NCBI GenBank assembly: GCA_965218095.1
Contig: OZ244587.1
Coordinates: forward strand, 3,584,001-3,648,000
Length of the DNA: 64,000 nucleotides
Direction of reading: 5' to 3'
From: Candidatus Poribacteria bacterium
Lineage (GTDB): Bacteria > Poribacteria > WGA-4E > PCPOR2b
A program made the translations under genes and the position numbers. The notes under the pieces were generated by a model, which saw only the letters and a program-made list of their open reading frames with translations, was not told the DNA's origin and made no database searches. How positions within the stretch are numbered: position 1 is the first letter of the stretch; the number at the start of each line of letters is the position of its first letter. Positions 1 to 64,000 of this stretch are shown piece by piece.

Positions 1-1
1 T

Positions 2-1855
2 GAAGGCGCCAGGACAACCCCATCTGTTGTTGCCTTTACCAAAGAGGATGAGCGGTTAGTTGGACAAGTTGCGAAAAGACAAGCCGTTACCAACCCAAAG
101 AACACCATCTTTTCTATCAAACGGTTTATGGGACGGAAGTACAGTGAAGTTAGTGAAGAAATTAAGCGCATTCCTTACGAAGTTGTGAATGATAAAGATG
201 GAGATGCAGCGGTAAAAATTGGAGATACACAATATGCGCCGCCCGAGATCTCCGCGATGGTTCTCCAGAAGATGAAAGAGACTGCCGAGTCCTACCTTGG
301 CGAGGAGGTGACGCAAGCCGTCGTCACTGCCCCCGCCTATTTTAATGATTCGCAACGTCAAGCAACGAAGGATGCCAGCAGAATCGCTGGGCTGGATGTA
401 CTCCGCATCATCAATGAGCCAACGGCAGCATCATTGGCTTACGGGCTCGATAACCAGCAAGATAAGAAAATCGCTGTTTACGATTTGGGCGGAGGAACGT
501 TTGATATCTCCATCCTGGAGATTGGTGACGGTGTCTTTGAGGTCAAGAGCACTAACGGCGATACCCACCTTGGTGGTGATGACTTCGATCAAAAAATCAT
601 CGATTGGCTTGCCGAGGAGTTTATGCGCGATCAGGGAATTGATCTGCGTAAGGACAACATGGCGTTGCAAAGACTGAAAGAAGAGGCGGAGAAAGCGAAA
701 TGCGAACTTTCAACCGCAATGCAAACGGATGTCAATCTGCCTTTCATCACTGCAGATGTGAGTGGCCCGAAGCACCTCAACGTCACCCTGACTCGTGCTA
801 AACTTGAGCAACTCACCGATGCGCTCATTGAGCGGACACTTGAACCGTGTCGGAAAGCCCTTGCTGATGCGGAATTAGCCGCTAACGCCATTGACGAAGT
901 GATATTGGTCGGCGGGCAAACGCGGATGCCGAAAGTCCAGGAGGCGGTCAGTCGTCTGTTTGGTAGGGAACCACATAAGGGCGTCAACCCGGATGAGGTG
1001 GTTGCAGTTGGTGCTGCGATCCAAGCGGGTGTACTCTCCGGCGACGAAGGTGTAAAGGACATCCTGCTGCTTGACGTGACGCCGCTCTCGCTCGGAATCG
1101 AGACGCTAGGCGGTATGTTCACCCGACTCATCGATCGGAATACAACGATTCCAACCAAGAAATCACAAATCTTTACAACGTCGGCAGACAATCAGACTTC
1201 TGTTGATGTGCATGTGTTGCAGGGCGAGCGGGAGCAGGCTGTCTACAACAAAACGATTGGTCGTTTCCAACTCGATGGTATTCCGTCAGCACCGCGCAGT
1301 ATGCCGCAGATTGAGGTGGCATTTGACATTGACGCCAACGGAATCCTCAGCGTTTCCGCGAAGGATCAGGCAACGGGTAAGGAGCAGCACATCACCATTA
1401 CTGCTTCATCGGGGCTGTCAGAAGCCGAAATTGACCAGATGGTCAAAGACGCCGAAGCCCATGCCGCTGAAGATCAGCAAAAGCGTGAAGAGGTGGAGGT
1501 GCATAATCGGGCAGATTCATTGATCTATGAGACAGAAAAGAATCTCAAGGAGTTTGGCGACAAGGTCGATCCTGCGACCAAGAGCAATGTTGAGAACGCT
1601 GTCGAAGATCTGAAAAAAGCCCTCGAAAGCCAGAATACTGAAGAGATCAAAGCGAAGACCGACAATCTGATGCAGATCTGGCATCAGGCTTCGGCCGATC
1701 TCTACAAGCAAACAACCGAATCTGGAGAGGACGCATCTACGGAACCGCCACCTTATCGGAGCGCGCCGACAGATGAATCAGAGCCGACGGCTTCATCGCC
1801 CGAAGGCGAAGTCATCGACGCTGATTATGAAGTTGTTGATGACGATAAGAAGTAA
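2..1855 (+). CDS. dnaK: Chaperone DnaK (Hsp70), 5' end outside window
   Basis: Frame open from base 2 ([12 protein letters not shown]...). Hsp70 motifs [29 protein letters not shown]; C-terminal IDADYEVV. Confidence 0.98.
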
Positions 1856-1879
1856 CACCCAAATTGAATTGAAAATCTC

Positions 1880-1907
1880 AACCCCGATCTTTGATCGGGG
1901 TTTTTTA
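1880..1907 (+). terminator. Intrinsic terminator after dnaK
   Basis: Stem aaccccgatc-ttt-gatcggggtt followed by a T run. Confidence 0.85.
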
Positions 1908-1922
1908 TTGCCTGATTCCCAA

Positions 1923-1951
1923 TTGACTTGTCAATCGAGTCGTGCTATACT
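1923..1951 (+). promoter_or_regulatory. Sigma70-type promoter
   Basis: TTGACT-17 nt-TATACT about 80 nt upstream of the next CDS. Confidence 0.6.
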
Positions 1952-2029
1952 ACCAATATCTTCAGGTGCATCGAAATCCAGATTGACTTGTTGACAATCA
2001 CCTCATAGCAAAGATTTTTTTGAGGTCAT

Positions 2030-2590
2030 GTGAGTATGGGGCAAATCAAATCTCACCCACCTGTTAAACTCATCGTTGGTATTATTACGGCAATGCCGGA
2101 TCTACTGCTAGCCGTGCATCAACGGTTAGCAGAACGGTTTGGACGAATCGATTTTATCAGCGAGTTATTGCCCTTTGACTACACAACTTACTATGAAGCG
2201 GAGATGGGGAAAGCGCTGAAACGCCAGTTCGTGAGTCTTAAGACACTAATTTCCCCCGATGAGCTTACTTCCGCCAAGCACTTTTCCAATGTGGTCGAGG
2301 GTGAATTTGTGACCGGTGATGCAGTGACCCGCCCAATCAATCTTGATCCGGGCTACATTTCGGCTGCGAAGCTAGTTCTCGCCTCTACGAAAGACCACGC
2401 GCACCGCATCTATCTACAAAGCGATATTTACGCAGAGGTTACGTTGAAATTTCATCGTAACAGCTTCCAGCCCTGGGAATGGACCTACCCCGATTACCGC
2501 ACGCCAGCCTACATTGAGCTCTTCAATCACATCCGTCGTATCTACATGGAGCAATTGAAGACAAGAGGGTTAAGCCCACACCCATTCTAG
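2030..2590 (+). CDS. DUF4416 family protein
   Basis: Motifs FDYTTYYEAEMG, INLDPGY, LASTKDHAHRIYL, WTYPDY. Confidence 0.85.
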   Translation: MSMGQIKSHPPVKLIVGIITAMPDLLLAVHQRLAERFGRIDFISELLPFDYTTYYEAEMGKALKRQFVSLKTLISPDELTSAKHFSNVVEGEFVTGDAVTRPINLDPGYISAAKLVLASTKDHAHRIYLQSDIYAEVTLKFHRNSFQPWEWTYPDYRTPAYIELFNHIRRIYMEQLKTRGLSPHPF

Positions 2591-2734
2591 TCCATCCACC
2601 GAAATTGAACGGTCATAGTTTGACTCTTTGCTAATCGGATTACCTGCGATGTAAGGATTCTGAAGGATCAAGTTCATCATGGCTTCTTTGGGGAAGTCAT
2701 GTCCTCTTGCACATCGCGCTTTACGTTACACGTT

Positions 2735-4099
2735 TTAGATTAACCCATCTGCCTTCATCCATTCAATCGTCTGATCAAACGCAGCAATCGTCTGCTGTAC
2801 GTCTGCCTCGGTATGGGCTGTCATTGTCATGCCACCATTTCCGGCGATATCGATCCCGTTAAGTAGCAACCCACACCGTAGATTCTTGGTTAGCTCTGGG
2901 TTACCACCGCCTTTCAACTGGCGATAGTCCCAATCGTAAGGATTGAAATCAGCAGCGCGCAGCCCGTGGACGTCATGCCCGATAAGGAACTTCACTCCAG
3001 AGAACTCGCCGTAGACTGCCCAATCGAGACCGTGCTGATCAAATACCTCGATCAGTCCATTCCGCAGTATCGTTGCGGTGTGATTGACCTGCTCGTGGGG
3101 AACGCCGGTTTTGACGATTTTAAGCATTGAAATTCCAGCGGCGGCACATAGCGGATTGGCGTTGAATGTTCCTGGATGGGGCATCTTTTTTCTGCGTTGG
3201 GGATAACTCATTTCCTCTTTGATAGAGATGAGATCCAAGATCTCCTTTTTCCCGGCAACTGCGCCGCCGGGCAGACCACCTGCCAAAATTTTGGCAAGTG
3301 TCGTCAGATCTGGCGTGACCTGATAATACCCCTGTGCTCCGCTAGGCGCAACTCGAAAACCGGAGATTACCTCGTCAAAGATCAGTACGACACTGTAGGC
3401 TTGCGTAACCTCTCGCAACTGTCGGAGGAATTCACCGTTTGTCGGAATGATACCGAAGGAACTGCCTGTTGGCTCCAAGATAACGCATGCAATGTCCGAA
3501 TCTGATTTCAGACACTTTTCAACCGCGTCAATGTCGTTTGGTGGACAGATTACCGTCGTGTCAATGACGCTCTCTGGAATCCCCGGCACAGGCGCCTCAA
3601 GAGGTGGGTTCACACCCAAGATCACGGAATCGTGCCAGCCGTGAAAATGTCCCGCAAATTTCAGGAGCTTGTTTTTTCCCGCATAGGTCCGCGCCAGCCG
3701 AATCGCCATCAAGGTTGCTTCCGTTCCTGAACTGACAAATCGCACACGTTCCGCTGAGGGAATCAGCTCTTTCACCAGGCCTCCCCACTCCAGTTCAAGC
3801 GGATGGCAGGCGCCGTAGTGCGTACCATACGGCATCTGCTGCGTGACAGCTTCAACGATTTCAGGGGGGCTGTGCCCGAGCAGAAGTGCGCCGTGCCCCG
3901 ACCAGTAATCGATAAATTCTTTGCCATCAACTCCCCACTTTTTCGACCCTTGTGCGCGATCAATGTAAATTGGAAACGGTTCTGCATGCCGGTTATCATG
4001 TGTCACACCATCGGGAAAAATATAGTTCGCCCGCTGTGCAAGTTCTCCATCTGTTGAAAAAGTCTTTTGATACCGTTCCAGAATTGTGTGATTTGACAT
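2735..4099 (-). CDS. Class III aminotransferase (glutamate-1-semialdehyde aminomutase-like)
   Basis: SGTEAT, FHGWHD, LIFDEVISGFR, LAKILAGGLP (PLP lysine), GTFNANP; GGAG RBS. Confidence 0.9.
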   Translation of the reverse strand: MSNHTILERYQKTFSTDGELAQRANYIFPDGVTHDNRHAEPFPIYIDRAQGSKKWGVDGKEFIDYWSGHGALLLGHSPPEIVEAVTQQMPYGTHYGACHPLELEWGGLVKELIPSAERVRFVSSGTEATLMAIRLARTYAGKNKLLKFAGHFHGWHDSVILGVNPPLEAPVPGIPESVIDTTVICPPNDIDAVEKCLKSDSDIACVILEPTGSSFGIIPTNGEFLRQLREVTQAYSVVLIFDEVISGFRVAPSGAQGYYQVTPDLTTLAKILAGGLPGGAVAGKKEILDLISIKEEMSYPQRRKKMPHPGTFNANPLCAAAGISMLKIVKTGVPHEQVNHTATILRNGLIEVFDQHGLDWAVYGEFSGVKFLIGHDVHGLRAADFNPYDWDYRQLKGGGNPELTKNLRCGLLLNGIDIAGNGGMTMTAHTEADVQQTIAAFDQTIEWMKADGLI

Positions 4100-4268
4100 C
4101 GGTTTTCTCCTTTATGTGTAAGACCAGGTGAAACGAACACTTGCCTCCCTATATTTCTTCTCGCCACCTTCGTTTTCTCAGTGACTCAATATCAGAACGA
4201 CAACCTCGAACCTCCTGCTCTATTGTTTCAATCAACCCGGTGTTCTTCTCGATTAACCCACGGAATTC

Positions 4269-4799
4269 TCAAGTATCCGTACTGAACAGGTCTTCTAAAA
4301 TGTGGAAATCGTGATTGAATGCCAATTCAGGCAGCGCGTCGGGGGAAAAGAAACGCGCATCTAACGCTTCTGCACGACCTGCTGGCACTCCCCCAATAAT
4401 TGTACCAACGTAAACGATGAGAACGACTGTACGGCTTGCGTTAGAGTAAACTCCTAGCAACCGATCCAGTTGCACATCAACATCTGCCTCCTCTTTCGCT
4501 TCTCGGATGGCTGTTTCCTCCGGTGTGTCGCCAATATCAATGTAGCCCGTCGGGAAACTCCAGAGTCCATACTGAGGCTCATTGCCCCGCTGTATCAGCA
4601 ACAGCTTTCCATCTTTCAGTGCAAGGACGCCGGCAACGGGCTTAGGGTCACGATAAAAGATAAAGTCACACGCTGTGCACCCTTGACGCTTCTTTCCTTC
4701 GATGATTCGATCCTCAAGTGGGCTTGCGCATTTTGGACAGAATTTCATGCCTGATTTGGAGTGAGTTGTATCAAGGGAGATGGGCGTAGAGGTATTCAT
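4269..4799 (-). CDS. NUDIX hydrolase with N-terminal zinc ribbon (start probably ATG 4748)
   Basis: FCPKCASPL...CTAC; Nudix box GDTPEETAIREAKEEA; LAFNHD. Confidence 0.9.
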   Translation of the reverse strand: MNTSTPISLDTTHSKSGMKFCPKCASPLEDRIIEGKKRQGCTACDFIFYRDPKPVAGVLALKDGKLLLIQRGNEPQYGLWSFPTGYIDIGDTPEETAIREAKEEADVDVQLDRLLGVYSNASRTVVLIVYVGTIIGGVPAGRAEALDARFFSPDALPELAFNHDFHILEDLFSTDT

Positions 4800-4943
4800 G
4801 GTTCTACTCGATTTGGATTATTCTATTGAGTGAACAAAGGGAGGAAAGATTTTGATGTAAAATCTGGCAATGGGCTAATAATACAACAAATGGAAAAAGA
4901 TGTCGATCATTGATTGTAAGGAATTCAACGTTCTGATTTTCTG

Positions 4944-6972
4944 CTAAATCGGGAAACCTGCCAATTCGTCCTCCTGAATCAAGGTGAGGATGATATTGTA
5001 ATTGTCATCAGCGGTCAACTCCACACCCGACGGCACGAAGGTCGTCGAGTCTATCTCTTCGATTACTGCCGGACCGGAAAACCGCGAACCTACCGGCAAT
5101 CCACCCCGTCGATAAACAGACATTTGCACGGCGTGGGTCGCTGCGTTGGACATCTTCGGTCGTTACCGCTAAGTTAATCTTCGGGTGATGCACAGCTTCG
5201 GAAATGGAGACCTTCAGGTGCACCAGTTCGATTGTCTCATCCTCAAAATGATACCCGTAAAATTGATGATGTCGCTCGTGAAAATGATCGCTCGCTCCCT
5301 TCAAGCCTTCCTCCGGACGGTACTTGATATCCTGTTCATAGTTTTGCTGGTAATACCGCATGCTGATGAACAACGTTTCCCGTGGTTCGCCCCGCATGCC
5401 CTCCCGCTCAAGTTCCTCCCGCGCCTCTTGCTGCATGGGGGCAAATCGCTCTTGAAGGTCACTGTCGGTAACATCTGTGTCTCGTGCAGCAAAGGTGTGA
5501 ACTTTTTCGACGCGCAGCTCGGAGATGGTGGCGCCAAAGGCGGAGCAGAGCCCCGGATGCGGAGGCGCCACGACCGTCTGGATGCCCAGCTTTTTGGCAA
5601 TGGCGACAGCGTGAAGCGGTCCTGCGCCGCCAAAAGCCATGAGTACAAAGTCGCGGGGATCGATTCCCCGTTCGATGGTCAGTAAGCGGATGGCGTTGGT
5701 CATGTTTTCATCGGCGATTTCGACGATAGCCACGGCTGCCTTCTGTCGGGAGACGCCCATGCGGTTTGCTAGTTTCTCGATCGCTTCCTCGGCCAGCCTG
5801 GGGTAGAGCGGCAACTCTCCACCGAGGAAGAACGCGGGGTTGAGACGACCCAGCACCAGGTTCGCATCGGTCACTGTTGGTTGTGCCCCGCCGGCACCGT
5901 AGCAGGCTGGCCCCGGCACCGCCCCGGCGCTCTGGGGCCCGACGTTCAGCATGCCCCCTTTGTCGATCCAGGCGATGGAGCCGCCGCCCGCCCCCAACGT
6001 GCGGACCTCAATGATGGGAATCGCAACAGGAAGCCCCCACTCGATCTCGAAGGCTGTGGTAAACTGTTGTTCTCCATCGAGCACCAGACCGACATCGCAG
6101 CTTGTGCCTCCCATATCAAGGGTAATTGCATTTTGGAATCCCGCAGTTTCCGCAAAGTATTTCCCGCCAACAATGCCGCCAGCCAAGCCCGATAGCAGGA
6201 TGTCGATGGGTCACTCAGGCGCATTGCCGAGCAGGGTGGTCCCGCCATCCGATTTGAGAAATGAACAGGGACCACTGACTCCATTGGTTTCCAAGGCGGC
6301 AGCAATGTCGTGGCAGTAATTCTGGATGAGTGGCTTGACGAAGGCATCAGCTAGGAGCGTGCTGGAGCGTTCATACTCGCGCCAAATCGGCGCAACGCGA
6401 TGCGACAGGGAGACGGGGATATCCGGAAATGTTGCTTCAAGGAATCTACCAACCTCCAGTTCGTGGGTGGGATTGATATACGAAAAGAGCAGACACACAG
6501 CGATGGATTCAACTGCCTGATTTTGCAACCGCGTCTCAATCTCGGCTTTCAGGTCTGCAAAGGCGGCAGCGGTCAGCGGCGCCATGACTGCTCCCTGGGC
6601 GTTTATCCGTTCCGTCACACCAAGGCAATTGCGCCGCTTCACCAGCGGCTGCGGTTTGAGCTAGTGGAGGTCATACTCCTTATTCCGATTGATGCGTTGA
6701 ATGAACGGGACATCCTCGAACCCAGCAGTGGTGACAAACACGACATTTGCTCCCGCCCGCTGGAGAATGGCGTTGGTGGCAACCGTTGTCCCATGCACGA
6801 TACGTTCAACCTCCGTAAACGGTATTTCTGACTTCTCTAAGACGCCCAGGAAGGCACGCATGGGTGCGTCGGGCGTGGAGGGATGTTTAGCGACCCGCAC
6901 GGTGCCATCCGCTGAGATGGCGACCAGGTCCGTAAAAGTGCCGCCGGTATCGATACCAATCGCACTGGGCAT
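4944..6972 (-). pseudogene. Hydantoinase/oxoprolinase A subunit, disrupted
   Basis: Collinear fragments GIDTGGTFTD, HGTTVATNA, EYERSST, DMGGTSCD, GAGGGSIA, FGGAGPLH. In-frame TAG at 6661, in-frame TGA at 6211, frameshift near 5125. Confidence 0.9.
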
Positions 6973-7111
6973 GTGTCGTATTCCTCCTGCGCTGAATGGT
7001 TCAGTTCTTAGATTTGTGTCGGGGGTTGTCGGATCGGACTTTCGTATGTCAGGTCAGCCCGAGAAACAAGGGCACGGTAGTCCATACGAAGCATAGGCAA
7101 CCTCCTTCGCA

Positions 7112-7879
7112 TCAACGCGCCATCCAACCGCCATCAACGGTCAAAATATGCCCATGGATATACGAAGCCGCTTCAGAGGCAAGAAAGATTGCTGCGCCCG
7201 CCAAATCATCAGGGACGCCAAATCGACCGGCTGGGATGCGATCCATCAGTTGTGGGGCTCGCACTGGATCGGCGAGTAGTGCGCTTGACATGTCGGTCTC
7301 AATATACCCCGGCGTGATTGCGTTCACGTTGACACCTTTTGACGCCCATTCGTTGGCAAGTGCCTTCGTCAATTGTGCCACCCCACCTTTACTCGCTGCA
7401 TATGCAGTCGCGCGAATACCCCCCGAAAAACTCAACAACGATGCAATATTTATGATCTTGCCCCCGCCGCGTTCAACCATGCCTCGGCCAACCTGTTGAC
7501 AGAGCAACCACACCGCTTTCAAGTTGACCGTCATCACATCATCCCATCGCTCTTCTGGAAAATCGACTGCATCGTCCCGGTGAGTTGTTCCAGCGTTGTT
7601 GACGAGAATATCGATTCGTCCATAAGACTCGACGACTTCTGCAACCAGATCTGGAATGCCATCCGTCTGGTTGAGGTCATACGGAAAAATCTCAGCTTGC
7701 TTCCCCATTGACCGAATCTCCTGCCAGACCTCGATGAGATTCGATTCAGATCTCGCAACGAGTGCGAGATTCGCTCCGGCACCGGCAAGCCCAACTGCGA
7801 TACCTTTGCCGATCCCGCGACTGGCGCCACTGACGAGCACAACTTTTCCATCTAATGAAAAGAGATTTGAAGCTATCAT
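7112..7879 (-). CDS. SDR oxidoreductase, KduD/gluconate 5-dehydrogenase-like
   Basis: SGASRGIG, NNAG, YAASK, VDGGWMAR; GGAGG RBS before ATG 7879. Confidence 0.9.
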   Translation of the reverse strand: MIASNLFSLDGKVVLVSGASRGIGKGIAVGLAGAGANLALVARSESNLIEVWQEIRSMGKQAEIFPYDLNQTDGIPDLVAEVVESYGRIDILVNNAGTTHRDDAVDFPEERWDDVMTVNLKAVWLLCQQVGRGMVERGGGKIINIASLLSFSGGIRATAYAASKGGVAQLTKALANEWASKGVNVNAITPGYIETDMSSALLADPVRAPQLMDRIPAGRFGVPDDLAGAAIFLASEAASYIHGHILTVDGGWMAR

Positions 7880-8252
7880 ACCATTCCTCCATCTTGCTTG
7901 ACTCACTAGATTGTAGGCGAAAATACGGTATTCGTCAAGCATATTCTGCTATAATTGCTTGACATATTAAAGTGGAGATAAGTATAATTCTGTTGCCGTC
8001 AGAAATCAAGTGTTCATTGAGCATCGGCTCAAAATCTTGGCAGAAGATTAGTATAGCAGAAGATTGGTATAATAGACATCGGAATTCCTTTCTGGTTTTC
8101 AACTGAGTGACGCACAGTATTATAGCAGAAGGAGTGCCTGCTCCGTTATATCGAACTGACGTTATAATAGGGTATTTCCGCATCAAGGGAAAGTTTTGTT
8201 GTATAATAAGAGGTAAGAAGCTGTCCAATTACATCTAGTCAGGAGATCCAAC

Positions 8253-9830
8253 ATGCCAACCCAACGAACCAAAGGTGCCCTAATCACTTCTTTGGTAATT
8301 CACGGTGGGCTTGCGATTATAATTGCAGTGCTGCTCGTCACCCAAACGCATCAGTTCAAGGATTTGCTAGGTGTGGAAGTCTATCAATCAAAAGTTCCGC
8401 CAAAACCACAAGTTCGCAAACCCGTGTTCAAACCTATCCCAAAACCAAGCGTCCTAACCGAAAATACTGTTGCCGTTGAGCCAGTCCAAGTCCAACAGCG
8501 AGTGACAACCCAAGTTGTCACTCGTATGACTTCCGTCCAACCACAGATGGTATCTGAGTTTGCCAATCAAAAGGTCAAACTCAATACACCTGTCAACCCA
8601 AACGTTCCTCAAGTCATTGACCCAAATACCCCAGTACCGCAAGTGGTGACACACGTTAAAGTCCCTGTTTCTGATGCGCCTGATGCACTGGCAAGTTCCT
8701 CTCCTACGGGGGTTAGTGGAACCGGCGCAGGCGCAGGTGCATCAGGTACAGGCGCCGGTCAGGGTATTGTAGGTATGGATCGAGGCATTGCTAGTGGTAC
8801 AGTTCAGGTCAGGGTCTCGGACCCGTTAACACGTCCACCAGGACTCACCATGGTCGGGGAAGTTGGTGCCGCGCGGGATGCTTTGGCGGAAGTCGTTGCA
8901 GGCGTCATGCTCGGCAATCTTGACGTGTCACCGCTGCCTCGCGGTCAACCTGGCGGACGTATCGTGGGTAGAGGTCGCGAGATTCATGGTGTCTTCCGCT
9001 TTACCCGTCTTCGTCATCACCTCTCCGATTGGTGGGCAGACGCCTCGGCACTCAATGCACTGACAAAGTGGCTCAATGAAAAGACGAGAATCCAAACGGA
9101 TATGAATGTTGAAGGTGGCGCGCTTCAGTTGACTGACGCTGATGTTATGAAATCGCCATTGCTTTTCATGACAGGACATGACCCCGCACTTGCTAGGTCA
9201 TTAGTTGTCAAGAGATTGGATACTGGATTAATGGTTCGTAGCGTTAAAGATAACCAATTCTCTGAATCCGAAGCTGCAGCGTTGCGACGGTACTTGGTCG
9301 AAAAAAACGGGCTACTGGTTTTTGACGACTGTGGTCTTAACGCAGCTGATAGGGGAATGACCGGTCTGTTTTTGACTCAGATGCGGTCTATCATGCCAGA
9401 ATATCCAATCAGGCGTCTCGCCAACACCCACGAAATCTACCATAACTTTTATCCACTCGGTGGCCCGCCGATTGGGTATAATATTTTCCACGAGGTAGTG
9501 ACAGAGAATCGCACACATGCGTCATGGTATGCAAATCCTCCAAAAGTACCGAGGCGGAATTATCTAGAAGGGATTGCTGTTGGAAACCACCTCTCAGTGT
9601 TAGTCATCCGTCGGGACTACATGTGTGCGATGGAAACCGTGAGTTTGCCAAGCCGCCCGACCAAATACTCCCCAGGGGTTTTTCGCTTCCTGACAAATGT
9701 AGTCATTTATGCCCTGACACATGGCCAAATTGCGGATTATTCTGGCTATGTGCCGGAAGATAGGTTGGAAAAGCAGGTGGTGCCAATCCGTGCCCCAGCA
9801 GCTGCCGCCATCGGCGCGGTTGATGAGTAG
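8253..9830 (+). CDS. Membrane-anchored DUF4159 domain protein
   Basis: N-terminal TM (SLVIHGGLAII), Pro/Val/Gly-rich linker, C-terminal LFMTGH, LRRYL, VFDDC, NVVIYALTH; AGGAG RBS. Confidence 0.75.
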   Translation: MPTQRTKGALITSLVIHGGLAIIIAVLLVTQTHQFKDLLGVEVYQSKVPPKPQVRKPVFKPIPKPSVLTENTVAVEPVQVQQRVTTQVVTRMTSVQPQMVSEFANQKVKLNTPVNPNVPQVIDPNTPVPQVVTHVKVPVSDAPDALASSSPTGVSGTGAGAGASGTGAGQGIVGMDRGIASGTVQVRVSDPLTRPPGLTMVGEVGAARDALAEVVAGVMLGNLDVSPLPRGQPGGRIVGRGREIHGVFRFTRLRHHLSDWWADASALNALTKWLNEKTRIQTDMNVEGGALQLTDADVMKSPLLFMTGHDPALARSLVVKRLDTGLMVRSVKDNQFSESEAAALRRYLVEKNGLLVFDDCGLNAADRGMTGLFLTQMRSIMPEYPIRRLANTHEIYHNFYPLGGPPIGYNIFHEVVTENRTHASWYANPPKVPRRNYLEGIAVGNHLSVLVIRRDYMCAMETVSLPSRPTKYSPGVFRFLTNVVIYALTHGQIADYSGYVPEDRLEKQVVPIRAPAAAAIGAVDE

Positions 9831-9994
9831 AATCGCTCCATTTTGTTCACTGGCGTTACGTTGTGAATCAGCTATTTTATGAATGCAGTGTTTTTTGTTT
9901 GGTAACTCCGCCAAGTCCTACCTCAAGCTACCAATTTTCCATCATTGTTTGCATGTAAACAGCACTTCACAGAAGTTTATAAGGAAATCATACT

Positions 9995-11416
9995 ATGAAA
10001 AACGCCTATGTCTTCAATCTTTTCATACTAGCCGCTCTGTTTTTTTCGCTTTTCACCTGTGGTAATACTCAACTCAATTCCGTCAATTCCATCAACGGTT
10101 CCATCTCCCCGCCCCCCGAGCTCCAGTTGTTGGAATCTATTGAAAATGTATTCGTTAGCATTGCTGAAAGAACCACCCCTGCCGTTGTGAGCATCACCGC
10201 GCTAAACGTGAAAAGGAAAGGAACTCACTCCTGGATCCCCGAACGGAATTTTAACCGGCAGGAGGGAACGGGTTTCATTTTCCGAAAAGATGGTTATATT
10301 TTAACGAATGATCATGTTGTAAACGGCGCCCAACAGATCATCGTCCATCTATTCGATGGTCGAGAGTTCAGGGAGGTTCAATTGGTCGGAAATGACCTGA
10401 GCACAGACATCGCGGTGTTGAAGATCAATACAACAGAGGAACTTCCCCATCTCCCCTTTGCTGATTCAGACCAGGTTAAGGTCGGACAGTTTGCCATTGC
10501 AATCGGCAACCCATTTCAACTCAATTCCACGGTGACAACGGGAATTGTTAGTGGAAAGGGACGTTCCCCGTTGGCGGAGTTTGACTTTATTCGCTATCAA
10601 GATTTTATCCAAACCGACGCATGGATCAACAAGGGAAACAGCGGAGGTCCCTTGCTCAATATCCGCGGTGAAGTCATCGGTATCAACTCAATGATTCGGC
10701 GTCCGGACAACGCCCCAGCGAAGGAAGCTGTCAAAGCTGGCGCTGGATTTGCTATCCCTACCAATCTGGTGAGGAAGATTAGTGACCAACTGATTGCGAA
10801 TGGTCAGGTCATACGCGGATGGTTAGGCATCAACATGAGAACACATGCTGAAGGTATTCGCGTGATTCGATTCGTTGATCCTTCACCTGCAAAACAAGGC
10901 GGGATGCAGGTAGATGACATCATTACAGAATACAATGGGCAAAAAGTACGAGATCGGCGTGAATTCAGATTCCTTATCGCCGAGTCGCGGGTCGGCGATA
11001 AGGTCGAGTTTACCGTCAACCGTCGCGGGGAGCGCAAAAAGCTTACAGTAACACTTGGTAAAATGCCCCGACGTTGGACGGGAATGCGAATTGAACTAGA
11101 TTCCGAGTCCTGGACAAAGCTAGGTATTACCATCCGTGAGCTAGGGGAGCACGATTTTGAACGCTATACTTACCTGGGTTCCGAAGATCAGGGGGTCATC
11201 GTTGATGATGTACGGCTTGGCGCGCCAGCTCCCACAGAGGGCGTGGCGAGTGGGTCGCTGATTCTGGCAATCAACGGCCAGCGCATCAAGGACATGATCG
11301 ATTATGAAAAGGTGTTGAAAGCGGCGCTTGGTGAATCAGAAATTACCTTTGAGATCAAGAATTCTTATACCGAAGACGGCACGGAAACCGTTATCGTTAA
11401 GCTGGAAGGGAAGTAA
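9995..11416 (+). CDS. HtrA/DegP-family serine protease with two PDZ domains
   Basis: LTNDHVV, TDIAVLKI, INKGNSGGPL catalytic triad; RGWLGI PDZ entry. Confidence 0.95.
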   Translation: MKNAYVFNLFILAALFFSLFTCGNTQLNSVNSINGSISPPPELQLLESIENVFVSIAERTTPAVVSITALNVKRKGTHSWIPERNFNRQEGTGFIFRKDGYILTNDHVVNGAQQIIVHLFDGREFREVQLVGNDLSTDIAVLKINTTEELPHLPFADSDQVKVGQFAIAIGNPFQLNSTVTTGIVSGKGRSPLAEFDFIRYQDFIQTDAWINKGNSGGPLLNIRGEVIGINSMIRRPDNAPAKEAVKAGAGFAIPTNLVRKISDQLIANGQVIRGWLGINMRTHAEGIRVIRFVDPSPAKQGGMQVDDIITEYNGQKVRDRREFRFLIAESRVGDKVEFTVNRRGERKKLTVTLGKMPRRWTGMRIELDSESWTKLGITIRELGEHDFERYTYLGSEDQGVIVDDVRLGAPAPTEGVASGSLILAINGQRIKDMIDYEKVLKAALGESEITFEIKNSYTEDGTETVIVKLEGK

Positions 11417-11557
11417 ATCAGCGAATCGGCGAATGAGAACGTAACAGGTGGCGAGTGAGTTTTTAAGCCGTTCTCACTCATCACGCGTTACTTCTCACCC
11501 ATTACGTTTTACACATCACGCATCACCCAATAACTCCAGCTTAAATGGGAGAACGCG

Positions 11558-13537
11558 ATGAACAAACATTTATCGAATCTACAGAACGTACTTGGCCCCG
11601 ACGGATTGATTGCGAAGCATCTCAACGGTTATGAGTTTCGCCCTCAACAACTTAAAATGGCTGAAGCGGTTGCCAGCGCCCTGTGGTCAAACGAGCACCT
11701 AGTTGTTGAAGCTGGCACAGGCGTGGGCAAGACTTTCGCCTACCTTCTACCCGCAATCGATCTCGCCCTTGATACCCAGGAACCGGTTGTGATTTCGACC
11801 AATACGATCAATCTGCAAGAACAATTGATTCACAAGGATATTCCTTTTTTCCAGGAAATCCTCCCAAAGTCTTTCACCGCGGCTCTCGCCAAAGGACGCG
11901 GGAACTATCTTTCACGCCGCCGGCTTAACAGCTTGTTGACTTATGAGCGTGGGCTGTTTGAAACAAAGGCGGAGGTGGAAGAACTCGCTCGCGTTGCGGA
12001 GTGGGTTAACATGACTCAAGACGGCAGTAAGGCAGACCTCGAACAGCAGCCGATGCCTGAAATTTGGAGTAAGGTTGCTTCAGATACGGATAATTGTTTG
12101 CGGCACAAATGCCCAACGTATAATACATGCTTTTACTTCAAAGCGCGTGCTCAGGTGAATGAGGCAGACCTAATCGTGGTGAACCATCATCTGCTTCTTA
12201 TGGATTGGGTGCTTCGGAGAAACAATCCATACGCTGCCATATTGCCGGAATATAAATACCTAATCCTTGATGAAGCCCAGCACCTCGAAGCAGCCGCTAC
12301 AGAACACACAAGTATTGAATTCAGCAACGCACGGGTCAAGTGGTTTTTAGATTCCCTCTGTAACCCGCAGGGAAAGGGAGGGCTCTTTATCCGCTTTCGA
12401 GCAGAACCTTCGATTCGGCTGGTTGAAGAAGCTCGCCATCAGGCGAATTTACTTTTTACGTCGATCACGAGTTGGTTAGAGAAGGTAGGCGCAAAGGATT
12501 GGGGACGTGGTATCACACAAAGCGTCGATCGGGACAATTTTGTGCGTAATGTGTTGGATGCCCCTTTAGGTGAACTTCAGAGTTGGTTAAAACGCATGAA
12601 AGATGCTGCAACAACCGATGATGATCGGCAGGAAATCAATGCACATCTGCGCCGCTGCCGTGAGCTCCGTAACGATCTGGATATGATGCTCCGGCACACC
12701 AGACCGGATTACGTCTACTGGATTGGAACTTCAACACGCGGACGATTAACTCGCATCGTATTGAATGCGACCCCTATCAACGTGAGTCAAGAGTTGGGGG
12801 TGCACCTGTTTGAAAAAGCGGACAGCGTGATCATGACCAGCGCGACGTTGGCAACAAACCAGGATTTCAACTATTTTAAGCGGCAGGTTGGTTTATCGGG
12901 TTGCCATGAATTGATCGCTGGATCGCCTTTTAACTATCCTGAGCAGGTCGAAATTCATATCCCCTCTCGAATGCCGGATCCGCGGGATAACGCCTTCACC
13001 CAATCCGTCATCACCCAGATCAAAAACTATCTCAAGATGACACACGGCAAAGCCTTCGTCCTGTTTACAAGCTACCGGATGATGAACGAGGTTTATGAGG
13101 AAGTTCAGCCTTACCTTGAGCGGATTGGAATCACCGCGTTCAAGCAAGGGGAGGGGCTGTCGCGCAGTGCCATGTTGAGCGCGTTCAGGCAGGACACGAA
13201 CTCGGTTCTGTTTGGAACTTCCAGCTTTTGGGAGGGGGTTGATGTGCGGGGTGAATCACTCAGCAACGTGATTATTACAAGGTTGCCTTTTGAAGTGCCA
13301 ACGCACCCGGTTGTAGAGGCGAGGATGAAGCAAATCGAAGATCGGGGTGGGAATCCGTTCATGGAGTTTAGCTTGCCAGAGGCGGTTCTCCGGTTCAAGC
13401 AAGGATTTGGACGCTTAATCCGCACGCAAACCGACAAGGGGGTTGTTGTGATCCTCGATGGGCGCGTTAAGACCAAGTTCTATGGCAAGCAATTTTTGAA
13501 TTCACTACCGCAGTGCAAAATCGTAGATGGTGCGTGA
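11558..13537 (+). CDS. dinG: DinG/YoaA-family ATP-dependent helicase
   Basis: EAGTGVGKT, DEAQH, TSATL, FWEGVD, KQGFGRLIR; Cys cluster. Confidence 0.9.
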   Translation: MNKHLSNLQNVLGPDGLIAKHLNGYEFRPQQLKMAEAVASALWSNEHLVVEAGTGVGKTFAYLLPAIDLALDTQEPVVISTNTINLQEQLIHKDIPFFQEILPKSFTAALAKGRGNYLSRRRLNSLLTYERGLFETKAEVEELARVAEWVNMTQDGSKADLEQQPMPEIWSKVASDTDNCLRHKCPTYNTCFYFKARAQVNEADLIVVNHHLLLMDWVLRRNNPYAAILPEYKYLILDEAQHLEAAATEHTSIEFSNARVKWFLDSLCNPQGKGGLFIRFRAEPSIRLVEEARHQANLLFTSITSWLEKVGAKDWGRGITQSVDRDNFVRNVLDAPLGELQSWLKRMKDAATTDDDRQEINAHLRRCRELRNDLDMMLRHTRPDYVYWIGTSTRGRLTRIVLNATPINVSQELGVHLFEKADSVIMTSATLATNQDFNYFKRQVGLSGCHELIAGSPFNYPEQVEIHIPSRMPDPRDNAFTQSVITQIKNYLKMTHGKAFVLFTSYRMMNEVYEEVQPYLERIGITAFKQGEGLSRSAMLSAFRQDTNSVLFGTSSFWEGVDVRGESLSNVIITRLPFEVPTHPVVEARMKQIEDRGGNPFMEFSLPEAVLRFKQGFGRLIRTQTDKGVVVILDGRVKTKFYGKQFLNSLPQCKIVDGA

Positions 13538-13645
13538 TACGTCATACACAGATCTTTCAGGGGTTACGTATTACGTATCACGCTTTGAGCATTGTTGCTC
13601 TAGTTTCGGCTAGTGGTCGATTTCTTAACTTCGACTCGGGTAGCA

Positions 13646-13678
13646 AGACTTCCGAAGTTTTGGAAACTTCGGAAGTCT
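13646..13678. repeat. Perfect REP-like palindrome between convergent genes
   Basis: agacttccgaagttt-tgg-aaacttcggaagtct, 15-bp perfect arms. Confidence 0.85.
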
Positions 13679-13701
13679 GGGCGACTCCCATTCAACTATA
13701 T

Positions 13702-14478
13702 TTAATGTCGTTTCGGTGAAGGTTGCGCATTCCGAATACCGAGCGTGTGCTTGAAAGGAAACTTGAACGTTAATCTTTTGTAACGGGCGGCGGTATTCAG
13801 CGGCGGCGCGAGCTCTACTGGGATGATAACGTCCAATGTTTCGGCGTTGCCCTTCACCCGAGCGAATGGAACAAATCCCTCGCGGCTCTCCCCCGGTAGT
13901 ATTCCTTTTTCCACGTGCCCAATCTGCTTCTCTAGCAAAATTTCCCTTGCTTTTGCGAGTCCGTTTTTGACGTACAATCCTCTGGCACGGGACATGTAAA
14001 GCAGACGATTTTCTAAATCTTTATAATCTTTTGCCCCGTAACGATTATCCCCCTGATCGATAATCTCAGCCGGTGTTTGTGGGGTTCCCTTCACCCTGTA
14101 GATCACCGGTGTATCGGCATTATTCGTGATTTTAACATAAAATACGTCTGTTTTTTCGCCCTGGTGTAGTCCTTCCGTTTCATAGAAAGGAGAATATGCA
14201 TTTCCACGATTATATTTGTAATCGAGATCTGCACGGCGCCAGTAGCAGATCGAAACAGTAACGTCATTCTGGGTCATAGAAAGTATCGGCTGCTTGGCTG
14301 TAACTTTAAACTGCCGGGGGTTACTGTCATCAAGAACCATCTTTTCCGGTAACGTGTCAGGAGGTTGAACCGGTGAGAGGCTTCTGATTGATTTCCCCGT
14401 TGCACAGCCAGCAACCAACAGGATTAGTACAAACAACCCAGCGATGTTTACCCATGAGAATTTCTTTAATGTCTTCAT
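13702..14478 (-). CDS. Hypothetical lipoprotein
   Basis: Signal peptide with lipobox LVAGC; GGAGG RBS. Confidence 0.75.
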   Translation of the reverse strand: MKTLKKFSWVNIAGLFVLILLVAGCATGKSIRSLSPVQPPDTLPEKMVLDDSNPRQFKVTAKQPILSMTQNDVTVSICYWRRADLDYKYNRGNAYSPFYETEGLHQGEKTDVFYVKITNNADTPVIYRVKGTPQTPAEIIDQGDNRYGAKDYKDLENRLLYMSRARGLYVKNGLAKAREILLEKQIGHVEKGILPGESREGFVPFARVKGNAETLDVIIPVELAPPLNTAARYKRLTFKFPFKHTLGIRNAQPSPKRH

Positions 14479-14551
14479 GATAAATTCTGCCTCCTTGTTT
14501 TCCCACCACCGAGGATAGGAATTCTTAGTATTATTATGTAACTTGACAATG

Positions 14552-14692
14552 TTAAGTAATTTTCAAAAACAACCTATTATCTTCTGCCATCTTGACGGAG
14601 GCTAAACGACCGAAAAATCTCTGACCGTGGGTCGTTGATGAGATTCTTCGCAAAGCCTCAGAATGACAAGTTTAATCCTGAAAATTACTTAA
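14552..14692. mobile_element. MITE-like element with internal REP-like palindrome
   Basis: Perfect 14-bp terminal inverted repeat ttaagtaattttca / tgaaaattacttaa around an imperfect inner palindrome ending gagattcttcg...cagaatgaca. Confidence 0.6.
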
Positions 14693-15042
14693 ATATGAAC
14701 CGGATTCCGTCGCGCCCAATGGTTCAGGAACAGAAGGGATCGAAAGAACCAGAAGAATCTAACATTGCCGAGGTCACGTCATTAGTTTTCTTAGTATAGC
14801 ACACCTCCATTTTTAATTCAAACACAAAATTAACCCGGCAGCCGGATGAACTTTGTGGTGGGTAAAACTTGTTTTGCGAAAATGCCTTGCGAAACACGTT
14901 CTGCACACTAAAAATGGACTGCATCTTTACCGTCTACAACCCTTACAACCATTACATCAAAGCCTTATAGGAAAACCAATCTTTCAAAGATTCCTCTCGT
15001 ACATTGCGGCGTGAGTTGTTGACCTTTGTTTGCTGTTGTGTA

Positions 15043-15867
15043 CTAGGTTAGCTTTTGCATTGTCTTCTCATAACGCTTCTCCATCTCCGGCCCCTGATAT
15101 TGCAAGTATTCCTGCTCGGCGTGACGTGCTGCCTTTTGCGAGGGAGGTTCGGGGATGTCAATGACGGCGGTGGTGATCTGGTCGTTGCCCCACTTGTAAG
15201 CGACGATTTCTCCCTTGCTGATGATGAGGTTCATACCGACATTTGCCTCGACAATCGCCACACCATTTTCCCGGGCCCGCGCAAGTACGGCCCCGTTCTG
15301 GCCCTTGCGCTTAGAACCGTAGGATGGAATGAGAATTAAGCGTGCCCCATCCAGCACAAGCGTGCGAGTAATCAACGGATTCCAGCGATCGTTGCAGATG
15401 ACAGCGCCGGTACGACCCACTGGGGTATCAAAAGCGCGTAACGTTTCGCCAATGCGGTTAAAGTTCCAGGATGGATGGGCACCTTCAGCGAGTTGGGTCT
15501 TGTGATATTTGCCACAGATCTCGCCGTTGTGGTCGATAAACACAGCACAGTTGTAAGTCTCGTCCGCGATACGCTCGGCAAAGCCAAAACAGAGACAAGT
15601 CCCCAGTGTCCTGGCAAGGTGCTGGAAGCGTCGGATGTAGAGGCCATCAATCGGTTCGGCGATTTCGAGCATATCCTCTGCCGTTGCCCGATTTTCGATG
15701 ACATCCATGACAACGTAGCCTTCCAGCACGCCTTCCGTGGTTAGAATGACCTGCGGCCGCTCTTTGGCAGCCGCAACAAAGAATGCCTCCATCTTGTCGG
15801 CATTTGCGGCTTTATCCCACTTCGTCGGTTTGAGCGAAACGGCTGCGACCTTGACTGAGTTGTACAT
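15043..15867 (-). CDS. Carbon-nitrogen hydrolase (nitrilase superfamily)
   Basis: E-K-C triad: TTEG, YHKTQL, ICNDRW. Confidence 0.9.
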   Translation of the reverse strand: MYNSVKVAAVSLKPTKWDKAANADKMEAFFVAAAKERPQVILTTEGVLEGYVVMDVIENRATAEDMLEIAEPIDGLYIRRFQHLARTLGTCLCFGFAERIADETYNCAVFIDHNGEICGKYHKTQLAEGAHPSWNFNRIGETLRAFDTPVGRTGAVICNDRWNPLITRTLVLDGARLILIPSYGSKRKGQNGAVLARARENGVAIVEANVGMNLIISKGEIVAYKWGNDQITTAVIDIPEPPSQKAARHAEQEYLQYQGPEMEKRYEKTMQKLT

Positions 15868-15963
15868 GATTCACCTCATTTCCAAAAAATACACCCTTCG
15901 ATTGGATTCAGGTTAAGCGGATTGTTTCCCGATTGACAATTTCCTTGCTTTCCGTATGATTGT

Positions 15964-16914
15964 CTACTGAAAGGGCCATGTGCCCGGGTTGAGTTGGTCC
16001 GGACTTACCCCAATCTCCCGAATGCAACTCAGGAGGGTTGGGGGAAGCGTCTCTCGCTTTGCAAACGACAGGACTTCTTCCAATTCATGCAGCCGACCGG
16101 TTCCCACCAGTGCTGTAGAAACAGCAGGGTGGGCGAGCACGAAGCGGTAAGCCAATTCCGGCAACCTGTTGCCTTCTGAACTCAGCAGCGTGTTCAATTG
16201 TTGGACAGCCTCCCTCAGTTCACGGAGCTCTTCGGGAAGATGTGCATAACGATAGGTCAACGCACCTTTCAGCAGAACGGATCGGATAACAACCCCCACA
16301 TCTTTTTCTCGCGCAAGCGGTAGTACGCGTGCTTCAAACTGGCGGTCTAACAGATTGCAGGCGATTTGCAGGAAGTCGAAGCGGTCATCTTCCAACGCAG
16401 CTAGTGGCGCCGCTCTGCCATAGGTTGTCGCGCCAATAAAACGGGCTTGACCGGATCGTTGCGCGTCTTGCATGATTTCCATTACCTCGCCCTGCCGAAT
16501 GAGCTCAGGAGAGGCGTTGTGGATGTAGAGGAGGTCAATGACCTCTGTCTGTAGCGCCTGCAGGCTTTCGGTAATCGACGCTTCGACCTGCTGCCGGAGT
16601 TCCTCACCGGTATACCCATCCCAACTTAAATGAGGAACTTTCGTCGCAAGGATGTATTCGTCCCGACGTGATTTCAGCACCCGCCCAATAACGGCTTCAC
16701 TCTCTCCATAAGCCCGCGCTGTATCGATCAGATTAACGCCCCGATCGAGCGCGCCGTGAAGCACATAGGCAGCTTCTGCCTCGGACGGACGCCGTTTCTC
16801 CCCTTTCACAGGAATACCATAGTCAATTCCAATCTCTACCGTGCCAAGCGAAACCTCCGACACTTGCAGATTGGTCCGGCCCAGACGCCGATAGTTCATG
16901 GAGTCAGTTGTCAT
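15964..16914 (-). CDS. Aldo/keto reductase
   Basis: YRRLGRTNLQVSEVSLG, IDTARAYG.SE, LATK, DLLYIH; start set at ATG 16914. Confidence 0.9.
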   Translation of the reverse strand: MTTDSMNYRRLGRTNLQVSEVSLGTVEIGIDYGIPVKGEKRRPSEAEAAYVLHGALDRGVNLIDTARAYGESEAVIGRVLKSRRDEYILATKVPHLSWDGYTGEELRQQVEASITESLQALQTEVIDLLYIHNASPELIRQGEVMEIMQDAQRSGQARFIGATTYGRAAPLAALEDDRFDFLQIACNLLDRQFEARVLPLAREKDVGVVIRSVLLKGALTYRYAHLPEELRELREAVQQLNTLLSSEGNRLPELAYRFVLAHPAVSTALVGTGRLHELEEVLSFAKRETLPPTLLSCIREIGVSPDQLNPGTWPFQ

Positions 16915-16949
16915 TTCTCGATGCCTTCCCCCGCGAACAAAGTTGGGGC

Positions 16950-17301
16950 AATCAGCCAAACTGAAGCCCCGATTGTTGCTGCCGCCGGGGCGCGAGTCAG
17001 CGTTTTCTGCTTCTCCTTCCTACCGCACCTGCTCCTAGAGTTCCTTTTTGTCGCCATCTGTTGGCTTGAGCAGCATTTCCTGATTTCCGGCTTGCCCTTG
17101 AATGTAGTATCCATACTCTGCATACGAACCATCGTCCCACATCAGATTTGTCGTTGCCCACGCTCCATCGTCCCCGCTCTCCAGTACCTGCACCGGTGTC
17201 GCCGCTGCCTGCATCGGAACTGAACACGAGCCGACTCCCCGAACTAGAGATCCCGTCGAGCCGGACTGAACCATGTATCCGCTTGATTTGTGGGATTTCA
17301 A
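16950..17301 (-). pseudogene. Degraded fragment of unknown protein
   Basis: Protein-like frame ...LMWDDGSYAEYGYYIQ...KKEL*EQVR*EGE with two in-frame TAGs; no clear start. Confidence 0.35.
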
Positions 17302-18137
17302 CGAAAATCACTTTATTCCCTCGGATACGCAATTGCTGCAGATGGATATATCGCCACCTTGGGCTTCTGGTCACGATATATCTGCTTCAAGAAATCAAGA
17401 ATTTCATCCCACGATTCCATCAATTTGGCTCTGGGTTGAGCCTCTAAGACTTCCATCGGCCCGACAGCTTGAGAGAAGAGAATAGTGCGCCCATGCGTAT
17501 CAAGATGCGATGTCGGCTAGATTCCGACTCGGTGAACTTACCGCCGCATACCTAACTCTAACTGCGCTGCTGGAAACGGCAGGGTTGGAAGCAAGAGGAA
17601 AGGGCAAATGACTCAAAGGGAATGTAGACCCTTCAGGCTGTCATGTCAGGTAAGAGCAATATGACGAAAGCGAAAGTTGAACTGATAGTTGAAGCCTCGT
17701 AAACTCTGAACAGGTTAATCTACAAGTAGAAGGCTTGAGAGACCTTCCAATAATCAGCCTGTAGCTAATAAAGCGTGAGCCAAGATACTCTATTCTGCTA
17801 TTAGAGTATTGAAGGGCAATATATTTATTCTTTATATTGTCTTGTAAGTCGGAAGGCTTCGGGGTAAAGTCAGCGTCTAAGTTGCTCATGAAACGCACCT
17901 TGAGAGAGTGTGGGAGTCCCTAAACCGTCTGAAATGAGAGGTTTTCAGACGGCAAGGGAGAGGAGACTGTATAAGGTCTCAAATAGAGGGTGCATATCCT
18001 TCTTTTAATCTGGCAGACCGAATAACCCCATTATTCAACTTGCCACAAGAAAGGAGGTGCAAATTCCATCTCACCGAAAGGAGGAAGTGCCATGCAATTT
18101 ATTTGCATGTTATCACCCGCAAAGGAGGTGAATGCTA

Positions 18138-18263
18138 ATGATAATCCCCTGGTCTGACTACCAGGAATATCTTGCCTATATCTGCTTTAAGCGCGCTATG
18201 GGTAGAAAGTTCGATACTTTCGAGGAATATCACGCTAAGAGACAGAAAGAGCAGATAAGATAG
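18138..18263 (+). CDS. 41-aa small protein inside intron domain IV
   Basis: Perfect AAAGGAGGTGA RBS then ATG: MIIPWSDYQEYLAYICFKRAMGRKFDTFEEYHAKRQKEQIR. Confidence 0.55.
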   Translation: MIIPWSDYQEYLAYICFKRAMGRKFDTFEEYHAKRQKEQIR

Positions 18264-18573
18264 CCTCTCATCTATATGCCATTTTACACTTGGCTCTATT
18301 TGGAAGTCAAGTGTAAAGTGGCATAGAGACTTAAGCACAGTCAGGTTTATCGCTAAGAAATCGACGTAAAATCCATTAAGGGTGTCTGGCGCAAATCGTG
18401 TTCAATCACGGCGTTCAGCCCCCAACGTTGGACAGCGAAGAAAGTAATAGTGGTTGCAAGTGATTAAAGATTCAGATGCAGTAAATTGGGGTGGCGTACG
18501 GTCAAGGCAACCTAAAGCCGACACACCATAACCTCCGATTGACTGACCATGAATCTATAAGTATTGGTTTTAG

Positions 18574-18777
18574 TCAAGGCTTGGTAAAACTTTTCATAAC
18601 CCAAAGTACCGAACCTGCAAGGATAAAGCCGATAAAAATGCCGAAGGAAACGATAACCAGAAAATCCCTTAATGGTTTTTCTGAATTTCCGGCAACAACA
18701 ATCCCTAAGAAGACAGTAATGAAGGCGAAAGTCACAAATACTGCCCTAAATACTCCTTCCTGAACGGGAGAGTTCAA
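18574..18777 (-). CDS. 67-aa two-TM membrane peptide inside intron domain IV
   Basis: Two long hydrophobic stretches; AAAGGA RBS before TTG start. Confidence 0.55.
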   Translation of the reverse strand: MNSPVQEGVFRAVFVTFAFITVFLGIVVAGNSEKPLRDFLVIVSFGIFIGFILAGSVLWVMKSFTKP

Positions 18778-20124
18778 GAAATCACATCCTTTTTGATCGT
18801 AGTACGATTATCTAGGGGGGAAGGTTTCACTTACAATCACTGATAAACTGGAAAGCCGTGTGCGGTGAAAGTCGCACGCACGGTTTGGAAGGGGGGAAAG
18901 ACTTGCGAAAGTCCTACCTATCCTTACTAATCCCAATCCGTTGATCTGACCAGCGGCTTCCTTTCCTCGTGTTCTCGGTTTTCCTCCTCGCGACGCTGCT
19001 TGGTGTGGATAATCCCGAACCGATGGTAGCACACGCCCTCATCCCCAGAAGAAATCAGGACGCGTGTCGCTTCGGGTTGGGAGTGCCGAAGTGGCCAGGT
19101 GCCGATGGCGCCGTAGCTGAGGTCATGATCACGAGGATAGCCAGTAGAAATGACAATATCCGCATCCGGCATCGGTTCAATCGCATAAGCATCTCTGGCG
19201 ATTTCAGACGCGGCACGATGGGCATCCACAACATCACCAACGGAAAGCTCAGTAATCTGCCGCCTGTCGTTGAGGGTGGTCAGCACGGTCGCATTCAACC
19301 CTAACATTCGGGCGGCCTCTTCGGAGTTGAGCCGGAATTCATTCTCGACATTCCCTACATTCCCGCCACCCTCTAATATACCGTGCGCGGCGCTGATGGT
19401 CGTAAAACTCGCCACGCCGGGGATGATAATCTTCCCACCGCCGCTGAAAGCTGCGGTGCCGTGCGGCCATGCCCCGCCGATACCAATTTTTAACTCACAA
19501 TCTACTACCCATTGGTTGACATGAACTGGAATCCCACGCAAGGTTTTCCCCAGACAGACAAATGAATCATCCAACTCGTTTTGTTTGACGCGAATACGAC
19601 GTACCGTGTCCTCGCCGAGCTTCTTCACGAGATCAGCATGTCGCATCTGTCTGTGGCAGCCGAAGCCCATGAAGATTAAGATGTTCTCTTCGGGGATACC
19701 TCCTTCCTGGAGTTCCTCTAAGATGAAGGAGATGACTTCCGAGGCGGGGATAGGACGGGTTAAGTCGTCGCAAATGATGACGGCGCTTTTTTTCCCCTGC
19801 GCCATCTCCGCGATTCGCGGCGAACCAATTGGCTGTTGAAACGCCTGTCGCATCTGATTTTCGGTCAACACCGGACGGTCTTCAAACGCGATGAGATTGA
19901 GCTCCCAATCATCGGGAAAAGTCAAATTAACTTCTTTGTCGCCATACTAGGCGGCTGTCAAAACTTGAACGGATTGCATTCGTATCTCCTATTTGGAATT
20001 AATAAATCTGTAAACGAAACTTCTCTCCTCCTTATATATTGCCTCTGTTGATGTTCCAACAATTCGCATTGCACCAGATTTGACAGTCAAAGGGATTTTC
20101 CGCTATGGCTTCCAGATCTAAAGG

Positions 20125-20212
20125 TTACTAAAGGATCTGATCCCCCGATCCTTCGGGATCTCGCTTCGCTAGAGACTTGCGAAGGTTTGAAACCTTCGCA
20201 AGGTTTTAGTAG
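20125..20212. repeat. Composite palindromic element
   Basis: Short IR gttactaaa/tttagtagc enclosing a cccgatccttcggg hairpin and cttgcgaaggtttgaaaccttcgcaag. Confidence 0.55.
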
Positions 20213-20278
20213 CAGATTGATCGACAATTGGTATGAGATGCCTTCCCTTCACGCATCACGTCTCACGCTTCACTCCCC

Positions 20279-22015
20279 TTACCACCCAATCGCATACGAA
20301 GTCGAGCGCGGATCGGCGCCGCCCACACGGGTACCGGTCTCCGGATCGACCGTGATTGCGCACACGCAACTGACCGAACCCCAATCCTGATTATCGTGGA
20401 CGATATGCCCTCGATTTCTGAGGAATTCTCGCACCTGTGGGTCAACACGGGCTTCAACCGTTACCTCTCCGGGTTGAATGCCGTGGGGCCAGAACGAGTT
20501 GGGAAAACTGTGTGTGACGGCGCGGGGCGCTTCGATTGCCTCCTGTGGCTCCATCCCAAATTCAACTATGTTGAGGAACACTTGCAGCATCCCCTGAACC
20601 TGCGCGTCACCGCCAGGGCATCCAATCGGCATAAACGGCTTTCCATCTTTGAGGACCATCGCGGGGTTCGGCGTGAGTCGCGGACGCTTCCACGGCTGAA
20701 GGCAGCAGGGGTGCTCCGGATCGAGCCACGTCTGCGTGCCACGCGACGAGATTGGAAAGCCTAAGCCCGGAACGATTGGCGTCCCCCCAACTCCATCTGA
20801 TGGTGTCGCTGAAAAGGCATTACCCGCTTCATCAACCACGCAGAGATAGCTGGTATCCGTTTCCCATTCCGAGATGTGTTCTGGTTGGGAACGATTCGGA
20901 TCTAAGGTTGGGAATGGCCCATTTTCCCGACGCGATTCGGGATGGAATAGCCATGGATTTCCCGGCAGTGGCATGTCGGGGGCAGCGTGCTGTGGATTGA
21001 TTGCTCCCCGTCTTTCGGCGGCGTATCTGCCATCCAGCAATCCCACCATCGGTACCTGCACAAAATCGGGGTCGCCGAAGTAGGCGTGCCGGTCAGCGAA
21101 AGCCAGCTTGAGTCCTTCAATGACCGCGTGGAGATAGTCTGCGGAGTTATGTCCTATCCCTTTCAGATCAATCCCTTCGAGGATCTTCAGCGCCATGTTT
21201 AGCGTGGGACCTTGACACCAAGGACCACAAGTGTAAACATCATAGCCTTTGTAGGTAATGTGCTCCGGCGGCTCGACGCGAACCGAAGACGCCGCGAGAT
21301 CATCGTAGGTCAGCAAGCCACCTTCCTTCCGATAGAAGTCAGCGATTTCGTGGGCGATTTCACCCTTATAGATCAAGTCGCGTGCGGCCTGGATACGTGC
21401 ACGCCTGTCTTCCCTAGCGCTGCGCTCGGCGTCGATCATCCGTTTGAAGGTGTTCGCCAGATCCTTTTGGACAAAGAGCTCCCCAATCTGCGGAACCTGT
21501 CCACCGGGGTTGTACACTTTGGCGGTCGATGGCCAATTTCCGACACCCTCTCCACTCACAACGGAATGGAATTCGGCATCCACTGGACGACCATTTTCGA
21601 CGAGGTCTAACGCGGGCTGAATCACCTGTTCAAAGGTCATTGTACCGAATCGCGCCAGCGCCGTCAGCCACGCATCAGGGGCAGCAGGAGTGACCGTGCG
21701 CAAGATTCCATCGGGCAGATCGCCGCCGTGATGTTCGTGAAAGTAGTCCATGCTTGCGGCTTGGGGCCAACGGCCCAGTCCGCTAATCGTTTCGACGGGG
21801 TCGCCCGACGCTGGACAGTAAATAATCGGCGCGACGCCTCCAAAGTGGGCTGAACCGGGTTGAAGGATGTTGATACAGATTCCTGTTGCCACACCTGCAT
21901 CGGCGGCGTTGCCTCCACTTTCGAGGATGCGAACCCCCGCCATCGTGGCAAGATAATGGAGCGACGATACAAGATAACGCTTTCCTCGTACTGAGGGGCG
22001 ATGACTCTGTGGCAT
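20279..22015 (-). CDS. Gamma-glutamyltransferase family protein
   Basis: GGNAADA, LAFADR..YFGDP, DTSYLCVVD (autocleavage Thr), PGGD.Q, GADPR. Confidence 0.93.
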   Translation of the reverse strand: MPQSHRPSVRGKRYLVSSLHYLATMAGVRILESGGNAADAGVATGICINILQPGSAHFGGVAPIIYCPASGDPVETISGLGRWPQAASMDYFHEHHGGDLPDGILRTVTPAAPDAWLTALARFGTMTFEQVIQPALDLVENGRPVDAEFHSVVSGEGVGNWPSTAKVYNPGGQVPQIGELFVQKDLANTFKRMIDAERSAREDRRARIQAARDLIYKGEIAHEIADFYRKEGGLLTYDDLAASSVRVEPPEHITYKGYDVYTCGPWCQGPTLNMALKILEGIDLKGIGHNSADYLHAVIEGLKLAFADRHAYFGDPDFVQVPMVGLLDGRYAAERRGAINPQHAAPDMPLPGNPWLFHPESRRENGPFPTLDPNRSQPEHISEWETDTSYLCVVDEAGNAFSATPSDGVGGTPIVPGLGFPISSRGTQTWLDPEHPCCLQPWKRPRLTPNPAMVLKDGKPFMPIGCPGGDAQVQGMLQVFLNIVEFGMEPQEAIEAPRAVTHSFPNSFWPHGIQPGEVTVEARVDPQVREFLRNRGHIVHDNQDWGSVSCVCAITVDPETGTRVGGADPRSTSYAIGW

Positions 22016-22251
22016 TGGTGTTTCTCCTTTCTCAAAAAGGAAATTGGAAATTGAAGATGAGGAACTTGCTGTGCGAAAAGAGGTGCGTCTTATAATTTTC
22101 CACTTGCTTTTCTAGCGGTGGCATTCAGTCCACCAATTCGATAACGACAGACTTTTTTTGCGACCCTTTGTTCTTTCTCGTGGGGAATTTCTACTATATC
22201 AAATGAAAAGGCGCGTGGAGATTTATTTTGCTTTTGGGATTTTTGAGGGAA

Positions 22252-23238
22252 TCAAGCACCTGTCATTTCCCAATCAAGCAACACGCCCAGCGCCTCATCC
22301 ATCCGATTGTAGAGCAGGTCGAATGCAGCAGCGGCTTCCGTGTAAGGAAAACGATGGGTAGTCATTTTCTCCGTCTGGATGATGCCTGACCCAAGTAGCT
22401 GTATCGCTCGCAGTGAGACCCCAGCCGGAATCCCTTGACCATAATAGCCACCCAGAAGTTGTCGCCGCTGGATTTTACCCGAGGTGAGCGGCAGTGGTTG
22501 GTCTTCATACAGACCAATCAGATGGAGTAGCCCACCAACCGCCAGCATGTCCAAACCTTGATCGAAGGCTTTCGGTCCCGCCGGTCCTCCGACAGCATAC
22601 ACCACAATATGCGCACCAACGCCGTTGGTGAGTTTGCGGACAGCTCGGACGGGGTCTTCGTCGCCGGCATTGATAACAGCATCTGCTCCCAACTCCTCTG
22701 ATAACGCACATCGACTGTCAAGCGCGTCCACAGTGATGATACGTCCACGTCCGTTGGCTTTGGCAACCTGCATGAGGAGACTGCCGACTAAGCCTTGTCC
22801 AAGTATGACGACCGTATCATAGGGTTGGATGTTCTCAATGTCCACCCAGGATACAGCGCCTGCTGCCAGCGGGTAGTAGGGAGCCTGGTCGAAACTCACC
22901 GTCGGTAGCATCGGGACGACCCGTGCCTGCTCTTGGGGTGAGCTCACGCGGGCGGGGCGGACGACGTATTGTGCGTGCGGCGCCGAAGCGACGACCCGGT
23001 CGCCAACGGTGTAGTGGTCGAGCCCTTCACCGACGGCGTCAACGATTCCGGCGAGTGAATACCCCATACTTTCCGGATTGACCGCATGTTCGCGGGTATA
23101 CCGTCCACCCATTTCTGAGCCGCGGCTGATGAGACTCCGCACCGCCTTGACCCGAACCTCGCCCGGACCGGGTTCGGGCATGGGTGCTTCTTCGATAACA
23201 ACGTTAAACTTACCTTCTGGCTTGGCAACTCGTTTCAT
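22252..23238 (-). CDS. Medium-chain dehydrogenase/reductase family protein
   Basis: SLISRGSE, GYSLAG, GQGLVG, THRFP; no obvious Zn-binding Cys. Confidence 0.85.
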   Translation of the reverse strand: MKRVAKPEGKFNVVIEEAPMPEPGPGEVRVKAVRSLISRGSEMGGRYTREHAVNPESMGYSLAGIVDAVGEGLDHYTVGDRVVASAPHAQYVVRPARVSSPQEQARVVPMLPTVSFDQAPYYPLAAGAVSWVDIENIQPYDTVVILGQGLVGSLLMQVAKANGRGRIITVDALDSRCALSEELGADAVINAGDEDPVRAVRKLTNGVGAHIVVYAVGGPAGPKAFDQGLDMLAVGGLLHLIGLYEDQPLPLTSGKIQRRQLLGGYYGQGIPAGVSLRAIQLLGSGIIQTEKMTTHRFPYTEAAAAFDLLYNRMDEALGVLLDWEMTGA

Positions 23239-23468
23239 TGTGGTATTTCTTTCTGTTCGGTGTTAGCGACTGTCGTTGAGCCGTCCTTCGTCCGCTTCGA
23301 TGAGATCGAACCACGAACGCAGGTCTAGGGAATCAGAAGCAAGTTTCCGCCGCGCTGCTTCTATAGAACACAGACCACGAACTTAGTCCGGACGTTGCGG
23401 CATGAATTAATGCGTAATGCGTAAAACGTCAGGTCGATCATAGCTGACCCATTACGTTTCACGCATCA

Positions 23469-25943
23469 CTAATGTGCTATCCCCAACTGATGCATCCGTC
23501 GGTGAATCGCCTCACGCGCTTCGATGAAGGGACGTTCCAGATAGGCGAGATGATCGCTCTCACCGTGATGGTGCGTCGCTGTACCGGGGGCGTGTCGTGC
23601 AGCCGTTTCGCGGATGTAGGTCAGGTTGCCATCAATGAGCGTGAGCATGTATTGCGCTGCGTCCTTGTCGAACATCCACCACTCTCCGCCACAGGCGACA
23701 TAAATCGGCGAGGTATGCGCGAAGATGCCACGACCCCAACCGTCATGATGCGGAACGCTGGTGTAGTTGGGACCACCGCATCGCGCTGCCAACCAGGTGT
23801 GTCCATCCACTTTCACCTTTTCCTCCAACGTCAATCGCCGCGTGCCATTGCTATTTTCTGTCGAAGCGACGACACGTCCACCCTGAACGATTTCGAGCGT
23901 GTGAATTGGGAAGATGCTCTCTGCCCACGCTTCGACCTCCACTGTGCCGGGCCCGGACAATTGCATTGTGTCACCGACATTGTGACCATCCACGGTGAAA
24001 TGAATGATGGGACCGCCACTATGAAATGTCCGTCCCTGCGATACACTCTTACACCAGTTGTCGTAGTTGAATTCTTCGTCGGGCAGATAAGCGTAGGTGC
24101 GGTAAATCCCAACGGGCACATCGCTGCTCATCTTATCCGTACCGCCAACAAGCGGCAGACGATAACCGCAGTTGAGGTAGCGGTAGTATTCGAGGTGGTT
24201 GAACGGCGCATGGCGCAGCATCTCCACACCATCTACACGACCGGTTGCAATCAACGCGGCGGGTTCGCCATTCGGGTTAGGCAGATGCGGGATGATGACC
24301 GTGCCGCCTTGGGCGTGGGTTTGGTCTGCCCAATCGCTCATGGTGATTTCTAGTGTCCCGCCAAGTTCGGCTTCACCCGGACCATCGCTGCACCACGGCA
24401 TCACTGGATCCGTTAGTCCCCAGAGGATGAGGTGTCCCAAGAAGTGCTGCCGGTTCTCCTGACCGACATAAACAATGTTGTTGCCATCCTGCGAGATACT
24501 CGGCCCGCCGGTGAAATCCTCAATGTTTGTGAAGAGGTTTCCCCACTGTGATGGCAGCAGGTTGACGATATTGAGATCTTCCCCCTGTGACTCCGTATGG
24601 CTACCTTGCGCTGAAAGAAAATGAACATGCGAGTCACCACTGAACCAGCCTTGGTTGTTCATGTGAATCCAGCGCTTGAGGCGTAAGGTCAGTTCGCGCT
24701 GATCCGGTTGGATGTTCACCCGCGCTCGCAACGGCTCGTACTCAAACCCGCGTGCGATGTCCACAATGACCTCGCCGCGCGGCAGCCACCCCTGACAACG
24801 ACCGTCAATGTAGGCATAAGTGATTTGTCCCAGCCGAAGGTCGCCCCCCACGTCAATATGCCATGAGTCGAGGTTCGAGTTGACTTGGTTGTGGTGACCG
24901 TGTGGCTGATAAGGAATACCTTCGGGCGATCGAAAGTGAACACGGCAGGGGACAGGTTTGCCCGTGTCGTCGTCGAGGACAGTGACGTGAACCCAATTCC
25001 GTCCACGGTCTAACAGTTCCACGCGCATTCGCGGTGTCTCGACCACCTTCTTCTCCTCAACATCGCCCCACTTGACCTCGCCAACCTTTTCTTCACCCTG
25101 CTTCACCGTTACCGTTGCCGATGGGAGTGCTGCGACTTCCACGTAGGCGGGACTGGATTTGGGATTCTGCACCTCACCCCAACCGGTGAAATCGTCATTG
25201 ACAAAATCATCGGGGGACGCTTCAGGCAGTGGGTGAACGTATGTCGCCACGCCCCTATCCACTTCCACCTCGAGATCGAAAGGCTTCTCTGCGTCTTCGG
25301 GATGGGTGAGAATCAGGCGCGCTTCACGTTTTCCGTGTCGAACGAAGGGGTGTTCATCAAGGTGCGAGAGCGTGATCCCAGCGATGATAAAACGTGGGCC
25401 TTGAGGAACGATTTCCAACGACTCAATCTCACGATCGGGCTGCGGATTTTCCCAGACCCACAGATAATAGCCGCGCGGCGTGCCACGCGAGACTTCGGTC
25501 TGGCGGCGTCCCATCTGGTCCCACTGCCCTTCATAACGCGGCATCAGCGCATCATTCTGATCCGGGAGCGCACGGAATGGTGCACCGCCTCTGAAAAGAT
25601 CCGCAATCTCAAATCGTTCGTGAATGGGGACGCGCACCCCGTCGCCGCCTGATAGATGGAACACATAATCCGCCACAGGCTTCCCCAACGGGCCGCCCTC
25701 CATCAGATCGGAATCGAGCAGGCGATGCGCCATAACGACGCGATGTGCGGATTGGTTAATGGAGATGGTCACATTCCCCGCCGTGCCGTCGAGGGCAATG
25801 AAACATTTCGATTGATCTGTGCCTACCAGGAACGGCAGTCCACGAAAGGTTTGTTCTCCAATTGGTGCGTGCGAATTGTCGCCCAATACTTCGAGTCCTA
25901 CGTTGCACCATGATGATAAATCGAGCGGTTGATAGTCTGTCAT
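23469..25943 (-). CDS. CehA/McbA-family PHP-like metallohydrolase
   Basis: GWFSGDSHVH, YYRYLNCG, GGTD, RTY, FAHTSPIYV. Confidence 0.85.
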   Translation of the reverse strand: MTDYQPLDLSSWCNVGLEVLGDNSHAPIGEQTFRGLPFLVGTDQSKCFIALDGTAGNVTISINQSAHRVVMAHRLLDSDLMEGGPLGKPVADYVFHLSGGDGVRVPIHERFEIADLFRGGAPFRALPDQNDALMPRYEGQWDQMGRRQTEVSRGTPRGYYLWVWENPQPDREIESLEIVPQGPRFIIAGITLSHLDEHPFVRHGKREARLILTHPEDAEKPFDLEVEVDRGVATYVHPLPEASPDDFVNDDFTGWGEVQNPKSSPAYVEVAALPSATVTVKQGEEKVGEVKWGDVEEKKVVETPRMRVELLDRGRNWVHVTVLDDDTGKPVPCRVHFRSPEGIPYQPHGHHNQVNSNLDSWHIDVGGDLRLGQITYAYIDGRCQGWLPRGEVIVDIARGFEYEPLRARVNIQPDQRELTLRLKRWIHMNNQGWFSGDSHVHFLSAQGSHTESQGEDLNIVNLLPSQWGNLFTNIEDFTGGPSISQDGNNIVYVGQENRQHFLGHLILWGLTDPVMPWCSDGPGEAELGGTLEITMSDWADQTHAQGGTVIIPHLPNPNGEPAALIATGRVDGVEMLRHAPFNHLEYYRYLNCGYRLPLVGGTDKMSSDVPVGIYRTYAYLPDEEFNYDNWCKSVSQGRTFHSGGPIIHFTVDGHNVGDTMQLSGPGTVEVEAWAESIFPIHTLEIVQGGRVVASTENSNGTRRLTLEEKVKVDGHTWLAARCGGPNYTSVPHHDGWGRGIFAHTSPIYVACGGEWWMFDKDAAQYMLTLIDGNLTYIRETAARHAPGTATHHHGESDHLAYLERPFIEAREAIHRRMHQLGIAH

Positions 25944-26036
25944 GAGATGTAACTCCTTTCTGTTGCTAACATATTTAGACGGGAAATCCCGGCTGTCCTA
26001 CTTTGGTGGGAATTTCTCCAGAATTAGTACGATTAA

Positions 26037-26938
26037 CCCAAGTTGCGACCTATTCATCGAATATGTGAGTGAACTCAGAGCTGATTGATACTGCTAGCCA
26101 ATACAAACAAGACCACTTTCAATTCAAATCCGTGTTGCGTTACTGCATGGATTGAACGTGGAAGCAGTTTGTTAATCAAACTGCCAGCCGTCTCAACAGA
26201 CTTACGATGGTAATTAGCCAAGTAGGTCTCCCATGGTGGATACAGCCGCTTGGAATTCTTCTTGCGTACTGGCTTTAATTCGACTCCGACTGATGTAACA
26301 ATATCTTCTATCTCATAATTATTGTATGCTTTGTCACCATAGCCCGGTGGCAAGTCGAAGTCAAACCACTGTAACCCTTCAACGTCCCCTGTACTGGCTG
26401 GGGTCACAAAAAATTCAACAGGGTGTCGACTCGCAGTCACTAGCAGATGAACTTTCAAGCCATAGAAATACCGACGTTTGGACGCTTGATAGCCTCGATA
26501 TGCCTTATCGGTATAGATTTTTGACCGACGAATGCGGAACAAACAGCAATTGGTATGGTATCCAGTGCATAGATTTTCTGTTGATTAAGTTGCACATAGC
26601 TTCGTCCCAAGATTTTGAACAATGTGGTGAACATCGGTTTAATCGACTTTTTGAAAGCATCTTGGGTATATAGCCATGAGTCTTTAGAAAGTCACAAGTG
26701 GTTTGCAAGTTTGCCCCGAAGAACAACGCAGCGACGATGCCGGTGGTCATCACTTCGGCATCAGACATCTGCGTTTGTGGGTGTGGTTTTGAGTTGAGTG
26801 CTTCTAAGAGCTTGTCACAGAGATAGAAAATGGTTACAATTTGGATGTCCATGGGTTTCTCCTTTGGTTTCTCCTTTGAGGTATTATGGTTTGGATTACC
26901 TCTACTTTAACGGAAAACCCATGGATTTTCAATTACTA
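26037..26938 (-). mobile_element. IS982-family element with frameshifted transposase (26075-26852)
   Basis: MSDAEVMT, MLSKSRLNR, GYQASKRRYFYGLKVH, GDKAY; end sequence acccaagttgc at 26037; other end abuts the next IS. Confidence 0.85.
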
Positions 26939-28047
26939 GAGGGGTGTGCATAGTAGTTCATTGGAAAACAGCCGCCATATGAGAGATATTGCGAGCAGGT
27001 AACTTCCATATGGCATTGGCAATCATAGCCACTTGCACTGATAACACCCCGATAGCTAAACAACAGCGTACATTGAAAAACCCCTTGACCGGTAACTGCT
27101 TCTGTTGAGGAGTGGTGCCTATCACTTTAGCAATCAAGTCAAACAACGGTTCAACCGAACTGCGACGTTTGCTTAAACAGAGACGCTGCTTGGGTTGGTT
27201 GATAAATCGATGATACGCCTTGGCAAACCGTCCCTTTGTCCATCTAAGTGCCGGGGTAATCAAAGCGACTTGTGCCTTCGCCCAACAACGGATACGGTCT
27301 GCTTGGGTATAGGCATCATCGGCAGTGAGTGTCTGCGGTGAAAGTTGTGTCAGAATCTCAGACGCTTTAGCATCTATCGCCCAACTTTCGGAGACCGACG
27401 CACGGTGCACAGTTATCAGTGTTGGGAACGCACCTTGTGTGCAGATAATGTGAAGTCCGTAGCCATAGACCCAGCCATGATAACCACTCTTGCTCCACGT
27501 GGCATCGGTGTCGAGGTTGCGTAGATGTTTAGGTACTTTTCCTGCTTTGCGGTCAGTTTGATGCCAGACGGGTCCTCGTGCCTTAAATAAACTTTTGTCG
27601 GCTACCAGATGAGCCAAGTTGAATTGTTGGGACAAGTCAGTGGCATACTGACCGATAAACAATACAAATGCCTCTATCACTTCATATAATGCCTTATAGC
27701 GACGTGCAATCGTGGTTCGATGAGGGGGCTGTTGCCACCCCAGCATTTGTAACACTTCTGGGTGATTGATTAGCCACCGCCATTGCGTTTTGAAGCCATA
27801 GATGCCGTGAAACTGCATCAACATGAAGAAAATGATAAACGAGGTGGTTGAATATGTCAATGGTTTTGCGTGTGTGACACCTGGTTTGTCAATACGGTGT
27901 TGCATAAACTGCTCAAAGAGTTGCATAATAAGAGTGACATAATCAGCCAACATTGGTCTTTGTACCATATTGGGGCTCCTTTTGCTATGATAACAATAGG
28001 AAACCCTTTTGGCTTGATTATGTCAACTATATTTATGCACACCCCTC
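26939..28047 (-). mobile_element. IS element with 14-bp terminal inverted repeats
   Basis: gaggggtgtgcata ... tatgcacacccctc enclosing a transposase. Confidence 0.85.
26958..27968 (-). CDS. DDE transposase (DDE_Tnp_1-like), apparently intact
   Basis: VADKS, DTDATW, GWVYGYGLH, TADDAY, RRSSVEPLF. Confidence 0.85.
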   Translation of the reverse strand: MVQRPMLADYVTLIMQLFEQFMQHRIDKPGVTHAKPLTYSTTSFIIFFMLMQFHGIYGFKTQWRWLINHPEVLQMLGWQQPPHRTTIARRYKALYEVIEAFVLFIGQYATDLSQQFNLAHLVADKSLFKARGPVWHQTDRKAGKVPKHLRNLDTDATWSKSGYHGWVYGYGLHIICTQGAFPTLITVHRASVSESWAIDAKASEILTQLSPQTLTADDAYTQADRIRCWAKAQVALITPALRWTKGRFAKAYHRFINQPKQRLCLSKRRSSVEPLFDLIAKVIGTTPQQKQLPVKGFFNVRCCLAIGVLSVQVAMIANAIWKLPARNISHMAAVFQ

Positions 28048-28089
28048 AGTTGACTATGATTCTGGTTGAGTTTGCTCAATTCAGATCGA

Positions 28090-28764
28090 ATCTCTGACAT
28101 TTCGCTTCGCACCTCATCGATGCGCGTGTCGATCCGATTTTCAAGCCGTTGGTAAGTTCGCAATGCCTCATCGAATCGTGTCGTCGTTCGGATTGATGGC
28201 GACCGCCTGATTTAGCAAGCCAATTGCTCTGTCATATTGACCCCTCGCGTATTCAATTTGCCCTTGAATCAGCTCCTGAGTCGCATCGAAGTATAGACTT
28301 GCCTCCTGACCTCTGTTTTCTCCCCCATTGTGCGTCCATAGTTGGCCAAATAGGACGTCACCCGCTCGCGGTGTTTCGCCATCCCAGCAACATTTATCTC
28401 CGTTGTATTTGTCAAATCCTGCGCGCGGAAGAATTCAAGATACGGGTGGTTATCCGTATGAATTGGTCCATCCCCGACATATTGTCGGACTCGTTTCTCA
28501 CCCATCATAAATGAGTCGAGCAGCGACATGCCGTCAAGATCATCATGCGCAAGCCCCCTGCGGATGCTTGGTATTTGCGTGCGTTCCAGAAAGTCTTTGT
28601 AGTTAACCCTGAGTGGTTAAGGCGTACCAATCAAGATGACGAAGTCCGGCGTATATTTGTACCAGAGTGTCGTGTGCGGAAAAACTTTAATGAATATCCT
28701 CGCGATTGTCTTGTAGTGACCTTCGGGCACGCGGTGCAGCGGAACCCACTGGCACATGATGCCA
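28090..28764 (-). pseudogene. Spermidine-synthase-like protein remnant
   Basis: GIMCQWVPLH...KVFPHTTLW...LIGTP*PL...IHTDNHPYLEF; internal stop, both ends lost. Confidence 0.7.
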
Positions 28765-29128
28765 CGGAAAAAGTCCGTATAATCCTCTATTCCAGTATTC
28801 TTTCAGCATAAAAGTTTTATTCGGAATTCGGTCTCATCAAACTTACAAACAACGACAAATTGATTGGATTATTGACTCAAATTATACCACTCTAGCGGAA
28901 CGAAAAACCAATCGAATTTCAGAAACCTGTTCTCCGTTTGCATGTCCTGTTCGCTAATTGAGGCATGTTACCTGATTGGTTATTCGGTTTCAATTTCTGC
29001 CCGACCGTGACACAATAACTGGATTGCACACCTCAGTTAGATCCGTGTTCACCCTCGCAAGAACTGACGCGAGCGGCACTTACCACTTTTCGGAAGTCGT
29101 TGATGGCCATGCCCAGCGCCCGAACTCA

Positions 29129-29728
29129 TCACCAGTTACAATCCGCGAGGGTTATGCTATATTCGCCAACGCACTCTGGCTTCCCTTTTGTCCACGGCTC
29201 CTGCGGCCAGACCGTGTGTCCTTGCTTGGTGTAGAGTTGGAGGCGGCGGTCGTCTAGCCTCAGATAGACACGGCGGTTGTCGCCCCACTGCGCCATCAGC
29301 CGCGACTGAAAGATGGCGGTGCTAGTACCGTCGTGGTACTCGAAAAGCCACGCTTCTACATCACAGTCATCAAGGGGAATCACTTCCCATCGCCGGGCGC
29401 CGTACAGGAACCGCGAGTCGTAAATGGTTATTTCAAAGCGCATCCGCGGGGGCCGTTGCAGCCCAAGGTATTCAGCGAAGGCGCCACCGTATCCGGGGAC
29501 GCAGACCTCGAAGGATTCTCCCCAGGGCTCGGACGTGACTGCATCCGTATCGAACTGTGGGCGGTGAGCCGAGACGTGGGTGCGGAAATCGGACGCGAGG
29601 CGACGGTAATACTTGCGCAAGTCCCCGTTCTCGGGAAACGCGGTCCGCGGGTAGAAGACGGTGGGTTCGCCGAGGTGCGCCACAGCGGTTTCTCGCAGAT
29701 ATTCGGGGCCGCCCAGTTGCACGAACAA
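29129..29728 (-). CDS. Hypothetical protein, GC-rich, probably 5'-degraded
   Basis: 199-aa protein-like ORF with TTG start and no clear RBS. Confidence 0.5.
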   Translation of the reverse strand: MFVQLGGPEYLRETAVAHLGEPTVFYPRTAFPENGDLRKYYRRLASDFRTHVSAHRPQFDTDAVTSEPWGESFEVCVPGYGGAFAEYLGLQRPPRMRFEITIYDSRFLYGARRWEVIPLDDCDVEAWLFEYHDGTSTAIFQSRLMAQWGDNRRVYLRLDDRRLQLYTKQGHTVWPQEPWTKGKPECVGEYSITLADCNW

Positions 29729-29959
29729 GGCTCAAGATTCTCGTAGCAGCACGGATGGATCAGAAAGATAGAGGCGATGTCCTTACCAGATTGCGTGTGT
29801 TGGCATCTACCTACAGCACTACGAGGAGAGCCAATCTCGCCTCGGTTTAATTCAGGGCAGTCACCGGCTTGACAGGAAGCTGGCGAAAAAGCTGATTCGG
29901 CGCGGAACCTCTTGACAAGTTTTATGTCGTTTCTTTGTCATACAGACTGACTTTCTAAC

Positions 29960-30190
29960 TATGCTGATTGGATTGCGACCGAGCCGGGTGATTGCGTCAT
30001 CTTTGACCCCCGCATTTTGCATAGCGGTAGCAGAATCAGAGGTATTAAATATTCGATGTTCTTGGCGTTTGGTGTAGAGAACGTGCATTTTTACAACCAT
30101 CAACATTACTATCGATACCTCCGAAGTGATTTGGAATACAAACCCCCATCCCCTGAACTGACCGCAAAATTGCAGGCAGCAGAGCAGACC
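29960..30190 (+). pseudogene. Phytanoyl-CoA dioxygenase-like C-terminal remnant
   Basis: EPGDCVIFDPRILHSGS resembles the PhyH distal His motif; no N-terminus. Confidence 0.45.
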
Positions 30191-30464
30191 TGTACCCAAC
30201 AGTCCCTATCGGCGCAGACGGGATGGAAGATGCTTGGCTGCCCTCAAAGGCGCACACAATTCTTAGCTGATTTTTTCGTAAATGATGACGGCACAATGTT
30301 TCAACTGGGAGCGGCATCCCTGCCTCGATTCGTGGTTGAAACTATCGGTAAGCCGATTTCGTTTATATTCAGCGTTGGTACTTTCAGTTCACTTTTCATC
30401 GGGGCAAGGATTGAAAACTACGGCGGATTATCGGGACACGGATGTCCTCAGAAAGGTGAATCTC

Positions 30465-31493
30465 ATGCGTATGAAATGCATGATCGGTCTATTCATACTC
30501 GTTGTCATAGTAGGCGGCGTCGCGTCAGCACAGGGCGGGGCGGGGAAATTGGTTTTTGCCATCCGCAAGCCCTTGCAACATCGGGACGGTTTCCGAGCGG
30601 CGACGGGGACGCTGGAAAAAGGTCGGGGGACAACCAAATGGTGGGAGTTCTATCAGTATAACGTCTGCGCGATGAATCCGAGCGGAACAGATTTCGGCCA
30701 ACTCACGGACGACGGGCTTTCCCGCAGACCCCGATGGTCACCGGACGGGGGGCGAATCGCTTACATATCCGGGGTTGATGGGTCGGAATCGCTCTATGTG
30801 ATGCAGGGAGATGGCACCGAGAACGAGCGACTCATCAAGAAACAGCATCGCATTCACGATTTCTGGTGGTCTCCGTTAAGTCACGCGGTTCTCGTTGTGG
30901 TTGAGATTGACCGTGTGAAGGATCGACTCGAAAACTGGGTCGTAACAGTTGATGGGAAATCGACAAAGCGATGGAGAACCCGCCGGTGGGCGGAGGGCTG
31001 GCTTCACTGGGATGCGAAAGGCGAGAAGGTCAAAGAGCCGAAAAACAAACTGATTGAAGCGTTGCCGGAAGGAATCAGATGGCCCGAATGGTCGCCAGAC
31101 CGCAAATGGATCGTGTTTAAGACCGATGGATTCCTTGCGCTGGCGGAACCGGATGTCGTCGGTGTGACTGGATTATGGTTTCTGCAACACGACGAACCGC
31201 CGTGTCAAAAGATTGAGGAGTGGTCACCGGATGGCAAGCAGATCTTGTTTTATGCGTCGGGCGAGATCTGCGTTGCCGCTGTAGAGAAGGGACGATTTAA
31301 GAGTTATCTGAATCTGAGCCTTTACAAGGGGCGGGATGCAACGTGGCGTCCGGACGGGAGTCAGGTTGCATTTATCGGACGCGATCCGGGCGGACGGCGA
31401 ACCAGCGAAATCTTCATTTTAGATGTTGGAACGGGCAAAATGCAGCAGATTACCTCGACCAGTTACGATTATTTCGATCTGCATTGGCGATAA
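30465..31493 (+). CDS. Secreted TolB-like PD40-repeat protein
   Basis: Signal peptide ending VASA; repeated WSPDG motifs; AAGGTG RBS before ATG 30465. Confidence 0.85.
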   Translation: MRMKCMIGLFILVVIVGGVASAQGGAGKLVFAIRKPLQHRDGFRAATGTLEKGRGTTKWWEFYQYNVCAMNPSGTDFGQLTDDGLSRRPRWSPDGGRIAYISGVDGSESLYVMQGDGTENERLIKKQHRIHDFWWSPLSHAVLVVVEIDRVKDRLENWVVTVDGKSTKRWRTRRWAEGWLHWDAKGEKVKEPKNKLIEALPEGIRWPEWSPDRKWIVFKTDGFLALAEPDVVGVTGLWFLQHDEPPCQKIEEWSPDGKQILFYASGEICVAAVEKGRFKSYLNLSLYKGRDATWRPDGSQVAFIGRDPGGRRTSEIFILDVGTGKMQQITSTSYDYFDLHWR

Positions 31494-31643
31494 TTCGGGA
31501 GAATCTGTAGGAGAGACAGCCCTATCCCGAATGGTCATACCCACTTTCAGCCCTCTTTCGGGGCGAGGGTTGAAATATTCGTAATACGTAATGCGTAAGA
31601 AAAACCTTGGACTTGGACGATATGCGTCATGCGTCACTCAATA

Positions 31644-31898
31644 ATGATGAAACAATACAGACATACTCAGATTGGTTATTTCCTCCTCATCTTATATAGT
31701 ACAGTGGTATTGTTTATAGGCTATTTAAATATTGCGACGGATTTTAACCCGTTTGCCTTGGCTGGTCTGATCATTATCCTTATCGTTCTAGGGCTATTTG
31801 CTAGTTTGACGGTGGCGGTCGATGACTAGATGATTAAGATTCAATTTGGGTTGAAAGTTATCCGTAAGACTTTTCTGCTAAAAGACATTGAGGCATAC
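31644..31898 (+). pseudogene. Small membrane protein, nonsense-mutated and truncated by IS3
   Basis: YRHTQIG...LTVAVDD*MIKIQFGLKVIRKTFLLKDIEAY runs to the IS boundary. Confidence 0.65.
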
Positions 31899-33161
31899 TG
31901 AAGTGCCAACGGTAATTAGACCACAAATAAGCAAAGTTAAACCAAGTGTTGTTGCTCAAATTCAACCGGCGTCAAATACCCTAACACCGAGTGAGGTCTT
32001 TTCTGGTTATAAACTTGTACAATAAAATGCCCGATTCGCGCTCTGGCATCCATTATATCATCGTAGCCATTGAGATACACTTCTTCCTCCTTGAGGGTTC
32101 TTATCAGTCTTTCGGCGTAGCCGTTCTCCCACGGACACCCCCGATGGGCTAAGGAGATGTCAATCCCATGACCGATGAGAGTGGAAATATAAGCTGTCGA
32201 AAGATACTGAACTCCCTGGTCGCTAGGGTGAATCTCTGGAGCGCTTTGGCTTAATGCCTGTTGCAACGGTCTCAATGTGAGAGGTTGTGTCAACTGCCGA
32301 CTCAGTTGCCAGCCTCTTCCCATTCGAGTCAATACATCGATTAACACCGAAACATAGATGAATTGCCCCCCCGATAAGATCGGGATTCAAAGCAACTTGA
32401 GTCGGACATAGGTCATATCACCGACCCAAACCTGATTGCTTCGACAGATGTCAAGATTCTCAACCCGATTGACCGATTGACCAACACAGTCAAACGATTG
32501 GGTGGTTTGACAGACACGTTTTACAGCAACCGACAGATTGTCTGCTTTCATCAGTCGGGCGACGCGTCGGTAACCGACCGTGTATCCCATACGCAACAGC
32601 AGCTGAGCTGGGTGATACGTCTATAGCCATATCTCGGGGCAGATAGTTTCTCAATTTCACCCCGTAGCACTTGTTCAAAGGGGTCATGCTTTTGTTGATA
32701 ATAGAGACTGCTCCGATTGAAGCCGAGTGTATCACAAATGCGTCGAACCGAGTAATCCGTGTGCAAAGCCTCAACCATCTGTTGCTTTTGAGACCGATTC
32801 AAGTCAGCCAAGTGGAGGCTTTTTTTGGATGTCTAACACCATGGTCAATCTGCCAACGAGTTGCTCCAGTTGAGCAATCCGCTCGATATAGTCGTTGGAT
32901 TACTTGTCAGTGGATTCAAAGAGAGTTGCTACGTTGTCAAGGAGTTGGTGTTTCCACTTTGATAGCTGTTCTTCGCTGAGGTTGTGTCGCCGACGGAGTT
33001 GAGCTTGTGAACTTTGACCGGTAAGTGCTTCGATAACGATTTCCGCCTTAAATTGGGGTGTGAATCTTCTTCTTTTTCCCATCGGAATCTCCTTTCCATC
33101 TGATTGTCATTGTATCACAATCTTGGTTTAGACAATGGGCTAAATTTCCGATGGCAGTACA
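31899..33161 (-). mobile_element. IS3-family element, inactivated
   Basis: TG...CA ends with imperfect IRs (tgaagtgccaacgg / ccgatggcagtaca); orfA HTH with internal stop; A7G slip site near 32820; orfB YGYRR, WVGDMTY, HPSDQG, ENGYAER, RPHSVLGY broken by small insertions. Confidence 0.9.
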
Positions 33162-33532
33162 GGCTCTTCAAATCGGCGGCAGTTATCGCAACAGCAATTA
33201 TCACATTTCTTGTCTTATCCATCATCAATTGATGATTCACTACACAGACATGTCCCTGCCGCTGAACACTTCCGGATCTGTTTGCCATTCAAGTTTGCAG
33301 ACGCTGAAGCGGGGCCTGCATGCGTGATTGTGTAGCGGCAAAGATTTAATCGAATTAATATGTTCAATCGAATTTTAGTCCGATGGTGAGTTGTCCTCAT
33401 TGCGGAGAGAGCTACTTTACAGCGGATACACTTCATGAGATTGAGCATATCAAGCTCCACCACAGGAGTTTTGCTGTTGAACGTTTGGTGCCAGTAGCCA
33501 AGTTTGCATAGGGAATTTCTCCATGAAAAGAT

Positions 33533-34291
33533 ATGCAAGATAAAACCGTCGGGCGAAATTCAGTTTTGGAACTTTTACGCCGTGGTAACCGCGAAATAGA
33601 GCGAATTCTTATCGCACAAGGAAACAACCATCCACGCCTCCGCCAAATCCGGATCATCGCTCAGAAAAGCGGCATCCGATGTGATTTAACACCGCGTCGA
33701 GAATTAGATCAGCTTGAAACTGGCGTCCCCCATCAAGGGGTCATCGCCATCGTCAGTCCCACGAATTACATTGACCTGCCAACTCTAATTGAGCACGCAC
33801 AAAGTTCGGATCATCCGCCACTTATGATCATGCTCGATCAGGTCCAAGATCCACGGAACCTCGGCGCGATTATTCGAACGGCTGATGCCGTCAATGCCGA
33901 CGGGCTGATCCTACCGAAGGATAGGGCTGCTGGTCTCACAACGGCTGCACACAAAACATCAGCAGGAAGTTCTGAGCACCTGCCGATCGCGCAAGTGACA
34001 AACCTTGCCCGAACAATTGAAACCCTCAAGAAAGCTAGCATCTGGGTTATCGGTGCGGATCAGGAGGCCCCAACACTTTATACGGCGGCAGACTTAACCC
34101 CGCCCATCTGCCTCGTCCTCGGCAATGAAGCGGAGGGGCTTCGCCGTCTCGTTAAGGAAAAATGCGATCTGCTCGTCCATCTGCCGCTGTTCGGTCACAT
34201 TCCATCGCTCAATGTTTCAGTCGCGGCGGGCGTCCTGTTGTACGAAGTCATTCGTCAAAGGAGTAGTGAGAAACGGGTAATTGAGAAGTAG
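33533..34291 (+). CDS. rlmB: 23S rRNA (Gm2251) 2'-O-methyltransferase
   Basis: HQGV, LDQVQDPRNLGAIIRTA, LGNEAEGL, SLNVSVAAG. Confidence 0.93.
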   Translation: MQDKTVGRNSVLELLRRGNREIERILIAQGNNHPRLRQIRIIAQKSGIRCDLTPRRELDQLETGVPHQGVIAIVSPTNYIDLPTLIEHAQSSDHPPLMIMLDQVQDPRNLGAIIRTADAVNADGLILPKDRAAGLTTAAHKTSAGSSEHLPIAQVTNLARTIETLKKASIWVIGADQEAPTLYTAADLTPPICLVLGNEAEGLRRLVKEKCDLLVHLPLFGHIPSLNVSVAAGVLLYEVIRQRSSEKRVIEK

Positions 34292-34329
34292 AGCGTGCCG
34301 TGCTCGTCCGAGAATCGGACATGTTCTAC

Positions 34330-35034
34330 TCAGATTACCCCCTCCTCCTTCATACTGATATAGCACCCGTCTCCAATGATAACGTGATCTAGCACAGGAA
34401 TCTGGATCAAATCTCCCGCCTCGATTAACTGTTTCGTCGCATGAATATCCTCTTTGCTCGGTTCCGGATCGCCGGACGGGTGGTTATGAACAAGGATAAT
34501 TGATGCCGCTGCCTCCTCGATAGCAAACCGAAAAACTTCACGAGGATGGATAATGCTTGCATTTAAACTGCCTTCAAAGATCCGGCGTTGTTTGAGGACA
34601 CTGTTTTTCGTATTGAGGCAGAGGACATACAAGACTTCTTTCTGAAGGTCTCGCATGGAGGACATTACGATCCGGGCGACGTCGGCGGGAGAGCCAATCT
34701 GCGGTTTTTCTTCCAAAAACGCCGCCATCCGCCTCCCCAACTCAAAAGTTGCCATGATTTGTCCCGCTTTTACTTGTCCTAGTCCTTTGATGCCTTCTGC
34801 GATCTGTACCTCGTTATCACTTGCGAGCCGCTTCAAATTGCCGTCATACTTTTGAAGGAGTTGCTCCCCCACCTGCACCGCTGTTGCATTCCCCGTTCCC
34901 GTCCGAATAATAATCGCAATCAATTCCGAAGTTTTGAGGATCTGTGGCCCATATTTGTAAAGCCTCTCGAGCGGACGCTCATCTTCGGGAAGATCTTTAA
35001 TCCGAACGCGGTATTCTGTCGTCTCCATCTTCAC
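34330..35034 (-). CDS. radC: RadC (JAB domain) protein
   Basis: DLPEDERP.ERL, HPREVF, HNHPSGDPEPS.ED, LDHVIIG. Confidence 0.95.
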   Translation of the reverse strand: MKMETTEYRVRIKDLPEDERPLERLYKYGPQILKTSELIAIIIRTGTGNATAVQVGEQLLQKYDGNLKRLASDNEVQIAEGIKGLGQVKAGQIMATFELGRRMAAFLEEKPQIGSPADVARIVMSSMRDLQKEVLYVLCLNTKNSVLKQRRIFEGSLNASIIHPREVFRFAIEEAAASIILVHNHPSGDPEPSKEDIHATKQLIEAGDLIQIPVLDHVIIGDGCYISMKEEGVI

Positions 35035-35047
35035 ATCCTTATTGATT

Positions 35048-35140
35048 TAGGAGTTACGAAGTTGATCTCACCCATTTATGATTCATTCCGATGGATCGGA
35101 ATAGGGCGTGACTTGCTCAATATGAAGTGCGTAACTCCTA
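35048..35140. mobile_element. MITE-like element
   Basis: IR taggagttacg / cgtaactccta; internal hairpin ttccgatggatcggaa. Confidence 0.65.
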
Positions 35141-35144
35141 GTAT

Positions 35145-35280
35145 AACGTGAGTTCGACGTAAGAATTCTGCGCTCGTCCGATGGGATCGGACGAGCGCGG
35201 GGAAGCGAGGGAGCAAGAAAGAGCGCCCCTCACACACTCCCGTCCATGTGTGGCCTACATCCTTATATCGAACTCACGTT
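35145..35280. mobile_element. MITE-like element adjacent to the previous one
   Basis: IR aacgtgagttcgacgtaag / cttatatcgaactcacgtt; internal hairpin cgctcgtccgatgggatcggacgagcg. Confidence 0.7.
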
Positions 35281-35660
35281 GGTATAAGTACTTAGATTTC
35301 GCGCAAAAAACAAAATATCTGGCGCTTTTATCCGGAGACCGGAACCACCAGTGAATCTGCGGATTATCTCTTAATCTCATACAAAGTCAAGTTGCTTATA
35401 GTGTAGAATATGAATTTTTGAAATTCAAGAGAAAATCTGCAAGGCACAGCGCATTTTTCATCCCAATCGGAGATCGATGGTGTCGCAGGACGCGGCAAAG
35501 TTACGTTCTACCTGACTCCGACGGAAAACCCGAGATTTCGATAGACTTTTCACATCGGCTATGTTAAGATATTATACTGATAATTATTGAGATCTTCTGC
35601 AAATAATACTTCGTGTCGCTTGAAGGTAAGACCAGAATAGAAAGGCAAGTTGCAATAAAT

Positions 35661-38651
35661 ATGAACGATTCCCACAATGAACTTCAACAGGTATTAATAA
35701 AAGAGATTGCAGGCGAGGTGCGCTTCGATCAGTATTCCAAAGTTTTATACAGCACAGACGCCAGCCTCTACCAGATTGAGCCAATCGGTGTCGTCATCCC
35801 ACGACATAAAGAAGACGTAATCAAGACCATCCAGATCGCTTATGACCGTAACCTGCCGATTCTGCCACGCGGCGGCGGAACGAGTCTGGCGGGACAAACG
35901 GTCGGCCAGGCGATTGTCATTGACATGTCGAAATACATGAACGAGATCATCAAGGTCAACGTCGAAGAACAGTGGGTGCGGGTGCAGCCGGGGGTTGTCC
36001 TTGATGAATTGAATCACCACCTCAAGCCGCATAACCTGATGTATGCGCCTGATGTGTCAACGAGCAGCCGGGCAAACGTCGGCGGCACAATCGGCAGCAA
36101 CTCTGCGGGGGCACATTCGCTCATCTACGGAAAGACCATCGATCATGTGATGTCGCTAGAGCTGCTGCTCTCCGATGGCGAGCCGATTACTGTTGAACCG
36201 ATCTCCCTTGATGAACTTGAAGCCAAAAAGCAGGGCGACACCTGTCAAAGCCATATCTACCGAGAGATCTGCCGCATTGCGGGGGAGAACGCCGACGAGA
36301 TTCGGAAACGCTTTCCGCGTGTGATGCGTCGCGTTGCGGGGTACAACCTTGATGAGTACGTCACCGATGCAGGCCCAAAAAATCTGACGCCGTACCGGAG
36401 AGATGGCTGCGACGCCGGGCACCCGTTCAGCCTTACAAAAATCATGGTTGGATCGGAGGGAACACTCGCAACGACGGTTGAAGCGAAGATCAATCTTGTG
36501 CCGACCCCTAAGATGACCGCGCTGAACGTGATCCATTTTCGCACGCTGATCGAGTCGATGGAAGCGGTGCAGCCGATTCTCGAATGCAAACCAACCGCCG
36601 TTGAACTGATTGACAAAACCATCCTCGACATGACGAAGGAATCATTGGAGTTTTCTCGCCTCCGCACCTTTGTCCAAGGCGATCCGGGCGCGATTCTCGC
36701 GGTTGAGTTCTATGGTGAATCGGAGTCGGAATTACTGGATCAGCTTGATGCCCTCGAACGGAAAATGGAGTCGGTTGGGTTCGGCTACGCATTCGTGCGT
36801 TGCATGGCGGCAGAGGAAAAAGCGCAGGTGTGGGAGACGCGGAAGGCAGGACTTGGCTTGCTCATGGGTACAAGGAGTGATTATAAACCGGTCGGATTTG
36901 TTGAGGACGCAGCAGTTTCAATTGAAAACCTGCCGGAGTATGTCCGTCGCTTCGGGAAGATTGTCGCAGACCATGACACGACGGCTGCCTACTACGCGCA
37001 TGCTAGCGTCGGGCTGTTGCATAACCGCCCCGTGATCAATGTCAAGAAGGAAGAGGATATTCAGAAGATGCACTCTATCGCGCGGAACGTCCGTGATCTA
37101 CTGATGGAACTCGGCGGGGCGATGAGTGGTGAGCACGGAGACGGACTTGTGCGGAGTGAATGGATCGAGAGCATGTTCGGACCGCAGATCTATCGGGCGT
37201 TCCGCGAAGTCAAAAAAGCGTTTGATCCAACAGGCATCATGAACCCCGGCAAGATCATTGACCCGCCACCGATGACAGAGAATCTGCGTTTCGGTCCCAA
37301 ATACAACACAATTAAGATCGACACCTATTTCGACTTTTCCAGTCAAGGCGGATTCGGCGGCGCAATCGAGATGTGCAACGGCGTTGGCGCATGCCGCAAA
37401 AAGCTGACCGGGACGATGTGCCCCTCCTACATGGTGACGATGGAAGAGGAGCACTCAACGCGGGGCCGCGCAAATGCGCTGAGAAACGTCCTTTCAGGCA
37501 CGCTGCCGCATGATCATTTCAAGAATAAACGGCTCTATGAAGTGTTAGACCTCTGTTTGGAGTGTAAAGCCTGCAAAGCGGAGTGCCCCTCCAACGTAGA
37601 CATGGCGAAGCTCAAGTACGAATTTCTCGCTCACTATTACAGGGAACACGGTTTGCCCTTACGGAATCGGCTATTCGGCAATATCGCTGAACTTAGTGAA
37701 ATTGGATCGGCGTTTGCCCCGGTCTCGAATTGGTTTATGAACAACGGAATCTCCAAATGGGCGATGGAAAAATTAGTTGGAATCGATCGACGGAGATCGC
37801 TGCCGAACTTTGTGCGGGAGACCTTCGAGAAATGGTTTGAGAAACACCAAAAAGCTCGTCGAGCCTTCCCCCGCCTAGCGGGGTCAAGTAGCCCCGATCC
37901 AAGGATCGGGACGTATCGAGACCAAGCGCGTCAAGTAGTCCTGTTCCACGACACCTTCACGAACTACAACTACCCAAGCATCGGGAAGGCAGCGGTTGCT
38001 GTGCTTGAGGCGGCGGGGTTTGAAGTTATCCTGCCGAACAAAAAGTGCTGCGGCCGTCCAATGATCTCTAAGGGCATGCTTGAAGGTGCGATCGAGAATG
38101 CGCGATACAACGTCGAACACCTTCTGCCCTACGCCGCAGAGGGCATCCCAACCGTCGGCTGTGAACCGAGTTGCCTCCTGGCGTTACGCGATGACTACGT
38201 AGATCTGATACCCGGTGAGGATACGAGCCTCGTGGCAAAACACGCATTCATGATCGAAGAATTCCTGCTGTCCCTCCACGAAAAAGGGGAATTGGATCTG
38301 GACTTTACGGACACAAAAAAGGAGATCTTGCTGCACGGACATTGTCATCAGAAGGCAATTGTCGGGGTAAAATCCTCTGAGCAAGTCCTGAGTTTGCCGA
38401 TGGGGTACAACGTTAATGTCGTTGATTCAGGCTGCTGTGGCATGGCAGGCTCATTCGGCTACGAAGCCGAACACTACGACGTATCCATGAAGATTGGCGG
38501 CCGCCAGCTCTTCAAAGCAATTAATGAAAATCGAGGCGATTTTGAAATCGCTGTCGCAGGAATCTCCTGCCGCGAGCAGGTCAAACAGGGAACGGGCAAG
38601 GAAGCAAGGCATCTGATTGAGACGTTGGCGGATGCAGTGCGTAAAACGTAA
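35661..38651 (+). CDS. FAD-binding, Fe-S oxidoreductase (YdiJ / GlcD-GlcF fusion type)
   Basis: YSTDASLY, RGGGTSLAGQ, GSEGTL, SGEHGDG, CNGVGAC, CLECKACKAECP, two CCG motifs. Confidence 0.93.
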   Translation: MNDSHNELQQVLIKEIAGEVRFDQYSKVLYSTDASLYQIEPIGVVIPRHKEDVIKTIQIAYDRNLPILPRGGGTSLAGQTVGQAIVIDMSKYMNEIIKVNVEEQWVRVQPGVVLDELNHHLKPHNLMYAPDVSTSSRANVGGTIGSNSAGAHSLIYGKTIDHVMSLELLLSDGEPITVEPISLDELEAKKQGDTCQSHIYREICRIAGENADEIRKRFPRVMRRVAGYNLDEYVTDAGPKNLTPYRRDGCDAGHPFSLTKIMVGSEGTLATTVEAKINLVPTPKMTALNVIHFRTLIESMEAVQPILECKPTAVELIDKTILDMTKESLEFSRLRTFVQGDPGAILAVEFYGESESELLDQLDALERKMESVGFGYAFVRCMAAEEKAQVWETRKAGLGLLMGTRSDYKPVGFVEDAAVSIENLPEYVRRFGKIVADHDTTAAYYAHASVGLLHNRPVINVKKEEDIQKMHSIARNVRDLLMELGGAMSGEHGDGLVRSEWIESMFGPQIYRAFREVKKAFDPTGIMNPGKIIDPPPMTENLRFGPKYNTIKIDTYFDFSSQGGFGGAIEMCNGVGACRKKLTGTMCPSYMVTMEEEHSTRGRANALRNVLSGTLPHDHFKNKRLYEVLDLCLECKACKAECPSNVDMAKLKYEFLAHYYREHGLPLRNRLFGNIAELSEIGSAFAPVSNWFMNNGISKWAMEKLVGIDRRRSLPNFVRETFEKWFEKHQKARRAFPRLAGSSSPDPRIGTYRDQARQVVLFHDTFTNYNYPSIGKAAVAVLEAAGFEVILPNKKCCGRPMISKGMLEGAIENARYNVEHLLPYAAEGIPTVGCEPSCLLALRDDYVDLIPGEDTSLVAKHAFMIEEFLLSLHEKGELDLDFTDTKKEILLHGHCHQKAIVGVKSSEQVLSLPMGYNVNVVDSGCCGMAGSFGYEAEHYDVSMKIGGRQLFKAINENRGDFEIAVAGISCREQVKQGTGKEARHLIETLADAVRKT

Positions 38652-38762
38652 TGCGAGAAAAATAGAAAATCTGGCGGCAATCAAGCAATCAGACAAATAC
38701 ACCATTTGCTTATTTAACCTTTGCTCTGATGCGATTGGCGTTCTGCAAAAGAACAAAAATTT

Positions 38763-39153
38763 ATGTCGGAAAACGCTACGTTGACATCGAAGGAAACGTT
38801 GAATACCCTCAGGACCTCAGCACTCTTCGGTCATTTGCCTGATGCAGTGCCGGTGCCCTTACATGACAGAATGGAGTTACTCCAATTGCCCACTGGGAGG
38901 ACGCTTTTCAACGACCGGCGATGGGCTTTACCTCGTCGTCGAAGGCGTGCTCGAAATCCTCTCAGACGACGTCCAACTCGCACTGAGAGGCCCGAGGGAA
39001 TACGTGGGAGAATTGGCGTTGTTGGACGGTTCGCCGCGTAGCGCCACTATCCGGGCAAAAACCAATGTCCGTCTGCTGAAACTCCATCGGGATGACTTTC
39101 ACCGAATATTGTCACCATTGAAGACAAGGAAAAACTGTGAGATCTCAATATAG
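38763..39153 (+). pseudogene. Cyclic-nucleotide-binding domain protein, frameshifted
   Basis: LRTSALFGHL in one frame; GDGLYLVVEG...GELALLDGSPRSATIRA in another. Confidence 0.75.
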
Positions 39154-39167
39154 GTGGTGAACTGACT

Positions 39168-39439
39168 ATGGGGGTTCGAGACGAAAAGGAAAAAGTGATT
39201 TCAAGTGATGCACAGTTTTTGGCCGAAGTCGCTGCATTTGAGCGTTTAAGAAAAGCTTGGAAACCGAATACTGGGGGAAATTCATCGGCATCGTTGGAGG
39301 CAAAGTCGTGGATGCTGACGTTGACGAAACCCAGCTCGTTATGCGGATTTATCAAAAATTTGGTTATGTGCCTGTGTACGTGCGACAGATAGGCGCCGAA
39401 CTTCCTGTCGACGAGATTCCAAGTCCTGAAGGTCCGTAA
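39168..39439 (+). pseudogene. DUF5678-like small protein, frameshifted near 39255
   Basis: FLAEVAAFERLRK then LETEYWGKFIGIVGGKVVDAD...GYVPVYVRQI in the next frame. Confidence 0.6.
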
Positions 39440-39639
39440 AAAATGCCCCGATTTGCTTATAATTGCCAGTATCAACCTCTCGCTCCAACGTTTCCTGTTC
39501 AGGTCTCCCAAAAAACGCATTGCAGCTTAACGGATAGAACACGGATTCGATAGGGCTTCACGGATTCACTCTCGCCAGATCTACGAAATCCTAATCGATC
39601 TGCAGTTCTAAATATCGTTCACAAGGAGGACGTGCCAAC

Positions 39640-42600
39640 TTGAGTCATAGATCTATTCTTGTTACTCTGCATCTCTTTACCCTTGTATCATGGATCTGTA
39701 TTCTGATCTATCCCCCATCAACAGCTATCGGCGCACAGAATGAATCTCGCCTCTCAACTAACGATATCCCCAAATTTGCGCCCGGAGAACTCCTCATTCG
39801 CGTAACGCCCAGGGCACAGGCGGACTTAGAGCGTCTGCATGCCGAAGCGCCGTTACAAAAACTCCACAATCAGATGGGGGTTCGGTCCATCTACCGTGTC
39901 TTTCGTCACATTGCCCATCCCGAATCCAATCCGAATCTCGAACGTATTTATCTCCTGCGTTTTCAGATTCCCACTGACCTGCACGCCTTGAAAGCCGCCT
40001 ACGCCGCGCATCCGTTAATCGAGGTGGCGGAATTCAACTATCTTCGTCAAACACAAGTCACGCAAAGCGGGATTCCGCAAGGCGGAACCGCCGAAATTAT
40101 TCCTGACGACCCACGCTTCGAGGATCAGTGGAATCTGTCGCTTATCAACATGCCCCGCGCATGGGAGTTCGAGAAGGGCGATCCGGACGTGATCATCGCA
40201 ATCGTGGATACGGGTTTTGATTATACACATGAAGATCTTGCCTCGAAGACGTGGGTCAACGTCGACGAGATTCCTGACAACGGGATAGATGACGACAACA
40301 ACGGCTACATCGACGATGTGCGGGGCTGGGATTTCTCTAAGGCTCCAAATGGCGATGGAAACAGTGATTTCCAGAATGGCGATAACGATCCGATAGATGA
40401 ATCCGGACACGGTACGCATGTCGCTGGAATTGCCGGTGCTGCGGTAGACAATGGCGTCGGGGTTGCTGGAATTGCATGGAAGTGTACGTTGATGCCGATT
40501 CGCGGTGCCGGCACCGAGGGAATACAGGACGATGATTCTTCTGCCGCAATTGTCTATGCTGTGGACAACGACGCAAGGGTTATCAACATAAGTTGGGGGA
40601 GCAGTCGGCGTTCGTTCGTGATTCGGGATGTAGTTGATTATGCCTACGCACGGGGTGTCCTCATGGTCGCCGCAGCAGGAAATGCATCCGAGGATGAGGC
40701 ATCTTTCCCCGCTGGCTATCGCGAGGTAATTGCTGTCGCCGCAACTGAGCAACACAAGCGAAAGTTTTACCAATCCAACTTTGGTGCGTCCATCGACATC
40801 GGTGCGCCAGGTAATGTAATTTTAAGCACGCAGATTAATAACAGATACCGCCTCCTCTCCGGCACATCGATGGCAACAGCACATGTATCAGGTGTTGCCG
40901 GGCTGATTATATCGAAACGCCCGAGCCTGACGCATGAGGAAGTCCGGCAGATTCTCATTTCTACCGCGGATGTGATTACGGAAAGTCCGGAACTTGTTGG
41001 CGCCGGACATCTGAACGCGGAACGAGCCTTGATGGCAAGTAGTTCATTACAGGCGCGTATTCTTTCGCCAGAAACGAACAGCGGTGGCTCAAACGAAATC
41101 GAGATTATCGGCACTGCTGGTGGATTCAAATTTGATACATGGCGCCTGCTTTATGGGGCATCGACTGTGCCGGGGACATTACAGCCTATCAACACACCAG
41201 GTCGCCGGCAAAAGGTGAACGAGACACTGCTCGTTTGGGATACCTCCCGCGTACCAGAAGGAATTTACACCATCCGCCTTGAAGTCAGTGGAGTGGACGA
41301 AAAAGTTATGCATGATGAAGTTGTTGTATCCGTGGATCGGACGCCGCCCCAGGTTCGGAATGTAAAGGTGCAGAATCAGATCTCAGGGGGCAGTTTCGCC
41401 ACCGTCCTCACCTGGTCAACGGATGACTTCACGATCAACACATTGAGTCAGCGAGCGCGTGAAGGGCTTGCCCCGTTCACACCGATTGAGGAAAGTTCGG
41501 CGAGCCGGGAACATATCTTCTCACTCTCGGTTGATACAGGCAGTTACGATTTATTCATCACCTCGCGTAACGTTGCAGGGTTGGAGACAGTCGATGACAA
41601 TGGCGGAAAGTTCTACCGGGCGGAGGTTATCAGCGGATCGATTTCACCGAATGGATTTGTCAGCGCAAACGATCTGTCCGCCTTACCTCCGATGCATATT
41701 GCCACCGTCGCCGCCGATTTTGATCGCGACGGTCAACTTGAAATTGTCGGAACCCCGTTGTCCGACGATGCTGCTGCGGGAATCGAAATCTACGAAAGAA
41801 CCGCATCGGGCGCATATCAACTCCGGCACACTGGAACTATGGCTTTTAAGCCATCGGCGGTTGATGATACTGATGGCGATGGATTGCTAGAGATTTTGGG
41901 CAGCACGAGAGAACGTGTCTTCCTCATCGAAAGTGTGACACGAAACGGCTATCCAGAAAAGATAATCTGGGAATCGTCGTTTATCGCGTCGGGACAGATT
42001 GCAGACCTCGACGGTGATGGACGGAAGGAGATTGTCGGACCTGACAACTTCAACGACAGGATTCGCATCTTTGAAAATCGCGGAAACGATATATACGATG
42101 AGGTGCTCGTCATCAAGAATGAGACAGCAGGCTCAAACGTCTTCGGGAAACAATTTGCCATTGGCGATTTCGATGGAAACGGGGTAGTGGAGTTGATGGT
42201 GGGAAATAGCGAGGGCGAGCTCTTCACCTACGAGTCGGTCGGGGACGACCTGCTGATCGAAACGTGGCGTGCGAAGATTGATCTCGAAAATGCGCATCAG
42301 CTTGCGGCGGGCGATCTCACCGGTGATGGGATTCCTGAATTCGTCGTCGGAGGCACTGTGTCAGAAGAAGATCTGCCTTCGCTGGCGCCATATTGGGAAT
42401 ACAGCGTCTTTACCGCTTTCCCGCCAACCGGCACTTTACCCCAAACCGGGCGAAATGGCGTCTCATCCTTCAAATCAATATGGTCGCAGGAAATTGCGCC
42501 ATTTCGCTCAAAAGGGAACAGCGTCGCAATCGCTGATGTCGATGGCGATTTGCAGAATGAACTAGTGATTCTTGCCAACCCAAGCGTTTACGTCTTCGAG

Positions 42601-43707
42601 TGGACGGGTGGTTTGAATGGGGTTCAACCCGGCAGTTTGGACGGAGTTCAACCCCGTTCAAACTTCGTCCCAATCTGGCATCACGAAGCTTGGGAAACGC
42701 CGCGTCTGTTTCTGAATGATCTGAATCAGGATGGCTTCAATGAGCTTTACTTCAATAATCAAGAAAATCTCCTCACATTCGAGCACACGCTCGCTCGCAA
42801 TCCAAACAGCGTTGCAAGCATTCAGCCGTATGGCCTATCTGCCAACCCGATTAACGTGCGTGCAATTCGGTTGGATTGGGAGATGCCAAACGGCGCAGTA
42901 TCCTTTACTGTATACCGGTCAATCGGAGCGCCAGATGAAGCGCAATCTGATTTTGAAGTGGTTGCTGAAGATCTGGATCGCTCTGGCTTTTTTGACCGAA
43001 AGGTCACGAAGGATACAACCTACTGGTATGCTGTTTCTGCGAAGAATGAATCAGGAGCTGAATCGGATCGATCAGCGCCCGTTTCAGTCACACCCCGGAC
43101 CCCGCCCAAACTGATTGCCGCTGAGTACATCCAATCGAACCAGGTGACGGTTATTTATGACAAACAGATGGGCTCTTCGGTGGGCAATCCGAGACTCTAT
43201 CTGTTACGCGAGCCGAAGCAACTCGTGGGCGTCAATCCAGTGTCTGCGATTCGCGATCGGATGGGCACGCGAGCAATCCTCACTTTCCAGGTGGGCGATC
43301 TGATTCCTGGCCGCACCTATGAGATTACCGTTTCAGGTGTACGGGACATCGATCGGAACCCAATCGATCTGCTACAGACAACTCAGGCATTTGATGTGCT
43401 CCCCGAAGCAGATCTCGGCGATCTGAAGGATTTTACACACGCAAGGGTCTACCCGAATCCTGTTCGTCCGAAAGAGTTTCATAAGAGTGCTGTCACGTTT
43501 GATCGTCTTCCTACCGGCACAACCATTGAGATTTATAATCCGAACGGGGAGCTCCTTGAAAAATTGGCCGTAACAGCATCCAATCCAGGGCGGACAGAAT
43601 GGCTGCTTCTGAGCAACGGGACAATGGAAGTGACGAGCGGTATCTACATCTATGTGATGGAGTTTGAGAACCTGAAAAAGATTGGCAAGATTGCAGTGAT
43701 TAAATGA
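39640..43707 (+). CDS. Secreted S8 peptidase with FG-GAP/VCBS-like repeats, FN3-like domain and C-terminal sorting-like domain
   Basis: IVDTG, HGTHVAG, GTSMA; repeated D.DGDG..E; terminal YPNP...SGIYIY...KIAVIK. Confidence 0.92.
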   Translation: MSHRSILVTLHLFTLVSWICILIYPPSTAIGAQNESRLSTNDIPKFAPGELLIRVTPRAQADLERLHAEAPLQKLHNQMGVRSIYRVFRHIAHPESNPNLERIYLLRFQIPTDLHALKAAYAAHPLIEVAEFNYLRQTQVTQSGIPQGGTAEIIPDDPRFEDQWNLSLINMPRAWEFEKGDPDVIIAIVDTGFDYTHEDLASKTWVNVDEIPDNGIDDDNNGYIDDVRGWDFSKAPNGDGNSDFQNGDNDPIDESGHGTHVAGIAGAAVDNGVGVAGIAWKCTLMPIRGAGTEGIQDDDSSAAIVYAVDNDARVINISWGSSRRSFVIRDVVDYAYARGVLMVAAAGNASEDEASFPAGYREVIAVAATEQHKRKFYQSNFGASIDIGAPGNVILSTQINNRYRLLSGTSMATAHVSGVAGLIISKRPSLTHEEVRQILISTADVITESPELVGAGHLNAERALMASSSLQARILSPETNSGGSNEIEIIGTAGGFKFDTWRLLYGASTVPGTLQPINTPGRRQKVNETLLVWDTSRVPEGIYTIRLEVSGVDEKVMHDEVVVSVDRTPPQVRNVKVQNQISGGSFATVLTWSTDDFTINTLSQRAREGLAPFTPIEESSASREHIFSLSVDTGSYDLFITSRNVAGLETVDDNGGKFYRAEVISGSISPNGFVSANDLSALPPMHIATVAADFDRDGQLEIVGTPLSDDAAAGIEIYERTASGAYQLRHTGTMAFKPSAVDDTDGDGLLEILGSTRERVFLIESVTRNGYPEKIIWESSFIASGQIADLDGDGRKEIVGPDNFNDRIRIFENRGNDIYDEVLVIKNETAGSNVFGKQFAIGDFDGNGVVELMVGNSEGELFTYESVGDDLLIETWRAKIDLENAHQLAAGDLTGDGIPEFVVGGTVSEEDLPSLAPYWEYSVFTAFPPTGTLPQTGRNGVSSFKSIWSQEIAPFRSKGNSVAIADVDGDLQNELVILANPSVYVFEWTGGLNGVQPGSLDGVQPRSNFVPIWHHEAWETPRLFLNDLNQDGFNELYFNNQENLLTFEHTLARNPNSVASIQPYGLSANPINVRAIRLDWEMPNGAVSFTVYRSIGAPDEAQSDFEVVAEDLDRSGFFDRKVTKDTTYWYAVSAKNESGAESDRSAPVSVTPRTPPKLIAAEYIQSNQVTVIYDKQMGSSVGNPRLYLLREPKQLVGVNPVSAIRDRMGTRAILTFQVGDLIPGRTYEITVSGVRDIDRNPIDLLQTTQAFDVLPEADLGDLKDFTHARVYPNPVRPKEFHKSAVTFDRLPTGTTIEIYNPNGELLEKLAVTASNPGRTEWLLLSNGTMEVTSGIYIYVMEFENLKKIGKIAVIK

Positions 43708-43966
43708 GAATGGTATACTAATGAAGACTTGTATATTGCGTAAAACACAATGCATGAAATTAGGAAAATGGAGTTGCCGTAATGTGTATTGAACTTTACG
43801 AAATCGAACATGAAACAACAGCTTGCCATTTTCCTCATTGGAGTGTGCTGTTTTCTGGTTGCCTGTGATGGTAAGAAGATTTCGACCTAATGTGACCTTT
43901 AGAAACAGAATATTTGCAGTGTAATTTACAAAGTCTGATATTCACTATCTGACAAAGAAAATTTCT

Positions 43967-46207
43967 ATGAAGTCTGAATTGATAGGCTATACGGATAAGT
44001 TCAGTGTCGCACCCGGCGAACAAATCCGCTTCATGGTCAGCACGGACTCGCCGACTTATGAGGCAACGATCATCCGTCTGATTCATGCCGATGAGAATCC
44101 GAATGGACCCGGTTTTAAAGAAGAGGTGATTGATACGCCGGTAAACTGCCAGTACACCGGACGCAAGCAGATTGCCTATGCCGGATCTTTTGTTCTTGTA
44201 GAGAACTGTCCGGTGCTTGGACAGTTGAACAGCCTCACCCTCCAGGCCTGGATTTATCCAACGACACCCCAAAAAGGGAAACCTCAGGGGCTGTTGACAA
44301 AGTGGTCGGCGACTGACGAGGTGGGTTATGGCCTCTACATTGGCGAGGGTGGTGACTTGGGGCTGTGGATAGGGGATGGTACCGGGGACATTGAGCGAGT
44401 CCATAGCGGCAAAGCCCTCCGAGCGCATCAATGGTATTTCGTTGCTGCGACCTGCGATACGGAGAATCAAGAGGCTTGTCTCTATCAAGTACCCCTGTCA
44501 AACTGGCGGTTGGACACTTCATCAGTTGTTCTTGAAAAGGTTATTCAGACCCAGAGGCCAGGTCGTAATGAAGCCCCGCTGTTGATCGCTGCGGCTTATG
44601 GTGAAACCATCGGGCCCCATCGGGTGGTAGGCAGAGGTCTATATAACGGTAAGATCGATAACCCGCGGATCTTTGCCCGCGCGCTCAGGCGAACCGAAAT
44701 TGAACGACTGAAACAGGGAGTCTCCCCAGAAGACATAGAAGGAGACGATCTGGTTGCAGCGTGGGATTTCGCAGCCGATGTTGCTTCAGCGAAGGTGGCC
44801 GATCTGGGCCGACATCAATTGCACGGTGTGGCGGTTAACATGCCGGCCCGGGCAGTGACGGGGCATGATTGGAAGGGGGATGAATTTGACTATAAGCACG
44901 TGCTGGGTGAATATGGCGCGATTTATTTCCACGATGACGACCTCGAGGATGGGCGCTGGGAAGCCGACTTTGAGTTGGAGGTTTCAAATCAGTTGAAAAG
45001 TGGTGCTTACGCTGCCCGACTCACTTCAGGATCTCAGGAAGATTACATCCCATTTTTTGTTCGTCCCAGTAGAGGGAGGCCCAGCGCCCCTATCCTTTTT
45101 CTCGTCCCAACGATGACGTATTTGGCCTACGCCAATGAGCGCATGGAATCCCTGTCAGACCATGAGTCGGGGGTGACCGATAGGCAAATCACGCCGGATA
45201 CACTTGATCTTTACCTAGCTGAACACCCTGAATTCGCCATGTCGCTTTACGACCACCATACAGACGGGAGTGGGTGCATTTACTCGTCACGGCTGCGACC
45301 CATTGTCAATATGCGTCCAAAGTATCGGATGTGGCTCGTGGGGGCGCCCCGACATCTAGGGGCCGATCTCTACTTAGTTGATTGGCTAGAGGAGAAGGGC
45401 TTCGCGTATGATGTCGTCACCGATGAGGACGTGCACTTTGAGAGACAAGACCTTCTGGCAGACTACCGGGTGGTTATGACTGGCACCCACCCGGAGTATT
45501 GGACGGCGCCGATGCTGGCTGCCGTTGAGGGCTATCTATCTGACGGCGGCAAGGTCATGTATTTGGGCGGCAATGGATTTTATTGGGTGACGAGCGTAGA
45601 CCCTAAGCGACCTCACATTGTTGAGGTCCGGCGGGGCATCGCTGGCACACGGGCCTGGGATTCTGCACCGGGTGAGTGCTATCACAGTACAACAGGTGAG
45701 TTGGGAGGGCTGTGGCGGCACCGGGGTAAAACACCGAACCGGCTTGTCGGCGTGGGTTTTGGGGCGATGGGTTGGGCTGCACCCGCCCCCGGCTATGTAC
45801 GGAAACCTGACAGCTTTGATGAGCGCGCCGCGTTTATCTTTGATGGAATCGCTGAAGATGAAATCATTGGTAATTTTGGCCTAGTGCTCGAAGGCGCCGC
45901 TGGGGACGAGTTGGATCGGATAGACTACAGTCTGGGAACACCTCCTCACGCACTTTTGCTTGCCTCCTCAACCAGTCACGGCAAGTCTGTTCTGCCGGTC
46001 ATGGAGGATTATACTCAGATTAGTACGGCGCTAATGACGGGTGAGACCGCTAATGTCCGGGCCGATATGGTCTATTTCGAGATAGCAAACGATGGGGCGG
46101 TTTTTTCGGTCGGATCGATCTGTTGGTGCGGCAGCTTATCGCACAATCACTATGATAACAACGTATCGCGAATTACGGAGAATGTACTCAGAAGATTCTT
46201 GACGTAG
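43967..46207 (+). CDS. N,N-dimethylformamidase beta-subunit family protein with LamG-like domain
   Basis: GYTDKFSV.PGE, PTMTYLAYANE, SLYDHH.DG, GTHPEYWT, YLGGNGFYW, SRITENVL. Confidence 0.9.
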   Translation: MKSELIGYTDKFSVAPGEQIRFMVSTDSPTYEATIIRLIHADENPNGPGFKEEVIDTPVNCQYTGRKQIAYAGSFVLVENCPVLGQLNSLTLQAWIYPTTPQKGKPQGLLTKWSATDEVGYGLYIGEGGDLGLWIGDGTGDIERVHSGKALRAHQWYFVAATCDTENQEACLYQVPLSNWRLDTSSVVLEKVIQTQRPGRNEAPLLIAAAYGETIGPHRVVGRGLYNGKIDNPRIFARALRRTEIERLKQGVSPEDIEGDDLVAAWDFAADVASAKVADLGRHQLHGVAVNMPARAVTGHDWKGDEFDYKHVLGEYGAIYFHDDDLEDGRWEADFELEVSNQLKSGAYAARLTSGSQEDYIPFFVRPSRGRPSAPILFLVPTMTYLAYANERMESLSDHESGVTDRQITPDTLDLYLAEHPEFAMSLYDHHTDGSGCIYSSRLRPIVNMRPKYRMWLVGAPRHLGADLYLVDWLEEKGFAYDVVTDEDVHFERQDLLADYRVVMTGTHPEYWTAPMLAAVEGYLSDGGKVMYLGGNGFYWVTSVDPKRPHIVEVRRGIAGTRAWDSAPGECYHSTTGELGGLWRHRGKTPNRLVGVGFGAMGWAAPAPGYVRKPDSFDERAAFIFDGIAEDEIIGNFGLVLEGAAGDELDRIDYSLGTPPHALLLASSTSHGKSVLPVMEDYTQISTALMTGETANVRADMVYFEIANDGAVFSVGSICWCGSLSHNHYDNNVSRITENVLRRFLT

Positions 46208-46711
46208 TCCGGGGGCGCGGCGCCGCTACAAAATCGGATTATAAAGCAGCTCCAGTTCACCTGCTTCTGCTGCCTTGAAATCCGCAGTCATTCCCGGCTG
46301 GGGACAACTCTCGAACGACCGCTTGTCTAGCTACATTTTTCTCGCCGCCGGCGTAGCTTCGCTCGCTGGCTTGATTGGAAGGTCGGCTTCCCTATCCAGC
46401 GCAGAGGATGACCTTCGGAATGCGAGAGATAAGGTAACTGTAGCAAAAAGGGCGGCTGCCGTTAAGCAGCGAACACTCCTCGAACTTAAAAGGGAGCAGA
46501 GAGGTGCCCAAGAAAAAATTGACGACTCACTGAAGCCCTGGCGTAACCGTTCAGGTGGTAAAACGAAACAGGTGGTTTCCCTCAATGCTAGGTATTTCGC
46601 GGTTCAACTCCCCCTTCGACTACCATTTGAGTGGACATCGGAACCCGCCAGCTGTCATATCGTCCCCGCGTTGGATGGCCGCTGTACACTATCTGTGATA
46701 CCCCTAAGTTG

Positions 46712-47761
46712 TCAAAAGCCTAACGTTGCTGCGATGCCATACGCCTGGGCCAAAGATTTGAGACGACCCCATGTGGTATCCTCAATAAAGATGCCTTCCT
46801 GCAACTTCTGCTGGGTCCGCAAATGCTCTAACTCGCCAGGATAGAAGACTTCCGTGAAGCCAGCCGCCGGTAGACAACGCTTCAGATAGCGAGCGAATTC
46901 GGTGGCCTCTTTCTTGAAGTCGGCAATTGGACGGAAGGCATCAACGTTGAAAGCCGCCATGAAACAGCCGTCGTTGTGACGGCCTTCCGGATCATGGCCA
47001 AAGCCCAGGCCAGTAAGGATGCCCGAAAAAATCTCGACCATCACCGATAGCCCGTAGCCCTTGTGTCCCTCCGGGCCACCCAGTGGGAGCATGACGCCGC
47101 CTCGTCCCAGGTCCGCCGGGTCTGTAGTTGGGTTGCCCTCCTTATCGAGAATCCAGCCTTCCGGAATCTCGGCGCTACGCGCGAGTGCTACACCGATTTT
47201 GCCACCGGCAACAGCGCTGGTCGCCATATCGATGAACAGGGTTCCCTCCAGATTACTGGGTACTGCGATGCAGATAGGATTGGTCCCCAGACGTGCTTCT
47301 CGACCGCCGAACGGCGCCACCGATTTGCTGGTGCGTCCGGAATCGGCAGTCATCAAACCAATCAGATCCGCCTGGGCTGCCATGATGGGATAGTCAGCCA
47401 CCCGCCCGACGTGGCCCTGCCGGTACACCGTAGTGGCCGCCACGCCGTGTTGTCTGGCTTTGTCGATAGTGATCTGCATGGCCTGTTCAGAGACCACGTA
47501 GCCAAATCCCCAGTGGCCATCAATGACCGTGGTGATGCTGGTTTCGCGGACCACCTCAAAGGGTGCGCCCGGCACGTTGTCGCCTTGTTTGATCCGCTCG
47601 ATGTAGGTGGGAATGGCCATAATGCCGTGCGAGTCGTGGCCAGCCAGATTGGCGCCGACAGCGTGCCGGGAGATAATGTCCGCCTCCTCCGCACTGGCGC
47701 CGGTACTCTGGAGGAGTTGGGAGGCAATTTCTCTCAATTGATCGGCTGGAATGGTTGGCAT
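46712..47761 (-). CDS. Ldh_2-family oxidoreductase
   Basis: GHDSHG, GHVGR, LGTNP, DMATS, GHKGYGL, YPGE. Confidence 0.93.
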   Translation of the reverse strand: MPTIPADQLREIASQLLQSTGASAEEADIISRHAVGANLAGHDSHGIMAIPTYIERIKQGDNVPGAPFEVVRETSITTVIDGHWGFGYVVSEQAMQITIDKARQHGVAATTVYRQGHVGRVADYPIMAAQADLIGLMTADSGRTSKSVAPFGGREARLGTNPICIAVPSNLEGTLFIDMATSAVAGGKIGVALARSAEIPEGWILDKEGNPTTDPADLGRGGVMLPLGGPEGHKGYGLSVMVEIFSGILTGLGFGHDPEGRHNDGCFMAAFNVDAFRPIADFKKEATEFARYLKRCLPAAGFTEVFYPGELEHLRTQQKLQEGIFIEDTTWGRLKSLAQAYGIAATLGF

Positions 47762-47769
47762 AGTATCCT

Positions 47770-48200
47770 CCTGATACTGTCAGCCAGGCTGTGCCTGTCT
47801 GAGAAATCTCCTTCGCTGTCGCCAGAACCGCGAAAATCGATTTTGCTGTCACGCAATTGTATCGGTCTGACACTTGTAAACAGCGTCGAAGCAATTTTGC
47901 TATTGGTAAGGTGCAGTTGTCCGTTTTTATCGACAAGGCTCTGGCCAATCATGCACGTCAGCGTGCTGCCATTGATGGACAGAATCTGTCTGCCTGACCC
48001 TCCACCTAATGTGAGGCTCATAATCGTGGCATCTTGATTCAGCATTATCGTATAACTTCCATCAAGTATAATGGTAACGAAGTCCTAATCATCTGGTAGC
48101 GTGCGGGATCTCCAGTTGTCCGGGTTTTCCCAGGCGCCGCCGTTGGGGTTAATCCAGAATACAGAGTCGTTGCTGTGGCCGAGATGATTAACCGTACCTT
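47770..48200 (-). pseudogene. Fragments of a secreted beta-rich protein
   Basis: FWINPNGGAWENPDNW and DATIMSLTLGGGSG..LSINGSTLT pieces separated by stops. Confidence 0.4.
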
Positions 48201-48308
48201 CGGCTAAAATGGTTACGTTCAACAATATGAACGTGGTTTTTATTTTCGCAAGGGTTCTCGTGGGAAGTCGCCTCTTTTTGACCTGATTTGCCTTCGACAT
48301 ATGAGACA

Positions 48309-49114
48309 TTATTCCGTAGGCGAAACCGACTTGACGCAACGAAAACCATGGTTATATGCGAGGCCGTTGCCAAAGTAACGGCGAGATGCACAGCTAAACC
48401 ATTCGACTCCGAGTCCATAATGCCCTCCATGCACGATACGTGAAAAAGGACTGGTAGGATTCCGTTTTGGTGAGTTTTGATAGTAATCTGGATGATACCA
48501 ATCAGCACACTACTCACCGACATTTCCCATCATATCGTAGAGTCCATAGCTATTTTCAGGCGGATAGCTGCCAACGGGAGTTGCTTGGCGGACGTTATGA
48601 CCGTAATTTGCCCGCTCCGGGTTAATTGAATCTCCCCATGGATATCTCTTTCCTTCCAAACCGCCCCGCACTGCCTTTTCCCACTCCGCTTCGGTGGGAA
48701 GCCGTTTTTCTGCCCACTCGCAGTAGTCCCGCGCCGATTTCCAAGAAATACCGACAACCGGGTGGTTGAATCTGGGCTTATCATAAAACTCAGCCGGTTT
48801 CCGATGTCCACTCGCCTCAACGAACTTTTGGTACTGTGCATTCGTCACTTCGTAGACATCCATATAGAACGCATCCACATAAACGGTGTGGACAGGCTGT
48901 TCATCTTTAAAATACCCCTTCTCACGATTTGGATTTTCATCTGCATCTTCCCAGCGATTACCCATCTGAAACTCGCTGGCAGGGATTAGTACCATTGACC
49001 AACAATGCGTTGTGGAACCTCCTTTTCTGACAGTTCTACTGTTTTTTCAGCGCCAAAGACGGTCGACGCCAAACTGAAAAGATACAGAGCAATTCCCACA
49101 AGACTATATTTCAT
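48309..49114 (-). pseudogene. Formylglycine-generating enzyme (SUMF1) family, disrupted
   Basis: Signal peptide at 49114, frameshift near 49000, YEVTNAQY, RLPTEAEWEKA, GNVGE*CADWY (TAG at the conserved Trp), GFRC. Confidence 0.88.
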
Positions 49115-49156
49115 GAGGCGTATAGCTTTCATAGAAATTAACCTAACAATACCTTC

Positions 49157-51391
49157 TCATCGTTTCGGCGGAGCTGGTTCCGTAAAGAGCCAGCCGCCCT
49201 CCTCCCGCCGACTCTCGGGTGCGCTTCCATCTTCCTGCAAAGCCTCCTGAAGCCTGTCGGCAAGATAACTATTCCGCTCAGCAACTTTGTTATTCCGAAT
49301 CGCCATGCCGAGCGCCTTCTTCGTCCCGACAAGGACAACCAACTCCTTCGCCCGTGTGATGCCGGTGTAGAGAAGATTGCGCTGCAGCATTAGATAGTGT
49401 TGGGTCATCAGCGGCACAACGACAGCGGAATACTCGCTGCCCTGCGCCTTATGGACGGTGATGCCGTAAGCCAGCACCAGTTCGTTCAAATCCGCCATAT
49501 CGAAAGCGACGATCTTTTCGGGGAATTGGATGATGACCTGTTTTTCGATGAAGTCTACATCGGTGATGCGTCCGATGTCGCCGTTAAAAACCTCGTAGTC
49601 GTAGTTGTTCCGAACCTGCATTACTTTATCGCCGACGTGAAAGTTGCGTCCACCGCGGATCGCCCCTTCCGAATCCCCGTTGAGTATCTCCTGCAGCCGT
49701 TTGTTGAAATTCTCCACCCCGACCGTGCCACGCCGCATCGGGCAGAGGACCTGAATGTCATCCATCGGGTGATAGCCGTAGTGTTTCGGCAAACGCCGGC
49801 TCACGAGGTCACATATTATGTCGGCCGCCCCATCCGGGTCTTCTTCCTCAATGAAGAAAAAGTCGCGATCTGATGGCCCCGTGATTTGTGGAAATTCGCC
49901 GCGGTTGACGCGATGCGCGTTCATGACGATGAGGCTTTGCTGGGCCTGGCGGAAGATCTCTGTCAATGTTACAACCGTGATCTCTTCCGAAGCGATGAGG
50001 TCTTTCAAGACATTCCCCGCACCAACCGATGGAAGCTGATCCACATCACCAACCATAATCAGGGTTGCATTTCGTGGCACGGCTTTCATGAAGCTGTTCA
50101 TCAATACTAGATCGACCATTGACATCTCGTCGATGATGACCACATCCGCTTCCAGTGGATTATCCCAATCCCGTTTGAAACCGTTTTCCTGTGGCGAGAA
50201 TTCTAGCAGGCGGTGGATGGTTTTGGCTTCACGTCCCGTCGTCTCGCTGAGGCGTTTCGCTGCCCGCCCCGTCGGTGCCCCTAACAGTACCCTTTTTTCA
50301 AGCTCCTCAAACAGGCGAATCATGCCAATGGTCGTCGTTGTTTTTCCTGTGCCTGGTCCGCCTGTTAAGATCATTACCCTGGAAGTCAACGCGGTTTTGA
50401 TGGCTTCCCGCTGATTGGCGGCAAAATGGATGCCCATCTGTTTTTCAAGTCGGTCAATTGACGCATCCACAAAACCCAGTTGCGCCGGATCGGTCTCGGT
50501 TTTCAATAGCCTTGAAAGTGCATGGGTCACGCCAATTTCTGTGTAGTAGAATGGCGCAAGGTAAATCGCCTCCCCATCCGGTGTGCTTTCGGAAACGAGT
50601 TCCTCTTTGGCAATCAATTCTGCAATACCTTCCTCAATGGCGTCAGGCGGCAGATCTAAAATCTCTTGACACGCGGCAAGCAACTCGTGGCGATACAGGA
50701 AGACGTGACCATCATCAGCTTTATGGCTCAAAACATACTTGATACCTGCCGTGACCCGATGGGGAGATTCCTGATCTATGCCGAGATTCTGCGCGATCGT
50801 ATCCGCTGTTTTGAAGCCAATCCCGTAGATGTCGTCTGCGAGGCGGTAGGGATTCTCTCGAACGATCGGGATGGACTCGCTTTCGTAGGTCTTATAAATC
50901 TTGACCGCATGGGTGGTGCTGACGTTATTGGACTGAAGAAAAAGCATCACGTTCTTGATCTCTTTTTGCGCTTCCCACGCCATCTTGATCATTTCGATGC
51001 GCTTCCTGCCAATCCCCGGAACACCCTTCAGCTTTGCCGGGGTTTGTTCGATGACCTCCATCGTGTCTAAGCCGAACTTATTGACAATTCGCCCTGCCAT
51101 CACCGGACCAATGCCTTTGATCATCCCAGAACCCAGATACTTCCGCAATCCAACGATGGTCGCAGGCAGCACCGTCTCATACCTCTCAATCTTGAACTGC
51201 CTGCCGTACTGCGGGTTGTTGACCCACCACCCTTTGAGTGCGAGGCTCTCGCCGGCGTTGGCGGAGACGAGATCTCCGACGACCGTAATCAGTTCATTCG
51301 GGTAGTCGCGCGAAGTCAATCGTGCGATGGTGTAGCCCGTTTCTGGGTTTTCAAAAACGATGCGTTCGAGAATGCCTGTAAGTGTTTCCAT
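49157..51391 (-). CDS. recD2: RecD2-family helicase
   Basis: IKGIGP HhH, TGGPGTGKT, APTGRAAKRL, VGDVDQLPSVGAG, TVHKAQGSE, LLYTGITRA. Confidence 0.95.
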   Translation of the reverse strand: METLTGILERIVFENPETGYTIARLTSRDYPNELITVVGDLVSANAGESLALKGWWVNNPQYGRQFKIERYETVLPATIVGLRKYLGSGMIKGIGPVMAGRIVNKFGLDTMEVIEQTPAKLKGVPGIGRKRIEMIKMAWEAQKEIKNVMLFLQSNNVSTTHAVKIYKTYESESIPIVRENPYRLADDIYGIGFKTADTIAQNLGIDQESPHRVTAGIKYVLSHKADDGHVFLYRHELLAACQEILDLPPDAIEEGIAELIAKEELVSESTPDGEAIYLAPFYYTEIGVTHALSRLLKTETDPAQLGFVDASIDRLEKQMGIHFAANQREAIKTALTSRVMILTGGPGTGKTTTTIGMIRLFEELEKRVLLGAPTGRAAKRLSETTGREAKTIHRLLEFSPQENGFKRDWDNPLEADVVIIDEMSMVDLVLMNSFMKAVPRNATLIMVGDVDQLPSVGAGNVLKDLIASEEITVVTLTEIFRQAQQSLIVMNAHRVNRGEFPQITGPSDRDFFFIEEEDPDGAADIICDLVSRRLPKHYGYHPMDDIQVLCPMRRGTVGVENFNKRLQEILNGDSEGAIRGGRNFHVGDKVMQVRNNYDYEVFNGDIGRITDVDFIEKQVIIQFPEKIVAFDMADLNELVLAYGITVHKAQGSEYSAVVVPLMTQHYLMLQRNLLYTGITRAKELVVLVGTKKALGMAIRNNKVAERNSYLADRLQEALQEDGSAPESRREEGGWLFTEPAPPKR

Positions 51392-51465
51392 AGTAGATTG
51401 AAGATTGATTGCGGATTAACCCACTCTTTTTGATCGTGGGCTTGCCTTTAATCCGCAACCCCTCG

Positions 51466-51984
51466 TCAGTGAGTTGTGTAGCGTGGGATATGTGCCAAAG
51501 CCGTTGCGGTTCCAATGGGATAGAGTCGAACTTGTCGATTCATGGTTTCGCAACCCGCATAGATCAGAAAATGCAAAAACGCTGAAGCCCCCGTTGATTT
51601 GATAATACCAGTGACTTCAATGAACTGCGGTGGTAATTCCTGTATTCCAAATAAACCCAAAATGGGGTTGATGTTCATCAATAATAGAATGGCGCAAAGC
51701 CTCCATATCAGAAACATGGTAAGACATACCGAACAGACACCAATGATTTTTCCAAGCAGTAATTGATGGGGCTTGATAGCAGAGATAATCACTTCCACAA
51801 TGTGGGTGGTTTTCTCTTCAAGCACGCTTCTCATCACCGAAGCGCCGTATAACAACGTAAAAAAATATAAGGAAAAGACCAGGACGTAGGTCAGTTCTAA
51901 CTTAACCATGGTTGTTTCTTCGCCCTCGACTCTGTCTGTTTTTGCGGTAACGGCATACTCCTTAAAGCGTATCCGTCGCATCAA
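51466..51984 (-). pseudogene. ABC-2 permease (NatB-like) internal fragment
   Basis: VMRSVLEEKT.HIVEVIISAIKP.QLLLGKIIG; both termini missing. Confidence 0.7.
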
Positions 51985-52040
51985 GTCTCTGACTTCATGT
52001 GCAGCGTACCCTTTATCTGCAAGCCGCTTGTTGATGACGA

Positions 52041-53285
52041 TTAAAGCGTTGTCATCAATTTCCGGAATGCGTTCAGTTGCGGTTGAATCACATGTGGTTC
52101 AGGAACTCTTCCGTCGAGGGCTTCGATGGTTTTCAGCCCGTTACCGGTGATGCTGACAACAATGCGATCGTCCCGACTGATGCGTCCACTTTCGATTAGC
52201 TTTTTCGCCGCCGCGAGCGTGACGCCGCCTGCCGTTTCAGTGAAGATGCCTTCCGTCGCCGCAAGGAGTTTGATGGATTCGACGATTTCATCATCGGTCG
52301 CATGTTCCCCGTATCCACCCGAATCCCGCACCGTTGCGGTGGCATAAATTCCGTCGGCGGGGTTGCCAATCGCGAGGGATTTGGCGATGGTGTTCGGTTT
52401 AACCGGCTTGACGAAATCACTATTCTCCTTGAGCGCCGTGACGATAGGTCCACAGCCTTCAGCCTGTGCGACGTGAATCTTCGTTTTCGGCGCGTTGATT
52501 AGGCCCAGCATATGGAATTCTTTCAGCGCCTTGCCGACCTTTGTAATAAGCGAACCGCCCGCCGCAGGCACGATGATGTGATCGGGCGCCTCCCAACCGA
52601 GTTGCTCAATGATCTCATACGTGAAAGTCTTGGAGCCTTCCGCATAAAATGGACGGATATTGATGTTGACAAACGCCCACGGGTAGACGCCGGCAATTTC
52701 GCTGCATAGGCGGTTAACATCGTCGTAGGTGCCTGTGATGCCAACCACCGTCGGTGCGTAAACGAGCGAAGCGACTACTTTGCCCATCTCCAAATCCGCA
52801 GGAATAAAGATGAAGCAGTTGAGGTTGGCAATCGCCGCGTTTGCCGCGACGGAGTTTGCCAGATTGCCGGTCGAAGCGCACGAAACGGTGTCGAAGCCAA
52901 ACTCCTTCGCTTTACTCAGCGCAATTGCAACCACACGGTCTTTGAAGGAAAGGGTCGGGTGACACACCGAGTCATCTTTGATATAAAGCGTCTCCACGTC
53001 GAGCGCTGCCTCCAGATTTTTGGCGCGGATCAACGGCGTGAATCCCGAATTGAACCCGTCCGTCGGTTCTCCGTCAATTGGCAGCAGGTCGGCATAACGC
53101 CAGAGGCTTGCAGGCCCTCGCTCAATCGATTCACGCGAGATCGACTTTTGGATCTCCTCATAGTTGTAGTCCACCTCAAGTGGACCAAAACAGAACTCAC
53201 ACACATGCAGAGGTTCTTTGGGATACTTTCTCTCACATTCACGACATTTCAATCCCAATACTTTTTCTTTCATTTTTCTCTCCAT
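52041..53285 (-). CDS. thrC: Threonine synthase-like PLP enzyme with N-terminal Zn finger
   Basis: CREC...CEFC, PTLSFKDR, ASTGNLA, EGSKT, TGNGLK. Confidence 0.88.
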   Translation of the reverse strand: MERKMKEKVLGLKCRECERKYPKEPLHVCEFCFGPLEVDYNYEEIQKSISRESIERGPASLWRYADLLPIDGEPTDGFNSGFTPLIRAKNLEAALDVETLYIKDDSVCHPTLSFKDRVVAIALSKAKEFGFDTVSCASTGNLANSVAANAAIANLNCFIFIPADLEMGKVVASLVYAPTVVGITGTYDDVNRLCSEIAGVYPWAFVNINIRPFYAEGSKTFTYEIIEQLGWEAPDHIIVPAAGGSLITKVGKALKEFHMLGLINAPKTKIHVAQAEGCGPIVTALKENSDFVKPVKPNTIAKSLAIGNPADGIYATATVRDSGGYGEHATDDEIVESIKLLAATEGIFTETAGGVTLAAAKKLIESGRISRDDRIVVSITGNGLKTIEALDGRVPEPHVIQPQLNAFRKLMTTL

Positions 53286-53323
53286 TGGTTTAGAATATTA
53301 GGTTCTGTAGTTCAAAGCACCAG

Positions 53324-53362
53324 AAATAAAAAAGCCTATTACCACGGTTGTGATAATAGGCA
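53324..53362 (-). terminator. Attenuator-type terminator in thrC leader
   Basis: Minus strand gcctattatcac-aacc-gtggtaataggc-TTTTTTATTT about 40 nt before the gene. Confidence 0.85.
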
Positions 53363-53404
53363 ATCCTGTAGAGCATATATGTTAAACACAATCTCAATTC
53401 AGAT

Positions 53405-53536
53405 CTAAAGCTGCCTATTTTCACCCAAACCCATGAACATTGCGATAGCAATGCCCATGCAACGCATGTACATTGTCGTATTCACAAAGCAGATAAGGGG
53501 GTAAATCGGGGGAGTATTGAAGTGAGATTGCTGCAC
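53405..53536 (-). CDS. Putative Met-rich leader peptide
   Basis: GTG start: MQQSHFNTPPIYPLICFVNTTMYMRCMGIAIAMFMGLGENRQL*; last codons contain AATAGGCA, complementary to the terminator 5' arm. Confidence 0.6.
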   Translation of the reverse strand: MQQSHFNTPPIYPLICFVNTTMYMRCMGIAIAMFMGLGENRQL

Positions 53537-53581
53537 TATTTTATTACCTGTATTGTTTTGTTTGCTTGCAAAATTTGCTTT

Positions 53582-53611
53582 ATTTTAGCACAAGCCCTTA
53601 TATAAAGGCAA
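53582..53611 (-). promoter_or_regulatory. Sigma70 promoter with extended -10
   Basis: TTGCCT-18 nt-TAAAAT with a TGn extension upstream of the leader. Confidence 0.55.
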
Positions 53612-53737
53612 GCGAAAATCATCAACCAACATAAGGAGTAACTTATAATATGTCTCCTGGTGAATTTGCACTTATTTTTGACTTGAGCCACAAACCCTGC
53701 ACAAACCTGAAAAATAAAATACCATCACCGCTGATTA

Positions 53738-54192
53738 TTACTCCAGGTAGGGTTCGATAGAATCCTCCCGTCTTGGCTTGAGACTGTTTCGCATGATTAA
53801 GCGTGCGCAGGTATTCCAGCGGAGAATGGCATCGTCGTTTCCAGGTGGATGAATGGCTTCGGCTTTCTCGAAATGTTCCGTCGCGTCGCGGAACGATTCA
53901 TACGCAATATATTTACTGCCCGGTATTCCTTGATTGAGAGTCGCCTTAGCCCGGCGTTCACAGATAATCCCGGCGTAGTAATGACGTTCATATTCATCCT
54001 GAAGACGCGGTAAAAGTTCACGTGCCTGGTTTAGATTTCCGATGATTCCTTCAGCGAATTGATCGGTGATAGCCAACAGCGTGACAAGCGCCTCATCGTT
54101 TTCCGGGTCAATCTCAAATATGTCAAGGCAGATGCTTTCGGTAGATCCGGGTTCATTGAGCAGTCGATGGATAGCGGTTTCAGTTCAAACAT
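53738..54192 (-). pseudogene. Conserved hypothetical protein, frameshifted after codon 8
   Basis: AGGAG RBS, MFELKPLS, then frame change to RLLNEPGSTESICLDI...YYAGIICERRAKA...AILRWNTCAR. Confidence 0.65.
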
Positions 54193-54317
54193 GATTTCTC
54201 CTGTTCGCGTTTGGAGTGGGTATGGTCACCTTTCCAAACGATAATGTTGAATTTGCCGACTATTTCATCTTCGCCGGGAGGATCTTTGACTTATGATGGT
54301 CGGTGTTAGCGCTACGC

Positions 54318-55193
54318 CTATATGCCCAACTTTGCCAGTACAGCTTGGGTGGAGATCATGTGTTTACTGAAGCCCAACTCCTTCGGCAAGAAACCAAGCG
54401 CCAGGCCAATCAACTGCGGAAGGTGTAGAACTGGCATATCAAGCTGACGGCCGACCACTCGGCTGACGCCAGGCTGCTGGAGGTCGAGGTTCATGTGACA
54501 GAGTGGGCAAGGTGTTACCATGCAGTCTGAACCTTTGTCCTTCGCTTCGCCGATGTGCTTCCCTGCCATTTTGAACGCCGCCTCTTCGTTCTCTAAGCCG
54601 ATGGGAAAGCCGCAGCAGCGAGTCTTGCCGTCATAGTCCACGGGGATTGCACCCAGGGCTTCAATCACGCACTCCATTGAAGTCGGGTTGTCGGGGTCAT
54701 CAATACCCATGATGGTCGCGGGACGCAGGATGTAGCAACCGTAAAATGGTGCAACCCGCAGGTCAGTCAACGGCTTTTTGACCTTGTCGCGCAGATTGTC
54801 CAGGCCAAGCTCCTTGATAATGACGTAGAGAATGTGCGTGACATTCACACCCCCGTGATACCCGTGCCCGCCGGACTTGAGTACCGCGTTGACCTCTGCG
54901 CGGTAGCCTTCATCCTCGGACAGTTTCTGATTGCTTTTGCGAAGGCAGCCGATGCAGGTTGAGCAGATCGTCATCAGCGGCAAGTCCAACTCTTCAGCGA
55001 GCGCAAGGGTCTTGGCGTTATAAGTGTCGGCGAGGACCGGATTCTGCGCTTGCAAAACGCCCGCACCGGTGCAAGGGGCACCATCGAGTTCAACCAACTC
55101 AATGCCGAGCAGCGGTGCAATCTTTTTGGTAGATTGGTTTAGTTCAGGACAGTTTCCCCTGGCGACACAGCCGGGAAAATAAGCAACTCTCAT
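54318..55193 (-). CDS. HdrB-like CCG-domain subunit (type-E SDH anchor-like)
   Basis: [39 protein letters not shown]; start set at ATG 55193. Confidence 0.9.
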
Positions 55194-55228
55194 AAAAATC
55201 TCCTGTATCAATTGTGAAGTGGGAATGG

Positions 55229-55391
55229 TGTACTATCACTAAATATTTGGTGCACTCCACCTACTTGGGCGCATGAACCCCGTAGCGTAGCGTATAATGC
55301 GTGAAACGTGATGCGTGAGATGCTTCACGTTTTACGTTTCAGTTATGAATCCAGTCATGGTGGGAATTCTCACGAATATAGTAATAGTACA
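55229..55391. mobile_element. MITE-like element between sdhB and the HdrB-like gene
   Basis: IR tgtactatcacta / tagtaatagtaca (12 of 13); internal heptamer repeats. Confidence 0.5.
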
Positions 55392-55410
55392 GTAAAATGA
55401 ACCATGCCTA

Positions 55411-56373
55411 CTATTTCCCTTTTTTCCCTTCCAACTCCTCATGTATGCGCTTCACATCCTCGACCTCTGTCACCGACGGATGCGTGCCGGGTAAGGGGGG
55501 TTTGATTTTACCTTTCATGGTCGCCTTGATTGCTGTGCCCATGTTCTTAAAGGCCCAGCCCAAACCCGCTGCCTTAACGGGCAGTGTACGCTCATCAAGT
55601 ACGCCGGTGTGTGCCACGCTCTCGGTGAAGTGAAGCACATGTTTCGCGCCGATGTTATCGGTCAACCCCTCGTCAATTGCCAGTTCGCGTAACTTGATGA
55701 TCCCATCCATCGGCGCAACGGCCTTCGGACAGACCTGCACGCACTCCAAACAACGCGTGCAATCCCAGATGCCGCCTTCTTCACTCAGGTTGGTTAGCCA
55801 CTCTTTGGTTTTGGCGTGACGTGGGTCGCCGACCACACGGTACGCTTTCGCCAGCGCCGCTGGGCCTAAAAATTTTGAGTCCACCTCTAGCACTGTGCAA
55901 TCGCTCACGCACGCGCCGCACATAATGCAATTCATCGGTTGTTGCAGCTCGACCATCTTGCTCTGCGGGACTTGATATTCACGTTCCGGCGGTTCGCCTT
56001 CGGTCTCAATCCACGGCTTAACCTGCTTTAACTTGTCCCAGAACATATCCATATCGGTTACGAGGTCTTTGATCACCTTCATGTTGCCCATCGGCTCCAC
56101 ACGAATCTCTTCACCGTTTGGCGCGAGGGTCGAAACTTTGGTCTTACACCCCAACTTCGCGTGCCCGTTGACCCGAAACGAGCATGAGCCGCAAACCGCA
56201 CTGCGACAGGAGCCGCGCATTGTCAGTGTGCCATCTATCTCGTCACGGACTTGGATCAACGCGTCTAGCACCGTCGCAAAGTCGGGCAGGTCTTCCACCT
56301 GATAGGTGTCATAATGGGGTTCCTGGTTTTTCTGCGGGTCGTAACGATAGACTTTTAGATTGGCTTGTATCAT
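55411..56373 (-). CDS. sdhB: Succinate dehydrogenase/fumarate reductase Fe-S subunit
   Basis: SCRSAVCGSC, CIMCGACVSDC, CTRCLECVQVCP. Confidence 0.93.
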   Translation of the reverse strand: MIQANLKVYRYDPQKNQEPHYDTYQVEDLPDFATVLDALIQVRDEIDGTLTMRGSCRSAVCGSCSFRVNGHAKLGCKTKVSTLAPNGEEIRVEPMGNMKVIKDLVTDMDMFWDKLKQVKPWIETEGEPPEREYQVPQSKMVELQQPMNCIMCGACVSDCTVLEVDSKFLGPAALAKAYRVVGDPRHAKTKEWLTNLSEEGGIWDCTRCLECVQVCPKAVAPMDGIIKLRELAIDEGLTDNIGAKHVLHFTESVAHTGVLDERTLPVKAAGLGWAFKNMGTAIKATMKGKIKPPLPGTHPSVTEVEDVKRIHEELEGKKGK

Positions 56374-56437
56374 AGCGTCATCTCCTTTTCATCGACAATT
56401 GACAATTTTCAATCATCATTTCTCGATCGTTAATTCA

Positions 56438-56523
56438 TTAATATTTCTACATCTTTGGCTTCTATTTGGTAATCGCCACCGGCAAGCGTCAATCGCGGGA
56501 GCGTTAGAGGTGGAACAGACAAG
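56438..56523 (-). repeat. Degenerate copy of the sdhA 3' end
   Basis: Aligns with 56960-57046, for example atttggtaatcgYcaccggcaag and gtcaatcgc, down to the stop codon. Confidence 0.85.
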
Positions 56524-56586
56524 CGTTTATCAGAAAGCGGCAGCAACGTCAACTTCTTTTGTTTCTGCCATGATCTATTCTGGCGG

Positions 56587-56949
56587 TTACACCGATTCCA
56601 ATTCGTCGAGATACCACCACCAATACGCTTTGGGCATCTTTAGCCGCTGGCGCTCGTACTTGTAGTAATCAAGCGCATGGTCCAGAATCATCCACCACTT
56701 CTTGAAGAAGATTTTGTCAAATTTCTGTACTCGCTGCCAAAGGGAAGCAAGGGCCCCGCCTGTACCACAATGCTTAAATTCCTTTTCCAACGAATCCCGC
56801 TGGAACAACAGGATACCGATTTCCTCCGTCAAGGTATCGTTTTGATGAGCGATTTCTCGCGGGAGAATTTTGGTCAGAGTAACCCTATACCGGAGCACTT
56901 GCTCTCGGAGTTCTTTCAACTCTTTTTTCGTTAGCTGCTGTCGCGCCAT
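56587..56949 (-). CDS. Hypothetical protein with C-terminal P..YWWWYLD motif
   Basis: 120-aa ORF, GAGG RBS overlapping the sdhA stop. Confidence 0.75.
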   Translation of the reverse strand: MARQQLTKKELKELREQVLRYRVTLTKILPREIAHQNDTLTEEIGILLFQRDSLEKEFKHCGTGGALASLWQRVQKFDKIFFKKWWMILDHALDYYKYERQRLKMPKAYWWWYLDELESV

Positions 56950-56959
56950 TGCTTCGCCC

Positions 56960-58663
56960 TCAATACTTCCGCGCCTCCGGCTGCCATTTGGTAATCGTCA
57001 CCGGCAAGTAGTCAATCGCAGGACCGTCAGGGGTATGGTAGACAACCACATGCTTAAGCCAGTTCTCGTCGTCACGGTTAGGGCAGTCCGTGCGTGTGTG
57101 TGCGCCGCGGCTCTCCTTGCGAGCAAAGGCGCTGGCGATAATCGTTTCCGCGCAGTCGAACATGTAGTCCAACTCCAGGACCGCGAGCAAATCGGTATTG
57201 AACACACGCCCCTTGTCATGAACGGAGACGGTCGGATAGCGCTCGCGGACGGCGAGAATTTGGCGCTGTGCCTCAAGCAAACCTGCCTCTTCACGAAACA
57301 CGCCAGTAAACTCGTGCATAATGTTGCCCATCTCCAGGCGCAATATCGCTGAACGCACGTCGGTCGAACGAGCGAAGATGTCAGCAATTTTCTGCTCCTC
57401 TGTATGCCCGACCTGCTCGGAAACCTTGGCAGCCTTGATGCTCGTGGCATATTCCGCTGCATGTACACCCGCTCTCCGACCGAACGCCACGCAGTCCAGC
57501 AAACTGTTGCCGCCCAATCGGTTCGCCCCATGCGCCGAGACACAAGCAGCCTCGCCGGCGGCGTACAAGCCGGGCAGCGGTTCCGCGCCATCGCCGTTAT
57601 GCCGATAGCAACGCCCGTCTACATCAGTCTTAATGCCACCCATCATGTAATGCATCCCCGGGCAAATGGGCAGGGGTTTTTGCGTAATGTCCACGTCAGC
57701 GTAATCCAGTGCGAGTTCGGAAATCTGATGGAACGCCTCTAAGATGCGGTCTTTGATATGACGGCAATCCAGAAGTACGCAGCCATCTACCCCGCGTCCC
57801 TCTTGAATCTCAATCGTCTCTGCACGGGAGACAACATCACGGGAGGCTTTTTCCGCCAGTATCGTTGCCCCGTAGCGTTCCTCCTGCATAAACCGATCTC
57901 CCTCGGAGTTCAGCAAATACGCACCTTCGCCGCGTGCCCCCTCTGTGATGAGAAAGCCGTTGGCGGGAAGCGTGGTCGGATGATATTGCACCATCTCCAT
58001 GTCCATGAGCAGTGCGCCTGCGCGGTAGGCTAAGGCCAACCCATCACCCGTCACGATAAGTCCATTGGTGCTTGGTTCGTAAACCCGTCCACAGCCGCCG
58101 GTGCAGAGGATGACCGCTTTTGCCTTGAAAACTTCCAACTTGCCGCTGACCATCTCCATCGCCACTGCACCGCAACATGCCCCATCCTCCATAAGCAGTG
58201 TCGTCACGAACCATTCGTCGTAGGATTTGACATTGTTTTTGAGCAGTCGTTCATACATGACATGCAGGATGGTCTGCCCAGTCATGTCACCGACATGGCA
58301 GGTGCGGCTCTTGTCAGTGCCACCGAAGCCGCGCATGTGGATGTATCCCTTTTCGTCGCGGTCGAAGATGACGCCCCAATGTTCAAGGGTGAAAACGTCT
58401 TCAATGCCTTCGCGGCACAGAATCTCGATGGCGTCCTGGTCACCTAAGAAGTCGCTGCCCTTAACGGTTTCATAGGCGTGGACCTCCCACGAGTCCTCAA
58501 TGCCGATTGCTGCGTTGATGCCGCCTTGCGCCGCCGCCGAATGAGAGCGCGTCGGGTAAACCTTAGACATCATCGCCACATTGGCGCCTGCCTCTCCCGC
58601 ATGTAGGGCGGTGCTCATTCCCGCTAAACCACCACCAATAACGAGCACATCGTGTTCAATCAT
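56960..58663 (-). CDS. sdhA: Succinate dehydrogenase/fumarate reductase flavoprotein
   Basis: GGGLAG, RSHS.AAQGG (covalent FAD His), QYHPT, EGARGEG, HGANRLGGNSL, ESRGAH. Confidence 0.95.
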   Translation of the reverse strand: MIEHDVLVIGGGLAGMSTALHAGEAGANVAMMSKVYPTRSHSAAAQGGINAAIGIEDSWEVHAYETVKGSDFLGDQDAIEILCREGIEDVFTLEHWGVIFDRDEKGYIHMRGFGGTDKSRTCHVGDMTGQTILHVMYERLLKNNVKSYDEWFVTTLLMEDGACCGAVAMEMVSGKLEVFKAKAVILCTGGCGRVYEPSTNGLIVTGDGLALAYRAGALLMDMEMVQYHPTTLPANGFLITEGARGEGAYLLNSEGDRFMQEERYGATILAEKASRDVVSRAETIEIQEGRGVDGCVLLDCRHIKDRILEAFHQISELALDYADVDITQKPLPICPGMHYMMGGIKTDVDGRCYRHNGDGAEPLPGLYAAGEAACVSAHGANRLGGNSLLDCVAFGRRAGVHAAEYATSIKAAKVSEQVGHTEEQKIADIFARSTDVRSAILRLEMGNIMHEFTGVFREEAGLLEAQRQILAVRERYPTVSVHDKGRVFNTDLLAVLELDYMFDCAETIIASAFARKESRGAHTRTDCPNRDDENWLKHVVVYHTPDGPAIDYLPVTITKWQPEARKY

Positions 58664-58983
58664 AAAACTTTCCTATGTCCTTTCTTAACTATAGAACTTA
58701 CAGCGAGACAGATTCAAACCGCGCTATAATATACCAAAACCTTGTGAAATTTGTCACTATGAAGGATCCAATTAGAAGTTGACAAAACGAGCAGAAAACC
58801 GGTCGATGTCGCCGCTGGATCGATTGAGAAGAATCGCAAGACTTTTCTGAGAATCTCCCCAACCAGAAGTCCGTTAAGTCCTTATGTCAACTGGCTTTGG
58901 CACAAATACACTGCGCGATAATCCAAGGAATCGCACTGAAGTTGTTAAGGTTCTGAAAGCGTTTGGTGCGAAAGCATAAGGTG

Positions 58984-59018
58984 AAAACCTTTGAAAGGTT
59001 CACAACTTTTCAAAGATT
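58984..59018. repeat. Degenerate REP-like palindrome
   Basis: aaacctttgaaaggttcacaacttttcaaagatt, similar in layout to the palindromes at 13646 and 20175. Confidence 0.5.
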
Positions 59019-59829
59019 AGTCACCGATCACTGCCTTCATCTTCTCTAACCCGATTCGTGCAACTTCGCGTGGATCTTCCTGCTAATAATTTGAGTTGAA
59101 CAACTCTAAAGAGATGACTCCCTGATACCCCGCCTCCTTCAGAATGGAGATCATCTGTCGCAGGTCAAGGATGCCATTGCCAGGATAGACGCGATCGGCA
59201 TCGGTCTGTTGCTCCCGCAGCGGTGAAGCGGGCGCATCGTTAAAGTGAAAAATGGCGATCTTGTCCGCCGGGATGCCCTGCATGTCGTCGATCTGACCGC
59301 CGCCCCGGAAGATGTGGAATGGATCCAGCACAATGGTGCTATCCGGATGATCTGCGACGGTGATGACCTCCCAGGCGTGCTTGACCTGGTTGACCCCAGC
59401 GACAAATCCGAGGAATTCCATCGCGGGCTTAACGCCAAATTCACGCCCCAATTCGAGGAGTTCACGGTAATTCTGTCCGCCCAATTGCAGGTTTGCTATC
59501 CCACGCGGCGGGCTTGCGATGATGTAAGTCGCCTCGACGGCGGCAGCTTGTGCCATCCGTCGTTTTGCCGACTCAATGGCTTGCTGATATTCTTTGCCGG
59601 TTGTGTCGAACCAACCGTGAAGTGCGATGACAGTCGGCACGGGCAATCCGTGGTTGTCAAGCGCGCGTTTCACATCTGCCAGCGAACCGCCTTCCTGCTC
59701 GTAAGTGGTGAGCTCATCATTCCATAGTTCAATCGCCTCATAGCCGGTTTTGCTCGCTATACGGATCTTATCCATTAAATCCACCGGTCGAATCGTGCTA
59801 GTATTGAATGCGAGTGTAAATTGACTCAT
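59017..59829 (-). pseudogene. Sugar phosphate isomerase/epimerase with premature TAG at 59083
   Basis: MEFLGF, DPFH, HFND, PG.G, SLELFN; frame continues Y*QEDPREVARIGLEKMKAVIGD to TAA 59017. The truncated product may retain the barrel. Confidence 0.75.
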
Positions 59830-59839
59830 CTGTTCCTCC

Positions 59840-60652
59840 CTATTCACCAATCTGCTCAAGCAATCCGTTAATAAATCGGACATCGATGCGCGCGAGATCA
59901 GTGACAGTCTCTACCGACTCTCCGCTGTATTCGCTGTGGAAGCTGACAGGGCCATCGTAGTTCATCTCTTTCAAGGCTCTCATGGCTGTTACCCAGTCCA
60001 CAAATCCGTGTCCCATTCGCACAACCCGACTGTGACTCCCACTCCCCGGCATCCGTATCAGATCTTTGAACGCCATCACCGCGAGGTAATCTTTCACGAT
60101 ATCGAGTGCCATATCGATCGGTTCTCCTACAATCGAGAGGTGCCCCGTATCTGCGAAGACGCCCACAAAGCGAGGATCAAATCCTTTAACGAGGTTCATC
60201 ACCGTAGCTGAATTCAGTCCCATGGAAGTTCCTGAATGGTTGTGGAGGCAGGTGCGAACACCATGTTTCTCTGAGAGGGCTTGAAAACCTTCGAGGGCTT
60301 TGCGGATGTGATCGACCTGTTGCCAGTAGCTGCCATCGTCCTTCGACCAGTGCCAGTAACCGATCTTAGTGTTAGTCACGCCGGCTTCACCGCAGGCCGC
60401 GTATACGCGCTGGATGTCAGCGTCTTGCGGATCGAGAAAACTAGTTGGTGTCGTCACGAGCGGAATCGATAGCCCCTCCGCCGCCAATTGTTTGGCAACG
60501 GCTGGTAGTGCTTTCTCTGCATTTTCGGGGTTGACCGGATAGCCGGGACGCACACAGAGGTCTGCGCCTTCTACGCCAACGGATTTCAGGACGCTGATAA
60601 TACCTGCAACATCTAAGCCTTCCAGGTGTTTCGTGAACATGATGTATTTCAT
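59840..60652 (-). CDS. Sugar phosphate isomerase/epimerase (TIM barrel)
   Basis: MFTKHL, DLCVRPG, HNHSG, DTGH, KD, SFHSEY. Confidence 0.88.
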   Translation of the reverse strand: MKYIMFTKHLEGLDVAGIISVLKSVGVEGADLCVRPGYPVNPENAEKALPAVAKQLAAEGLSIPLVTTPTSFLDPQDADIQRVYAACGEAGVTNTKIGYWHWSKDDGSYWQQVDHIRKALEGFQALSEKHGVRTCLHNHSGTSMGLNSATVMNLVKGFDPRFVGVFADTGHLSIVGEPIDMALDIVKDYLAVMAFKDLIRMPGSGSHSRVVRMGHGFVDWVTAMRALKEMNYDGPVSFHSEYSGESVETVTDLARIDVRFINGLLEQIGE

Positions 60653-60899
60653 AGGAAATGATTCCTTTCTGTTTGGAGGCGCCACAAGTTGGGAAACGTA
60701 CCGTCACTTTTTAGACGCTTGCAGATAATACCATAAAACTGTCAGAGAATCAAATTCTCGATAGCAGACCTGTAAATTTTAGAATTAAATGGCGTGATTT
60801 TTTTAGGGTTATTTGTCGCAATCCGCTATAAAAATAAATCGCGTGCTCTTCCAAGGTTTCACCACCGGACCCTAGCCAGCATCTATAACAAGATTATAT

Positions 60900-62190
60900 T
60901 ATGCACGCCTCCCCTTTAGAAAAGAGTTGATGCCCCGACTCTGTGGATATTGATTGCAGCGTTACGGTCTCTGGCAAGCTTAGCATGGCAAGACGGACAC
61001 TGCCAGACTCTCTCACCTAATTCGAGGGTGTCGTTGATACCGCCACATTCAGAGCGGGTCTTTAATGACGGTAACCATTGACTGATGAAGTGGACGGACT
61101 TCCCCTTCTTTGACGCAACAGATTTGAGGATTTCAACGAATGCCCCGAACCCTAAATCACTCACCTTGCGTCCCCAAAGCCGTTTCATCCCTTTCAGATT
61201 CAGCGTCTCAAAGAAAAGCGTGTCGTATTCATCAGTCAACTGATGCGCCAGTTTCCAGTGAAAATCATGTCGCTGGTTGGCTATCTTGCGATGCTTCCGT
61301 GCAAGATTCAATCGTGCCTTGTACCGATTGTGACTGCCTCGTTTCCGCCGTGAAAGTTGACGATTCGCTTGTTTGATAGCACGGATGCCACGCTTAAAGA
61401 ATAGCGGAGATTCCACATCTTGTCCGTCTGATGCCGTGAGATAGGTTTTCAGACCGAAATCGAAACCTGCGCTTTTACCCGTCATGGTCGGATTCGGGTC
61501 AATGTTTAGAGCATCTATTACAACGAAGATATAGAAATCGCCAAGCGAATCCCGTTTGATAGTACAAGTTTTGGAGGTGCCTTCTATCGGGCGACAATCC
61601 CAGTAGCGGTATATCCGTTTGCCGATGCGGATATAGCCGTTGCCAAGCCACTTCCACTCCGCTTGTTTCAGCGTGAAGGACTTGTATCTGTGCCGGGATT
61701 TGAAAGTGGGTGGCACCGTTTTGATACCGTGTTTAAGATTGCGGAAAAACAGTTGGTATGCCCGGTCAATCCGCTCGACGATGTCTTGAATGGCTTGACT
61801 GCCAAGTTCGTTCCAGTGTTGAAATTTCGCAAGTTGCTTCAATTTCGTGAGATGAAGTTTCAGCCGATTGGCAGACAGGGATTTACCGAATAATCGATAA
61901 TATCGTTTGTGAAAGGCAATACAATGGTTGTAGACATCGCCATAGCTTTCAATCTGACGGTGCAAATGTCTATTTCGCTTGTGGTGATACAATTTGAATT
62001 TGTAAGTTTTGATGGGGGGGGCTTTCTGTCTTTCATGCCTTTTCGATGAGGTGTAGGGGCACCGGCGAAGCTGCCGGTGGTCGAATCCCCTACGAAAGCC
62101 AAAGCAATTATATCACGAAATCGTTGAAAACACAAGGCTAAAGCAGTCTGTATCCCAATCTGAAAGGATTGGGGCTTAGACCTAAAGGAA
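60900..62190 (-). mobile_element. IS200/IS605-family (IS1341-type, tnpB only) element; ends approximate
   Basis: Left-end hairpin cccaatc-N6-gattggg at 62154-62173, TGnTATAAT promoter, 5'UTR hairpin, tnpB, no tnpA. Confidence 0.75.
60916..62036 (-). pseudogene. tnpB: TnpB RNA-guided nuclease, out of frame at a C8 tract
   Basis: ATG 62036 MKDRKPP shifts to IKTYKFKLY; RuvC GFDFG, FETL, RDRNAA intact; Zn finger reads KTRSECG...CPSC. Confidence 0.85.
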
Positions 62191-62390
62191 ATGTCCGATA
62201 AATCTAGGAAGAGATGTGAGATTTGGCGTCAATCGGTGCAACGCGGTCTTCTACGATAAACACTTGAAATAACGACAACTTGCTTTCCATCAGGCGACCA
62301 TCTTGCGTCCGTCGACCCAGATGTCATTTGTGTAAACCGTCACGGTTATCATGGTAATGATTTCGCGTATTTCTCGTTGCACACGACTTG

Positions 62391-64000
62391 CTAAAAATCA
62401 AGCCGATACAAAAACTTCACGTTCCGTCCCGGCTCCGGCATCACCGATTTGATTCTCGACAGGTGCTGACGGTATTCGGTGTCGAAAATATTCTCAACCG
62501 CGAAAACCGTCTGATGCTGAAGTCGCCACATCGGGAACGCCAATTGGAAGCCCACATCGTAGACGATGTATCCGTCCGTCGGTTCTTCAAATTCGCCCAA
62601 CCGATGCTGGTCGTCTGAAAATCGCGCCGTGAAGTGAAGGTTTAGCGGCCGCGTCACGTACCGCAGAGCCACTTTTCCGTTGAGCGGCGGGATGCGTTCA
62701 AGCGATAATCCGCGGACCGCCAAAGCCCCTTTGACGTAACTCATGCGCATCTGCGCGTGAAATCGTGGAGCGATTTCTGCGTCAATGCTAAATTCGGCGC
62801 CATCAAGGATGGCGTCTTGTCCCCGGTATTGATACATCCACAGCCACCCCGCTGCACTGCTACCCCACTCCTTTTCCCCTGTGTCAGTCGGAATCAGATA
62901 GCCGTAAATCTGGTTGCGGAAGTAGGCGAGATTCAGTTTCACCCGTTCGTCCGAATAGCGCAGAAACCCTTCCGTCCCGAAGCCATCCTCTGAACCGAGT
63001 TCGGCGTTACCGATTTCGTAGGAATAGATCGCGAGATGAGGGCCGTCTGAAAAAAGTTCCTCGATTCCCGGTGCGCGAAATGTCTTCATCAAGGTGGCAC
63101 CAGCCCCCAAGTTGTCGCTCCAGTGATAGATACTCGAAACTGTGCTCGACACACCGCCGAAGTCCCGTCGCTGCACCGTTCCTGCGCGGACGACGGCACC
63201 TTCCACAAACGGCTCAACCCGTTTGATGTCGTAGCGAATCGCGCCTTGTAGCGTGAAGTCGTTGAGTCGCTTCTGTTTGAAATAGAAACCCGCCAAAGAC
63301 ATCTCCCGCGTGTGCGGTGTCCAGTAAAACCCGCCCGTCGCATGGTCACGATACTTGCCCCAAATGCCCGCAACTGCATCGCCGCGCGAGTGAGCGAGCG
63401 CGGACACGTTGTATGTCAATACACCAAACTCAACGCCGAGCGTATTGTTTGATTCAAACTCCTGATGCTGATAGCGTGTGTAGGTCGAGTGCAGTTTCAG
63501 TTTCTCAAGCAATGCCTCCTCAAACGCATACTCAAGGTTGCCTTCATACCGCTGGCGGTCGAGGGCAATGCTAACGCCTTTGATATGCCCTTCCGGCGAG
63601 CCGGGAATCCCGTAATCTGAACGGTAGCGCCCGCCTGAAATCCCGATGTGTCCCCAATCCTTGACCACTGAAGCACCTGTCGAAAAATTGGTGTTCGATA
63701 ACGACGTGTTTTCTAAAATACCGATGGGGGTTTGCGTATCGTCGGCATGGCGGTGATTCCACGCCAACCGCCACGCAAGGTCGCCGATCGGAATCGTCAC
63801 CCCTGTCGTCCTGGTCAGTCCTGAGTTGACCGACTCACTCTGAAATGTGAGTTTCACCGTTGGGCAGTCGGGAAGGGTTTGCGGGATGGTCTCGCGCTTG
63901 ACATTGACGACACCGCCGAGTGTGTTCGAGCCGTAGATCAGCGACGCCGGACCGCGCGTAATCTCGATATTTCTCGCGGTGGTTGGGTCAATCGCAACCG
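62391..64000 (-). CDS. TonB-dependent receptor, 5' end outside window
   Basis: IEITRGPASLIYGSNTLGGVVNV plug motif, FRAPGIEEL, ENIFDTEY, PGRN, terminal F. Confidence 0.93.
   Translation of the reverse strand, partial: VAIDPTTARNIEITRGPASLIYGSNTLGGVVNVKRETIPQTLPDCPTVKLTFQSESVNSGLTRTTGVTIPIGDLAWRLAWNHRHADDTQTPIGILENTSLSNTNFSTGASVVKDWGHIGISGGRYRSDYGIPGSPEGHIKGVSIALDRQRYEGNLEYAFEEALLEKLKLHSTYTRYQHQEFESNNTLGVEFGVLTYNVSALAHSRGDAVAGIWGKYRDHATGGFYWTPHTREMSLAGFYFKQKRLNDFTLQGAIRYDIKRVEPFVEGAVVRAGTVQRRDFGGVSSTVSSIYHWSDNLGAGATLMKTFRAPGIEELFSDGPHLAIYSYEIGNAELGSEDGFGTEGFLRYSDERVKLNLAYFRNQIYGYLIPTDTGEKEWGSSAAGWLWMYQYRGQDAILDGAEFSIDAEIAPRFHAQMRMSYVKGALAVRGLSLERIPPLNGKVALRYVTRPLNLHFTARFSDDQHRLGEFEEPTDGYIVYDVGFQLAFPMWRLQHQTVFAVENIFDTEYRQHLSRIKSVMPEPGRNVKFLYRLDF

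What the first reader, a model, noticed from the sequence alone, without database searches (positions are those of the whole stretch)
17485..18927. RT-less group II intron sitting antisense in a larA-family gene, with exact frame restoration
Seen: the + strand has a GTGCG 5' end, a canonical domain V and a domain VI ending in AC. Deleting 17485-18927 joins GAT-TGG-GAT-TA to T-ATT-CTC on the - strand, giving ...STDWDYILFSQ...VAIYPSAAIAYPRE*, with no target duplication. No RT or maturase ORF fits in the roughly 850-nt domain IV. Known: bacterial group II introns usually encode their own RT, and an antisense insertion cannot be spliced from the host mRNA. Inference: a non-autonomous intron mobilised in trans knocked out larA, which also carries a nonsense codon at 19948.
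Basis: partly seen in the sequence, partly recalled or inferred. Interest (0 to 1): 0.82.

Follow-up and report, generated by a model that had tools for sequence, protein, structure and literature searches.

The report
RT-less group II intron breaking larA
A self-splicing "group II" intron that has lost its own reverse transcriptase sits backwards inside a lactate-racemase-family gene that is also broken by a stop codon; it is an ordinary but well-preserved example of a known kind of mobile element.

Summary
Window 17485-18927 (+) is a 1443-nt group II intron: GTGCG start, Rfam domain V/VI hit of 69.8 bits, bulged branch A, AC end. It lies antisense in a Lar_N (LarA-family) gene. Removing it restores ...RSTDWD|YILFSQAVGP...AIAYPRE*, which matches intact homologues residue for residue. 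A separate TGG->TAG nonsense codon sits at 19949-19947.

The intron has no RT or maturase. It is one of 13 full copies of one IIB1-like family in this 6.35-Mb genome. The only intron RT in the genome is itself broken, so trans-mobilisation is historical and the copy now looks stranded.

The larA site pairs with an EBS1 loop (8 bp) and weakly with EBS2 (4 bp), which fits reverse-splicing insertion. Contigs from two other studies carry the 3' junction and the nonsense codon, so neither is an assembly artefact. Which lesion came first cannot be told.

Domain IV is not empty. It holds a conserved 41-43-aa helical-hairpin ORF with four short homologues elsewhere; its function is unknown. A 99%-identical sibling copy occupies a different site that pairs with a different hairpin loop.

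Verdict: a new member of a known kind, of moderate interest.

The parts
17485..18927 (+). ORF-less (RT-less) group II intron, 1443 nt, IIB1-like
   Evidence: GTGCG 5' end and AC 3' end. Rfam RF00029 at 69.8 bits on 18851-18927 and D1-D4-7 at 31.1 bits on 17528-17671. A sibling copy about 99% identical in the ribozyme parts lies at G000:C1:4514987-4516393.
17701..17709 (+). EBS2 loop (AAACTCTGA). CUCU at 17704-17707 can pair with exon AGAG at 17472-17475 (positions -13..-10).
   Evidence: In 10 of 13 family copies this loop pairs 5 bp or more with exon -14/-13..-10/-9. The window copy pairs only 4 bp, and a random exon reaches that 18% of the time. The IBS2 position agrees with the IIB1 rule described in PMC8643678, section 10.
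17729..17747 (+). Hairpin next to the EBS2 loop. Its loop GCTTGAGAGA (17733-17742) is identical, not complementary, to exon 17467-17476. Unexplained.
   Evidence: Read. Three of the four D1 differences from the sibling fall in this hairpin, at 17728, 17733 and 17737.
17784..17810 (+). Exon-binding hairpin 1 (loop TTCTGCTAT). It is unused at the larA site but pairs 8 bp with the sibling's 5' exon.
   Evidence: CTGCTATT pairs with AGTAGCAG at -8..-1 of the sibling's exon.
17814..17842 (+). Exon-binding hairpin 2 (loop TTTATTCTT). EBS1 for the larA site is TATTCTTT at 17826-17833.
   Evidence: It pairs 8 bp (1 G-U) with exon AGAGAATA at 17477-17484, ending exactly at -1. Random genomic exons reach this score against the 75-nt region in 1.3% of 20000 trials. 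The closest relative, L043, pairs the same loop type (TTATTCT) with its exon AGAATAA.
18060..18845 (+). Domain IV, about 785 nt (limits inferred by eye). No RT or maturase remnant.
   Evidence: No PF00078 or PF08388 hit here. tblastn with the family RT gives a best E of 0.013, on the wrong strand, in a two-sequence database. The sibling is unalignable over 18520-18800.
18132..18263 (+). Conserved small ORF, 43 aa from the ATG at 18132. It more likely starts at the ATG at 18138 (41 aa). It is preceded by GGAGG at 18124-18128.
   Evidence: The sibling keeps it open at 51 aa, with 6 synonymous and 5 non-synonymous changes in 35 aligned codons. hmmsearch of 1.84 billion representatives found 4 short homologues of 35-46 aa, best E 2.7e-15. 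AlphaFold gives pLDDT 85 and two helices. No Pfam, NCBIfam, PHROG or PDB-fold match.
18277..18330 (+). Long hairpin just after the small ORF (core TACACTTGG...CAAGTGTA).
   Evidence: MFE fold of 18040-18340 has z = -6.3. The same core hairpin follows the small ORF homologue in L074.
18574..18777 (-). 67-aa hydrophobic ORF inside domain IV. Probably not a gene.
   Evidence: No family hits and no paralogue in the genome. It is absent from the sibling. A strain variant in run X6 has a 1-nt insertion at 18675 that would shift its frame.
18853..18886 (+). Domain V
   Evidence: Alignment to RF00029 model positions 3-36, all pairs standard.
18889..18927 (+). Domain VI with bulged branch-point A at 18920, and the 3' end AC.
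   Evidence: RF00029 alignment.
17313..17484 (-). 3' fragment of the LarA-family gene: the last base of a split TAT codon, 56 codons and the stop.
   Evidence: Matches the C-terminus of intact homologues...YILFSQAVGP...AIAYPxE.
18928..19979 (-). 5' fragment of the LarA-family gene (ATG at 19979-19977).
   Evidence: Pfam Lar_N PF09861, E 5.1e-45. It is 75-79% identical to intact genes in 19 related genomes.
19947..19949 (-). In-frame TAG where homologues have TGG (W11).
   Evidence: The base is unchanged in contigs of runs X3, X6 and X10 that cover it.

Best explanation
This is a IIB1-like group II intron that has lost its reverse transcriptase/maturase gene.

Inferred steps:
- It entered the DNA strand antisense to a LarA-family gene by reverse splicing. 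It was guided by its EBS1 loop (8 bp with the last 8 exon bases) and weakly by EBS2 (4 bp).
- It was copied into DNA by an RT supplied in trans by a related intron.

Known principle: because the insert is antisense, the larA transcript carries the complement of the ribozyme and cannot splice it out.

Shown steps:
- The reading frame stops 2 codons' worth into the insert, at TAG formed from 18929-18927.
- The gene also has an independent TGG->TAG nonsense codon near its start, so it is a pseudogene.
- Both lesions are shared by strains from different samples.
- The genome has no intact intron RT today.

The copy is therefore most likely a stranded relic. Its domain IV carries a conserved small ORF of unknown role.
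For: Intron identity.

Exact junction and antisense orientation.

Lar_N domain, and intact, uninterrupted orthologues of 411-452 aa open frame in related genomes.

No RT in the insert.

Family context:
- There are 13 full copies in the genome.
- Only copy I03 (G000:C1:598220-600671) has an RT. That RT is split by a TGA and a frameshift.
- Its best solved relative is chain 6me0_C, E 2.2e-57.
- The only other RT in the genome is a Drt4 defence RT.

EBS1-IBS1: the window copy pairs 8 bp. Ten of 13 cognate copies score 6 or more, against about 6% of random exons.

EBS2-IBS2: covariation in 10 of 13 copies.

The sibling is about 99% identical in D1-D3 and D5-D6.

Reality of the lesions:
- X3 record 23 (0 differences) and X6 record 30 (4 differences) bridge 18927/18928.
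- X6 record 25 runs from 17000 to 17514.
- The TAG at 19948 is unchanged in X3, X6 and X10.
- P0001, 98% identical, is an ORF with the same first and last residues.

Decay:
- The window copy and P0001 each carry derived residues at conserved sites.
- Three of 115 invariant columns are broken in both.
Against: - EBS2 pairs only 4 bp at the larA site, which is no better than 18% of random sites. This is a near-cognate or ectopic site, not a clean homing site.
- The D1-D4 covariance model scores just below gathering.
- No intact RT exists in the assembly, so trans-mobilisation is not demonstrable.
- The genome is 93.9% complete by markers.
- No empty-site allele and no ligated-exon joint was seen in the 4 runs laid. 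The insertion therefore cannot be dated or ordered relative to the nonsense codon.
- RNA-library contigs cover intron and exons only at 2-5x, without strand information, and could be DNA carry-over.
- The mosaic divergence of domain IV between siblings implies recombination that this simple story does not explain.
Confidence: 0.88

Rival explanations
1. The intron landed in a gene that was already dead. The TGG->TAG nonsense codon came first, and the intron insertion was neutral rather than the cause of the knock-out.
For: Both lesions are present in every strain sampled (P0001), so the order is open. In this family only 1 of 13 copies interrupts the body of a long ORF. That would fit selection against hits in live genes and tolerance of a hit in a dead one.
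Against: Nothing favours either order. Decay at conserved residues is modest, with 3 of 115 invariant columns broken. That fits recent inactivation by either lesion.
Confidence: 0.45
2. The intron is still mobile. An intact RT is supplied from a replicon or strain not in this assembly, or the RT lesions in copy I03 are assembly errors.
For: - The ribozyme parts of the two siblings differ at only about 5 positions.
- All catalytic landmarks are intact.
- Related genomes hold many identical mini-copies, which suggests recent activity in the lineage.
- Marker completeness is 93.9%.
Against: - I03's RT has two independent lesions, a TGA and a frameshift, not one homopolymer slip.
- There is no other GIIM or RT hit in the single-contig genome except Drt4.
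- The insert is antisense to a block of - strand genes, with no better-than-chance promoter upstream on the + strand.
Confidence: 0.15
3. The insert persists because domain IV carries a working gene. The 41-43-aa protein would be a non-RT intron-borne cargo, with the intron serving as its vehicle.
For: - The ORF is kept open in three variants: window, sibling and the X6 recombinant.
- It shows 6 synonymous against 5 non-synonymous changes.
- A strong GGAGG precedes it.
- Four short homologues exist in a 1.84-billion-protein library.
- All 3 genomic contexts I could see are inside, or within about 60 nt of, introns of this family.
- The fold is confident, at pLDDT 85.
Against: - The counts are tiny.
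- In G007 the ORF lies outside the intron, next to a 5'-truncated copy.
- No function, family or fold match was found.
- The contexts of the four database homologues could not be fetched.
- It was found in only 2 of 151 genomes of the order.
Confidence: 0.3
4. Assembly artefact: the intron was mis-joined into larA by a repeat-induced chimera.
For: The intron is a multi-copy repeat, and short-read contigs break at its ends.
Against: Contigs from two other studies cross the 3' junction with 52-54 intron bases and 744 exon bases. One reaches 30 bases across the 5' junction. An independent 332-aa ORF ends at the same residue.
Confidence: 0.02

Closest known systems
ORF-less IIB1 introns of Thermosynechococcus elongatus (TeI3 family), mobilised by 'driver' RTs of related TeI4 introns (Mohr et al. 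2010, PMC2882425; passages read)
   Same: - A multi-copy family in one genome, with most copies lacking the RT.
- EBS/IBS pairing at insertion sites.
- Few copies inside genes.
- IS elements inside some copies.
- The RT of the family is closest to the solved chain 6me0_C. I recall, from no call, that this chain is the T. elongatus TeI4h RT.
   Different: - Here no intact RT is left in the genome.
- No N- or C-terminal RT remnants flank the deletion in this copy. The TeI3 introns keep such remnants.
- Domain IV instead holds an unrelated conserved small ORF.
- This copy is antisense inside a coding gene.
Non-conditional gene disruption by targetrons inserted in the antisense strand (Enyeart et al. 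2014, PMC3898094; passages read)
   Same: An antisense group II intron yields a host transcript carrying the complement of the ribozyme. That transcript cannot be spliced, so the gene is permanently disrupted.
   Different: This is a natural event, not an engineered one. The host gene carries a second lesion.
IIB1 target recognition rules (EcI5; Monachello et al. 2021, PMC8643678; abstract and section 10 read)
   Same: EBS2 lies in an internal loop of subdomain ID. IBS2 lies about -13..-9, upstream of IBS1.
   Different: - Two tandem 9-nt-loop hairpins follow. Either one supplies the pairing that ends at -1: hairpin 1 in 6 copies and hairpin 2 in 6 copies.
- I did not test EBS2a-IBS2a.
Trichodesmium ORF-less introns in dnaN, spliced by the RT of a related intron (as described in the introduction of PMC12584367; passage read)
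   Same: ORF-less bacterial introns depend on a relative's RT/maturase.
   Different: Those are sense insertions in an essential gene and must splice. This one is antisense in a dispensable paralogue.

Membership tests
Group II intron (Rfam RF00029 and D1-D4 models) | Domain V and domain VI matching the covariance model above gathering | tested here: met
   69.8 bits against a gathering score of 40, model positions 1-77 of 77.
Group II intron (Rfam RF00029 and D1-D4 models) | 5' GUGYG and 3' AY boundaries, with a bulged branch A 7-8 nt from the 3' end | tested here: met
   GTGCG at 17485, AC at 18926-18927, bulged A at 18920 in the model alignment.
Group II intron (Rfam RF00029 and D1-D4 models) | Domain I-IV core matching a D1-D4 covariance model | tested here: inconclusive
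   RF02012 scores 31.1 bits, under its gathering score of 34. D1 is 71-77% identical to 12 other copies that have the same landmarks.
Group II intron (Rfam RF00029 and D1-D4 models) | EBS1-IBS1 pairing ending at the 5' splice site | tested here: met
   8 bp (1 G-U). Reached by 1.3% of random exons.
Group II intron (Rfam RF00029 and D1-D4 models) | EBS2-IBS2 pairing | tested here: inconclusive
   4 bp at -13..-10, reached by 18% of random exons. The loop is validated by covariation in 10 of 13 copies.
Group II intron (Rfam RF00029 and D1-D4 models) | Self-splicing or lariat formation | not testable with these tools
   The contigs laid show no joint from 17484 to 18928 and cannot show lariats.
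Subgroup IIB1 / chloroplast-like class | RT of the lineage groups with IIB1 (CL) intron RTs that have an En domain | tested here: met
   This was tested on relative copy I03 only. Its best PDB hit is 6me0_C at 2.2e-57, far ahead of the other group II intron RT chains listed (7uim, 5g2x, 6ar1), which I recall to be IIC and IIA. An HNH-like tail is present. The window copy has no RT, so its class is inferred from ribozyme similarity.
Trans-mobilised ORF-less intron (TeI3-like system) | No RT/maturase ORF in domain IV | tested here: met
Trans-mobilised ORF-less intron (TeI3-like system) | An intact RT encoded by a related intron in the same cell | tested here: not met
   There is one GIIM hit in the genome, in copy I03. 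Its RT has an in-frame TGA and a frameshift.
Trans-mobilised ORF-less intron (TeI3-like system) | More than one copy at different sites with matching EBS/IBS | tested here: met
   A sibling lies at G000:C1:4514987-4516393, with 8-bp EBS1 and 6-bp EBS2 pairing to its own exon.
LarA family (lactate racemase-like) | Lar_N domain plus the family's C-terminal region | tested here: met
   PF09861 at E 5.1e-45. The full length aligns with 407-aa homologues once the intron is removed.
LarA family (lactate racemase-like) | Catalytic and cofactor-binding residues, and actual substrate | not tested
   Three of 115 columns that are invariant in 12 homologues are altered. I did not map these to active-site residues.

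The most novel reading that the evidence does not exclude
This RT-less IIB1 lineage may be unusual in two ways.

- Domain IV carries its own conserved 35-51-aa helical-hairpin protein instead of an RT. That would be a new kind of intron-borne protein.
- The ribozyme has two interchangeable EBS1 hairpins, so one intron sequence can colonise two unrelated sites. The larA site pairs with hairpin 2, and the 99%-identical sibling's site pairs with hairpin 1. This would give a built-in route to switching targets.
Probability: 0.25. Interest if true: 0.7.

Novelty: new member of a known kind. Interest (0 to 1): 0.42.

Why it matters
It is a clean natural counterpart of an engineered antisense 'targetron' knock-out. 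It also extends proliferating ORF-less IIB1 introns to a sponge-associated, Candidatus Poribacteria-like lineage. My two text searches found no paper that treats group II introns in that group: 2 papers hold both terms, and neither is about this.

The genome is a useful case of a whole intron family left without a working RT. It offers three testable leads:
- a conserved small ORF in domain IV;
- two alternative EBS1 hairpins;
- an EBS2 that reads Shine-Dalgarno sequences.

Tried and rejected
RT remnant in domain IV: rejected. There are no PF00078 or PF08388 hits there, and tblastn gives only noise.

Twintron or second intron inside domain IV: rejected. There is only one RF00029 hit at E up to 1 in 15000-22000.

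The 67-aa hydrophobic ORF (18574-18777, - strand) as cargo or toxin: rejected as unsupported.

The small ORF as an RT N-terminal remnant: rejected. The profile search hit no intron RTs, only 4 short proteins and 2 long repeat proteins.

Function of the small ORF: nothing was found.
- Pfam, NCBIfam and PHROGs gave no usable hit.
- The ESM Atlas best score was 0.78.
- Foldseek against the PDB gave all E above 1.
- Scans of JGI metagenome contigs and viral contigs found no locus.

Promoter for the intron on the + strand: the consensus scan found no more sites than shuffles.

Empty-site or spliced form: no contig in runs X10, X11, X3 or X6 joins 17484 to 18928. Contigs drop rare variants, so this is not evidence of absence. 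The RNA-library cover of the intron is low and unstranded, so I draw no conclusion on expression.

The 10-nt identity between the hairpin loop at 17733-17742 and exon 17467-17476:
- I considered an 'IBS2 mimic' that pairs with EBS2.
- Mini-introns of related genomes show the same same-sense co-variation.
- I could not test it and leave it unexplained.

Literature and sources not seen:
- HYER ribozymes were seen only in a search listing and were not compared.
- Supplements of PMC2882425 (figures S2, S3) and PMC8643678 (tables S1-S3) could not be seen. They may show whether tandem EBS1-type hairpins or Shine-Dalgarno targets are already on record.
Full report
**Observation**

Window 17485-18927 (+ strand) begins GTGCG and ends ...CCTTAC. 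Rfam's Intron_gpII model (domains V and VI) matches 18851-18927 end to end at 69.8 bits (gathering 40; E 1.2e-12). A D1-D4-7 model matches 17528-17671 at 31.1 bits, just under its gathering score of 34. It is the only Rfam family above gathering in the whole 64-kb window. In the model alignment domain V is 18853-18886, with all pairs standard. Domain VI has a bulged A at 18920, seven bases from the 3' end.

**Host gene**

On the - strand, ORF 18927-19925 has a Lar_N domain (PF09861, E 5.1e-45). The best named database homologues are 407-aa 'lactate racemase domain-containing' proteins of Candidatus Poribacteria MAGs.

- Junction: homologues read ...ERKPLVRSxDWDYILFSQAVGP...IYPSAAIAYPxE. The window reads ...RSTDWD up to 18930, then TA|(intron)|T, then ILFSQAVGP...AIAYPRE* from 17483. 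Joining the flanks in a script gives one 396-aa open frame across the junction. There is no duplicated target sequence.
- Nonsense codon: upstream, the true start is ATG 19979-19977. The eleventh codon is TAG (19949-19947) where 13 of 13 aligned homologues have W.
- Relatives: in 19 related genomes the orthologue is uninterrupted, with open frames of 411-452 aa.

**Intron family and RT status**

BLAST of the intron against its own 6.35-Mb single-contig genome finds a sibling at C1:4514987-4516393 and about a dozen more distant relatives. I delimited 13 full copies of 715-2452 nt.

- Only one copy, I03 (598220-600671), has RT and maturase domains. It gives the single GIIM hit in the genome.
- Its RT is interrupted by an in-frame TGA and then a frameshift between RT blocks.
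- Its closest solved relative is chain 6me0_C (E 2.2e-57). I recall, from no call, that this is the Thermosynechococcus TeI4h IIB1 RT.
- The only other RT in the genome is a Drt4 defence enzyme.
- Larger RT-less copies hold IS transposase genes (I04, I09, I13, I14) or an HNH-tail remnant (I05).
- The window copy holds no RT trace.

As assembled (93.9% marker completeness), the family has no working RT.

**How it got into larA**

An alignment of the 13 copies and pairing scans locate the exon-binding sites.

- EBS2: a 9-nt loop at intron positions about 217-225 (window 17701-17709) pairs 5 bp or more with exon -14/-13..-10/-9 in 10 of 13 copies. This is the position given for IBS2 in IIB1 introns (PMC8643678 section 10). 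At the larA site it pairs only 4 bp (CUCU:AGAG), which 18% of random exons also reach.
- EBS1: two tandem hairpins with 9-nt loops follow, at 17784-17810 and 17814-17842. At the larA site the second loop (TATTCTTT, 17826-17833) pairs 8 bp with the last eight exon bases (AGAGAATA, 17477-17484). Random genomic exons reach that score in 1.3% of 20000 trials.
- Closest relative outside this genome: L043 (75% identical in D1) pairs the same kind of loop (TTATTCT) with its exon AGAATAA.
- Across the family: 10 of 13 cognate pairs score 6 or more, against about 6% for random exons.

This fits insertion by reverse splicing at a near-cognate site, followed by reverse transcription in trans. Those two steps are inferred, not shown. 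That an antisense insert cannot be spliced from the host transcript is established knowledge (PMC3898094, passage).

**A puzzle worth noting**

The sibling has the same two hairpins, yet its own 5' exon (AGTAGCAG) pairs 8 bp with the first loop (CTGCTATT), not the second. Over the family the pairing that ends at -1 uses hairpin 1 in 6 copies and hairpin 2 in 6. Either hairpin appears able to act as EBS1. I found no description of this in the passages I read, and I could not see the papers' supplements.

**Domain IV**

Between siblings, D1-D3 and D5-D6 differ at about 5 positions. Domain IV is mosaic: 18128-18275 has many substitutions, and 18520-18800 is unalignable.

- The small ORF: 18132-18263 encodes a 43-aa ORF behind a GGAGG. 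The start is probably the second ATG at 18138, which matches the N-termini of homologues.
- Conservation between siblings: the sibling keeps the ORF open at 51 aa, with 6 synonymous and 5 non-synonymous changes in 35 aligned codons.
- Homologues: a profile search of 1.84 billion representative proteins found four short homologues of 35-46 aa, best E 2.7e-15. They share EY.A.I.F.R..G...T.
- Distribution: six-frame searches found the ORF in 2 of 151 genomes of the order. These are this genome (both siblings) and G007. In G007 it lies just upstream of a 5'-truncated intron of the same family and is followed by the same hairpin.
- Structure and family: AlphaFold predicts two helices at pLDDT 85. 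No family or fold match exists.
- The 67-aa hydrophobic ORF on the - strand is probably spurious.

**Population evidence**

Runs from 5 studies hold the stretch. Four runs recorded as sponge metatranscriptomes hold about a third of its words. I laid 4 of the 16 listed runs.

- X3 record 23 (0 differences) and X6 record 30 (4 differences) bridge the 3' junction.
- X6 record 25 covers 17000-17514. That is 30 intron bases, one short of the tool's bridging rule.
- No contig joins 17484 to 18928.
- The TAG at 19948 is unchanged in the X3, X6 and X10 contigs that cover it.
- X6 carries a variant intron with sibling-like alleles in the small ORF but window-like sequence at 18520-18800. This indicates recombination among copies.

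P0001, a 332-aa ORF 98% identical to the window's, starts and ends at the same residues. The window copy and P0001 each have derived residues at conserved sites, and 3 of 115 invariant columns are broken in both. Both lesions therefore predate the strain divergence, the gene is decaying, and the order of the two lesions cannot be told.

**Comparison with what is known**

The closest system is the ORF-less TeI3 family of T. elongatus, mobilised by RTs of related introns (PMC2882425). The differences here are four:
- no intact RT remains in the genome;
- this copy has no RT remnant;
- domain IV holds an unrelated small ORF;
- the insert is antisense in a coding gene. It is the only one of the 13 copies that interrupts the body of a long ORF.

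It works like a natural non-conditional targetron disruption.

**Verdict**

It is a new member of a known kind, of moderate interest. Three side observations could be more novel: the small ORF, the two EBS1-type hairpins, and EBS2 loops that read Shine-Dalgarno sequences.

**Limits**

- Contigs cannot show strand, splicing or rare alleles.
- The contexts of the four small-ORF homologues could not be fetched.
- Domain limits for D1-D4 were set by eye.

Noticed in passing
G000:C1 copies I01 (267583), I02 (469559, - strand), I03 (598220), I05 (1598536), I06 (2598356), I13 (5526113), I14 (5863431); also L045 and L047: Seven of 13 family copies sit 7-15 nt downstream of an AGGAG-like Shine-Dalgarno motif, in sense orientation. 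In 4 of them (I02, I03, I05, I14) an ATG lies at, or within 4 nt of, the junction. Their EBS2 loops read CCUUU, CCUUA, CCUCC or CUCCU, which resembles the anti-SD sequence. Two introns in related genomes show the same placement (AAGGAGATAATCATG| and TAAGGAGATAGAAT|). This lineage appears to home to translation start sites.
   Followed up: partly
window 17784-17810 and 17814-17842; same region of all G000 copies: There are two tandem hairpins with 9-nt loops, and either can supply the pairing that ends at exon -1 (hairpin 1 in 6 copies, hairpin 2 in 6). The window copy and its 99%-identical sibling use different ones.
   Followed up: partly
G000:C1:598220-600671 (L013, L027): The genome's only group II intron RT/maturase (with an HNH tail) is broken by an in-frame TGA and a frameshift. 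All 13 introns therefore lack a working RT in this assembly.
   Followed up: yes
window 17733-17742 vs 17467-17476; L054-L071: A hairpin loop beside EBS2 is identical in sense (not complementary) to exon -18..-9, GCTTGAGAGA. In mini-introns of related genomes the equivalent loop (ACCTA or ACCCA) co-varies in the same sense with the exon and is complementary to the EBS2 loop. It may be an internal IBS2 mimic; unexplained.
   Followed up: partly
L054-L071 (G014, G017, G022, G023): Related genomes hold many 738-750-nt RT-less mini-introns, some of them identical. Most of the 17 fetched sit at a repeated target of the form TAACCYAAGTTGCTAG|.
   Followed up: partly
G000 copies I04, I09, I13, I14 (707444-709174, 4389514-4391036, 5526113-5528121, 5863431-5865187): Domain IV of four RT-less copies carries long - strand ORFs that look like IS transposase genes (not checked against any family library), so these introns serve as landing pads.
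   Followed up: no
L078:1237-2760 (G000:C1:1094736-1096259): An intact Drt4-type defence reverse transcriptase (NF041749, 505 bits) lies next to a TPR protein.
   Followed up: partly
G000:C1:4514947-4514986 (5' flank of the sibling copy): The flank contains TGAAAGTCGCACG, which resembles the 3' half of a domain V. The sibling may sit inside a relic of another intron.
   Followed up: no
window 18831 and 18128-18275, in run X6 record 28: A strain variant of this intron has a 20-nt tandem duplication after 18831. Its small-ORF alleles match the sibling copy, which indicates recombination between copies.
   Followed up: partly
L033 and other relatives vs window 15964-22015: Most related genomes carry this LarA paralogue as a tandem pair about 250 nt apart. 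This genome has only the single, broken copy, between an aldo/keto-reductase-like ORF and a gamma-glutamyltranspeptidase-like ORF. Those two names come from my reading of the translations, not from a search.
   Followed up: no
L074:4196-4558 (-) and 3123-3746 (-): The degenerate intron in G007 carries a 120-aa ORF with a lipoprotein-like signal and a 207-aa repeat ORF on the opposite strand in domain IV. It also keeps an RT N-terminal remnant.
   Followed up: no

What the first reader, a model, noticed from the sequence alone, without database searches (positions are those of the whole stretch)
18000..18845. Intron domain IV carries a small-gene cargo cassette in place of the maturase
Seen: three AAAGGAGG motifs within about 80 nt (near 18050, 18077, 18121); a 21-aa ORF (18092) overlapping a 41-aa ORF (18138-18263) with a perfect RBS; a 21+ bp hairpin directly after it (tatgccattttacacttggct...agtcaagtgtaaagtggcata, about 18272-18322); further stem-loops near 18487-18530; and a convergent 67-aa two-TM peptide (18777-18574). 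Inference: a ribozyme-borne cargo element. Options are a type I toxin-antitoxin-like addiction module, a micro-maturase or regulator, or a vehicle for small effectors. I do not recognise this architecture from described introns, so it is the best candidate for a new system in this window.
Basis: partly seen in the sequence, partly recalled or inferred. Interest (0 to 1): 0.8.

Follow-up and report, generated by a model that had tools for sequence, protein, structure and literature searches.

The report
Group II intron carrying a micro-gene
A self-splicing-type intron that has lost its own reverse transcriptase carries in its spare loop a tiny, conserved 41-residue gene of unknown function, while the membrane peptide proposed beside it is probably not a gene.

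Summary
Window 17485-18927 (+) is a 1443-nt group II intron with no intron-encoded protein (IEP). Its domain IV (about 17965-18850) holds three AAAGGAGG motifs, a 41-aa ORF (18138-18263), a 25-bp hairpin (18271-18329) and a convergent 67-aa ORF.

- **The 41-aa ORF is a real, rare gene family.** It is kept in frame in the one sibling intron (dN/dS 0.24). It recurs with its hairpin in a related Poribacteria genome, G007, and in nine metagenome proteins. AlphaFold2 models a confident two-helix hairpin, and no known family matches.
- **No RT, maturase or HNH remnant is detectable in domain IV.**
- **The 67-aa membrane ORF is probably spurious.** It is absent from the sibling, has no credible relatives, and lies antisense to A-rich RNA.
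- **A toxin-antitoxin reading is untested.** Its only support is a sigma70-like antisense promoter inside the hairpin, seen in both genomes.

Context matters. This copy sits antisense inside an otherwise intact LarA-like gene, so the intron moved recently with its load. In this genome 4 of 13 related introns carry IS transposases between D3 and D5.

Best reading: a trans-mobilised intron with a passenger micro-gene. This is a new variant of a known kind; the gene's function is unknown.

The parts
17485..18927 (+). Group II intron, 1443 nt, without an IEP
   Evidence: It starts GTGCG and ends CCTTAC. The ends are fixed by the jump from unalignable flanks to about 99% identity with the copy at G000:C1:4514987-4516393. 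RF00029 matches 18851-18927. RF02012 (D1) matches 17528-17671 at 31.1 bits, below its 34-bit cut-off. BLASTN links it to 12 other elements in the genome that have both D5-D6 and a GTGYG 5' end.
17485..17964 (+). Domains I-III (approximate 3' limit at the conserved GGGAGAGGAG)
   Evidence: It aligns with five minimal 715-803-nt introns of the genome as far as this motif. It is 476/480 identical to the sibling. The domain limits are my reading of that alignment, not a full structural model.
17965..18850 (+). Domain IV, about 886 nt (by my estimate from their sequences, roughly 170-250 nt in the minimal introns)
   Evidence: As RNA, 17960-18850 folds at z = -7.4 against shuffles.
18050..18128 (+). 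Three AAAGGAGG motifs (18050, 18077, 18121), each in or beside a small local hairpin
   Evidence: the fold of 18036-18140 has z = -1.2, so it is not significant. The stretch is 96.5% identical to the sibling.
18092..18157 (+). 21-aa upstream ORF that overlaps the start of the micro-ORF; its ATG lies in a 7-bp stem
   Evidence: In the sibling the first 13 residues are identical. No other evidence suggests it is translated.
18138..18263 (+). Micro-ORF, 41 aa (43 aa from ATG 18132), preceded by GGAGG with 9-nt spacing
   Evidence: It belongs to a conserved family. dN/dS against the sibling is 0.24. AlphaFold2 gives two helices, pLDDT 88.6.
18271..18329 (+). 25-bp hairpin 8 nt after the stop codon
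   Evidence: The core TACACTTGGC...GTCAAGTGTA occurs at 3 sites in 2 of 29 family genomes, each time directly after the micro-ORF. It is more stable on the + strand than on the minus strand (-34.2 against -30.9 kcal/mol; G007 -19.0 against -15.4).
18281..18310 (-). Sigma70-like promoter inside the hairpin, pointing antisense to the micro-ORF (TTGACT-18-TAAAAT, 10 of 12)
   Evidence: The same place in G007 reads TTGACA-18-TATACT, 11 of 12. These are consensus matches only.
18331..18515 (+). Middle of domain IV, 75% identical to the sibling, no ORF kept
   Evidence: No BLASTN or TBLASTX match elsewhere in the genome.
18516..18785 (+). Variable segment, unalignable with the sibling (33.6% column identity)
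   Evidence: The segment is A-rich: 35.8% A in 18516-18800 against 24.1% in the window.
18574..18777 (-). 67-aa hydrophobic ORF with a TTG start; probably not a gene
18851..18927 (+). Domains V-VI
   Evidence: RF00029, 69.8 bits, full length 1-77. It is 76/77 identical to the sibling.
18928..19925 (-). 5' part of the interrupted LarA-like gene (Lar_N domain)
   Evidence: Pfam PF09861, E 5.1e-45. The frame continues across the intron site.
17313..17484 (-). 3' part of the same LarA-like gene
   Evidence: In 23 of 28 other family genomes this 56-aa piece is the C-terminus of a 411-452-aa open frame.

Best explanation
This is a non-autonomous (IEP-less) group II intron that carries a passenger micro-gene in domain IV, the loop that projects from the ribozyme core and tolerates foreign sequence.

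**The passenger unit.** It consists of a Shine-Dalgarno site, a 41-aa ORF that encodes a two-helix protein, and a long stem-loop 8 nt after the stop codon. That stem-loop also contains a sigma70-like promoter facing back across the ORF.

**Inferred mechanism.**
- The unit is transcribed as part of the intron RNA and translated from the third AAAGGAGG.
- The stem-loop stabilises or marks the 3' end of the message and may launch an antisense RNA that limits expression.
- The unit is copied to new sites whenever the intron is mobilised in trans by a reverse transcriptase/maturase from a related intron.
- The micro-protein is not needed for splicing. Its biochemical role is unknown; my guess is a small nucleic-acid- or protein-binding regulator.

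**Other features.**
- The AAAGGAGG cluster is the DIVa-like ribosome or IEP docking region of the former IEP-coding intron.
- The 67-aa antisense ORF is a by-product of A-rich intron sequence.

**Shown:** the anatomy, conservation of the ORF plus hairpin, absence of an IEP remnant, and recent insertion of the loaded intron into a conserved gene.

**Inferred:** translation, trans-mobilisation, any antisense control, and passenger status.
For: **Intron identity and ends:**

**No IEP**
- RVT_1 hits only one intron (C1:599120-599766, in two frames) and one unrelated RT.
- GIIM hits only C1:599818-600042.
- No IEP remnant in domain IV beyond the reversed-sequence control.
- TBLASTX and BLASTN of domain IV against the genome find only the sibling.

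**The micro-ORF is a gene**
- The sibling keeps it in frame at 76% identity. dS is 0.61, dN 0.15 and dN/dS 0.24 over 41 codons.
- A profile search of 1.84 billion representatives gives 5 proteins at E <= 0.001, all 35-46 aa.
- The word-indexed search gives 8 proteins of 35-46 aa and one of 103 aa.
- AlphaFold2 from the 11-row alignment gives pLDDT 88.6 with helices 5-20 and 28-40.

**ORF plus hairpin is a unit**
- The unit is found in 2 of 176 Poribacteria genomes, and the hairpin pattern in 2 of 29 family genomes.
- In G007 it stands 127 nt after an enolase-superfamily-like gene. It is directly followed by a group II intron that lacks about its first 35 nt.
- Read directly, the stem keeps a 9-bp core and two pairs changed on both sides between the genomes.

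**Domain IV as a harbour**
- Of 13 related introns, 5 are minimal (715-803 nt).
- 4 carry IS3- or IS4/5-type transposase ORFs on the minus strand between D3 and D5. Pfam was run on 3 of these 4. The fourth has the same two ORFs with a few substitutions.
- Engineered targetrons carry cargo best in DIV, and ORF-deleted introns move with the RT supplied separately (passages of PMC3898094).

**Recent mobility with the load**
- Removing 17485-18927 restores one open LarA-like frame on the minus strand.
- Its 56-aa C-terminal piece sits in uninterrupted 411-452-aa frames in 23 of 28 other family genomes.

**RNA-library cover**
- Contigs of three sponge metatranscriptome runs lie on domain IV. Seven of the nine pieces show no other letter and two show one.
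- The pieces are 17978-18149, 17867-18114, 18085-18191, 18327-18549, 18348-18609, 18436-18602, 18623-18851 and 18631-18838.
Against: - There is no direct evidence of translation. The RNA contigs are unstranded and low in depth (2-7), and RNA libraries can contain DNA.
- Only two independent genomic contexts could be read (G000 and G007). Both touch group II introns, which could mean a functional tie to introns rather than passenger status.
- The contexts of the nine metagenome proteins could not be fetched.
- dN/dS rests on 41 codons.
- The edges of the supposed insert cannot be defined, because no cargo-free intron of this lineage was found. The closest relatives are about 75% identical in D1 and unalignable in D4.
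- The 13-bp inverted repeat that closes the insert in the sibling (-23.5 kcal/mol, 0 of 500 shuffles as good) is degenerate in the window (-12.7, 95 of 500).
- The two copies are 99% identical in the ribozyme but far more diverged in D4. A simple 'copied together' history does not explain this without recombination or gene conversion.
- As assembled, the only IEP in the genome is split over at least two frames, so the trans-acting enzyme is not shown to be intact.
- The window copy's 5' exon end (AGAATA) does not pair with the EBS1 loop in the register used by three other copies.
Confidence: 0.5

Rival explanations
1. The unit is a type I toxin-antitoxin-like addiction module riding in the intron. 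The small ORF, or in the window the 67-aa membrane peptide, would be toxic. An antisense RNA started from the promoter in the hairpin would hold it in check and stabilise the intron copy in the genome.
For: - A near-consensus sigma70-like promoter faces antisense to the micro-ORF at the same place in the hairpin in both genomes: 10 of 12 in the window and 11 of 12 in G007.
- The element is compact, with a small ORF, a strong SD and a very stable stem-loop.
- In both G000 copies a convergent ORF starts at an SD-like sequence on the 3' side of domain IV. This is my direct reading.
Against: - The conserved peptide is charged and amphipathic, not a membrane peptide (sequence; two soluble-looking helices).
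- The hydrophobic 67-aa ORF is not conserved. The sibling's 38-aa convergent ORF has no relative in 176 genomes.
- The promoter scan returns 4 sites against 2.7 expected in the region.
- PADLOC, Pfam, NCBIfam and PHROGs give nothing.
- No toxicity data exist.
Confidence: 0.15
2. This is a ribosome-docking device. The SD cluster and a short translated ORF keep ribosomes on domain IV so that the IEP-less intron RNA is shielded from RNase E. What matters is translation, not the peptide.
For: - Three perfect 8-nt SD motifs lie within 79 nt, in a genome window that otherwise holds one.
- For Ll.LtrB, ribosomes bind around the DIVa RBS and protect the intron from RNase E (passages of PMC3851717).
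- This stretch is as conserved between the two copies as the ribozyme is (96.5%).
Against: - It does not explain why the peptide sequence and length are conserved across 11 proteins down to 33% identity, with dN/dS 0.24.
- It does not explain why the ORF plus hairpin exists outside domain IV in G007.
- It may be true of the SD cluster alone and so be compatible with the best explanation.
Confidence: 0.12
3. The peptide is a micro-maturase or intron cofactor. The 41-aa protein would bind the intron RNA, for instance the adjacent hairpin, and would help folding, splicing or mobility in a genome that has lost nearly all IEPs.
For: - The ORF sits where the IEP start would be, behind the domain IV SD.
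- All three readable genomic copies touch group II introns.
- The genome has 23 D5-D6 elements but only one IEP, which is split.
Against: - Only 2 of the 23 D5-D6-bearing elements carry it. The five minimal introns persist without it.
- A 364-aa open frame holding the genome's only GIIM (maturase) match is still present. The HNH remnant of another intron matches that frame at 68% identity.
- In G007 the ORF lies outside an intron that lacks its 5' end.
- There is no similarity to any maturase or RNA-binding fold.
Confidence: 0.07
4. The content of domain IV is a non-functional relic. It is decaying debris, and the ORF is kept only by recency.
For: - No function can be assigned, and most of domain IV (18331-18850) is orphan sequence.
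- The window copy looks the more decayed of the two, with a degenerate closing repeat and a non-cognate 5' exon.
Against: - Family members as far apart as 33-61% identity keep length, frame and a fixed set of residues (Y, A, I, F, G, T invariant).
- dS of 0.61 with dN of 0.15 is not what recent debris gives.
Confidence: 0.08

Closest known systems
ORF-less bacterial group II introns mobilised or spliced in trans by an IEP of a related intron
   Same: It is a full ribozyme scaffold (GTGCG 5' end, D5-D6) with no RT. Related introns sit in the same genome. According to passages of PMC4424553, bacterial ORF-less introns nearly always live beside related introns whose IEP may act in trans.
   Different: Domain IV is not empty. 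It holds a conserved non-IEP protein gene. The review calls such introns rare in bacteria. Here 23 D5-D6 elements share a single split IEP.
Group II introns with LAGLIDADG homing-endonuclease ORFs (fungal mitochondria, Thiomargarita)
   Same: It is a group II intron whose ORF is not a reverse transcriptase (passages of PMC4424553).
   Different: No LAGLIDADG or any other Pfam family matches. At 41 aa the protein is too small for an endonuclease, and no mobility role is indicated.
Engineered targetrons carrying cargo genes in DIV with the RT supplied separately
   Same: The architecture is the same: an ORF-deleted intron with foreign coding sequence in the DIV loop, moved by an enzyme not encoded in the intron (passages of PMC3898094).
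   Different: This one is natural, not engineered. Its 886-nt domain IV is close to the size at which cargo is said to impair mobility. Mobility here is inferred only from the insertion into a conserved gene.
Type I toxin-antitoxin loci with convergent antisense RNA (named from recall, not from a call)
   Same: It has a small ORF, a stable stem-loop at the 3' end, and a putative promoter for an overlapping antisense RNA.
   Different: The conserved peptide is not hydrophobic, toxicity is unknown, and the antisense RNA has not been seen.
DIVa of Ll.LtrB (RBS plus IEP-binding and ribosome-binding site)
   Same: SD and start codon sit at the 5' side of domain IV (passages of PMC3851717).
   Different: There are three SD motifs instead of one, they are followed by a micro-ORF instead of an IEP, and no IEP-binding data exist.

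Membership tests
Group II intron | 5' end GUGYG and 3' end AY | tested here: met
   GTGCG at 17485 and ...CCTTAC at 18927. The ends are fixed by alignment with a second copy in different flanks.
Group II intron | Domain V-VI with the catalytic helix and the branch-site helix | tested here: met
   RF00029, 69.8 bits against a 40-bit cut-off, model positions 1-77 of 77.
Group II intron | Domain I scaffold with exon-binding sites | tested here: inconclusive
   RF02012 scores 31.1 bits, below its 34-bit cut-off. BLASTN shows 70-76% identity with D1 of 12 other elements. The EBS1 loop (CUGCUA) pairs 6 of 6 with the sibling's 5' exon but not with the window's in that register (direct reading).
Group II intron | Intron-encoded RT/maturase in domain IV (mobile form) | tested here: not met
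   It is therefore filed as an ORF-less derivative.
Group II intron | Self-splicing or protein-assisted splicing | not testable with these tools
   The RNA contigs gave no exon-exon joint for this site (table 5). The intron is antisense to its host gene.
Decayed IEP gene in domain IV | Residual similarity to RT, X (GIIM) or HNH domains | tested here: not met
   The best TBLASTN E is 0.036 on domain IV against 0.038 on the reversed control. The positive control is another intron of the genome that does keep an HNH remnant (E 1.7e-9).
Type I toxin-antitoxin module | Small hydrophobic (membrane) toxin that is conserved | tested here: not met
   The conserved 41-aa peptide is charged. The hydrophobic 67-aa ORF is not conserved.
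Type I toxin-antitoxin module | Antisense RNA overlapping the toxin mRNA | tested here: inconclusive
   Promoter-like sites lie in the hairpin in two genomes. No transcript ends are available (contigs only).
Type I toxin-antitoxin module | Toxicity relieved by the antisense RNA | not testable with these tools
   This needs expression tests.
LAGLIDADG-type intron ORF | LAGLIDADG domain | tested here: not met
   No Pfam match for any ORF of domain IV.
IS or MITE inserted in domain IV | Terminal inverted repeats, target duplication, transposase or many copies | tested here: inconclusive
   The sibling has a 13-bp perfect inverted repeat, which is degenerate in the window. No transposase is present, and there are only two copies in the genome.

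The most novel reading that the evidence does not exclude
A group II ribozyme scaffold that has shed its reverse transcriptase serves in nature as a vehicle for a different, conserved protein gene. That gene is a 41-aa two-helix protein with its own stem-loop and antisense promoter, and it acts on the intron itself or on its retention, either as a minimal maturase or cofactor or as an addiction module. In this reading the micro-gene and the intron form a new two-part mobile system, not an intron with a chance passenger.
Probability: 0.2. Interest if true: 0.8.

Novelty: new variant of a known kind. Interest (0 to 1): 0.55.

Why it matters
In the passages I read, the 2015 review of group II intron evolution lists IEP-coding introns, degenerate-IEP introns, LAGLIDADG-coding introns and empty ORF-less introns as the known forms (PMC4424553). 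It does not list a bacterial intron that carries another conserved protein gene. My four literature searches found no such case and nothing on group II introns of Poribacteria.

If the micro-gene is expressed, this would be a natural counterpart of the engineered cargo-bearing targetron. It would show that retromobile ribozymes can spread host or selfish genes.

The finding also adds a new micro-protein family, currently 11 sequences, with no known relatives. It points to a sponge-symbiont genome in which 23 intron elements depend on at most one damaged IEP. That makes the genome a good place to study trans-mobilisation and intron decay.

Tried and rejected
**Ideas and searches that led nowhere**
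- **Decayed IEP in domain IV:** rejected.
- **CsrA-titrating GGA hairpins as the meaning of the three AAAGGAGG motifs:** rejected. No CsrA gene was found in the genome, which is 93.9% complete.
- **Domain IV as a relic of a nested intron (twintron) or composite intron:** there is no second D1 or D5-D6 signal between 17965 and 18850 at E <= 10 and no BLASTN match to the other introns. The idea is not excluded but has no support.
- **The SD/anti-SD pairing as a conserved closing stem of domain IV:** it holds in the sibling only and is absent from the minimum-free-energy folds.
- **Known families for the micro-protein:** Pfam, NCBIfam, PADLOC, PHROGs, PDB sequences, Foldseek against PDB and the ESM Atlas gave nothing usable.
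- **The 67-aa ORF:**
  - The Atlas hits score 0.87, under the 0.9 mark, and are leads only.
  - A TBLASTN hit at C1:2552096-2552293 (E 2e-4 without composition correction) fell to E 0.0035 with HMMER. I treat it as hydrophobic noise.
  - 90 of 2000 dinucleotide shuffles of 18516-18800 give a minus-strand ORF of 67 aa or more. The ORF is therefore neither clearly chance nor clearly selected; its lack of conservation decided the matter.
- **An 18-nt match of the sibling's variable segment to a 53-copy genomic repeat:** the flanks do not match, so it is chance.
- **Context of the metagenome relatives:** two scans each of genome contigs and metagenome contigs and one of viral contigs recovered only the G007 locus.
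- **RNA runs:**
  - No RNA contig lay on 18947-19100.
  - The joints in table 5 have short sides (23-30 letters) at 90% likeness. I read them as other, smaller introns of the community, not as splicing of this one.
- **Not used or not seen:** Complex prediction was not used because I claim no binding. Supplementary files of the papers were not seen. Those of PMC8919778 may list ORF-less introns with other ORFs.
Full report
**1. What is there**

Rfam finds one family above its cut-off in the 64-kb window. It is group II intron domains V-VI at 18851-18927 on the + strand, scoring 69.8 bits. A D1 model (RF02012) also matches 17528-17671 just below its cut-off (31.1 against 34 bits).

The genome is a single 6.35-Mb contig, and the window is C1:3584001-3648000. 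It holds a second copy of the element at C1:4514987-4516393. In the pairwise alignment the flanks are unrelated. Identity begins exactly at GTGCG (window 17485) and ends exactly at CCTTAC (18927). The element is therefore a 1443-nt group II intron.

**2. Where the finding sits in the intron**

I aligned the two copies with five minimal introns of the same genome (715-803 nt). Homology runs from the 5' end to a conserved GGGAGAGGAG (ending at window 17964) and resumes at domain V (18851). What lies between is domain IV. It is about 886 nt here and, by my estimate from their sequences, roughly 170-250 nt in the minimal introns. These domain limits are my reading of the alignment, not a full structural model.

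**3. Is domain IV a decayed maturase gene?**

No sign of one was found.
- Searched in six frames over the whole genome, RVT_1 hits one intron (C1:599120-599766, in two frames) and one unrelated 507-aa RT.
- GIIM hits only C1:599818-600042.
- BLASTN and TBLASTX of domain IV against the genome find only the sibling.
- I ran TBLASTN with 21 query pieces against domain IV. These were the split IEP of this genome, an HNH remnant from another intron, and the long open frames (150 aa or more) of six related-intron loci, several of which are IEPs. The best E was 0.036, and the reversed sequence gave 0.038.
- As a positive control, another intron of the genome (2072 nt) does keep a recognisable HNH remnant (E 1.7e-9).

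**4. The small ORF is a real gene**

The sibling keeps the ORF in frame as 51 aa. Over the 41 shared codons there are 9.5 synonymous and 13.5 non-synonymous differences. This gives dS 0.61, dN 0.15 and dN/dS 0.24.

Searches of the two large protein collections found a small set of relatives:

| Search | Result |
|---|---|
| Profile against 1.84 billion representative proteins | 5 proteins at E <= 0.001 (E 1.8e-23 to 2.1e-8), all 35-46 aa |
| Word-indexed search of 5.8 billion proteins, similar length | 8 proteins of 35-46 aa |
| Same search, longer proteins | 1 protein of 103 aa, with the domain followed by a heptad-repeat tail |

Eleven sequences align without internal gaps in the core. Y, A, I, F, G and T are invariant, and identity to the window protein falls as low as 33%.

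AlphaFold2 on that alignment gives a two-helix hairpin (helices 5-20 and 28-40, mean pLDDT 88.6, pTM 0.60). Foldseek against the PDB finds nothing better than E = 4.3. Pfam, NCBIfam, PADLOC, PHROGs, PDB sequences and the ESM Atlas are blank.

This is a new and rare micro-protein family. Translation itself has not been shown.

**5. The ORF travels with its hairpin**

In 176 genomes of the phylum, the profile finds the ORF only in G000 (twice) and G007. G007's record title names it a Candidatus Poribacteria MAG. The hairpin core TACACTTGGC...GTCAAGTGTA occurs at exactly those three places in the 29 genomes of the family.

The stem has these properties:
- It is long: 25 bp in the window, at -34.2 kcal/mol and z = -8.0.
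- It is kept in G007 as 15 bp, at -19.0 kcal/mol and z = -5.1.
- It is more stable on the + strand than on the minus strand in both genomes because of G-U pairs.
- Read directly, two pairs outside the identical 9-bp core differ on both sides between the genomes.

The hairpin also contains a sigma70-like promoter on the minus strand. It reads TTGACT-18-TAAAAT in the window (10 of 12) and TTGACA-18-TATACT in G007 (11 of 12). This promoter would start an RNA antisense to the micro-ORF. These are consensus matches and nothing more.

**6. The G007 context**

In G007 the ORF and hairpin are not in domain IV. They stand 127 nt after an enolase-superfamily-like gene. A group II intron of the same family follows them directly. 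It lacks about its first 35 nt and runs on to a D5-D6 about 2 kb downstream. All three readable copies therefore touch group II introns, but in two different ways.

I see two readings:
- The unit is an ordinary small gene whose hairpin attracts intron insertions, and in G000 it became enclosed in an intron.
- The unit has a functional tie to introns.

I cannot decide between them. The contigs of the nine metagenome relatives could not be fetched.

**7. The 67-aa membrane ORF**

- The sibling has unrelated sequence in this segment, with 33.6% column identity.
- In 176 genomes the best non-self hit is E 0.0011 per genome. Five genomes, G000 included, reach E <= 0.01, which is about what chance gives for a hydrophobic query.
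- The segment is A-rich on the + strand (35.8% A against 24.1% in the window). Its antisense is therefore T-rich, poor in stop codons and hydrophobic when translated.
- 90 of 2000 shuffles give a minus-strand ORF of at least 67 aa.
- The sibling has its own 38-aa convergent ORF behind a perfect SD, but that ORF has no relative either.

I conclude that the 67-aa ORF is probably not a gene. The 4.5% shuffle figure means I cannot call it pure chance.

**8. The AAAGGAGG cluster**

Three of the window's four AAAGGAGG lie within 79 nt. The second precedes the 21-aa ORF by 7 nt and the third precedes the micro-ORF. The stretch is as conserved between the two copies as the ribozyme is (96.5%).

In the sibling, the third motif pairs perfectly over 13 bp with a sequence at the 3' side of domain IV (-23.5 kcal/mol, 0 of 500 shuffles as good). 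In the window that pairing is degenerate.

For Ll.LtrB, the domain IV RBS region is where both the IEP and ribosomes bind, and ribosome binding protects the intron from RNase E (passages of PMC3851717). A like role here is plausible but untested. A CsrA-sponge role is unlikely, because no CsrA gene was found.

**9. The intron moved recently, with its load**

Deleting 17485-18927 joins two minus-strand frames into one open LarA-like reading frame. Its 5' part has a Lar_N domain (E 5.1e-45). Its 56-aa 3' piece is the C-terminus of uninterrupted 411-452-aa frames in 23 of 28 other genomes of the family.

The intron is thus inserted antisense into a conserved gene that shows no other damage. It cannot be spliced from that gene's mRNA.

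**10. Genome context**

The genome has 23 D5-D6 matches above the cut-off. The regions upstream of 14 of them match the window intron's first 300 nt, and 13 of those have a GTGYG 5' end. The 13 break down as follows:

| Number of introns | Length (nt) | Content between D3 and D5 |
|---|---|---|
| 5 | 715-803 | minimal, nothing extra |
| 2 | 1407, 1443 | the micro-ORF |
| 4 | 1523-2009 | IS3- or IS4/5-type transposase ORFs on the minus strand |
| 1 | 2072 | HNH remnant plus unknown ORFs |
| 1 | 2452 | the only IEP, which as assembled runs through at least two frames |

Domain IV is evidently a place where foreign DNA lodges in this genome. Engineered introns tolerate cargo in the same place (passages of PMC3898094).

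**11. An unexplained mosaic**

The two micro-ORF introns differ sharply in identity by region:

| Region | Identity |
|---|---|
| D1-D3 | 99.2% (476/480) |
| D5-D6 | 98.7% (76/77) |
| Hairpin | 87% |
| Middle of domain IV | 75% |
| Micro-ORF columns (indel included) | 70% |
| 3' side of domain IV | 65% |
| Variable segment | 34% |

A single recent copying event cannot give this pattern. Gene conversion of the ribozyme parts, or an exchange of the domain IV content, is needed.

**12. RNA evidence**

Contigs of three sponge metatranscriptome runs from one study lie on domain IV. Seven of the nine pieces show no other letter and two show one. The pieces include 17978-18149, 18085-18191, 18327-18549 and 18623-18851, at depths of 2-7. 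The contigs are unstranded, and RNA libraries can contain DNA. This is a weak hint of transcription, not proof.

**13. Verdict**

The best reading is a trans-mobilised, IEP-less group II intron that carries a passenger micro-gene with its stem-loop in domain IV.

Among the forms described in the passages of the 2015 review that I read (PMC4424553), the nearest are ORF-less introns and LAGLIDADG-coding introns. A conserved non-IEP, non-endonuclease gene is not among them. My literature searches found no such case. I rate it a new variant of a known kind, of moderate interest. The function of the micro-protein is the open question.

Noticed in passing
window 17313-17484 and 18928-19925, minus strand: The intron sits antisense inside a LarA-like (Lar_N) gene. 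Without the intron the frame is open from end to end. In 23 of 28 other family genomes the gene is uninterrupted at 411-452 aa, often as two tandem paralogues.
   Followed up: yes
G000 whole genome; the only IEP is at G000:C1:598217-600671 (L083:680-2493): There are 23 D5-D6 matches but only one group II IEP. As assembled it is split into a 244-aa and a 364-aa frame, and a stretch between them reads best in the third frame. This could be real decay or indel errors of the assembly.
   Followed up: partly
G000:C1:5526113-5528121, 5863431-5865187, 707444-709174, 4389514-4391036: Four related introns carry IS3-family (rve, HTH_Tnp_1) or IS4/5-family (DDE_Tnp_1, DUF4096) transposase ORFs on the minus strand between D3 and D5.
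   Followed up: partly
window 17792-17812 (D1 hairpin loop) compared with the 5' exons: The loop hexamer CUGCUA pairs 6 of 6 with the sibling's 5' exon end (TAGCAG). Two other introns show the same register with their own exons. The window's exon end (AGAATA) instead matches UAUUCU, which is shifted by 4 nt and reaches into the stem. The window copy may be an ectopic insertion (direct reading).
   Followed up: partly
L044:3620-5703 (G007): The intron next to the G007 micro-ORF lacks about its first 35 nt. Between D3 and D5 it holds two minus-strand ORFs: one of 207 aa with an internal repeat, and one of 120 aa with a lipoprotein-like N-terminus. Neither has a Pfam match above its cut-off.
   Followed up: partly
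G000, 53 sites outside the window, e.g. C1:8836-8853 and C1:27364-27381: A dispersed repeat of at least 140 nt is present in about 53 nearly identical copies on both strands. It contains a hairpin (ACTGAAACC...GGTTTTCAGT) followed by a run of T, so it may be the end of a mobile element or a small RNA gene.
   Followed up: no
G000:C1:1094736-1096259 (L082:737-2260): A free-standing 507-aa reverse transcriptase (RVT_1, 50.8 bits) lies outside any intron. Its group was not determined.
   Followed up: no
protein P0011 (metagenome, 103 aa): One relative of the micro-protein carries an N-terminal extension and a C-terminal tail of EI..L..EI heptad-like repeats. The family therefore also exists in a longer form.
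   Followed up: no
L002:2942-3952, minus strand: The sibling intron is intergenic and lies 35 nt from a 336-aa ORF that looks like a transposase by eye. This was not tested.
   Followed up: no
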